Shown here piece by piece: positions 1 to 36,668 of a stretch of 36,668 nucleotides of DNA. Numbering within the stretch: position 1 is the first letter of the stretch; every line of letters starts with the position of its first letter. The DNA is from an uncultured Pseudomonadales bacterium (GTDB lineage Bacteria; Patescibacteriota; Microgenomatia; UBA1400; PJMF01). The notes beneath the pieces were generated by a model. It did not search any database. It had not been told where the DNA came from and worked only from the letters and a program-made list of their open reading frames with translations. Both the position numbers and the translations under genes were made by a program. The stretch covers positions 11,753-48,420 of the forward strand of contig CAYREI010000002.1 in NCBI GenBank assembly GCA_964423285.1, in the 5' to 3' direction.

Positions 1-333
1 GGCGTAACATTGCATGAAGCCATTAAAGCCTACAAGCAACTTCGAAAAAATAAGATCAACATTAGGATAGTTGATCTTTATAGTATTAAGCCTTTAGATC
101 TTAAAACTTTAGAAAAAGCAGCTAAAGAAACTAAAGCGTTAATTACAGTTGAAGACCATTATCAGTTTGGAGGAATTGGGGAGTCAGTCAAATCTGCTTT
201 AGTTAATCAGAGTACTCCAGTCTATACTTTATTTGTTGATCAGCAACCAAACAGCGGTCAGCCTGCTGAGTTATTAGCACGCGAGAAAATAGATGCAGCA
301 GCGATTGTGGAATTAGTCAATAAACTAAAGTAA
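1..333 (+). CDS. tkt: Transketolase, C-terminal domain (5' end outside window)
   Basis: Frame open from base 1 (GVTLHEA...); motifs RIVDLYSIKPLD, ITVEDHY..GGIG, SG.PAELL...IDA of the transketolase C-terminal domain. Confidence 0.85.
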   Translation, partial: GVTLHEAIKAYKQLRKNKINIRIVDLYSIKPLDLKTLEKAAKETKALITVEDHYQFGGIGESVKSALVNQSTPVYTLFVDQQPNSGQPAELLAREKIDAAAIVELVNKLK

Positions 334-1929
334 ATCACGATAGACTTTGTAATAACTTCCTGGATTCTTTTTTGGATTAATTTTTGTTTTCCAAACAGTA
401 TAGTTTTGAGATTGATAAATCTTTTTTGGATAATCAACTAGATAATTTCTATTTTTTGTGAATCTATTTAAACAACTTTCATTAATACGTTCAGATAACA
501 CTCTATGATCGCAAATAAAATATAGATCATTGATTTTTCTTATTAATGGAGAATGACTGACGCCAATACTAGTTAGTTTGATGAGTTTTTGATCAAATAA
601 TTTTTCTAGATAAAACCAAATTCCGCTAGTTGCCCAGCCATCGAAAGGTAGATTTTCTATAGTGCTAAGTGAAGCAATTCCAAAATTGATTGGTTGTTTT
701 TTGTCTTGATTATTTTTAATGCTATCGCGGTAGATGAGTTTAGCTATTTTATAGTTTTGTTGCCTAAATGATTCTGCTGGAGTGTTAAAAAATAATAAAT
801 GATTAGTTGGAATATAAAGGAAATAAAGAATCCACCCCACTATAATCAAACCAAAAAGTTTATTAATAGAAATTAATTGTCTTAATCCTAGTGAAAGTAA
901 TATTAAAAAAAATGGTAGAGAACTGAGAAGATAAGTGTTGGCAATACGTCCCGAGAATAATACTGCAAGTAAAGTTGAAAAAGAAAAACTACAAATGATA
1001 GCCCAATTGATTATTCCTGATCGAGAATATTTCTTTTTTAACCAAAAAAATGACAATATTGTAAAAAATATGATAAATAGGATTGCCCAGAATAAAGAAA
1101 AACTTGGTATAAAGCTATTTGTTAATTCTGTTAAAAGTTGATTTATTTTTTCTAAAAATGAAATATTTGATTTCGTAAAATTGGTTGTAAAAAAAAGAAT
1201 TTGATCAAACACTTTCTTTCTATAAGTAGTAATTATCCATGAAAAAATTAGTCCAACGGCCGTTATTATTGGTAGAAAAATATTTTTGATTGATATTTTT
1301 TCCTCCAAAATTTCGCTCCAGAAATAGGAAATCCAGAAGCATCCCGCTGGAAAAATTATTAACACTCCATAGTGGATGTGCAATGGAAATAATAATAAGA
1401 AAATCATAAGTAAAATAAAAATTATGCTTTTTTTTTCTTTATTTTTTAACAAAATCCATAAAAATAACAATGAAAATACTGGCAGTAGGTGAGGTTGCAA
1501 AAGTTGTCTGCTTTGATAGATTAGTTGGTTATTTATTGCAAAGACTATACTAGTAATAATGCCACTAGTTTCATCACCTAGTTTTTTACCTATTAAATAA
1601 GCTAGTAAAATTTGCCCAGCTAATATAGTTGCCCATAAATACATAAAGGAGGTAGGATTTGATGCTAATGCCCATAGCATTGCAATCAAATAGTAATAAA
1701 CTGGAGAATTTTTAAGTTGACCAAGGCCTCCCGCAGCTAATGGTCCTCGATTAATTGACTCTTTATATTTGTAGATGTGTTCTGCCACCAACATGTCGCG
1801 GCTTTCATCATATCCAGATTGACTCCAAACTTGATCGGGTAAGTTGTAGAATCTAAGCCAGAGGCCGATTGCCATAACTATTGATAAAAAGAATTGGAAT
1901 CGATATTTAATAATTATTTTTTTAATCAT
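325..1929 (-). CDS. GT-C fold membrane glycosyltransferase (ArnT/PMT-like)
   Basis: LRF after first TM helix, YDESRD acidic loop, GP...PVYYYL, many TM helices. Start moved from 2013 to ATG 1929, which removes the overlap with the divergent gene and follows TATAAT at 1944-1939. Confidence 0.75.
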   Translation of the reverse strand: MIKKIIIKYRFQFFLSIVMAIGLWLRFYNLPDQVWSQSGYDESRDMLVAEHIYKYKESINRGPLAAGGLGQLKNSPVYYYLIAMLWALASNPTSFMYLWATILAGQILLAYLIGKKLGDETSGIITSIVFAINNQLIYQSRQLLQPHLLPVFSLLFLWILLKNKEKKSIIFILLMIFLLLFPLHIHYGVLIIFPAGCFWISYFWSEILEEKISIKNIFLPIITAVGLIFSWIITTYRKKVFDQILFFTTNFTKSNISFLEKINQLLTELTNSFIPSFSLFWAILFIIFFTILSFFWLKKKYSRSGIINWAIICSFSFSTLLAVLFSGRIANTYLLSSLPFFLILLSLGLRQLISINKLFGLIIVGWILYFLYIPTNHLLFFNTPAESFRQQNYKIAKLIYRDSIKNNQDKKQPINFGIASLSTIENLPFDGWATSGIWFYLEKLFDQKLIKLTSIGVSHSPLIRKINDLYFICDHRVLSERINESCLNRFTKNRNYLVDYPKKIYQSQNYTVWKTKINPKKNPGSYYKVYRDLL

Positions 1930-1977
1930 AATAATATTATTATAGAGAAAATCTCGACTTTGTTTTAGAATGATTTT

Positions 1978-2847
1978 ATGCCTGATAAATTTACCGCGAC
2001 TTGGGTTTCTCATAGTTCAATTAGTGATTTTTTGAAATGTCCCCGAGCTTATTATTTAAATAATGTATATAAAAGCCAGGAGACAGGACGAAAAATACAA
2101 CTCATGAGCGCTCCTTTAGCATTGGGAGCGGCAGTGCATGAGGTTATTGAAGCTCTATCTATTATTCCTACTCAGGAAAGATTTAAAAAATCGTTGGTAG
2201 AGAAGCTCAATGATGTTTGGCATAAATATCATGGTAAAAAGGGTGGTTTTAGCAGTGAAGAGCATGAGAGAAAATATAAAAAAAGAGGTGAGGAAATGCT
2301 ATTGAAGGTCATGAATAATCCCGGTCCTTTGAAAAATCTAGCAATTAAAATTAAAGAAGATTTACCTCAATATTGGTTATCTGAAGACGATAATATTATT
2401 TTGTGTGGAAAAGTTGATTGGCTAGAGTATTTACCTGATTTAGATGGAGTCCATATTATTGATTTTAAAACTGGTAAAAAAGAAGAGGCAAACGGATCAC
2501 TTCAGTTACCAATTTATCATCTCTTAGTTCACAATACCCAACATAGAAAAGTAATTAAGGCCAGCTATTGGTATATAGACCTTCACGACAAACCAGTTGA
2601 GCAAAAATTACCAGATTTAATTAAGGCTCATGAACAGGTTTTAGAAATTTCTAAAAAGATTAAATTAGCTCGTAAATTAGAAATATTTAAATGTCCTCAG
2701 GGTGATGGAGGATGTCAATTTTGCAAACCATTTGAAAAAGTGATAGCAGGAGAAGCAGAAAAAGTAGGAGTTAATGATTACAATCAGGATGTCTATGTGC
2801 TGATTAACAATGAAGAAACAAAAAAAAATCAGAGTGTAGTTTTATAG
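1978..2847 (+). CDS. PD-(D/E)XK nuclease, RecB/AddB/Cas4-like, probable Fe-S staple
   Basis: SHS..S.F..CPR, G.AVH, GKVD, IIDFKTG, QL.IY motifs; C-terminal CPQGDGGCQFC plus N-terminal Cys. Confidence 0.85.
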   Translation: MPDKFTATWVSHSSISDFLKCPRAYYLNNVYKSQETGRKIQLMSAPLALGAAVHEVIEALSIIPTQERFKKSLVEKLNDVWHKYHGKKGGFSSEEHERKYKKRGEEMLLKVMNNPGPLKNLAIKIKEDLPQYWLSEDDNIILCGKVDWLEYLPDLDGVHIIDFKTGKKEEANGSLQLPIYHLLVHNTQHRKVIKASYWYIDLHDKPVEQKLPDLIKAHEQVLEISKKIKLARKLEIFKCPQGDGGCQFCKPFEKVIAGEAEKVGVNDYNQDVYVLINNEETKKNQSVVL

Positions 2848-4007
2848 TTAATTTTTTTATCTACAATTAATAAAATTAGGCCTATTGTCATGACTGCTGC
2901 TGCAGTTAAGCCTAAGCTTCCAGGGAAGAAATTTTGAATTAAGAAACCACCTGCTAGTGGACCAATAATCTGAGATATACTTCCTAGCGATTGAGTGATC
3001 CCCATAATTTCACCCTGTTTATTTGCTGGTGCCTGACGAGAAATATGAGAGGTTAGGCTTGGTCTAAGTAAGCTAGCTCCAAATGAAAATAAGACTGTGA
3101 CGATGTTTAATAGATAACTCAGTTTTATCCAAGGAGTAAGAGCTAAAGCAAAAATTATAGCCATTGCACCAATAATACGAAGCTTTTCTTCATCAATAAC
3201 ATTCAATAATTTGGGTAGAATTAAGCTTCTAATAAGGATACTTACTCCACCAATAATGGCAAAGGTATAACCGATATCCTTAGCAGTAAAATTAAATTGT
3301 CTTTCAGCATAAAGAGCAAAGCTGCTAGCCCAAAGTCCGTGGGTAAGAACATAAAAGAAAAACTCCCAAATGGGCAGAGAAATTTTAGGTTCTGCAGTCA
3401 GCAGTTTAAATTGTTTGAATTTAAATATATCCCATGACCACACAAAATTAGTAGATTTAGTCACTGTTTCTGGTAGATAGAAATGGGTAGTAATAATAGT
3501 CAAACCCGCCATACCAGCAGCCAAAAAAGAGGGCAGAGCATAACTAAATTGAGAAAGATATCCTCCTATAGCCGGACCAATAAAAAACCCAATACTAAAA
3601 GCAATCCCAGTAAGACTAAAAATTTTAGTTCGATCTTTCTTTGGTGTGATATCGCTCAGATATGCTTGGGCTATAGTAGCGTTGCTTCCAAGTAAGCCAT
3701 CAACGATTCTAGATAGGAATAGCATCCATAGGCTATTAGCAAAACCTAAAATTAGAAAGCTGATGAGCGTAGATAGTTGAGACAGCATTAGAAGTGGTTT
3801 TCTTCCATACGTGTCACTAAGTTTTCCCATAATAGGAGCAGAAAGAAATTGAAATAGAGAAAAAGTCATTAATACCGATCCAACTTGAAATGGAGAAGCA
3901 CCCAGGGTTTGGGCATAGAAAGGTAAAAAAGGTAGAATTAGTGAAAATCCTAAAACTTCGGTAATCTTAATTACTGAAATAATAGTGTATTCTCGGCGCC
4001 AGGTCAT
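2829..4007 (-). CDS. MFS transporter, DHA1 (TetA-like) family
   Basis: About 12 TM helices, motif A GKLSDTYGRK, motif C GFFIGPAIGG. Confidence 0.88.
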   Translation of the reverse strand: MTWRREYTIISVIKITEVLGFSLILPFLPFYAQTLGASPFQVGSVLMTFSLFQFLSAPIMGKLSDTYGRKPLLMLSQLSTLISFLILGFANSLWMLFLSRIVDGLLGSNATIAQAYLSDITPKKDRTKIFSLTGIAFSIGFFIGPAIGGYLSQFSYALPSFLAAGMAGLTIITTHFYLPETVTKSTNFVWSWDIFKFKQFKLLTAEPKISLPIWEFFFYVLTHGLWASSFALYAERQFNFTAKDIGYTFAIIGGVSILIRSLILPKLLNVIDEEKLRIIGAMAIIFALALTPWIKLSYLLNIVTVLFSFGASLLRPSLTSHISRQAPANKQGEIMGITQSLGSISQIIGPLAGGFLIQNFFPGSLGLTAAAVMTIGLILLIVDKKINYKTTL

Positions 4008-4037
4008 AAGGGTTTATTTTAACACTAAGAGCAATTA

Positions 4038-4051
4038 ATTCAGTACTGAAT
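4038..4051. promoter_or_regulatory. 14-bp perfect palindrome between dsbA and the MFS gene (operator or terminator)
   Basis: ATTCAGTACTGAAT, extendable with one bulge (AATTA 4033-4037 / TAATT 4053-4057). Confidence 0.35.
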
Positions 4052-4068
4052 CTAATTTAAATAATAAA

Positions 4069-4827
4069 CTAGAGATATTTTTTAATTATTTGTTCTATTT
4101 GAACTAATGGTAAAGCACCACTAATTAATTCATACTCTCCGTCTGCTGTCATTAAAATAGTACCGGGAGTACCAGAAATTCCAGCTGCAGCGCCACCGTC
4201 AAATTGAGAAGCGACTATCTCAGTCATCTCCCCACTTTCAAGACAATTTTTAACAGTATCTATATTAGCGTTACTAGCCTTGATACCTGCATTAATAGCC
4301 TCAGGACTAAGTTTCCCACCTAATTTTTCATTTTGTGCGAAAATTTCATTTGTGTATTTCCAGAAAGCGTCGTTACCATTCTGGCTAGCAACACATTCTG
4401 CAGCTTCAGCTGCCTGTTGGGCATTAGGATGAAAGCTAAGTGGATAGTGACGAAACACATAAGCTATTTGATCGCCATATTTTTCCACTATTTGTTTCAT
4501 TGTGGGGCGGAATCTTTGACAGAAAGGGCATTCATAATCTGAGTATTCAACTAAATAAATTTTGGGATTTTTAGCTCCTTGAATGTGATCACTTTCAGAG
4601 ATTTCAGGCATTTTATCTAAATTATTTTTTTCATCAATTACTCCAGCAACTTTTTCAGTGGGTTCTTCTTGGACTATGTGTTCATCTTCCTTTATAGCTT
4701 TATTTTCCATCCAAAGAGTACCGATAAAAAATCCGCCGATAGAAAAAATTACTGCTACAAAAATTATTCCAAAATTGCTAATTAAAAATTGGATTGTGCT
4801 GTGGGGAGAGTATTTGCTATCTGTCAT
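4069..4827 (-). CDS. dsbA: Membrane-anchored DsbA/BdbD-family thiol-disulfide oxidoreductase
   Basis: N-terminal TM, YSDYECPFC, FRHYPL, cis-Pro loop GTPG; SD GAAAGGA at 4840-4834. Confidence 0.88.
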   Translation of the reverse strand: MTDSKYSPHSTIQFLISNFGIIFVAVIFSIGGFFIGTLWMENKAIKEDEHIVQEEPTEKVAGVIDEKNNLDKMPEISESDHIQGAKNPKIYLVEYSDYECPFCQRFRPTMKQIVEKYGDQIAYVFRHYPLSFHPNAQQAAEAAECVASQNGNDAFWKYTNEIFAQNEKLGGKLSPEAINAGIKASNANIDTVKNCLESGEMTEIVASQFDGGAAAGISGTPGTILMTADGEYELISGALPLVQIEQIIKKYL

Positions 4828-4846
4828 AAGAATTCCTTTCCGAGAA

Positions 4847-4863
4847 TACTACGGAGTGTAGTG
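4847..4863. promoter_or_regulatory. Putative BlaI-family operator over dsbA -10 box
   Basis: TACTAC-GGAGT-GTAGTG inverted repeat with 5-nt spacer. Confidence 0.7.
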
Positions 4864-4884
4864 TTTATTAACGATGATTGTCAA
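4855..4884 (-). promoter_or_regulatory. sigma70 promoter of dsbA
   Basis: TTGACA (4884-4879) - 18 nt - TACACT (4860-4855). Confidence 0.7.
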
Positions 4885-4902
4885 CTATTGGAAATAGTAA
4901 AT

Positions 4903-5241
4903 TTATTGCAATTCTTCTTTCAACGCTTGAATAGCTAAATCGCCAAAACTACTAATTAAATTTTGGATAGTACAGTGAGTGACTGTTTTTATAAATTGGT
5001 ATTTAGATTTTTTAGCTTCATAGTGATAACTACGTCCTTCTTTTTTTCTGGTTAAGATTTTTTTCTTTACTAAACGCTTCATAATTGTCATGACCGTGGT
5101 ATAAGCAAGTTTTTCTGATTTTTTTCGAGATTTATTTAGCTCTAACAAAACACATTTAACGCTCGGACAATTTTCAGCCCAAACAATCTCTAAAATTTTT
5201 TTCTCTAATGGACCCAAATAGCAACTTTTGTTAGTTAACAT
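4903..5241 (-). CDS. BlaI/MecI/CopY family transcriptional repressor
   Basis: LGPLE..ILE.VW, LAYTTVMT.MKRL..K.IL.R.K.GR.Y.Y winged helix. Start probably ATG 5241 (alternative 5250), not TTG 5277, which is the -35 box. Confidence 0.9.
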   Translation of the reverse strand: MLTNKSCYLGPLEKKILEIVWAENCPSVKCVLLELNKSRKKSEKLAYTTVMTIMKRLVKKKILTRKKEGRSYHYEAKKSKYQFIKTVTHCTIQNLISSFGDLAIQALKEELQ

Positions 5242-5257
5242 ACTAGACATTGTAGCC
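5241..5257. promoter_or_regulatory. Second, degenerate BlaI-type operator over the blaI -10 box (autoregulation)
   Basis: TACTAG-ACATT-GTAGCC, same register relative to the -10 hexamer as the dsbA site. Confidence 0.55.
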
Positions 5258-5277
5258 TTGTCGTAAAAACAGTACAA
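5249..5277 (-). promoter_or_regulatory. sigma70 promoter of blaI-like gene (likely leaderless)
   Basis: TTGTAC (5277-5272) - 17 nt - TACAAT (5254-5249) - 7 nt - ATG 5241. Confidence 0.6.
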
Positions 5278-5332
5278 GTTTTTAAAGAAGATACTTAACT
5301 CTCTTACCAGGCTATGTTAGAATGATCGTCTT

Positions 5333-5896
5333 ATGGTTGATGAACTGAATGAATTTAAAAGAGGTGATATTATTGTTAGATTTGGGGTCGTTCATAAAAT
5401 TCTTAAAGTTGAAAAAATTGAAAACGATGATGGTAAAAAGGACAAAATAATTCATTTTGAACCTGTCTATAAAACTCGAAGCAATGAAACTTTAAAACTT
5501 TCAATTCCCTTAAATAACATTGATAAAACTACTATTAGACTACCAGTTTTAAAAACTGTTCTTAATGATGAGTTGAAATTTTTACGTCAAGGGGAATATG
5601 AACGTACCCCATTTAATCAATTAAAGGTTAAGCGAATTATTAGTACTAATGAGCTTCATGATGTGACGCAGGTACTTAAAACTCTTTGGGAAGAAAAAAG
5701 AGATGAAGAAAGAAATTTTACTATTAGTAAACGAAATACTTTTAATATGGTAATGACGCGCTTTAAACAAGAGACAGCATATGTTTTGGGTATGGAATTA
5801 TTGGAAGCTGAAAAAAAAGTTGAATCTGCGCTTGACACTGGTTGGAATAGACAACTTAAGCTTCGTCAGAGTAAAAAATCGTCAAATAAAGATTAA
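5333..5896 (+). CDS. carD: CarD-like transcription factor (divergent)
   Basis: FKRGD.IV..G...I..VE, L.LSIP..N.....IR RNAP-interaction-domain pattern; helical C-domain V..VLK.LW...R.FT...R.......F..E.A.VL. Confidence 0.65.
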   Translation: MVDELNEFKRGDIIVRFGVVHKILKVEKIENDDGKKDKIIHFEPVYKTRSNETLKLSIPLNNIDKTTIRLPVLKTVLNDELKFLRQGEYERTPFNQLKVKRIISTNELHDVTQVLKTLWEEKRDEERNFTISKRNTFNMVMTRFKQETAYVLGMELLEAEKKVESALDTGWNRQLKLRQSKKSSNKD

Positions 5897-5941
5897 TTAC
5901 TACTCATTATCGTTTTTGCAATCGGGTGATAAACTAAATCA

Positions 5942-7198
5942 ATGAAATTCTTTAAAGCATTTCTACTTGCGACTACTTTTTTCTTCACTTCTAGTATTAA
6001 TGTGTCTGCTCGACAACAACCAGAACTGATAATTAACTTTTTTTATTCAGAAATTTGTCCTCATTGCGAACATGAAGCTCCTTTTATCGCGGCATTGGAT
6101 GAAAAATATGATCGAGTTGGATTACATGCTTTTGAAGTTTCAGGGAATAGAGCCAATGCAGTTTTATTGAAAATGGTAGGTGAAAAATTAGATATGCAGA
6201 TTAGGGGAGTACCTTTTACCCTCATTGGCACTAAAACTACTACGGGTTATTTGGATGATGAAAATACTGGTCAACAATTAGAGGAGCAGGTTAAACAATG
6301 TTTATCGGACTGGGATATTTCTTGTGAAGATCAGTTGGCTGAATTTTTAGAATTAGCGCCAGCTGAAGAAACACAACCAGCTACAATCGAAGAAGAACCA
6401 ACTGTGGCTGAAGCCAAAGAAGAGCCAGTTGTGGTTGAAGCTAAACCAAATAAGGAAATTACTTTACCATTATTCGGCAAACTTAACCCCGATAATCTAT
6501 CTTTACCAGTATTAACGTTCATGATTGCTTTACTAGATGGATTTAATCCCTGTGCTATGTGGACTCTAGTTTTTTTAATTGGTTTATTACTGGGGATGAA
6601 AGATCGAAAGAAAATGTGGATATTAGGAATTACCTTCATTCTTGCATCTGGGTTGGTTTATTTTTTATTTCTTTCTGCTTGGCTAAATTTATTTTTATTC
6701 CTGGGCATGGTTACTTGGGTAAGGATAACGATCGCTTTAGTGGCTTTGGGAGCCAGCATCTATAGTTTGCACGATTATATGACTAATAAAAACGCAGCCT
6801 GTAAAGTTACTGGGACTGAGAAACGTCAAAAAGTTTTTACCAGATTAAAAAAGTTAGTAGAGCAGAAGCATCTCTGGATAGCTTTGATAGGAATTATTCT
6901 TTTAGCATTTGCAGTTAATGTGGTGGAGTTATTTTGTAGCGCTGGATTGCCAGCTATTTATACCCAAATACTTTCACTTACTGAATTATCTAGTTTGCAG
7001 TACTATTCATATTTATTATTTTATATTGTTATTTTTATATTTGATGATTTAGCTGTATTTGTAATCGCGATGATAACTTTAAAAATGACCGGAATTGAAA
7101 GCAAATATTCTCACTTTTCTCGCTTAATCGGGGGTTTACTAATGTTGATTATTGGAGTTTTGTTACTTTTTAAACCTGAATGGTTAATGTTTGGTTAG
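5942..7198 (+). CDS. Exported thioredoxin/glutaredoxin domain fused to DsbD/CcdA-like transmembrane domain
   Basis: Signal peptide, FFYSEICPHC, RGVPF, then DGFNPCAM...VELFCSAGLP TM cysteine pair and about 6-7 TM helices. Confidence 0.85.
   Translation: MKFFKAFLLATTFFFTSSINVSARQQPELIINFFYSEICPHCEHEAPFIAALDEKYDRVGLHAFEVSGNRANAVLLKMVGEKLDMQIRGVPFTLIGTKTTTGYLDDENTGQQLEEQVKQCLSDWDISCEDQLAEFLELAPAEETQPATIEEEPTVAEAKEEPVVVEAKPNKEITLPLFGKLNPDNLSLPVLTFMIALLDGFNPCAMWTLVFLIGLLLGMKDRKKMWILGITFILASGLVYFLFLSAWLNLFLFLGMVTWVRITIALVALGASIYSLHDYMTNKNAACKVTGTEKRQKVFTRLKKLVEQKHLWIALIGIILLAFAVNVVELFCSAGLPAIYTQILSLTELSSLQYYSYLLFYIVIFIFDDLAVFVIAMITLKMTGIESKYSHFSRLIGGLLMLIIGVLLLFKPEWLMFG
6365..6445 (+). repeat. Imperfect 27-bp tandem repeat (about 3 units) coding an acidic linker
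   Basis: EETQPATIE / EEPTVAEAK / EEPVVVEAK; units 6392-6418 and 6419-6445 are closely similar. Confidence 0.6.
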
Positions 7199-7200
7199 TC

Positions 7201-7725
7201 CTATTTTATTTCAGGCAATACACCTAAAGAATCATTAAAACGATTAACAAAATTAAATAAACCAATCACGCTAGTGAGCTCAACTAATTCTTCATCATTA
7301 AATTCCGATTTAACTCTTGTCATAATTTCAGAACCGATATTATAAGCATGGTTTGTAGCAGCCTGGGCATATTCAATGGCGATTTTTTCTCTTTCATTGT
7401 AAGTTTGTTCTAGGTTTTGAACTTCATTTTTGGCTAAACCAAATCCCATTAATTGCATTTTAGAAACACTCACACAGAATTCGCATTTATTAAGCTCAGA
7501 TACATAATAGGCGATTTTCCATTTAAGTTGAGAATCAAGCGGGGCATCGTCCATAGTAGCTTGAAAAAGAGTAAAAAATCCAACCAAGACATCTTCACAG
7601 TTGGCCATAACTCTCATCCATTTGGGGACACTACCAGTTTTATTTTTAATCTGTTCAAAAATTTCTTTAGCCTGACCCCCGACCTCTTCGTCAGTAACTA
7701 GATGGACTAATGGTTGATTTGTCAT
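7201..7725 (-). CDS. AhpD/carboxymuconolactone decarboxylase-like alkylhydroperoxidase
   Basis: IA..VS.LNKCEFC CxxC, F.DEELVEL...IG.FNF.NR.ND.LG; start moved to ATG 7725 behind SD GGAGAG. Confidence 0.82.
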   Translation of the reverse strand: MTNQPLVHLVTDEEVGGQAKEIFEQIKNKTGSVPKWMRVMANCEDVLVGFFTLFQATMDDAPLDSQLKWKIAYYVSELNKCEFCVSVSKMQLMGFGLAKNEVQNLEQTYNEREKIAIEYAQAATNHAYNIGSEIMTRVKSEFNDEELVELTSVIGLFNFVNRFNDSLGVLPEIK

Positions 7726-7779
7726 AAAATTTCTCTCCAGCTGCTTTATGTATCTCAACATATAGCATAAAATACAGTT

Positions 7780-8214
7780 ATGCAAAAAGATACTTCATTT
7801 GGTTTGGTGCCCATGTATAGAGATGGTGATAAAATTGAATTTTTATTGACCCAGCATATTTTAGGTCATTGGGCTTTCCCCAAGGGTCATGCAGAGAAAG
7901 AGGAGTCTCCTCTAGAAACCGCTCAGCGTGAATTTGAAGAAGAAACTGGCATCATGCAGTATCGGGTCGATGAGTCGATAATTTTTCAAGAAGAGTATTA
8001 TCCGCAGCAGGATGGTCAGACTTTACACAAAACTGTGACATATTATCCAGCTTGGGTGGGTGATAAAAAGGTCAAGACTCAAGAGTCAGAAGTGGCTGAT
8101 TACGGCTGGTTTGAGTATAAGCAGGCAATGAAAAAAATTACTTTTTCAGGAAGTAAAAAAATATTAAGAGAAGTGAAAAAATATCTTTTTAGTTCAATCC
8201 CCGCAAGCCAGTAA
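7780..8214 (+). CDS. Nudix hydrolase, Ap4A hydrolase-like
   Basis: GHW.FPKGHAEKEESPLETAQREFEEETGI Nudix box, K.V.YY. Confidence 0.88.
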   Translation: MQKDTSFGLVPMYRDGDKIEFLLTQHILGHWAFPKGHAEKEESPLETAQREFEEETGIMQYRVDESIIFQEEYYPQQDGQTLHKTVTYYPAWVGDKKVKTQESEVADYGWFEYKQAMKKITFSGSKKILREVKKYLFSSIPASQ

Positions 8215-8267
8215 TTCACCTACGATCAAAAATAATTTTTTCACAAGATTATGATAGCATGAGAGCT

Positions 8268-9554
8268 ATGTCGTTGATTGTTGATCTTCATCTTCACTCC
8301 AAGTATTCTCGAGCCACAAGTAAAGATATGGATCTGGAAGGAATGTATCATTGGGGCAAGGTCAAAGGGATTAACGTGATTGGAACAGCTGATTTTACTC
8401 ATCCGGAGTGGTTTGCAGAGCTAAGAGAAAAACTAGAGCCAGCTGAACCAGGATTATTTAAACTCAAAGATGAAATTGCAAAAAAGCTAGATCTCAACAT
8501 TCCAGCTTCAGTCGCGGATAACCTCATTCGTTTTATTCTCACAGTTGAAATAAGTAACATTTATTCTAAAAATGATCAGGTCAGAAAACTCCACAATGTG
8601 GTGATTGTGCCCAGCTTTGAAGTAGCCTCTTATATTAATAGTGAGCTAGATAAAATTGGTAATCTTAAAGCTGACGGAAGACCTATTTTAGGCATGGATA
8701 GCAAAGAACTATTAAAGATTACTTTAGCAAGCGATCAAAATTCACTGTTTATTCCAGCTCATATCTGGACACCTTGGTTTGCTATGTTTGGTTCTAAATC
8801 TGGCTTTGACTCTATTAAAGAGGCTTTTGAAGAACTAGCTCCAGAAATCAAAGCAGTAGAGACTGGTTTATCATCTGATCCGTTTATGAATTGGCGATTA
8901 TCAGAACTTGATGGGATTACTTTAGTTTCTCATTCTGATGCTCATTCGCCTAGAAATCTAGGGAGGGAGGCTAATATCATTGATGCCCAATTAGATTATT
9001 TTGATATTATTGAAGCAATTAAAACTAATGATGAACGATTTGTAGGTACAATCGAATTTTTTCCTCAAGAAGGTAAGTATCATTACGATGGTCATCGTAG
9101 TTGCGGGATTAGTTTTTCTCCAGCAGAAACTTTAGAACACAAAGGAATTTGTCCTAAATGTGGCAAGCCTTTAACAGTGGGTGTTGATTATCGGGTAAAT
9201 GAGTTAGCTGATAGGCCATCTGATTATCGTCCCAAAAAACACAAACAAGTAGAGTACATCGTGCCGCTGGCAACAATTATCAGTGAAGTAGTGGGAGTAA
9301 AAACTAAAACTTCACAAAAAGTTACCCAAATTTATGATCAATTAATTCATGCTTTTGGTGATGAATTTAGTATTTTAAGAACCATTAAAACTAATGAAAT
9401 TAAAAATAAATATCCTAAAATTGCTTTAGCAATTAAAAAGATGCGTCAAAAAGATGTATTTATTCAACCAGGATATGATGGAGTTTATGGAGTAGTAAAA
9501 TTTTTTAAACCTGGCGAGTTAGATCAGGGTCAACAATTAGGCTTGGGAATTTAG
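8268..9554 (+). CDS. Endonuclease Q family (PHP domain plus Zn finger)
   Basis: DLHLHSKYSRATS, GTADFTHP, PAHIWTPW, ETGLS.D, SDAHS, GKYHYDGH..C...CPKCG, GYDG.YG; start probably 8268 (8259 possible). Confidence 0.9.
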   Translation: MSLIVDLHLHSKYSRATSKDMDLEGMYHWGKVKGINVIGTADFTHPEWFAELREKLEPAEPGLFKLKDEIAKKLDLNIPASVADNLIRFILTVEISNIYSKNDQVRKLHNVVIVPSFEVASYINSELDKIGNLKADGRPILGMDSKELLKITLASDQNSLFIPAHIWTPWFAMFGSKSGFDSIKEAFEELAPEIKAVETGLSSDPFMNWRLSELDGITLVSHSDAHSPRNLGREANIIDAQLDYFDIIEAIKTNDERFVGTIEFFPQEGKYHYDGHRSCGISFSPAETLEHKGICPKCGKPLTVGVDYRVNELADRPSDYRPKKHKQVEYIVPLATIISEVVGVKTKTSQKVTQIYDQLIHAFGDEFSILRTIKTNEIKNKYPKIALAIKKMRQKDVFIQPGYDGVYGVVKFFKPGELDQGQQLGLGI

Positions 9555-11270
9555 ATGATTGATCAGCTTAACTTAGAACAATCACAAGCAGTAGTAGAAA
9601 CTAGTCACCATTTATTAATCATAGCTGGTCCCGGGACTGGAAAAACCAGAGTAATTACTCACAAAATTATTCATTTAATCCAAACTAAAAATGTTAGTTC
9701 AACTGAGATTCTGGCATTAACTTTTACTAAAAAAGCTGCTGCTGAAATGAGGGAGAGGCTTGCTCAATCAAGTTTAGCAACTAAAAAACAACCCTTCGTT
9801 GGCACCTTTCATGCTTTTGCTCATCACCTGTTATCTACATTTCTTGCTCAAAAGTTAGAGATAATTGATCAGGATAAACAATTGGAAATTGTCCGCCAGC
9901 TCAAACAACAGCTCCAACTAAAATCTTTATTGGGAGTAAAGGCTCAAGAAATTTTGAGATTAATTTCATTAAAAAAACAAACTGTTAAACAAAAATTTCC
10001 TGATTGGATGGAAACATTCGTGGCTGCATATAATCAAACTTTAATTGATCAAAGTTTAATAGATTTTGATGATTTATTAATTAAAGCTAAAGAGTTGTTG
10101 TCAAAGTCAAAAGCGCTTTTAAATTTTAAATACATTTTAGTCGATGAGTTTCAAGACACCAATCAACTTCAGTACCAATTATTAAAATTATTAGTTAGAC
10201 CCAAAACCAAAATAACAGTAGTCGGCGATCCTTTTCAATCAATTTATGGATTCCGTGGTTCTAGTAGTAAAATTTTTGATATATTTCGTCAAGATTTTTC
10301 GCCTCAGGAAATAATTTTGATGAATAATTATCGTAATCCTTGGGAAATTATTGAAACTAGCCAATCTTTATTTTCTAATTCTCTTGCCCTAAAATCTAAA
10401 CAAAAAAATTCTGGAAAAATTACTTTGATAAAAACTCTCAATGAATACACCGAAGCAGATTATATTCTTTCTTTAATTGAAGCTAAGGTGGGTGGCACTG
10501 ATTTACTTTCTTCAGCACAAAGGGAACATCAAGATGCTTTAGATAAACAAGCTCGTTTTTCTGATTTTGCAGTTATGTTTAGGACACACTATCTTTCAAG
10601 AATCTTAGAACAAAAGTTTTTTGATTCAGGTATTCCATTTCAGAAGATTGGGGCACAGTCTCCTCTAGCTCAGCCAGAAATTCAATTGATTATCAAGGAG
10701 CTTCAGATGAGACCTTTGACTGATGAAAAAAAAGTTAGCCAGATAATTGCTGATATTATCAAACAACTTCAGCTAGAAAAAATTTTTGAAAATAAACCGG
10801 CCAAACTAATAAATTTAAAAGAATTTCAATCACTTTTAGTTCAGTTTGATAGAGAGAAAAATGGACTAAAAAAAGCATTGCAACATTTAGACTACCTAGA
10901 AAATCATGATTATTATGATGAACGAGCTGACAAAGTCGCTCTACTAACTATGCACGCAACCAAAGGATTAGAGTTCAAGTATGTTTATATTTGTGGTTTT
11001 GAAGATGGAATTATTCCGTTAATTAAAAAAGATAAGGATTTTGATTTAGAAGAGGAAAAACGATTGTTTTATGTAGCTCTAACTAGGGCTAAAAAAGAAA
11101 TTTTCTTATTCTATACTTTGGAACGTCAGCGGCAAAAGGCAATGGTTTCTAGATTTTTATCAGTATTGGATCAAAGTCATTTAAATAAAATTATTGATCC
11201 TAGAATTGAGAAAACTTTTAAAAAGAGGCAACGGAATAAAAATAAAAAAAGACAGCCTAGTTTATTTTAG
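9555..11270 (+). CDS. UvrD/PcrA-family SF1A helicase (short 2B domain)
   Basis: AGPGTGKT, LTFT.KAA.EM..R, VDEFQD, GDP.QSIYGFRG, TMH.TKGLEF, EE.RLFYVALTRA. Confidence 0.92.
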   Translation: MIDQLNLEQSQAVVETSHHLLIIAGPGTGKTRVITHKIIHLIQTKNVSSTEILALTFTKKAAAEMRERLAQSSLATKKQPFVGTFHAFAHHLLSTFLAQKLEIIDQDKQLEIVRQLKQQLQLKSLLGVKAQEILRLISLKKQTVKQKFPDWMETFVAAYNQTLIDQSLIDFDDLLIKAKELLSKSKALLNFKYILVDEFQDTNQLQYQLLKLLVRPKTKITVVGDPFQSIYGFRGSSSKIFDIFRQDFSPQEIILMNNYRNPWEIIETSQSLFSNSLALKSKQKNSGKITLIKTLNEYTEADYILSLIEAKVGGTDLLSSAQREHQDALDKQARFSDFAVMFRTHYLSRILEQKFFDSGIPFQKIGAQSPLAQPEIQLIIKELQMRPLTDEKKVSQIIADIIKQLQLEKIFENKPAKLINLKEFQSLLVQFDREKNGLKKALQHLDYLENHDYYDERADKVALLTMHATKGLEFKYVYICGFEDGIIPLIKKDKDFDLEEEKRLFYVALTRAKKEIFLFYTLERQRQKAMVSRFLSVLDQSHLNKIIDPRIEKTFKKRQRNKNKKRQPSLF

Positions 11271-12957
11271 ATTTTTTAATTAATGAACAATGAAAACCTA
11301 ATCCTAAAATTCCCATTAAAACTAGATACTTTCCAATTTTTCTAGCAGATGTATTCTGAGTGAATTGAACTCTAACTTGATGTTGGCCCGGATTCAAATA
11401 ATAAGTAATATGACCAGGAAATTCTTCATCTTCATAATTTATTTTTTGATATTGACCATCAACTAGCAGTTCCCAGCCAGGGAAATAATAAGTTTTTTGG
11501 ATTACTTCTACTAATTTACTGGTCTCAACCACATATAACATTTGTGACCCATTCCAATTTTGAATTTTTAGATTGGCATAATCAGCCGGTTGCAAAATTT
11601 CATCATCATATAATTTTTGTTTTGGAATTCTAAAAGAAATTTTTTCTTCTGTAAAATGTCTTGTATATTCAGCTGCCCAGATCGGCTGAAATTCATTGAA
11701 AGTAGTAGTGGTTTTGAAATATTCAAAAAGCTCATAGTCACTCCAGTTTTGAAATCCACGTGGATGGGCATAAACGATTATTGAGAGCACACTGGTTACG
11801 ATTAATGCAGCAGTTAGCAAGTGATTATTTCTAAATAACTCTATTTGTGAAAGGTGGATAAAAAGTAAAGTAGTGCATAAAGTTAGCAATGATAATAATC
11901 TCCAAGGATATTGGAGATAATTTCCTAAGCCGGAGATTAACCAGACAGATTTGGTGAATGGCATCATTAATATTGCGATAAAAATTATTACTCCTAATAG
12001 ATAAATAATAATTTTTTTATCAGTATTTTTTTTCTTTATGATCAACCAAAGGCTACTTAAAAAAATAATCCAGGTGCTATATCCAACTGACACCGTTTTA
12101 AAAGTATTAAGTCTATCTAGGTTAGTTATTTGATGAAAAAAGAAAGACCAATGCTTAGGGAATTGAGTTAAATAATTAGTGATAGTATCAGTTCGGTCTA
12201 AAATTACATACTGTTTTTCCCATAGTACTGGGAGCCAATGCCAGGCTGTTATCAACAGAGAGATTATTCCAATGGGCATGATTCGTTTAATTAAAATGAT
12301 GACCTGTTTCTTATCTTTAACTCGCAGCCAGTAGTAAATTATTAATATTGGAACAGTAATAATGAATGAAGGTTGATGCGAAATTAAGAGTAGGGCTAAA
12401 CTTAAAATTGAGAGTAGAGAAAATAAAATATTAATTTTCTTTTTTTTGATCAAATTTTCTATCCCCCACATTACCCAGGGCAATATGGCAAAAAAGGCTA
12501 TTTCGCCTAGGGCTGTACGTGAGTAAATATTGATTAAACTATAGGGAGTGGTTAAGTATAGTCCAGCCGTTATTGCAGATCCCCATTGAGATAGAGAGAA
12601 TTTTCTAGCTAGAAAATAAACTCCTAATACACCAACAACAATTAGTAAAATAATGGTTAAATTTAAAGACACGACTATAGTTACTGGCAATGCCATGTAG
12701 ATAAATGTACTGATGATATAAGGCAAAGGATAAACAAAATTTAAAACCGGGTAGCCATAACCGCTATTTAAATTTGGTGCAAAGCGAGGTGGAATCTGAC
12801 CTTGTTTTATCGCTAGGTAATAGTTAGCAACTCGAGCCGCATGTAGCTCAGCGTCATCACTATATAATAGACGATTTGAAAAAAGAGGTGTGAGGATGAT
12901 AAAAGTTAAACCAATTAGCAATAAAGGAATTATTAATTGTTTAAGATTTTTTCTCAT
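11257..12957 (-). CDS. GT-C fold membrane protein (PTPS-related/YfhO-like glycosyltransferase)
   Basis: DD...H, PPRFAP.LN.GYGYP..NF.YPL, QYPWR, YFPGW, many TM helices. Confidence 0.75.
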   Translation of the reverse strand: MRKNLKQLIIPLLLIGLTFIILTPLFSNRLLYSDDAELHAARVANYYLAIKQGQIPPRFAPNLNSGYGYPVLNFVYPLPYIISTFIYMALPVTIVVSLNLTIILLIVVGVLGVYFLARKFSLSQWGSAITAGLYLTTPYSLINIYSRTALGEIAFFAILPWVMWGIENLIKKKKINILFSLLSILSLALLLISHQPSFIITVPILIIYYWLRVKDKKQVIILIKRIMPIGIISLLITAWHWLPVLWEKQYVILDRTDTITNYLTQFPKHWSFFFHQITNLDRLNTFKTVSVGYSTWIIFLSSLWLIIKKKNTDKKIIIYLLGVIIFIAILMMPFTKSVWLISGLGNYLQYPWRLLSLLTLCTTLLFIHLSQIELFRNNHLLTAALIVTSVLSIIVYAHPRGFQNWSDYELFEYFKTTTTFNEFQPIWAAEYTRHFTEEKISFRIPKQKLYDDEILQPADYANLKIQNWNGSQMLYVVETSKLVEVIQKTYYFPGWELLVDGQYQKINYEDEEFPGHITYYLNPGQHQVRVQFTQNTSARKIGKYLVLMGILGLGFHCSLIKKSKIN

Positions 12958-13045
12958 CTCTAAATATCATACACTTCCTGGATTAATGCGGTAAAATAAA
13001 AAACTGTAAAATTATTATTTTATTTTCGAAGTAGATTGACTTGGT

Positions 13046-13822
13046 TTATATTATTAATGGCCAGTCTTGGGTTTGGGTTAAAATTTCTGGTTTTTTATCA
13101 ACTCTGACCATGTATTCAAACATTACCCCCTTACCACCATCAATAGTTTTCACTGTCCAGCCATTATTTTCTACATAGATTTGATCATTTCCAGATACAA
13201 CCTGGCATTCCACACAAATAATCATATTTTTTTTAAGTTCTAGACCAGATTTGGGTTGACCATAGGCAGGTATTCCAGGATTTTCATGAAGACTCCTCCC
13301 GATACCATGGCCAATATATTGTTTAAGAGTATCAAAACCAGCTTTAAAAGCTGTGCTATGCATTGCATGACCTAAACTTCCGGTTGTATTACCAGGCTTA
13401 GCTAATTTAGCAGCATTCAAAACTGCCCTACGACCGATCTTTAATAATTTTTGGTCTTCATTTGAAATTTTTCCTACTCCAACAGTAAAACAGTGATCAG
13501 TGTAGAATCCTTGATAGATAATTCCAAAATCAATTTTAACTAAATCACCTTCTTGAATTTTTCTTTTGCTATTGGGAATTCCATGAAGAATTTCGTTATT
13601 GATTGAAATACAGCTATTGAATTTGTAAGTTAAATTGCCAAAAGTTACGCCTTTAAAAGATGGCCTGACCTGGTATTTTTTGCATAGATCACCGGCTAGT
13701 TTATCCAGTTCAATTGGATAAACTCCTGGTTTAATGGCGTCACGCAGCTGCGATAAAATTTGAGTTGAAAGCTTGGTGGCTTTTTTATAAGTGTTTAGTT
13801 CAGTTTGAGATCGTATAATCAT
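13046..13822 (-). CDS. map: Methionine aminopeptidase type I
   Basis: CISIN.EI.HGIP, GD.VKIDFG, TD, GHGIG..LHE.P, two Glu ligands (VEC, FEY). Confidence 0.88.
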   Translation of the reverse strand: MIIRSQTELNTYKKATKLSTQILSQLRDAIKPGVYPIELDKLAGDLCKKYQVRPSFKGVTFGNLTYKFNSCISINNEILHGIPNSKRKIQEGDLVKIDFGIIYQGFYTDHCFTVGVGKISNEDQKLLKIGRRAVLNAAKLAKPGNTTGSLGHAMHSTAFKAGFDTLKQYIGHGIGRSLHENPGIPAYGQPKSGLELKKNMIICVECQVVSGNDQIYVENNGWTVKTIDGGKGVMFEYMVRVDKKPEILTQTQDWPLII

Positions 13823-15037
13823 TTATTCCTTATAAAATGTAAATTGTCCTTTTTCATAAATTATTTTTTGACTACCTCCAGTCATGAAGGCAGTGACAGT
13901 GCGATCGGTTGTAGAAACAATATCTGTGTGTTCAGCTGAATCATTAAAACCCATTTTTTCCCATTCTTTTTTACTCACGCTGGCAGGGTCACCGCGATAG
14001 CAATCTTTATAAGCTCTACCTACTGCTATATGAGTATTGCCGTATGGTCCACCAATATTTTCATCAAATAAAGTTTCTGCCATTACATGAGTGATACGAG
14101 ACATTCTTTTATCAGTTAAAGAATATTCGCCAATTTTATTAGCGTTGGGACTTTTCAGTATTTCTTGTAAAAATTTATTACCAATTTTAGCTTTGGCTTT
14201 AGTTACTAGACCATCTTTAAATTCTAAATAAATATTATTTATTACATTGCCATAACGGTATAATGGTTGATTAAATTTCATCCAGCCTTCTGTTTTACGC
14301 CAATCTGGAGAAGTGAAAAATTCAAAACTGGGAATATTACGACCGCTACCTCCATTCCAAATTCGATTAGCTCCAAGTTTTACTTTAAGATCAACATCTG
14401 GTCCTTTGATATTCAGCCACTCAATGCTCATTTTGTTTAATGATTTTTTAATTGATTCTTGCATCTTAAAAATTCGTTGCCACTGCGCGATTGGATCATT
14501 CTTATCTAAGAAACAAGCTTTAATAATTTGCTGCCAATATTGTTCAAGTGATAGACCTACAATTTTTGCTTTAGCTGGTACACCCCATAAACCCATCGTC
14601 CAAGTATATTGATTTTGATTTTCTTTATTTTCTAGCCAATCAAGATAGGCTTTTTTGGCATCGCGAGCCTTAATAAATTTTTGTGGATTAACATCTTTGA
14701 GCTCAAACGGATTAGGATCAGCAATGATGCCAACTTGGTGATCGATTAATTTAACTCTTTCTTTGAAATATGACTCAGGAAAAAAAGTTAACTGAGCATC
14801 ATTGGCTAAGGTATAAAAATCTTTATCAAATTCAGTTGGGATGAGCTGTAACATGGGATGACCGCCAGCTTTTAAAACAGCATTTTGTAATTCTAGAGCC
14901 AATGGTTTGGCAACATCCGGGACTACTAGTCTAATTACTTCTCCCGGCTTGATTCCTTTTCCAGAATTAAGAGCAAAGTTAATTAATACTTCTGCATATT
15001 TACGTAAAATTTTTTGAGATGGTTGATACTCAGTCAT
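13823..15037 (-). CDS. Aminopeptidase, M29 family (AmpS/PepS/aminopeptidase T)
   Basis: NIPSFE.FT.P, GE.S, LFDEN....NTHIA.G.AY, N.S..HTD. Confidence 0.9.
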   Translation of the reverse strand: MTEYQPSQKILRKYAEVLINFALNSGKGIKPGEVIRLVVPDVAKPLALELQNAVLKAGGHPMLQLIPTEFDKDFYTLANDAQLTFFPESYFKERVKLIDHQVGIIADPNPFELKDVNPQKFIKARDAKKAYLDWLENKENQNQYTWTMGLWGVPAKAKIVGLSLEQYWQQIIKACFLDKNDPIAQWQRIFKMQESIKKSLNKMSIEWLNIKGPDVDLKVKLGANRIWNGGSGRNIPSFEFFTSPDWRKTEGWMKFNQPLYRYGNVINNIYLEFKDGLVTKAKAKIGNKFLQEILKSPNANKIGEYSLTDKRMSRITHVMAETLFDENIGGPYGNTHIAVGRAYKDCYRGDPASVSKKEWEKMGFNDSAEHTDIVSTTDRTVTAFMTGGSQKIIYEKGQFTFYKE

Positions 15038-15094
15038 ATCGCTGTATTGTAACCACTTTCACTCAAGAAGTCAGGGGGTGTAAAATATATATTC

Positions 15095-15205
15095 ATGCAG
15101 CACTTTATCTCACATAAAGCAAAGATTGTTGATTTACCAGTGACAGTTGAGATGAAAAAAATGATAAATCAATTTTTGGATAAAACTGCAAATCGTGTTC
15201 GTTGA
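15095..15205 (+). CDS. Unannotated 36-aa small ORF or gene remnant (MQHFISHKAKIVDLPVTVEMKKMINQFLDKTANRVR)
   Basis: TTCACT (15058-15063) - 17 nt - TAAAAT (15081-15086) - 8 nt - ATG; fills the pepS-prmC gap and overlaps the prmC 3' end. Confidence 0.35.
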   Translation: MQHFISHKAKIVDLPVTVEMKKMINQFLDKTANRVR

Positions 15206-15912
15206 AATTGATCTCGGGTAACTTGTAGTTGAAAATCTTTGAGTTTTAGATTTTGTCTTAAAAATTCTTCATCATGAGTGTAATCAACTTCTAATAGTAT
15301 TATTCCTTTATGATTTAATCTTTTTTTAGCTTGCTTAACTATTTCTTTGATATATTTCAAACCATCACTCCCACCGTCTAAAGCTAGATGCGGCTCATAT
15401 TCTTTGACTGATTTATCTAAAACCTTTATTCTTTCAGACGGAATGTAAGGTAGATTTGCTAAAATTAAATCGAATTTAATCTCCTCAGGATAATTTTTGA
15501 GTAAATCGGATTTGATTATTCTAATTTGACTAGTTTTTCCAATTAGTTTTTTTACATTTTTTTGAGTTATTACTAAAGCTTTTTTTGAAATATCACTTAA
15601 ATACATTTCCACATTAATTTTTACCTTTTTAAGCTTAAACCACAGATTGATTCCAACGGCACCACTTCCACAACCCACATCAGCAATAATTAGATTTTTG
15701 TGATTAGTTATTTTTTCTAAAGCCAAATTTACTAATTCTTCAGACTCAATTCTGGGGATTAAAACATTTTGATCAATTTCAAATACCTGCCCACCAAATT
15801 CTGCCTTGTTTGTGATGTATTCCACTGGCATTTCACCATAGTTAACAATATTGATGTTACTTTTATCAAATCTTTGTAAATGAGTTTTTTCGTAGGGAGT
15901 GAGTTGTCTCAT
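15169..15912 (-). CDS. prmC: Release factor glutamine methyltransferase (HemK), short N-terminal domain
   Basis: P.EYI...AEF.G, VLIPR.E.E, D.GCGSG, ANLPY, EP..ALDGG.DGL. Confidence 0.88.
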   Translation of the reverse strand: MRQLTPYEKTHLQRFDKSNINIVNYGEMPVEYITNKAEFGGQVFEIDQNVLIPRIESEELVNLALEKITNHKNLIIADVGCGSGAVGINLWFKLKKVKINVEMYLSDISKKALVITQKNVKKLIGKTSQIRIIKSDLLKNYPEEIKFDLILANLPYIPSERIKVLDKSVKEYEPHLALDGGSDGLKYIKEIVKQAKKRLNHKGIILLEVDYTHDEEFLRQNLKLKDFQLQVTRDQFQRTRFAVLSKN

Positions 15913-15914
15913 GA

Positions 15915-16829
15915 TTACCAGCCACCACTAGCACCACCACCACCACTGGAACCACCACCAAAACTGGAACCAGAACTAGAGCTAGAACCAAATGAGCTAC
16001 CAGAAGAGGAGTGAGTTTTAAAACCACCCCAGGTACTCTTCCAACTCGTAGACTTTTTAGCCTTTTTAAGTTTTTTGTAATTTTTAGATAATATGTAATC
16101 TAACACTAGCCCCACTAGTCCAAAGAAAACTGCTGATACCATTCCCGTTAATAATAATCCGATTCCAAACCCCACTAATCCTCCCGGCCACCAAATCTTA
16201 CTCCTGCCCATCCAGGCAGCTAAGTAACTAAAAATTACTACCATAAAAACTCCACCCATTGTGATTTTTAATACGTTAGAAAAAACAGACATAATACCCG
16301 ATTTATTAATAGGATCAATCCCAGGAGCAAAACCTGGACTCTCTAAAAATTGTTGTTGAATAGCTGCCACACCTTGTCTGATGCCAGCTTCATAATCATC
16401 TTTTTTGAATTCTGGAGTAATTACATTTCTAATAATTCTGCCAGCTTCTGCGTCAGTGATGACGGGCTCAACTCCATAACCATTGTGAATACGCAGTTTT
16501 TTATCTTCAACTGCCACTAGTAAGAGCACTCCATTATCAAGATGTTTTTTACCAATTTGCCAAGTATCAAAGAACTCCTGAGCTACATTTTCTACCGTAT
16601 CTCCATCTAGAGTAGTAATAGTAGCTACTGCAATCTCAGCTCCATCAGAAGCTTCAGCTGTGGTTTGAAGTTCAGCCTCTAATTGATTTTCGAAGTCTGG
16701 AGATAAAATTTCTGCATAGTCATTGATAAAACCTTCATAACTAGGAACATCAAAGGCTTTGGCTCTAGTTGCTAGCAACCAACAACTTAATACCAATAAA
16801 AAACCACTTAAGAAAAGTTTTTTTAACAT
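15915..16829 (-). CDS. TPM domain (YgcG-like) membrane protein with Gly/Ser-rich tail
   Basis: IND.A..LS, W.IG....DNGVLLLVA..D...RI..GYG.E, FGGGSSGGGGASGGW end. Confidence 0.88.
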   Translation of the reverse strand: MLKKLFLSGFLLVLSCWLLATRAKAFDVPSYEGFINDYAEILSPDFENQLEAELQTTAEASDGAEIAVATITTLDGDTVENVAQEFFDTWQIGKKHLDNGVLLLVAVEDKKLRIHNGYGVEPVITDAEAGRIIRNVITPEFKKDDYEAGIRQGVAAIQQQFLESPGFAPGIDPINKSGIMSVFSNVLKITMGGVFMVVIFSYLAAWMGRSKIWWPGGLVGFGIGLLLTGMVSAVFFGLVGLVLDYILSKNYKKLKKAKKSTSWKSTWGGFKTHSSSGSSFGSSSSSGSSFGGGSSGGGGASGGW

Positions 16830-16847
16830 TTATCTATACTCTATTTT

Positions 16848-17414
16848 TTATTCGCTTAATTTTAAATCAACTTTTGGAGCGGTTTCAGCCGCTTCTACAG
16901 CTTCAAAGTAAGGTTTCTCATTATAGCCAAACAAGCGAGCAACAATCATGGTGGGGAAAGTTTTAACCCTAGTGTTATATCCCTTCACCGTATCGTTGTA
17001 ACGTTTACGTTCTACGCTAGTGCGATTTTCAGTTCCAGCTAGTTCGACCATTAAATCAGCCACCGTTTCATTTGATTTTAGCTCTGGGTAGTTTTCTACA
17101 ATGACTAATAACCGACTTAATGCTGATTCCATTTGATTGGTTGCTTCTACTTTTTCGCTGGCAGTACCGGCCCCGGCATATCCCTGTCGCGCTTCAGCGA
17201 TATCAGCAAATACTTTTTGTTCTTGTGCTAAAAAACCTTTGGTTGATTCAACTAAATTTGGGATTAAATCATAGCGACGTTGATATTGAGTTTCGACTTG
17301 AGCCCATTGACTATCGACGTGTTGTCCAAGTCCAACTAGGCCATTATAAGTACTCATCAGCCACATCCCTAGAACTAGTACTACAGCTCCAAGAGTTAAT
17401 AAAGGTTTTTTCAT
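16848..17414 (-). CDS. lemA: LemA family protein
   Basis: TM, YN.LV, W..VE.QYQRR.DLIPNLV, E.YPELK, ENR....R.RYN, FP. Confidence 0.93.
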   Translation of the reverse strand: MKKPLLTLGAVVLVLGMWLMSTYNGLVGLGQHVDSQWAQVETQYQRRYDLIPNLVESTKGFLAQEQKVFADIAEARQGYAGAGTASEKVEATNQMESALSRLLVIVENYPELKSNETVADLMVELAGTENRTSVERKRYNDTVKGYNTRVKTFPTMIVARLFGYNEKPYFEAVEAAETAPKVDLKLSE

Positions 17415-17451
17415 ATTTTTCCTCTAATTTTTATTTTTTTACTCAATTTTT

Positions 17452-17476
17452 AGTATACCATTGCTCATGTTACAAT
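17452..17476. promoter_or_regulatory. Back-to-back extended -10 promoters for lemA and yqeY operons
   Basis: Minus TGGTATACT (17460-17452); plus TGTTACAAT (17468-17476). Confidence 0.55.
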
Positions 17477-17513
17477 CGAGAGTACTTACGCTAATATTTA
17501 GGTGAAAGGAAAT

Positions 17514-17948
17514 ATGTCTCTTAGTCAACAATTAGTCGATGATATGAAACAAGCCATGAGGGATAAAAATAAAGTTAAATTGTCTGTGATTCGTTACCTT
17601 AGATCAGGAATTAAGAATTATGAAATTGATCATGGAGAACAAGACGATGCTGGTGTGGAAAAAATTGTAGCAAAGCAAGCTAAACAAGTTAGAGAATCTA
17701 TAGAGGAATATCAGAAAGCTGGTCGTAGCGATTTAGTTTCTCAAGAAGAAGCAAAATTAAAAATTTTAGAAGAATATTTACCAGAGCAAATGTCTGATGA
17801 GGGAATTCAAGCCGTTATTAATGAAGTGCTTAGTGGTATGGAAAATCCTCAAATGGGACCGGCAATAGGTCTAGTGATGAAAAAAGTTCAGGGTAAAGCT
17901 GATGGTAGTAAGGTTTCTCAGCTAGTTCGTCAAGCATTGGCATCTTAA
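17514..17948 (+). CDS. yqeY: GatB/YqeY domain protein
   Basis: L..DMK.AMR.K...L..IR...S.IKN.EI, Y..AGR.DL...E..., YLP.QMS, KADG; ATG 17514 behind AGGTGA. Confidence 0.9.
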   Translation: MSLSQQLVDDMKQAMRDKNKVKLSVIRYLRSGIKNYEIDHGEQDDAGVEKIVAKQAKQVRESIEEYQKAGRSDLVSQEEAKLKILEEYLPEQMSDEGIQAVINEVLSGMENPQMGPAIGLVMKKVQGKADGSKVSQLVRQALAS

Positions 17949-17952
17949 ATTT

Positions 17953-18597
17953 ATGAAAACCAAGACTATTGGTGAAATTCTTAAAGAAGAGAGACAACAG
18001 CATCACTTGTCGATTGATAAATTGGCTCAAAAAACTCGTATTAAAAAGAAATATTTACAAGCTTTAGAGAATAATCAGTTTGATCAGTTACCGGCAGCTA
18101 CTTTTGTTAAAGGTTATATAAAGATTTATTCACAGATGTTTGGTTTTGATTATCAGCCTTTAATAGCACTTCTCCGAAGAGATTTTAAAGAAAGTGTCAA
18201 AGGCCAGTTGGTTCCACGAGAGTTTATTAAACCATTATTAAAAAAACGTCAACTCTGGGGTCCAGCCACTTTTATAGTCTTAGGGCTAGCTTTAACTTTT
18301 ATAATATTAATTAGTTATGTTGGTTTTCAGTGGTATGAGTTGGCTCAACCTCCAGATTTAAAAATTATTTCACCAGTAAAAGATTCATTAGTAGCGGCTA
18401 GAGTAAGTGTCAGTGGTCAGACAGATACTGATGCAATTGTGACTATTAACTCTCAGCCTGTAGCTCTACAATCTGATGGATCATTTAAATCAGAAGTTTA
18501 TTTACCACGTGAGGGAGTAAACACTATCTCGATAGAAGCTCAAGATCGTCGGGGTAAGATTACACTAATACAGCGTTTAGTTAGAGTGAAGTTTTAG
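17953..18597 (+). CDS. RodZ-like protein: XRE HTH, TM, Ig-like domain
   Basis: TIG..LKE.R....LS...A..TRI..KYL.ALE...F..LP...FVKG.I..Y; TM; beta-rich C-terminus with G.N.I.I.A.D..G. Confidence 0.8.
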   Translation: MKTKTIGEILKEERQQHHLSIDKLAQKTRIKKKYLQALENNQFDQLPAATFVKGYIKIYSQMFGFDYQPLIALLRRDFKESVKGQLVPREFIKPLLKKRQLWGPATFIVLGLALTFIILISYVGFQWYELAQPPDLKIISPVKDSLVAARVSVSGQTDTDAIVTINSQPVALQSDGSFKSEVYLPREGVNTISIEAQDRRGKITLIQRLVRVKF

Positions 18598-18642
18598 TCT
18601 AGATTTGCTATATTTAATCTATATATTTATGAAAGGATTATT

Positions 18643-18927
18643 ATGGAATTAATTCCAACAGTTTTTACCATTGCTTTAGTAGCTTTAACCATTGTCCTAA
18701 GTGTGGTTGGAGTGCAAATGGTGCTAGTTTTACTTGAATTAAAAAAAACACTTAAGAAAGTCAACGAAGCTTTAGAAACCGCTGACGAAAAGATTACCGC
18801 AATTATTGCTCCTTTACAAAAAATTTCTGGAGTTGCCTCAGGCCTAGGTACTGGCATGAAAGTATTTGAAGCCTTTGTGGGCTGGTTAAATAAGGATAAA
18901 GATTCTAAAAAAGATGGAAAAAAATAG
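18643..18927 (+). CDS. Small membrane-anchored coiled-coil protein (DUF948/YtxG-like)
   Basis: N-terminal TM then LKKTLKKVN heptads; SD GAAAGGA. Confidence 0.55.
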   Translation: MELIPTVFTIALVALTIVLSVVGVQMVLVLLELKKTLKKVNEALETADEKITAIIAPLQKISGVASGLGTGMKVFEAFVGWLNKDKDSKKDGKK

Positions 18928-19249
18928 TCATCATTCATTTACTACTGGCTTTACTTTAGGTCTTTTTTCCGGGGTGGTAGGCTATTATTTATTTGGGACT
19001 AAAAAAGGAGAAAAGACTAGAAAAAAATTAGTCCAAGAATGGGAACAAGCCAATCAGTATTTAATTGATCAAGGGATATTAGATGAGAATACTAAATATA
19101 AGAATTTAGAAGATTTTGTGAGGTCAGCTAAAAATGAATTTTTAAAGAAACTAGACATTGACCAGAGTGAACCAAAAAAAGACACTCCTCAACACAAAAA
19201 ACGAAATTATACTCGTCAAACAAAACAAAAACAATTCAAGGGCGTATAA
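18914..19249 (+). CDS. YtxH-like protein
   Basis: F..GF.LG...G...Y.LF...KG..TRKKL signature. Confidence 0.65.
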   Translation: MEKNSHHSFTTGFTLGLFSGVVGYYLFGTKKGEKTRKKLVQEWEQANQYLIDQGILDENTKYKNLEDFVRSAKNEFLKKLDIDQSEPKKDTPQHKKRNYTRQTKQKQFKGV

Positions 19250-19252
19250 TTT

Positions 19253-21070
19253 ATGACTCCAAACGATCTTCGCCAGGCTTATTTAGATTTTTTTGCTGAT
19301 AAAAATCACGCAATTTTACCTTCAGCTTCACTAGTCCCGGAAAATGATCCCACTACTCTTTTTACTGGTTCTGGCATGCAACCACTTTTACCATATTTTT
19401 TAGGTCAATCACATCCTAAAGGCTCACGAGTAGTTAATTCTCAAAAATGTTTTCGTTCTCAGGATATTGAAGCAGTGGGCGACAATCGTCATACTACTTT
19501 TTTTGAAATGTTAGGAAATTGGTCTTTTGGTGACTACTTTAAAAAAGAACAATTAGCTTGGATCTTTGAATTTCTTACTGAAGTTTGTAATTTAGATCCA
19601 CAGAAACTTTATGTAACTGTTTACGAAGGTAATAAAACATTGGGTATTCCTCGTGATGAAGAAGCAGCTGAGATTTGGAAGGAATTATTTGCACAAAAAA
19701 GTATCACTGATGAACGAGTTTTTTATTATGGCAATGAAAACTGGTGGTCACGAGTAGGCGAGCCAGCCAGTATGTCTAATGGAGAACCAGGTGGTCCTGA
19801 CAGTGAAATTTTTTATGATTTTGGGGCAGAGTTAAAAATTCACGAAAACTCACAATTTGCTGATCAGCCATGTCATTTAAACTGTGATTGTGGTCGTTAT
19901 TTGGAGATTGGCAACAATGTGTTTATGACTTATGTCAAAACAGAAAATGGTTTTGAAGAATTAGAAAATAAAAATATTGATTTTGGTGGTGGATTTGAGC
20001 GAATCTTGGCTGTAATGAATAATGACCCCGATGTGTTTAAAACAGAATTGTTTATGCCAATTATTAAGGTAATAGAAGATTTCAGTGAAGGCTCCTATGA
20101 GAATCAAAAAGATAAAAAAGCAATTAGAGTAGTGGCTGATCATTTAAAGGCAGCTGTTTTCTTAATTAAAGATGGAATTAAACCAAGCAATAAAGAACAG
20201 GGTTATGTTTTGCGAAGATTGCTGAGAAGAGCTGCGGTTGAAATGCATGTTTTGAGAGGGGGATTAACACCGCCTCCTGTTTTTAGCGCTATCACAGACG
20301 AAGTGATGGGGGTTTATGAGGGTCAATATCTTAATAGAAGCTCGGATAAATCTTTGATTGAGAAAATAATTAATGGAGAGTTAGAAAGATTTAGTAAAAG
20401 TTTAGATAAAGGATTGAGAGTATCAGAAAAAATAGAAAATCTTGACGGTCAAATAGCTTTTGATTTATATCAAAACTATGGATTTCCTGTAGAAATTGCT
20501 ATTGAGATTGCTCAAAAAGACGGCAAAATCATAGATAACGATTTATTAAAAGATTTCAATCAACTTAAGCAATCTCACGCCGACCAGTCTCGCCAAGCGG
20601 CAATTGGTAAATTTAAAGGCGGATTAGGTGATAAATCTGAGGCCACGATTAAATATCACACTGCTACTCACTTACTCCACAGTGCGCTACGGAAAATTTT
20701 AGGTGATCATATAAAACAAAAAGGCTCCAATATTACTAGCGAACGTCTTCGTTTTGATTTCTCTCACCCTCAAGCTTTAACTCAAGAAGAAATTAATAAA
20801 GTAGAAACGCAAATTAATGCCTGGATTAAGGCTGATTTATCAGTTACTAATCAAAGCATGAATAAACAAGATGCTCTTGATGAGGGAGCAATTGCTTTTT
20901 TTATAGAAAAATATCCAGACAAAGTTAGTGTTTATACAATTGATAAAATTTCTAAAGAATTTTGTGGAGGTCCTCATGTAAGTAGAACAGGTGAAATAGG
21001 CCAAATTATGCTCTTTAAAGAGCAATCATGTGGGGTTGGTATTCGTCGAGTTTATGTCAAGTTTAGATAA
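19253..21070 (+). CDS. alaS: Alanine--tRNA ligase, short form (catalytic plus editing domain, no C-Ala)
   Basis: DPTTLFT.SGMQ, HTTFFEMLGNWSFGDYFK, GYVLRR, HTATHLLH, CGGPH; ends after GIRR. Confidence 0.95.
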   Translation: MTPNDLRQAYLDFFADKNHAILPSASLVPENDPTTLFTGSGMQPLLPYFLGQSHPKGSRVVNSQKCFRSQDIEAVGDNRHTTFFEMLGNWSFGDYFKKEQLAWIFEFLTEVCNLDPQKLYVTVYEGNKTLGIPRDEEAAEIWKELFAQKSITDERVFYYGNENWWSRVGEPASMSNGEPGGPDSEIFYDFGAELKIHENSQFADQPCHLNCDCGRYLEIGNNVFMTYVKTENGFEELENKNIDFGGGFERILAVMNNDPDVFKTELFMPIIKVIEDFSEGSYENQKDKKAIRVVADHLKAAVFLIKDGIKPSNKEQGYVLRRLLRRAAVEMHVLRGGLTPPPVFSAITDEVMGVYEGQYLNRSSDKSLIEKIINGELERFSKSLDKGLRVSEKIENLDGQIAFDLYQNYGFPVEIAIEIAQKDGKIIDNDLLKDFNQLKQSHADQSRQAAIGKFKGGLGDKSEATIKYHTATHLLHSALRKILGDHIKQKGSNITSERLRFDFSHPQALTQEEINKVETQINAWIKADLSVTNQSMNKQDALDEGAIAFFIEKYPDKVSVYTIDKISKEFCGGPHVSRTGEIGQIMLFKEQSCGVGIRRVYVKFR

Positions 21071-21112
21071 AAAATAGTATTTTTCAGATTTAAGTTGAGG
21101 TATAGTATTTAT

Positions 21113-23269
21113 ATGGGTCTACCACCAGTTTTTAGAACCAAACAGTCAGTTCCTTCTTCATATATTACTATTTTGCTATCTGACTCTAACGTTCAAGCAG
21201 CTTTATGGCAGCTTGACAATCAAGGAATTACCATTTTAAAGAAATCATCTGTTCACAAATATGGTGATGATGAACAAGCCGTTACTCAGGCTGATATAGC
21301 CCTTCAGAACTTAGGCAAACAATCAGAGGAAGTTAATGATGTAATCTTTGGTTTACCACATACTTGGGTTGATAAACAAGGCGTGACAGCAATAAAGAAA
21401 CCTTTATTAAAAACAATTACTGAAGAATTAAGTTTAAAAGCAGTTGGCTTCGTGGTGACTTCTGAAGCAGTGGCAAAGCATTTAATAGCTGAAAATCCTC
21501 GGCTTTCTATGCTCTTGGTGGAGTTTAGTCAGTATGAGTTATATCTAAGTTTAATTAGTCAAGGCAAACTGATTAGTACTAAATATGTAGGACGGTCGGG
21601 TGAGACTATGGCTGATATGGCTGAGGCTTTAGCAAGACTTAACGCTCATCAGGAAGAAAAAATTAAGTTGCCAGTAAAAATAGTAATTTCTTCTTTAGAT
21701 CTCAACGATTCGGAACTTAAAGATCAGCAACAATTATTACTTGATCACAATTGGGTTGATTCACATTCATTTACTCATCCACCCACAGTAGATTTATTAG
21801 ATCAAGAAATTATTCTAGAGGCAGTTGTCAAGCAAGGGAAGAGTCCCGCTATTGGGCAATCAGTCGTTAAATCTCAAGTTATCGTATCAGCTCCAATAGT
21901 TGCAGAGCAATCAAAGACAACCGCCAAAATTGAAAAAAGCACTTTAGCCGTGGAAGTTAAACCTCAAAAAACTGTAGCTACTAGTTATGGAATACCAGTT
22001 AGATTAGATGATTTTGATAAAAAAATCCAACCTGAAATCAAGTCACAAGATAGGGTAAACTTACCACATTCAATTGATTCAAAAAAGAAAGTATCTTCAA
22101 AGATAAAAATGAAGTTTTATAGTTGGTTCAACGAACATAAATCATTTGCTATTGGTGGTTTTTTTGCAGGTATATTGGCTTTAGTGGTAATAGTTGGAGC
22201 ATGGTTAAATATGGGAGTTGAAGCTGTTGTTGAATTATCACTAGCGGTTGAGTCAATTTCAAAAGAAACCACTATTACTCTTAACCCTGATTATGATAGC
22301 ACTGACGTTGATGAACTGGTTTTAGCAGCCCACACTATTGAGAAAAAAGTTTCGGATAAAAAGACCAAGGAAACAACCGGAGTTAAAGTTGTCGGTGATA
22401 AAGCTACTGGTAAGATTACTCTTTATAATAAAACAGATGGTGAAAAACTTTTTGATAAAGACACTAAATTAACCAAGGGTGATTTGGTCTTTACTTTAAA
22501 TGAAGAAGTTAGAGTTGCTTCAGCCAGTGATAGTATTGATAAGAAGGAATATGGTAAGACTGAAACTGAAGTAACTGCTACTAATATTGGAGCAGATCAT
22601 AATTTAGAAAAAGAAACTGAGCTACAAGTGGCTAGTTTTGATCCTGGTACATATGCCGCTGTTGTTGTAGAAGTTTTTACAGGTGGCTCTAGTCGTGAAG
22701 TTAGAGTTGTTTCTGAGGGCGATAAAGATCAATTAGTGAAAGATTTACGGGAAAAATTACTAGAAGAAGCTCAAAGAGATATTGAAGAAAATTTGGATGA
22801 AGGCGAGTATATTGCTTCAGCTAGTATTTACCAAGTAAGTGAACAAAAACTTGATGCAGAAATAGGTGATGAAATTGGTGCAGTGACACTTGATTTATCA
22901 ATTATTGTAAAAGTTTTGACTTATAAAACAGAAGATTTAAAGCCCTTGGCACAAAAAGTGCTTGAGGATGATATTCCCGAAGGATACACTTTAGCTAATA
23001 GCGATCCACAAATTATGTCAGCTTTAGATCAGGAAGCTTCAGGCTCTGGAGCAATCTACTTGACGGTTAATATTACATCAGAAGCCAAACCAGATTTAAA
23101 TTGGGATGAACTTAAGCAAGATATTCTAGGTAAAAGAATCAATGAAGCCAAACAAACTTTAGTAGCTAAGGACAGTATTGATTCGGTTGAAATTAATTTA
23201 ATTCCCAGTATAGCTACTAAGCTTTATCCCCGCATTCCCAAAGATCCTGTTAAGATAAAGATAAGGTGA
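21113..23269 (+). CDS. Bitopic protein: degenerate FtsA/actin-like N-domain, TM, baseplate J/gp47-like extracytoplasmic domain
   Basis: ITILLSDSNVQAALW and LVEFS...L.LS.I..GK resemble the two FtsA/PilM beta hairpins; TM about 22145-22206; TG.K.VG.KATG.IT.YN, V.A..IG...N, FTGG.SR.V.VVS..D. Start probably ATG 21113. Confidence 0.6.
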   Translation: MGLPPVFRTKQSVPSSYITILLSDSNVQAALWQLDNQGITILKKSSVHKYGDDEQAVTQADIALQNLGKQSEEVNDVIFGLPHTWVDKQGVTAIKKPLLKTITEELSLKAVGFVVTSEAVAKHLIAENPRLSMLLVEFSQYELYLSLISQGKLISTKYVGRSGETMADMAEALARLNAHQEEKIKLPVKIVISSLDLNDSELKDQQQLLLDHNWVDSHSFTHPPTVDLLDQEIILEAVVKQGKSPAIGQSVVKSQVIVSAPIVAEQSKTTAKIEKSTLAVEVKPQKTVATSYGIPVRLDDFDKKIQPEIKSQDRVNLPHSIDSKKKVSSKIKMKFYSWFNEHKSFAIGGFFAGILALVVIVGAWLNMGVEAVVELSLAVESISKETTITLNPDYDSTDVDELVLAAHTIEKKVSDKKTKETTGVKVVGDKATGKITLYNKTDGEKLFDKDTKLTKGDLVFTLNEEVRVASASDSIDKKEYGKTETEVTATNIGADHNLEKETELQVASFDPGTYAAVVVEVFTGGSSREVRVVSEGDKDQLVKDLREKLLEEAQRDIEENLDEGEYIASASIYQVSEQKLDAEIGDEIGAVTLDLSIIVKVLTYKTEDLKPLAQKVLEDDIPEGYTLANSDPQIMSALDQEASGSGAIYLTVNITSEAKPDLNWDELKQDILGKRINEAKQTLVAKDSIDSVEINLIPSIATKLYPRIPKDPVKIKIR

Positions 23270-24216
23270 AACAAGTAAGCCAAAACTCCCCCAAAGAATT
23301 AGTTGATTTATACCGTCGAGCTTTACAAAAAGATTTGTCTTTAGATAAATTAGAAAATAAAATTTCTAAAAAAATTGATAAAATGCGAATTAGTCAAAGA
23401 GTAGAATCAAAAGAAGAGCAGGAACGAGTAAATAAAATCAAACATCGTTTGCCAAAAGCAATTAGATATGGAGCTTTAATTTTACCGGTAGTTTTTATTA
23501 TTGTGGGGTTATTTTTGCTTGGAAATGCTATTACACCAATTGCTCAATATTATGTTTCATCTTTACCAGATTTAAGCTATCACCAGCTTAAGGCCCCTAT
23601 TCCTAAAGAAGAAATTCTAGATGTGACACCATTAGTGATGGCTCAAACTGAGTCTGATTCAACTGTATTAGGATCTAGCTCACAAACAGCAACTGGCCCA
23701 GTAATTTTAGATACAGAATTAGATTACACTAATTTAACAAATTGGTTTAAGGATGAGCGGAGCGATGTCTTAAGAAGAATTCAAAATAATACTTTATATG
23801 TTCTAGATATTCCTGAGTTAGAGATAGAAAATGCTAGAGTTCAAATTGGCGGTATAAATTTGGATAAAAGTTTAATTTCGTACCCTGGCACAGCTTTTCC
23901 CGGAGAGCTAGGATCACCAGTTATATTTGGACATTCGGTTCTACGCCAATTTTATAATCCGAGTGAAAAAAATCCTCGTCGTTATAATTCAATTTTCAGT
24001 TATATCATGACATTAGAAAAAGGAGATGTTATTTATTTAACGCAAGATGAAGCCAAGTACAAATATGTAGTTACAGATAAGACTGATGTTAAACCAGAAG
24101 ATACCTATATTTTGGCACAACAGTATGACAGTAGGAAGCTTAAATTGGTGACTTGTATTCCTGAAGGAACCTATCTTCGTAGAGGTGTAGTCACAGCGAT
24201 GTTAGTTAATAATTAA
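23266..24216 (+). CDS. Sortase family protein
   Basis: TM anchor; YPGTA.PG..G..VIFGHS, L..GD.I, LKLVTC.P.GT...R catalytic His/Cys/Arg. Confidence 0.9.
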   Translation: MKQVSQNSPKELVDLYRRALQKDLSLDKLENKISKKIDKMRISQRVESKEEQERVNKIKHRLPKAIRYGALILPVVFIIVGLFLLGNAITPIAQYYVSSLPDLSYHQLKAPIPKEEILDVTPLVMAQTESDSTVLGSSSQTATGPVILDTELDYTNLTNWFKDERSDVLRRIQNNTLYVLDIPELEIENARVQIGGINLDKSLISYPGTAFPGELGSPVIFGHSVLRQFYNPSEKNPRRYNSIFSYIMTLEKGDVIYLTQDEAKYKYVVTDKTDVKPEDTYILAQQYDSRKLKLVTCIPEGTYLRRGVVTAMLVNN

Positions 24217-24220
24217 ATAT

Positions 24221-24601
24221 ATGAAAAAAGTATTGGCTTTAGATTTTGGCACACAACGGATCGGTTTAGCGATAAGTCATCATGGCTTAGCCGAGCCTCT
24301 GAAAATAATTAACAACAGCAACCAAGTTTATGTAGAGGTAAAACAGATTATTGATCAGGAAGGGGTAGATTTAATTTTAATTGGATTATCTGAAAATCAA
24401 ATGGCTCAAAAAACTAAACAATTTGCTAAGAAACTCAAAGAAGCTATCGCTACTCCCATAAAATTTGTGGATGAAACCCTAAGTTCTCAAAATACCCATC
24501 AAAAGTTAGCTACCTCATCAATGAAGTTAAAAAAACGCCAGAGCCCGATTGATCATTATGCTGCGGCTGAGTTTCTTCAAGAATGGTTAGATACCAATTA
24601 A
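24221..24601 (+). CDS. ruvX: YqgF/RuvX family nuclease
   Basis: LALDFG..RIGLAIS, IGL, VDE.LSS, ID..AA..FLQ.WLD. Confidence 0.92.
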   Translation: MKKVLALDFGTQRIGLAISHHGLAEPLKIINNSNQVYVEVKQIIDQEGVDLILIGLSENQMAQKTKQFAKKLKEAIATPIKFVDETLSSQNTHQKLATSSMKLKKRQSPIDHYAAAEFLQEWLDTN

Positions 24602-24620
24602 TAATGATATAATTTTTTAC

Positions 24621-25598
24621 ATGTCTTTTAAAAAAAATTTTACTTTAATTGCAATGACGTTGTTGATTTTAATGACTGGTTTAATAGGTTATCTTTATAT
24701 TTTGTCTCAACCAGTATCCAAAGAGACTATAATCAAAACTCAATTTGTTGTTCCTCGAGGGCAAGCAGTGAGCGTAATTGCATCTAGATTAAAAGATGAA
24801 GGTTTAATAAAAAGTTCAATTATGTTTCGTTTAGTAGTTAAACAACGAGAATTGGAAAGCAAACTTCAATCAGGATCTTTTCAAATTTCTTCTAATATGA
24901 CTCCAAGTGAGATAGCCACCAAATTAACTCAAGGAACTAATGATGTTTGGGTAACGATTTTGGAAGGTTGGCGCAGAGAACAGGTAGCGGCTAGTTTAGT
25001 CGAGTATAACTTGAATGATTTTGATTCTCGAGAATTTCTTAATTTAACCATTGGCCAAGAGGGCCAAATTTTTCCAGACACCTATCTATTTGCTAAAGAA
25101 TCAACCGCGGCCACAGTTTATCGAGTTATTCAGGATAACTTTAAGAAAAAAGTTACAGTAGGTTTGACAAATGAAATTGAGCAATCAAATCGAAGTTTTA
25201 GTGAGGCATTGGTGATGGCTTCAATGGTGGAAAGAGAAGCTCGAGGCTATAAAGAAATGCGTCACGTGGCCGGTATTTTATGGAATCGATATGATATTGG
25301 TATGGCTTTACAAACCGATGCTACTTTGCAGTATATCAAAGGTTATAATACTCAAACTAAATCTTGGTGGGAGTCGCCCACTGGAGCTGATAAAAAGATA
25401 GATTCATTTTTTAATACTTATCTTTATCCTGGTTTACCTCCACACCCAATCTGCAATCCTGGTCTAGAAGCAATTCAAGCCTCTTTAAATCCTTTAGAAA
25501 CAAAAAATCTTTACTATTTACATGATAGAGACGGTGAGATACACTATGGTAAGAATCTAGAAGAACATAACGCAAATGTACAGCAGTACTTGCGATAG
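24621..25598 (+). CDS. mltG: Endolytic transglycosylase MltG
   Basis: TM, VTI.EGWR, EG..FPDTY.F, AS.VERE, LQ.DAT, NTY...GLPP.PI.NPG, YYL. Confidence 0.93.
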   Translation: MSFKKNFTLIAMTLLILMTGLIGYLYILSQPVSKETIIKTQFVVPRGQAVSVIASRLKDEGLIKSSIMFRLVVKQRELESKLQSGSFQISSNMTPSEIATKLTQGTNDVWVTILEGWRREQVAASLVEYNLNDFDSREFLNLTIGQEGQIFPDTYLFAKESTAATVYRVIQDNFKKKVTVGLTNEIEQSNRSFSEALVMASMVEREARGYKEMRHVAGILWNRYDIGMALQTDATLQYIKGYNTQTKSWWESPTGADKKIDSFFNTYLYPGLPPHPICNPGLEAIQASLNPLETKNLYYLHDRDGEIHYGKNLEEHNANVQQYLR

Positions 25599-25618
25599 TT
25601 TGGTGTTATTGATATAAT
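25590..25618 (+). promoter_or_regulatory. sigma70 promoter of rpoBC
   Basis: TTGCGA (25590-25595) - 17 nt - TATAAT (25613-25618), with extended -10 TG. Confidence 0.75.
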
Positions 25619-25701
25619 CTTTCAGTTTCCATTAGAAAATAAACACGCTTGGAATTCTTTTGTTTATTAAATACATAAAAACAAGCTCATTGATAATTTA
25701 G

Positions 25702-25728
25702 AGAGCACTGATCAAGTGGTCTTTTTTT
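25702..25728 (+). terminator. Terminator-like hairpin within the rpoB 5' leader
   Basis: AGAGCACT-gatca-AGTGGTCT (one G.G mismatch) running into a 7-T tract. Confidence 0.45.
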
Positions 25729-25782
25729 GTTGTGGTTGTTTGGCAATGAGTTAACTTGAAAAAATAATAGTTAGGAGCCTTA

Positions 25783-28700
25783 ATGTCACATAAGCTAAGA
25801 ATTAACTGGGGAAAAGATTATCGAGTACTCCCAAAACTAGATTTAATTAAGTTACAACAAGAGAGCTATCAACAATTTTTAGATTTTGGATTAAGAGAGT
25901 CACTTGATGAAATCAATGGCGAAAACGATAGTGGTATTAAAGATTTTACTGGTAAAAACTGGATTCTAAAATTTGGTAATTACCGATTTGGTGAGCTTAA
26001 ATATACTCCGACTGAAGCTAAAAAAAAGGGTGTGACTTATGATTTCCCTCTTTATGTTAAAGCTACTTTGACTAATCAAAGAACTGGAGCTACTCAAACT
26101 CAAGAGGTGTTCTTAGCAGATATGCCTAAGATGACCAAGGTAGGCACTTTTATTATTAATGGTATTGAACGAGCTGTAGTTACTCAACTAGTTCGTTCGC
26201 CTGGCGTTTCTTTCTCTGGAGATGAAGACAGTGGTCGGATTTTATATAAAGCTGAGCTTCGTCCAATGCGTGGTTCTTGGTTAGAGATAACTGTAGGCAA
26301 GCGTCAAGTTTTGTCAGTGAAAATTGATCGTCGTCGCAAGATGCCAGCAACTGTTTTGCTTCGAGCTATGGGTTATGGTTCTGATGAAGAACTAATGGAA
26401 TTATTTGCTAAAGAGATTAGTAATGATGAATACAATTTATTAGCAAACACGATTAAAAAAGATACTACTAAAACAGAAGAAGAAGCATTGATCGAACTAT
26501 ATGAAAAAATGCGCCCTGGAGAACCAGCTGTTTTAAATACTGCTCGAGGGTATTTATCCCAATTATTTTTTGATGCTCGTCGTTATGATCTAGGTGAAGT
26601 TGGTCGCTATAAACTTAATAATCGTTTAAAGCAAGATATTAAAGAAGATGTCACTGTTTTAACTAAAGAAGACATAATATCTACAATTAAATACTTAATT
26701 AATTTACAAAATGGACAAGGTAAAGTTGATGATATTGATCATCTTAGTAATCGTCGAGTACGTCGAGTAGGTGAATTGGTTCAGGGCAATGCTGTTCGAA
26801 TTGGTCTAATTCGCTTAGAACGTTCTATTAGAGAAAAAATGTCATTAACTAAAACTGATGAAGCTTTAACTCCAGCTGCTTTAGTCAATGCCAGACCATT
26901 GATTGCTACTATTTCAGAATTTTTTCGACGCAATCGGCTTTCAACTATTTTAGATCAAACTAATCCTTTAGCTGAGATCGACAACCTACGTCGTTTATCA
27001 GTTATGGGCAGTGGAGGGGTAACTCGCGAGCGAGCTTCCTTCTCTATGCGCGATATTAATGCTTCTCAATATTCTAGAATTGACCCAGTTCGTTCACCAG
27101 AAGGACCAAATATCGGTCTGGTGACTTATTTTGCTCTTTATGTTCGAGTGAATAAATTTGGATTTTTAGAGGCTCCTTATTTAAAAGTAAAAAATCATCG
27201 TGGCAAAATGAAGGTTACCGATGAAATTGTTTATATGAATGCTGCTGATGAAGAAGATTGCAAAATTACTCATGCTGGAGTGGAAATAAATGATAAAGGT
27301 TATATTACTGAAGATTGGGTGCCAATTCGTTACATGAATCACTTTATTGAAGGCTCAGTTGAAGAGGTTGAATATATTGATGTTGTGCCATCTCAGGTTA
27401 TTGGTACATCTGCTTCATTAATTCCTTTTATCAATCATGATGAAGCTAATCGTGCCCTTATGGGTACTCATATGCAATGTCAGGCTGTACCCTTGGTGAA
27501 AGCTGACGCTCCAGTAGTTGGCACAGGTATGGAGGGAATTGTGGCTAGCGCTATGGGTAGAACCGTTAAAGCTTGGCATGCAGGTGAGGTGGAGTACGTG
27601 GATGGTAATCAAGTAGTGATTAAAGTTGATAAAAAAGAACTTAATAAGGTTAATAAAGAAGATTATCTTAATGTGGAAGAAGTTGACTTTAAAAATAATA
27701 AAGATATTTATCATCTCAGTACATTTGAAAGAACAGCTCAAAGCACTTGCTATTCTCAGCGAGCAATTGTTAGCCTTGGTGATAAGGTTAAAAAGGGCGA
27801 TACTATTATTGATGGCCCAGCTTCAGATAATGGAGAATTGGCTTTAGGAGCCAACTTATTAATTGCCTATAGTTCTTTTGAGGGTTTGGGTTATGAAGAT
27901 GCAATTGTTATTTCTGATCGGCTAGTACGAGAAGACGTTCTTACTTCAGTCCATATTAGTGAATATCGATCTAGAGTTATGGATACTAAATTAGGAGCTG
28001 AAGAGTTGACCAACGATATTCCCAATGTTTCAGAATCTTATTTATCAAATCTAACCGATGATGGCATCGTCGTAATTGGCAGTGTGGTTTCTTCTGGAGA
28101 TATTTTAGTAGGCAAAATTGCTCCTAAAGGTGAAACTGAGCTTTCTCCTGAAGAGAGATTGCTAAGAGCTATTTTCGGTGAAAAGTCTAGGGAAGTTAGA
28201 GATACCTCACTTCGTCTGCCTCATGGTTCTACCGGAACGGTAATTGATGTCCAAATTTTAGACAGAGATAAGGGTGATGAGTTAGATCCAGGAACTCTTA
28301 AAGAAGTGACTGTAAAAGTTGCTCAAACTCGTAAAATTACTGTCGGCGATAAATTGGCTGGTCGTCACGGTAATAAAGGTGTAATTTCTAAGATTGTGCC
28401 ACAAGCAGATATGCCTCATTTAGAAGATGGTACTGCAATTGATATTATTATTTCTCCACTTTCAGTTTTGGCTCGTATGAATTTAGGTCAATTATTAGAA
28501 GCTAACCTAGGTTGGGCGGCTCAAAGCTTAGGTTGTAAAATAGCTATTCCTGCTTTTGAACAAATTGATGAAGAAAAAATTTGGGATACTTTAGAAGAAG
28601 CAGGTTTGCCTCGATCTGGAAAAATACAACTTTATGATGGTCGAACTGGTGAAGAATTTAGAGAATTAACAGTAGTTGGAATTGGATACATTTTAAAACT

Positions 28701-29172
28701 TGCTCATATGGTAGAAGATAAAGTTCACGCTCGTTCTACTGGACCATATTCTCTGGTGACTCAACAGCCTTTAGGTGGGAAAGCTCAAATGGGTGGTCAG
28801 CGAATGGGAGAAATGGAAGTTTGGGCTTTGGAAGCTCATCGAGCTGCTTATACTCTCCAAGAGATGCTAACTATTAAGTCTGATGATGTAAAAGGTAGAG
28901 GTAGAGCTTTTGAAGCTATGGTTAAAGGGGAGGAAATTCCTGCCCCAACTGTTCCAGAATCATTTAAAGTTTTAGTTAGAGAATTAAATTCATTATGTTT
29001 AGATGTAATTCCTCATGAGATTGAAGAGAGAGTTGAAGAAAAAAAATCAGCTGATAGCGACACTAAAAAAGATGGTGCTGTAGTTAGCGATGATGATTCT
29101 TCAGCAACCCCCGCTGTTAAAGATACTAATGAGGATCAGTCATTAGATACTGACACTAAGGACAAGGAGTAA
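25783..29172 (+). CDS. rpoB: RNA polymerase beta subunit
   Basis: GTFIINGIER, PEGPNIGL, GDKLAGRHGNKGV, GGQR.GEMEVWALEA; SD AGGAG. Confidence 0.99.
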   Translation: MSHKLRINWGKDYRVLPKLDLIKLQQESYQQFLDFGLRESLDEINGENDSGIKDFTGKNWILKFGNYRFGELKYTPTEAKKKGVTYDFPLYVKATLTNQRTGATQTQEVFLADMPKMTKVGTFIINGIERAVVTQLVRSPGVSFSGDEDSGRILYKAELRPMRGSWLEITVGKRQVLSVKIDRRRKMPATVLLRAMGYGSDEELMELFAKEISNDEYNLLANTIKKDTTKTEEEALIELYEKMRPGEPAVLNTARGYLSQLFFDARRYDLGEVGRYKLNNRLKQDIKEDVTVLTKEDIISTIKYLINLQNGQGKVDDIDHLSNRRVRRVGELVQGNAVRIGLIRLERSIREKMSLTKTDEALTPAALVNARPLIATISEFFRRNRLSTILDQTNPLAEIDNLRRLSVMGSGGVTRERASFSMRDINASQYSRIDPVRSPEGPNIGLVTYFALYVRVNKFGFLEAPYLKVKNHRGKMKVTDEIVYMNAADEEDCKITHAGVEINDKGYITEDWVPIRYMNHFIEGSVEEVEYIDVVPSQVIGTSASLIPFINHDEANRALMGTHMQCQAVPLVKADAPVVGTGMEGIVASAMGRTVKAWHAGEVEYVDGNQVVIKVDKKELNKVNKEDYLNVEEVDFKNNKDIYHLSTFERTAQSTCYSQRAIVSLGDKVKKGDTIIDGPASDNGELALGANLLIAYSSFEGLGYEDAIVISDRLVREDVLTSVHISEYRSRVMDTKLGAEELTNDIPNVSESYLSNLTDDGIVVIGSVVSSGDILVGKIAPKGETELSPEERLLRAIFGEKSREVRDTSLRLPHGSTGTVIDVQILDRDKGDELDPGTLKEVTVKVAQTRKITVGDKLAGRHGNKGVISKIVPQADMPHLEDGTAIDIIISPLSVLARMNLGQLLEANLGWAAQSLGCKIAIPAFEQIDEEKIWDTLEEAGLPRSGKIQLYDGRTGEEFRELTVVGIGYILKLAHMVEDKVHARSTGPYSLVTQQPLGGKAQMGGQRMGEMEVWALEAHRAAYTLQEMLTIKSDDVKGRGRAFEAMVKGEEIPAPTVPESFKVLVRELNSLCLDVIPHEIEERVEEKKSADSDTKKDGAVVSDDDSSATPAVKDTNEDQSLDTDTKDKE

Positions 29173-29176
29173 AGAT

Positions 29177-32100
29177 ATGCAAGATTCACTACAAAACATC
29201 ATCGATTTTTCAGCATTAGAGATCAAAATTGCCAGTCCAGAAACAATTTTATCTTGGTCTCGTGGGGAAGTTAAGAAACCAGAAACAATTAACTATCGTT
29301 CTCTTAAAGCTGAAAAAGACGGTCTATTTGATGAGAAGATATTTGGTCCAATTAAAGATTATGAGTGTGCCTGCGGAAAGTATAAAAGAGCTAGATATAA
29401 AGGAATTATTTGTGATAAATGTGGAGTTGAAGTTACTCATTCTAGAGTTAGAAGAGAACGGATGGGACATATCAGTTTGGCAGCTCCAGTAGCTCACATT
29501 TGGTATTTCAAGGGAGCTCCTTCCAAGCTATCTTTATTACTTGATATTTCCCCTAAAAGTTTAGCCTCAATTATTTATTTTGCTCAGTATGTAGTTTTGG
29601 AAATAGATGCTCAACAAAAAACTGAAAATCTAGAACAACTAGAAGTTTCTTTAGCAACATCACAAGATAAACTTAAAGAACTTGCTAAGCAAGCGATTGT
29701 GGAAGTCCAAGCAGCTTTAAAAGAAGAAAAGAAAAATTTAGCTAAAAAAGTTTCTAATAAAGAAACTTTGGAATTAAAAATTGAAGAAGCCACAATTAAG
29801 GCTAAACAACAAATTGCTAATCTTAAATCTAAACTTGATGAGCAATTGGAGCAGACCACTGAGATTTATACCACTATTAAAAAGATGGTTAAGAAGATTA
29901 AAAAAGGTACTATTCTCAGCGAAGATGAGTACATTAAGCTTATGGATTATGACGCGGATACTCATATTCGAGTAGGCATGGGAGCAGAAAGTATTTTAGA
30001 GTTGGTAAAAGATTTAGATTTAGATACTTTAGTCGATCAACTTCGCGAAGAGATAGTTAATTCTAAAGGTGCTCGTAAAGTTAAGATGATCAAGCGTTTA
30101 AGAGTAGTCGAAGGTCTTCGTAAAGCTGAAATTAATCCGACTTGGATGTTTGTAACTGTATTACCAGTTATTCCTCCTGATTTACGTCCTATGGTTCAAC
30201 TTTCAGGTGGTCGATTTGCCACTTCTGATTTGAATGATCTTTATCGTCGAGTTATTAACCGTAATAACCGGTTAAAACATCTGATTGATTTAGGGGCTCC
30301 TAATATTATTTTGCGTAATGAAAAACGCATGCTTCAAGAAGCAGTAGATTCATTAATTGATCAAAGTAATACTAAGCGCCGTCGACAACGAGAACTCAGA
30401 TCCCTATCGGATATGCTCAAGGGTAAGCAAGGTAGATTTCGTCGCAATCTTTTAGGAAAACGAGTTGATTATTCAGGACGAAGTGTGATCGTGGTTGGTC
30501 CAGAACTAAAACTTAATCAATGTGGTTTGCCCAAAGAAATGGCTTTAGAAATGTATAAACCATATGTGCTCAGAGAATTAATTCTTAATGGCATTGCACC
30601 TAATGTAAAAAGCGCTCGTCACCTAATTGATCGTCGTGAACCTGAAGTTTACGATATTTTGGAGAGAGTAACTGAAAATCATCCAGTAATTTTAAACCGA
30701 GCTCCAACTCTACATAAATTGGGTCTGCAAGCTTTTTATCCTATATTAGTTGAAGGTAAAGCTATTCGACTTCATCCTTGCGTATGCGCTGGATACAATG
30801 CTGATTTTGATGGTGATCAAATGGCAGTTCATTTGCCACTCACTAAACAAGCTCAACAAGAACAAATTGATCTGTTAATGTCAACCCAAAACTTGTTAAA
30901 ACCAGCTAATGGCGAACCTGTAACTATGCCTAATAAAGAAATGGCAATGGGAGTTTATTATCAAACTATTATGGACCCAGATCTTTCAGAGTATCCTACG
31001 ATTTTTGCTGATACAACAGAGGCTATTCATGCTTACCAAATAGGATTGATTGATCTCCATCAGCCGATTAAAGTTCGCTTAGATGTAGATAAAAAATTAA
31101 AGATTATCAAAACTACTGTGGGGAGAATTGAATTCAATCAGCTTTTAAAGGGTAATTTTGCTTATATTAATGAGGCGGTGACTGCCAAAAAAATTAAAGA
31201 ACTAGTAACCATAGCTATTGAGACTCAACCTAGAGATCAGATTACTCAATTAATTGATAACATTAAAGATGTTGGTTTTGAAGCTGCCACTCGTTCTGGA
31301 ATTTCTGTCTCAGTGGTTGATTGTGCGATGCTTAGCGAAAAAGACCAAATTATTGATAAAGCTAATAAAAAAGTAGGAAAAATCCAAAATAGCTATCAAG
31401 AAGGTTTAGTTACAGATGAAGAACGCAAAAAATTAACCTATAAGGTTTGGATGGATACTACTGAGGAGGTAGCTGATAAAACTTGGAATTCATACGATGA
31501 AAATAATGCAGTTAAAGTAATTATTAACTCTGGAGGCACACGTGCTTCTAAAGATCAAGTCAAGCAGTTGGCTGCAATGAGGGGATTGGTGGTAGATCCT
31601 TTAGGAAATATTGTGGAAATGCCTACTAAGTCTAACTTTAGACAAGGCTTATCAATTTTTGAGTATGTGACATCAGCTCGTGGTTCAAGAAAAGGTTTGA
31701 CTGATTCAGCTCTTAAAACTGCTGACGCTGGCTATTTAACTAGAAGATTGGTTGATGTATCTCATGATGTTATTATCCGTCAAGATGATTGTGGTACAAA
31801 AAATGGAATTGAGATTTCTAAAGATAATCGAGGAAATAGTTTTGCTAATCGTGTGACTGGGAGAGTTTCTTTGAAGAATATTAAGATCGGTTCTAAAATT
31901 GTGCTTAAGGCTGGAGAAATTATTACTCCTAAATTAGCTGAAAAGTTAGCAGCAGATGAAAAAACTACTACGATTGAGATTAGATCTCCTTTAACTTGTG
32001 AAGCCACCAAAGGTATGTGTGCTCACTGTTATGGTTGGGATTTTTCTACACGTAAAATGGTTGAGGTAGGTGTCCCAGTAGGTGTAGTGGCTGCTCAATC

Positions 32101-32875
32101 AATTGGAGAACCAGGAACACAATTGACTATGCGAGTTAAACATTCTGGAGGCATTGTTGGTTTAGATGTGACCCAAGGATTACCTAGGGTTGAAGAAATT
32201 TTTGAATCACGCAATCCTAAAAATAAATCAATTATTTCTGAGTTAACTGGAAAAGTTAAAATTAATAAAACTGATGATGAAACAGAGGTTACCATAATTA
32301 CAACCTCCTCACCTAAGGAAGAGATAGTTTATAAAATTAATCATAACACTGCTTTAATTGTAGAAGATGGAGACTTAATCGCTGCGGGTGAAAAATTAAC
32401 AGCAGGTAGTGTCAATCTCAGTGAATTGATGCAAATTCGAGGTTTACTCTATGCTCAACAGCATGTAGTCGATGGAGTTCAGTTTGTGTATGAATCACAG
32501 GGTATCACCATTCATGACAAACACTTTGAAGTCATTGCTAGAAAAATGGGCGATAAAGTTAAAATTGAGAAACCAGGTGATACTGAGTTTTTAACAGGAG
32601 AAGTAATCGAAAGAAGTCAATTAATTCAAGGCAATGACGACATTATGGCTGCTGGCGGAGAACCAGCTAGTGCTAAAGTCATGTTGCTGGGAATTACTCG
32701 TAGTGCACTTTATACTCATTCATGGTTGTCGGCAGCTTCGTTCCAGCATACTAAGAGTGTTTTAACTAATGCTGCTGCTAGAGGAGCAATTGACTATCTT
32801 GAAGGATTAAAAGAAAATGTTATTATCGGGCGTTTAATTCCTACTTCACCAGAGAGAGCCCAGATAGCTGTATAA
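29177..32875 (+). CDS. rpoC: RNA polymerase beta' subunit
   Basis: Zn finger C.CGKY...C.KC, NADFDGD, AAQSIGEPGTQLT, GLKENVIIGRLIP. Confidence 0.99.
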   Translation: MQDSLQNIIDFSALEIKIASPETILSWSRGEVKKPETINYRSLKAEKDGLFDEKIFGPIKDYECACGKYKRARYKGIICDKCGVEVTHSRVRRERMGHISLAAPVAHIWYFKGAPSKLSLLLDISPKSLASIIYFAQYVVLEIDAQQKTENLEQLEVSLATSQDKLKELAKQAIVEVQAALKEEKKNLAKKVSNKETLELKIEEATIKAKQQIANLKSKLDEQLEQTTEIYTTIKKMVKKIKKGTILSEDEYIKLMDYDADTHIRVGMGAESILELVKDLDLDTLVDQLREEIVNSKGARKVKMIKRLRVVEGLRKAEINPTWMFVTVLPVIPPDLRPMVQLSGGRFATSDLNDLYRRVINRNNRLKHLIDLGAPNIILRNEKRMLQEAVDSLIDQSNTKRRRQRELRSLSDMLKGKQGRFRRNLLGKRVDYSGRSVIVVGPELKLNQCGLPKEMALEMYKPYVLRELILNGIAPNVKSARHLIDRREPEVYDILERVTENHPVILNRAPTLHKLGLQAFYPILVEGKAIRLHPCVCAGYNADFDGDQMAVHLPLTKQAQQEQIDLLMSTQNLLKPANGEPVTMPNKEMAMGVYYQTIMDPDLSEYPTIFADTTEAIHAYQIGLIDLHQPIKVRLDVDKKLKIIKTTVGRIEFNQLLKGNFAYINEAVTAKKIKELVTIAIETQPRDQITQLIDNIKDVGFEAATRSGISVSVVDCAMLSEKDQIIDKANKKVGKIQNSYQEGLVTDEERKKLTYKVWMDTTEEVADKTWNSYDENNAVKVIINSGGTRASKDQVKQLAAMRGLVVDPLGNIVEMPTKSNFRQGLSIFEYVTSARGSRKGLTDSALKTADAGYLTRRLVDVSHDVIIRQDDCGTKNGIEISKDNRGNSFANRVTGRVSLKNIKIGSKIVLKAGEIITPKLAEKLAADEKTTTIEIRSPLTCEATKGMCAHCYGWDFSTRKMVEVGVPVGVVAAQSIGEPGTQLTMRVKHSGGIVGLDVTQGLPRVEEIFESRNPKNKSIISELTGKVKINKTDDETEVTIITTSSPKEEIVYKINHNTALIVEDGDLIAAGEKLTAGSVNLSELMQIRGLLYAQQHVVDGVQFVYESQGITIHDKHFEVIARKMGDKVKIEKPGDTEFLTGEVIERSQLIQGNDDIMAAGGEPASAKVMLLGITRSALYTHSWLSAASFQHTKSVLTNAAARGAIDYLEGLKENVIIGRLIPTSPERAQIAV

Positions 32876-32902
32876 ATTAGTTTATGTTACAATCACGATC
32901 TC

Positions 32903-33313
32903 ATGCCAACAATTAATCAACTAGTCAGAAAAGGTCGTAAACGAAAGATTAAACGAGTTAAATCTACAGCTTTTCGACGCAGTTTTAATATGCTTAAAAA
33001 TAATCCGGTAAAGACTAACAATCCTCAAAAAAGAGGAGTTTGCACAGTTGTTAAAACTATGACTCCTAAAAAACCTAACTCCGCCTTGCGTAAAGTTGCT
33101 CGTGTTAGATTATCTAATAAAATAGAGGTCACAGCTTATATTCCCGGCGAAGGACATAATTTAGCAGAACATAGCATAGTTTTAGTTAGAGGCGGTAGAG
33201 TTAAAGATTTGCCCGGTGTAAAGTACCATATTATACGTGGTGTTTATGACAGTGAGGGAGTGGCTGATCGCAAAAGTAGTCGCAGTAAGTATGGTGTTAA
33301 AAAATCTAAATAA
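32903..33313 (+). CDS. rpsL: 30S ribosomal protein S12
   Basis: [29 protein letters not shown]. Confidence 0.99.
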
Positions 33314-33315
33314 CT

Positions 33316-33792
33316 ATGAGAACTAAAAGTTTCCCACCACGCAATATTCAGCCAGATCTTAAATACGGTTCTGTCAGAGTCTCACAGCTAATTAATAGAG
33401 TGATGAAAAGTGGTAAAAAAACTATCGCCCAAAAACAAGTTTATCAGGCTTTTGAGATTATTAAGGAAAAAACTAAAAGAAAACCACTTGAAGTTTACGA
33501 AGAGGTTTTAGAAAAAATTCAGCCTCAAATTGAAGTCAGAACACGTCGTGTTGGTGGTGCATCTTATCAAGTGCCAACGCCGGTTAGATCTCGTCGAGCT
33601 TTCTCGCTGGCCTTAAGATGGTTAGTAGTTGAAGCCAACAAACGATCCAACCGAGACCATCATTCTTTTGCAGAAAAATTGTCTGCAGAAATATTGGATA
33701 TTTTAAATGGACAAGGTGGAACTATTAATCGTCGCGACACCAGTCATAAAATGGCTGACGCCAATAAAGCCTTTGCCCATTTCCGATGGTAA
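33316..33792 (+). CDS. rpsG: 30S ribosomal protein S7
   Basis: [31 protein letters not shown]. Confidence 0.99.
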
Positions 33793-33799
33793 AAATAAC

Positions 33800-35926
33800 A
33801 TGTCTACAAGTCAAGATAAGAAAATCCCCCTAGCCCGAATTCGTAACATTGGCATTATTGCTCATATTGATGCTGGTAAAACCACCACTACTGAGAGAAT
33901 TTTGTTTTACACTGGCCGAACTTATAAGATTGGTGAAGTTCATGAAGGTGAAGCTACAATGGACTGGATGCCTCAAGAACAAGAACGAGGCATTACCATT
34001 ATGTCGGCTGCCACGACAACTTTTTGGAAACCTTATTTTGACTCATATCTTCCCAAAGAGAATTATCGTTTAAACATCATTGATACCCCAGGCCATGTTG
34101 ATTTCACTGCTGAGGTTGAGCGTTCACTACGAGTTTTAGACGGTGGTATTACAGTACTTGATGCTTCTGAAGGAGTTCAATCTCAATCAGAAACTGTTTG
34201 GCGTCAAGCAGATAAATATAATGTGCCCAGAATTTGTTTTGTAAATAAAATGGATAAACTGGGTGCAGATTTTTTTGAAACCATTCAAGATATTAAAGAT
34301 AAATTTGGAGTTAAGCCAGCTATTTTAAATATACCTATGGGGGCTGAGGATCAATTTAAAGGAGTGATTCAGTTATTAGATCAAAAGGCTTATTTTTGGG
34401 AAGACAGAGCGGCTGCTATTGAACCAGAAATAAGAGATATTCCAGAAGAATATCGGGATAAAGTTAAAAAGTTGCGAGCTGAATTGGTAGAAGCTATTGC
34501 TGAAACAGATGATAAATTGATGGAAAAATATTTAATGGAAGAAGAGATTTCATTAAATGAGCTAAAAGCAGCATTACGTAAGGCTACAATTGATTATAAA
34601 TTAGTTCCAGTTATGGCTGGATCTTCACTTAAAAATACTGGTGTTCAGCCCTTATTAGATGCTGTCATAGAATATTTGCCATCACCAATGGATATAGAAC
34701 ATGTTTCTGGTATTGATCCTAAAACTGAAGAAGAAATAAAACGTAAACTTAAGTCAAGTGAACCTTTTGCAGGTCTAGCTTTTAAAATCCAAAGTGATCC
34801 CCATGTGGGTCGTTTGACTTATGTCAGAGTCTATTCTGGAAAAATTGAATCTGGAAGTTATATTTATAATTCTTCAACTGAAAAAAAAGAGCGTGTGGGT
34901 CGATTATTACTTATGCATGCTAATGATCGTGAAGAGATTGAGTATGCAGAAGCAGGAGAAATTGTAGCTTTAATTGGACTTAAAAACACTACTACTGGAG
35001 ATACTTTATGCGATGAAAATCATCCAATTAAGCTAGAAAGAATTATTTTTGCTGATCCAGTTATTTCTTTAGCGATTGAACCTAAAACTAAAGATGATCA
35101 AGAGAGAATGGGCATGGCTCTGAATAAATTATCTGAAGAAGATCCAACTTTTAGTATCAAAGTAGATCATGAAACTGGTCAAACTATTATTGGTGGAATG
35201 GGAGAGTTACATCTAGAAATTATTGTGGATAGAATGAAACGCGAATTTAATGTTGATGCTAATGTAGGTAAACCTCAAGTGGCATATAAAGAAACTATTA
35301 AAAAATATGCTGAAGGTGAAGGTAAATATATCAAGCAAACTGGTGGTCGAGGTCAATATGGCCACTGTTTAATTAAGATTGAACCAAAAGATCGTGGTGA
35401 TGGCTATGAATTTATTAATGAAATCACTGGTGGAGCTATTCCACGTGAATTTATTAAGCCAATAAATAAGGGCATTATAGAATCTATGGAGCGTGGCTAT
35501 TTAGCCAAGTATCCAATGATAGATTTTTCAGTTACGGTTTATGATGGTTCATATCATGATGTTGATTCTAGTGAGGTGGCTTTTAAAATGGCTGGTTCGT
35601 TGGCATTGCGAGATGCTTTAAGTAAAGCTGATGTGGTTTTACTAGAACCTATCATGAAGGTTGAAGTCACCGCTCCAGAAGATTTTATGGGCGATGTGAT
35701 TGGCGATTTAAGCAGTCGTCGTGGACAAATTCAAGGCACGGTTCATCGTGGTAAAATGGTAATTATTACTGGTTTAGTCCCGTTGGCAGAGATGCAGGGC
35801 TATGTTACAATTTTGAGAAGCATGACTCAAGGTCGTGCCTCAAGTGTATTATTACCAAGTCACTATGAAGAAGTGCCAACTAATATTACTCAGGAGATTA
35901 TTAAACAAAAAACTAAAGCAGAATAA
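33800..35926 (+). CDS. fusA: Elongation factor G
   Basis: [34 protein letters not shown]; start ATG 33800 just after the rpsG stop. Confidence 0.98.
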
Positions 35927-35982
35927 TAAAAATAATAAATAAAAATAGCATTTAGCTATCATTAAAAATAAAAGGAGAAAAT

Positions 35983-36668
35983 ATGTCAGACGACAGCAAG
36001 AAATTCAAGCGTAATAAGCCTCACGTTAATGTGGGCACCATTGGTCATGTTGATCATGGTAAAACTACTCTTACTGCTGCTATTACTCAAACTTTGGCCA
36101 AAAAAGTTCCGAGTGATATCAATAAGCCACTTCAATATTTGGATATTGATAATGCTCCTGAGGAAGCAGCTCGAGGTGTAACAATTAATATTTCACACAT
36201 TGAATATGAGACTGAAAAACGTCACTATGCTCATATTGATGCTCCAGGTCATGCTGACTACATTAAAAACATGATTACAGGCGCTGCTCAAATGGATGGT
36301 GCAATTTTAGTGGTGGCAGCCAATGATGGTCCAATGCCTCAAACTAGAGAACACATTCTTTTAGCCAAACAAGTGAATGTCCCAAAAATTATTGTAGCTT
36401 TAAACAAAGTTGACATGGTTGATGATCCAGAGCTTTTAGATTTGGTAGAGATGGAAGTTAGAGAGCTTTTGACCAAATATAAGTTTGATGGCGACAATGT
36501 TCCAATAATTCGTGTCAGTGCGCTTAAAGCTTTAGAAGGAGATGAAGCAGCTCAAGAGAAAATTATGGAGTTAATGAATGCCGTTGATGAATATATTCCA
36601 GAGCCGGTTCGTGAACTTGATAAACCATTTTTAATGCCAATTGAAGATGTTTTTTCAATCAAAGGTCG
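35983..36668 (+). CDS. tuf: Elongation factor Tu (3' end outside window; absent from ORF track)
   Basis: [54 protein letters not shown]; SD AAGGAG. Confidence 0.98.

Follow-up and report, generated by a model that had tools for sequence, protein, structure and literature searches.

A BlaI-type repressor without a neighbouring protease: probable control of dsbA through promoter-embedded palindromes in an ultra-small uncultured bacterium

Sequence comparison indicates that a BlaI-type repressor very probably controls dsbA, the thiol-disulfide oxidoreductase gene beside it, through palindromic operators. The module lies in the window, here the whole 36,668-nt stretch of DNA that was analyzed, which belongs to a 675-kb genome (G000) with a 94% complete assembly, and is likely the product of protease loss from a blaI-M56-dsbA cassette. 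A fuller explanation, which joins the repressor and its operators, the loss of the protease, and release acting on the repressor itself, is one toward which we lean. BlaI-type repressors are known for antibiotic resistance and from one cyanobacterial copper-sensing case, and almost no regulation has been worked out in ultra-small uncultured bacteria; here and at related loci, a defined operator is linked with a coherent group of thiol-redox genes of the envelope in such organisms. The elements of the module are as follows.

4903-5241, minus strand: blaI, BlaI/PetR-type winged-helix repressor of 112 aa (PF03965)
5249-5277, minus strand: blaI promoter, TTGTAC (5277..5272), 17-nt spacer, TACAAT (5254..5249), read from the sequence and from orthologue comparison
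5241-5257, no strand assigned: putative auto-operator TACTAGACATTGTAGCC, TACTAG-ACATT-GTAGCC, 3 mismatches, its first base being the A of the blaI ATG
4069-4827, minus strand: dsbA, DsbA-like membrane-anchored thiol-disulfide oxidoreductase of 252 aa with a CPFC active site (PF13462, E 2e-20; PF01323, E 7e-12), the predicted regulated gene
4855-4884, minus strand: dsbA promoter, TTGACA (4884..4879), 18-nt spacer, TACACT (4860..4855), from the promoter scan, followed by an AAGGA ribosome site
4847-4863, no strand assigned: putative dsbA operator TACTACGGAGTGTAGTG, TACTAC-GGAGT-GTAGTG, one mismatch against the palindrome; it spans the -10 box and the probable start of transcription

The 112-aa protein is a member of the BlaI/MecI/CopY superfamily. 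The sequence-only reading, made from the DNA before this analysis, had called it a BlaI-family repressor, and the protein indeed matches PF03965 (Penicillinase_R) with 70.6 bits against a cut-off of 22.6 (E 1.9e-19, profile positions 1-98 of 115) and folds like BlaI and MecI; its gene is the only PF03965 gene in G000. The closest solved relative of its profile is BlaI of M. tuberculosis (PDB 2g9w, E 4e-20), which has the same recognition helix, AYTTVM. The AF2 model (pLDDT 88.5) has three helices, a two-strand wing and a long C-terminal helix; its best Foldseek matches are 1xsd (BlaI-DNA), 1okr (MecI) and 2g9w, with TM scores of 0.56-0.63, and the DNA-binding domain superposes on 1p6r with an rmsd of 2.3 Å over 72 columns. 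The NCBIfam models for BlaI and MecI give 28 and 23.5 bits, respectively, against cut-offs of 250. The protein falls outside CopY/TcrY, scoring 42.5 bits with TIGR02698 (cut-off 121.95), and its C-terminus (...ALKEELQ) carries no Cys cluster.

The dsbA gene is separated from blaI by 75 bp, and a dsbA orthologue directly follows blaI in three other genomes of the genus (G001-G003). The dsbA promoter is the best promoter-like match between positions 4000 and 6000 (10/12), in a scan that overall was not above chance (9 matches vs 8.1 expected); its hexamers and spacing are identical in G001-G003, G004 and the outgroup genome G027. The palindrome proposed earlier to lie over the -10 box of this TTGACA-18-TACACT promoter was found there. 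It is also present in G001, G002, G003, contig L134 and G027, and even in G004, which lacks the repressor; all five distinct genomes or contigs of the clade (G000-G003, L134) have the dsbA site with at most one mismatch.

The blaI promoter is missing from the promoter-scan list because its -35 box, TTGTAC, is weak, with only 3/6 matches. Its -10 box is followed by 7 nt and then the ATG, so the blaI mRNA is probably leaderless, and the pattern TTGnnn-17-TACAAT-7-ATG is kept in G001-G003 and L134; G034 has TTGCAA-17-TACTAT-7-ATG. A second palindrome had been proposed to overlap the blaI -10 box in the same register as at dsbA, and it does so, over TACAAT at 5254..5249. In G001, G002, G003 and L134, the equivalent site GACTACAATCTGTAGTA adjoins the ATG, a design that recurs in G027 and G034. 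These orthologous auto sites have one mismatch in G001-G003, L134 and G027. The site is thus within one mismatch in four of the five clade genomes or contigs, the exception being G000 with three: the window's auto-operator is altered in both half-sites and is the degenerate member within its clade.

Scored against the ideal palindrome TACTAC-N5-GTAGTA, the 675-kb genome contains one site with no mismatch and five with at most one, compared with 0.05 and 0.75 in first-order Markov simulation; the dsbA site, with a single mismatch, is therefore beyond chance. Sites with three mismatches, the number in the auto and third sites, occur 26 times in the window and 367 times in the genome (about 197 expected), and so these two sites alone are not beyond chance. 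The auto site is credible because near-perfect orthologous sites hold the same place in relatives that keep the repressor.

The third site, a possible one, precedes another redox gene of the window:

5898-5914, no strand assigned: possible weak third site (half-site) TACTACTCATTATCGTT, TACTAC-TCATT-ATCGTT, 3 mismatches
5942-7198, plus strand: Trx-DsbD-like gene, encoding a thioredoxin-like (CPHC) N-terminal domain and a multi-pass membrane domain with NPC and FCSAGLP motifs (weak Trx matches in Pfam)

Its first 16 bases are all identical (16/16) in G003; among the other genus genomes examined, only this one has the Trx-DsbD-like gene as a neighbour. The encoded protein matches no NCBIfam model, and none of the 168 genes found downstream of blaI in the survey described below is homologous to it. 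What the sequence-only reading reported here holds for sequence and position, to which conservation in G003 can be added; the element is a half-site and by itself does not exceed chance. Through this conserved half-site, the Trx-DsbD-like gene may be a member of the regulon.

The same operator is widespread. A survey of 80 family loci outside the clade (37 low-GC loci, 282 kb; 43 others, 284 kb), based on alignment A2 since alignment A1 was too diverse, found 62 sites with at most one mismatch in the low-GC loci vs 6 in the others. Among the 37 low-GC loci, 25 have the auto site, 25 have a site before a downstream non-protease gene and 19 have both; in the family survey, a site stands within 150 nt upstream of 13 of the 16 DsbA genes. 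The operator consensus in gene sense is nACTAC-N5-GTAGTA, and its spacer begins with AAT or ACT in 39 of 53 sites, which argues that the -10 box is built into the operator. Genes behind it in relatives encode DsbA, CcdA, DsbD-cupredoxin fusions, GILT-like proteins and CxxC membrane proteins. The operator scan of this genome and its relatives that the sequence-only reading had suggested thus found conserved sites and a dsbA site beyond chance. Its hint of novelty in CPR bacteria did not hold up: the arrangement is not isolated, being a derived branch, without the protease, of a widespread blaI-M56-dsbA module. Of the envelope disulfide-stress regulon that it had envisaged, the thiol-disulfide theme is borne out by the genes under the operator in relatives, and the nature of the stress is not, copper being an equally good candidate for the signal.

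Other copies of the palindrome were considered individually. On contig C1, a perfect copy precedes a xerC/D-like gene; this copy was rejected as the xer promoter, the gene having its own conserved TTGCTA-17-TAGTAT further down, with a hairpin in between, and there is no Rfam match at this palindrome and hairpin. Inside an rdgB/HAM1-like gene, another palindrome corresponds to the codons for Leu-His/Gln-x-Val-Val, and we take it for a coincidence of the coding sequence, not an operator. In G001-G003, a Cys-rich peptide with no NCBIfam match and no Atlas match at or above 0.8 is encoded under the operator; G000 has no counterpart.

In low-GC relatives, the usual gene order is blaI, a sensor-less M56 protease, and then DsbA or another outward-facing thiol-redox gene with an operator of its own. 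The gene immediately after blaI encodes M56 at 54 of the 80 loci surveyed, and at 32 of the 37 low-GC loci. In place of the penicillin sensor of BlaR1, the low-GC proteases have Cys-rich outside tails: Cys is found in the tail of 26/26 low-GC proteases with a detectable tail and of 1/17 at GC of at least 0.6. All 14 DsbA-linked proteases have Cys in the first outside segment, and about 10 of the 14 have a C-x4-C-x3-C-type tail.

In the genus this partner is gone. The absence of BlaR/M56 from the window, noted at the outset, extends to the assembly: PF05569 (M56) was not found in the 94%-complete G000 assembly, nor above cut-off in G001-G003, so M56 is present in none of the four repressor-carrying genomes of the genus. 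The only M48-clan gene of G000 encodes a full-length HtpX (330 bits); as a side observation, lon in G000 has a CIRCE-like element. In a quick tree of 126 columns, the clade is monophyletic (SH-aLRT 99) and sister to the M56-linked G027 (88), the nearest outgroup, which keeps the sensor-less protease beside the regulator. The cleavage position has changed as well. The NF of S. aureus BlaI/MecI aligns with a conserved aF of the profile, and this scissile Phe, present in 77 of the 80 other family loci, is replaced by Leu in all 16 clade members (A106-L107 in the window). The module therefore lacks both marks of the canonical BlaI-BlaR1/MecI-MecR1 proteolytic switch, an M56 gene and a scissile x-Phe. 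The Phe is retained, and Cys is lacking altogether, in a second protease-less clade (G034, L050, L051). The length of the C-terminal tail was discarded as a mark of protease loss: 3-aa tails also occur with M56.

The repressor has four cysteines, C7, C25, C30 and C89, the number given by the sequence-only reading, which also correctly saw no C-terminal CxC. C25 and C30 are present in 16/16 clade members, C7 in 14/16 and C89 in 11/16. The first two form the pair C25-P-S-V-K-C30 (Cys-Pro-x-Val-x-Cys in the clade), and none of the 80 other loci, most of them Cys-free, has Cys at both positions. The AF2 model places C25 in the loop that immediately precedes helix 2 (residues 28-36) and C30 in the first turn of that helix. 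The invariance of the pair is by itself weak evidence because this shallow clade has 40 invariant columns out of 112, and the Cys-free second clade implies that protease loss needs no cysteine replacement. Direct thiol-based sensing by the repressor is, in view of these patterns, conceivable but somewhat doubtful.

The explanation toward which we lean starts from an ancestral cassette, common in small low-GC (CPR-type) genomes, of blaI, a sensor-less M56 protease and dsbA. The ancestral protease, with its outward-facing cysteines, would presumably cut the repressor at the conserved Phe, its Cys-rich tail reporting the thiol-disulfide or copper state of the envelope. In the present genus, the protease gene would have been lost, Phe replaced by Leu, and Cys25-Pro-x-Val-x-Cys30 gained at the N-terminus of HTH helix 2. 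A repressor dimer presumably binds the 17-bp palindromes, each enclosing a -10 hexamer (TACAAT or TACACT) as well as the transcription start; one palindrome would shut the repressor's own promoter and the other that of dsbA. A lineage without the releasing protease must release its repressor in another way; we infer that the repressor is now the point of release: oxidation of its two paired cysteines, or the binding of Cu(I) or another thiophilic metal, would deform the DNA-binding domain and lift repression from dsbA. The more specific proposal, that the sensing cysteines moved from the M56 protease to the repressor and that a Cys25/Cys30 disulfide or Cu(I) binding frees the dsbA operator, is tentative and a shade less probable than thiol sensing as such. 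The protease-less clade would be a simple system of one 112-aa protein, one 17-bp site and two cysteines for the question whether this family can respond to redox state or metal directly.

Copper and disulfide stress are equally good candidates for the signal. Some genes under the operator in relatives are linked to copper: those for DsbD-cupredoxin fusions and, in G027 and under a perfect operator, that for a plastocyanin/azurin-like lipoprotein; G000, G001 and G002 have neither HMA nor cupredoxin genes. A CopY-like control of copper pumps was rejected: G000 has no HMA gene, and in G003 and G027 no site with up to 3 mismatches precedes CopA/CopZ. In both G003 and G027, an ArsR-type gene precedes CopA. 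The single 3-mismatch match from the copper-gene check lies inside a coding frame in L130.

Elsewhere in the genus the switch is eroding. G004 (99% complete) has no PF03965 gene and an intact dsbA promoter and operator; the G005 locus lacks blaI and has a decayed operator with 9/12 matches. Judging from these genomes, the repressor is dispensable in the genus, which offers a series of steps in the dismantling of a switch: repressor with both operators, degenerate auto-operator, repressor deleted with the operator kept, and operator decayed.

This erosion speaks for a plain negative autoregulator that receives no signal and damps dsbA and itself, a decaying remnant in which the Cys pair has a structural role or is neutral: G004 and G005 have lost blaI from the locus, the G005 operator has decayed, the G000 auto-operator is degenerate, and with 40 of 112 columns invariant the constancy of the cysteines is nothing special. 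Yet both residues are rare, they appeared together at the N-terminus of a helix, where reactive thiols are typically found, and they are kept down to about 55% pairwise identity; the gene is intact, with both operators kept in 4/5 clade genomes. We regard a signal-free remnant as unlikely. No more probable is removal of the repressor by an unlinked housekeeping protease (HtpX, of the same clan as M56, or FtsH, Lon or Clp), with cysteines that sense nothing. Such a protease is at hand, G000 retaining full-length HtpX and lon, and the Cys-free G034 clade persists with neither an M56 gene nor cysteines, but the change of the scissile Phe to Leu in 16/16 clade members, against Phe in 77/80 others, speaks against this reading, and a literature search found no link of HtpX to BlaI-type repressors.

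That the palindromes are not repressor sites at all, and instead chance matches, bare promoter elements or recombination sites, is highly improbable. The auto and third sites taken alone are within chance, a perfect copy stands before the xerC/D-like gene on another contig, and G004 keeps the dsbA site without a PF03965 gene. Against this, 62 sites with at most one mismatch crowd into 282 kb near blaI homologues, compared with 5 in the 675-kb genome; their placement, on the blaI promoter and ahead of the effector gene, is constant in many genera; and in G005, whose locus has lost blaI, the site has decayed. Operators bound by the repressor remain the preferred reading.

The module can be compared with several known systems. 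With BlaI/BlaR1 and MecI/MecR1 of S. aureus and Bacillus licheniformis (1xsd, 1sd4, 1okr, 1p6r), it shares the Pfam family, the fold, autoregulation and a dimeric repressor on a promoter-overlapping palindrome, which is predicted here; it differs in lacking BlaR1/MecR1, a penicillin-binding sensor and a beta-lactamase target, and in having AL in place of NF. BlaI of M. tuberculosis (Rv1846c) reportedly recognizes TAC[GT]AC-N5-GT[AC]GTA, a motif with the same layout as the window operators. Unlike the window repressor, Rv1846c has a neighbouring sensor-less BlaR. CopY/TcrY of Firmicutes, marked by a C-terminal Cys-rich metal site, is a protease-independent branch of the family in which metal chemistry on the repressor's own cysteines causes release, the principle proposed for the window repressor; if that proposal is true, the clade would be a second such branch beside CopY, with its sensor within the DNA-binding domain. 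The cop box, given as TACAnnTGTA in the text available from PMC7253601, has a spacing unlike that of the window operator, and the window repressor has no C-terminal Cys cluster and G000 no copper ATPase gene. The available portions of PMC12565901, PMC3814196 and PMC4757040 do not give the M. tuberculosis BlaI operator sequence.

Of the known systems, PetR/PetP of Synechocystis sp. PCC 6803 comes closest; among the literature retrieved for BlaI with DsbA, M56, Patescibacteria, thiol-disulfide oxidoreductase or copper, only the PetRP preprint was relevant. According to the part of that preprint available, PetR is a BlaI/CopY-family regulator paired with a sensor-less M48/M56 membrane protease in a copper-responsive switch; its operator, GAC-N5-GTC, lies between the -10 and -35 boxes of the repressed petE promoter, and PetR has a conserved Phe at the processing site and PetP two conserved Met (bioRxiv 10.1101/2020.07.31.226407). 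As far as this text allows, the likeness covers the regulator family, the ancestral sensor-less protease partner, the 5-nt spacing within the inverted repeat and the processing-site Phe of the family, and extends to the plastocyanin/azurin-like gene under a perfect operator in the relative G027. The operators have equal spacing and different bases, GAC-N5-GTC in PetR vs TAC-N5-GTA here (half-sites ACTAC/GTAGT), and where PetP has its two conserved Met, the proteases of the relatives have outward-facing cysteines. Unlike PetR/PetP, the window clade has neither the protease gene nor the Phe, and its predicted target is DsbA rather than plastocyanin or cytochrome c6.

The repressor gene of the window's own genome (G000; an assembly of 675 kb in 66 contigs, 35% GC, 94% complete) has the following surroundings:

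2829-4007, minus strand: MFS transporter gene
4069-4827, minus strand: DsbA-like gene (PF13462, E 2e-20; PF01323, E 7e-12), with a CPFC active site and an N-terminal membrane anchor
ATG at 5241, minus strand: blaI, Penicillinase_R gene (PF03965, 70.6 bits against a cut-off of 22.6)
5333-5896, plus strand: candidate CarD/CdnL-like gene, 187 aa, divergent from blaI (Atlas language-model features only, 0.93)
5942-7198, plus strand: thioredoxin-like/multi-pass membrane fusion (Trx-DsbD-like), 418 aa
7201-7785, minus strand: AhpD/carboxymuconolactone-decarboxylase-like, 'peroxidase-related' gene (CEFC motif; TIGR01926 at 61 bits, below its cut-off)

The repressor frame called by the ORF finder opens at a TTG (5277), but the family profile first aligns at its residue 21; database relatives are mostly 112 aa long and start at the position matching the ATG at 5241. 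The 187-aa gene found no match in Pfam and NCBIfam profile searches, and its CarD/CdnL-like label, drawn from Atlas features, serves only as a lead. The gene carries an extended -10 promoter (TTAACT-17-TG-n-TAGAAT, 5295-5323), adjoins blaI or dsbA in the genus members G000-G005 and lies near blaI in G034, from a second, Cys-free protease-less clade. The AhpD-like gene, which has no operator-like site ahead of it, forms a small thiol-redox neighbourhood with dsbA and the fusion gene.

The three operator-like sites proposed by the sequence-only reading lie at the positions it gave. Site 1 (4847-4863) spans the -10 box of TTGACA-18-TACACT ahead of dsbA, the top promoter-like match within 4000-6000, where the scan overall gave 9 matches and shuffles 8.1, i.e., not above shuffles. 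Site 2 (5241-5257), the auto site, spans TACAAT, in register with site 1, and shares its first base with the A of the blaI ATG; the -35 box there is only TTG-like. Site 3 (5898-5914) precedes the Trx-DsbD-like gene. Across G000, TACTAC-N5-GTAGTA occurs once perfectly (0.05 expected) and five times with at most one mismatch (0.75 expected), and three-mismatch sites number 367, with 26 in the window; by these counts, site 1 stands on its own while sites 2 and 3 do not.

The proposed regulon gains support from conserved predicted sites at blaI and dsbA in three other genomes of the genus (G001-G003) and in a metagenome contig, L134; two more such contigs repeat G001 and G002 proteins. The repressor is present in 14 of the 60 related genomes searched. 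G001-G003 (69-79% identity) keep the order carD-like/blaI/dsbA and have sites in both intergenic regions: an auto site, GACTACAATCTGTAGTA, running into the ATG behind TTGnnn-17-TACAAT, and a dsbA site, CACTACACTyCGTAGTA, within TTGACA-18-TACACT. The window's auto site departs from the clade consensus in both half-sites. Because TACAAT lies 7 nt from the ATG in all these clade loci, as TACTAT does in G034, the blaI mRNA is probably leaderless. Site 3 shares its first 16 bases exactly with G003, the one further genus genome in which an adjoining Trx-DsbD-like gene was seen; it is a conserved half-site whose meaning is uncertain.

Further out in the family, the gene after blaI encodes a 276-397-aa protein that matches Peptidase_M56 and/or Peptidase_M48 (E <=0.003), often with DsbA next; M56 scored over the cut-off in 6 of 8 proteins tested. 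The wider comparison used 80 loci from species genomes (37 low-GC and 43 other), with downstream genes labelled by local profiles built on Pfam-checked examples. M56 directly follows blaI in 54; six of the remaining 26 end within ~220 bases of blaI. The low-GC loci contain M56 in 32 cases and DsbA within three genes in 16, behind M56 in 14 of these, the other two being L050 and L051, loci of the G034 kind that have no M56; DsbA was found at none of the 43 other loci. Genes for CcdA, DsbD_2-cupredoxin fusions, a GILT-like protein, CxxC membrane proteins of ~400 aa and 91-100-aa membrane proteins ending in GGC also lie downstream. The last two recur as a pair under the operator after the M56 gene (L064, L070, L076, L090, L119): a single-pass protein ending ...PQSMVGGC and a larger one with a PGCQDC or PSCVDC motif, neither in a Pfam family. 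Many low-GC CPR-type contigs among L048-L126 are labelled 'uncultured Gammaproteobacteria' or 'Pseudomonadales', labels that look unreliable since close relatives are called Daviesbacteria, Woesebacteria or Microgenomates.

Predicted operators are concentrated in the low-GC loci, which hold 62 sites of at most one mismatch in 282 kb; the other loci hold 6 in 284 kb. Of the 37 low-GC loci, 25 have an auto site, 25 an effector-gene site and 19 both, and 13 of the 16 DsbA genes have a predicted site within 150 nt upstream. In 39 of 53 sites the spacer opens with AAT or ACT, which builds a TACAAT or TACACT -10 box into the operator. The nearest outgroup, M56-linked G027, holds three sites: one at blaI and two perfect ones, the first lying between the protease gene and dsbA, the second separating a DoxX gene from a plastocyanin/azurin-like lipoprotein gene.

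None of the relatives' proteases has a penicillin-binding domain. With topology inferred from the positive-inside rule and a description of PetP, a single Cys in the first outside segment is common to all 14 DsbA-linked proteases, and about 10 of them have a C-x4-C-x3-C-type motif in the tail past the last membrane helix. By a crude membrane-helix finder, at least one tail Cys is present in 26/26 low-GC proteases with a detectable tail (three or four in 18), as compared to 1/17 from genomes with GC >=0.6. These features would fit a sensor of envelope thiol state or of a thiophilic metal.

The window's clade (16 repressor sequences) has departed from this arrangement. PF05569 (M56) was not found in G000 and did not exceed the cut-off in G001-G003; weak 17-bit matches in G001 and G002 fall in ~300-aa frames, like G000's HtpX (NF003425, 330 bits). 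When the PDB was searched by profile, the family's conserved aF aligned with an NF pair in S. aureus BlaI and MecI, which we take to be the scissile bond. Phe occupies the cleavage-site position in 77/80 loci; the window has Leu107, and all 16 clade sequences have Leu. Equally invariant in the clade is Cys25-Pro-x-Val-x-Cys30; the two nearest outgroup sequences lack it, and none of the other loci in the set of 80 carries Cys at both places. In a quick maximum-likelihood tree of 84 rows and 126 columns, from which one divergent fused row was left out, the clade is monophyletic (SH-aLRT 99) and sister to G027 (88), and the two are nested among other M56-linked rows and Cys-free orphans (83), a placement that implies two losses of the protease.

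Reactive thiols commonly sit at a helix N-terminus, and the AF2 model (pLDDT 88.5) places C30 in the first turn of helix 2 (residues 28-36) and C25 in the loop ahead of that helix. Direct sensing through repressor thiols, as the sequence-only reading had proposed, is a plausible hypothesis. The invariance of C25 and C30 means little because 40 of 112 columns are invariant in the clade; C7 (14/16) and C89 (11/16) are not fixed, and the G034 clade lost its protease, gained no Cys and kept the Phe.

Members of the genus can do without the repressor. G004, a 99% complete genome with no PF03965 match, has the carD-like gene adjoining dsbA (L213:1341-1482), the repressor gene deleted between them at a junction where a 12-base direct duplication gives TTATTCCAACGA twice, and the dsbA promoter and operator intact. 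In G005 (L216:851-984), the gene is missing at the locus and decay has left only a 9/12 remnant of the site. This series supports the predicted operator-repressor link and warns that a site may outlast its regulator.

Other matches lie elsewhere in these genomes. The sole perfect palindrome in G000, TACTAC-TTAAT-GTAGTA (contig C1:34292-34308; L020:1500-1516), lies 200 bp ahead of a xerC/D-like integrase gene, from which it is separated by a hairpin and by xer's own conserved promoter; G002, G003 and G027 have equivalents; ~1.2 kb to its right contains no ORF of >=60 aa and no Rfam match. A palindrome inside an rdgB/HAM1-like gene (G000 C7:24574-24590; G001:C9; G003:C47), encoding Leu-His/Gln-x-Val-Val, is probably a coding coincidence. 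In G003, a nitroreductase gene has a site 14 nt upstream. Another exact site, the third shared by G001-G003, lies opposite lon and ~55 nt ahead of a peptide gene:

L037:1518-1681, L038:1490-1644, L039:1491-1632 (G001-G003): ACTACTTGCTGTAGT site and peptide gene

The 25-32-aa peptide (MCGSCGC...) has 7 or 8 Cys, is metallothionein-like by composition and matched no family found; G000 has a tRNA gene at the matching position and no Cys-rich peptide. Directly upstream of lon, a CIRCE-like inverted repeat, TTAGCATTC-N9-GATTGCTAA, is kept in four genus genomes (G000 contig C8, ~21960-21990; L037-L039), which suggests HrcA-type heat-shock control of lon.

Copper is suggested as the signal by cupredoxin genes under the operator in relatives, the Cys-rich peptide and one studied precedent. 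Synechocystis PetR is a BlaI/CopY-family factor with operator core GAC-N5-GTC, whose degradation depends on copper and on PetP, a sensor-less M48/M56 protease (bioRxiv 10.1101/2020.07.31.226407). Metal ATPase genes occur only in G003 and G027, behind an ArsR-type gene, and the lack of any site of <=3 mismatches upstream of them counts against a CopY-like role. The visible regulon of G000 is purely thiol-redox, and the signal is therefore left as thiol-reactive, either oxidant or copper.

Our literature searches found no description of BlaI-type control of DsbA, nor of such a repressor family in Patescibacteria. Atypical BlaIR systems are an open topic, as a study of C. difficile CenIR (PMC13492132) and a P. 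aeruginosa preprint (10.64898/2026.08.03.742534) indicate. The window repressor is a member of the Penicillinase_R superfamily that, unlike the canonical BlaI-BlaR1 switch, has neither the protease nor the scissile Phe; it scores below the CopY model's cut-off and lacks CopY's C-terminal Cys site and copper-pump target, and it differs from PetRP in that the window itself has no PetP. By analogy, it most resembles a PetR-type repressor after protease loss, and the predicted protease-free control of dsbA is a variant of a known repressor kind.
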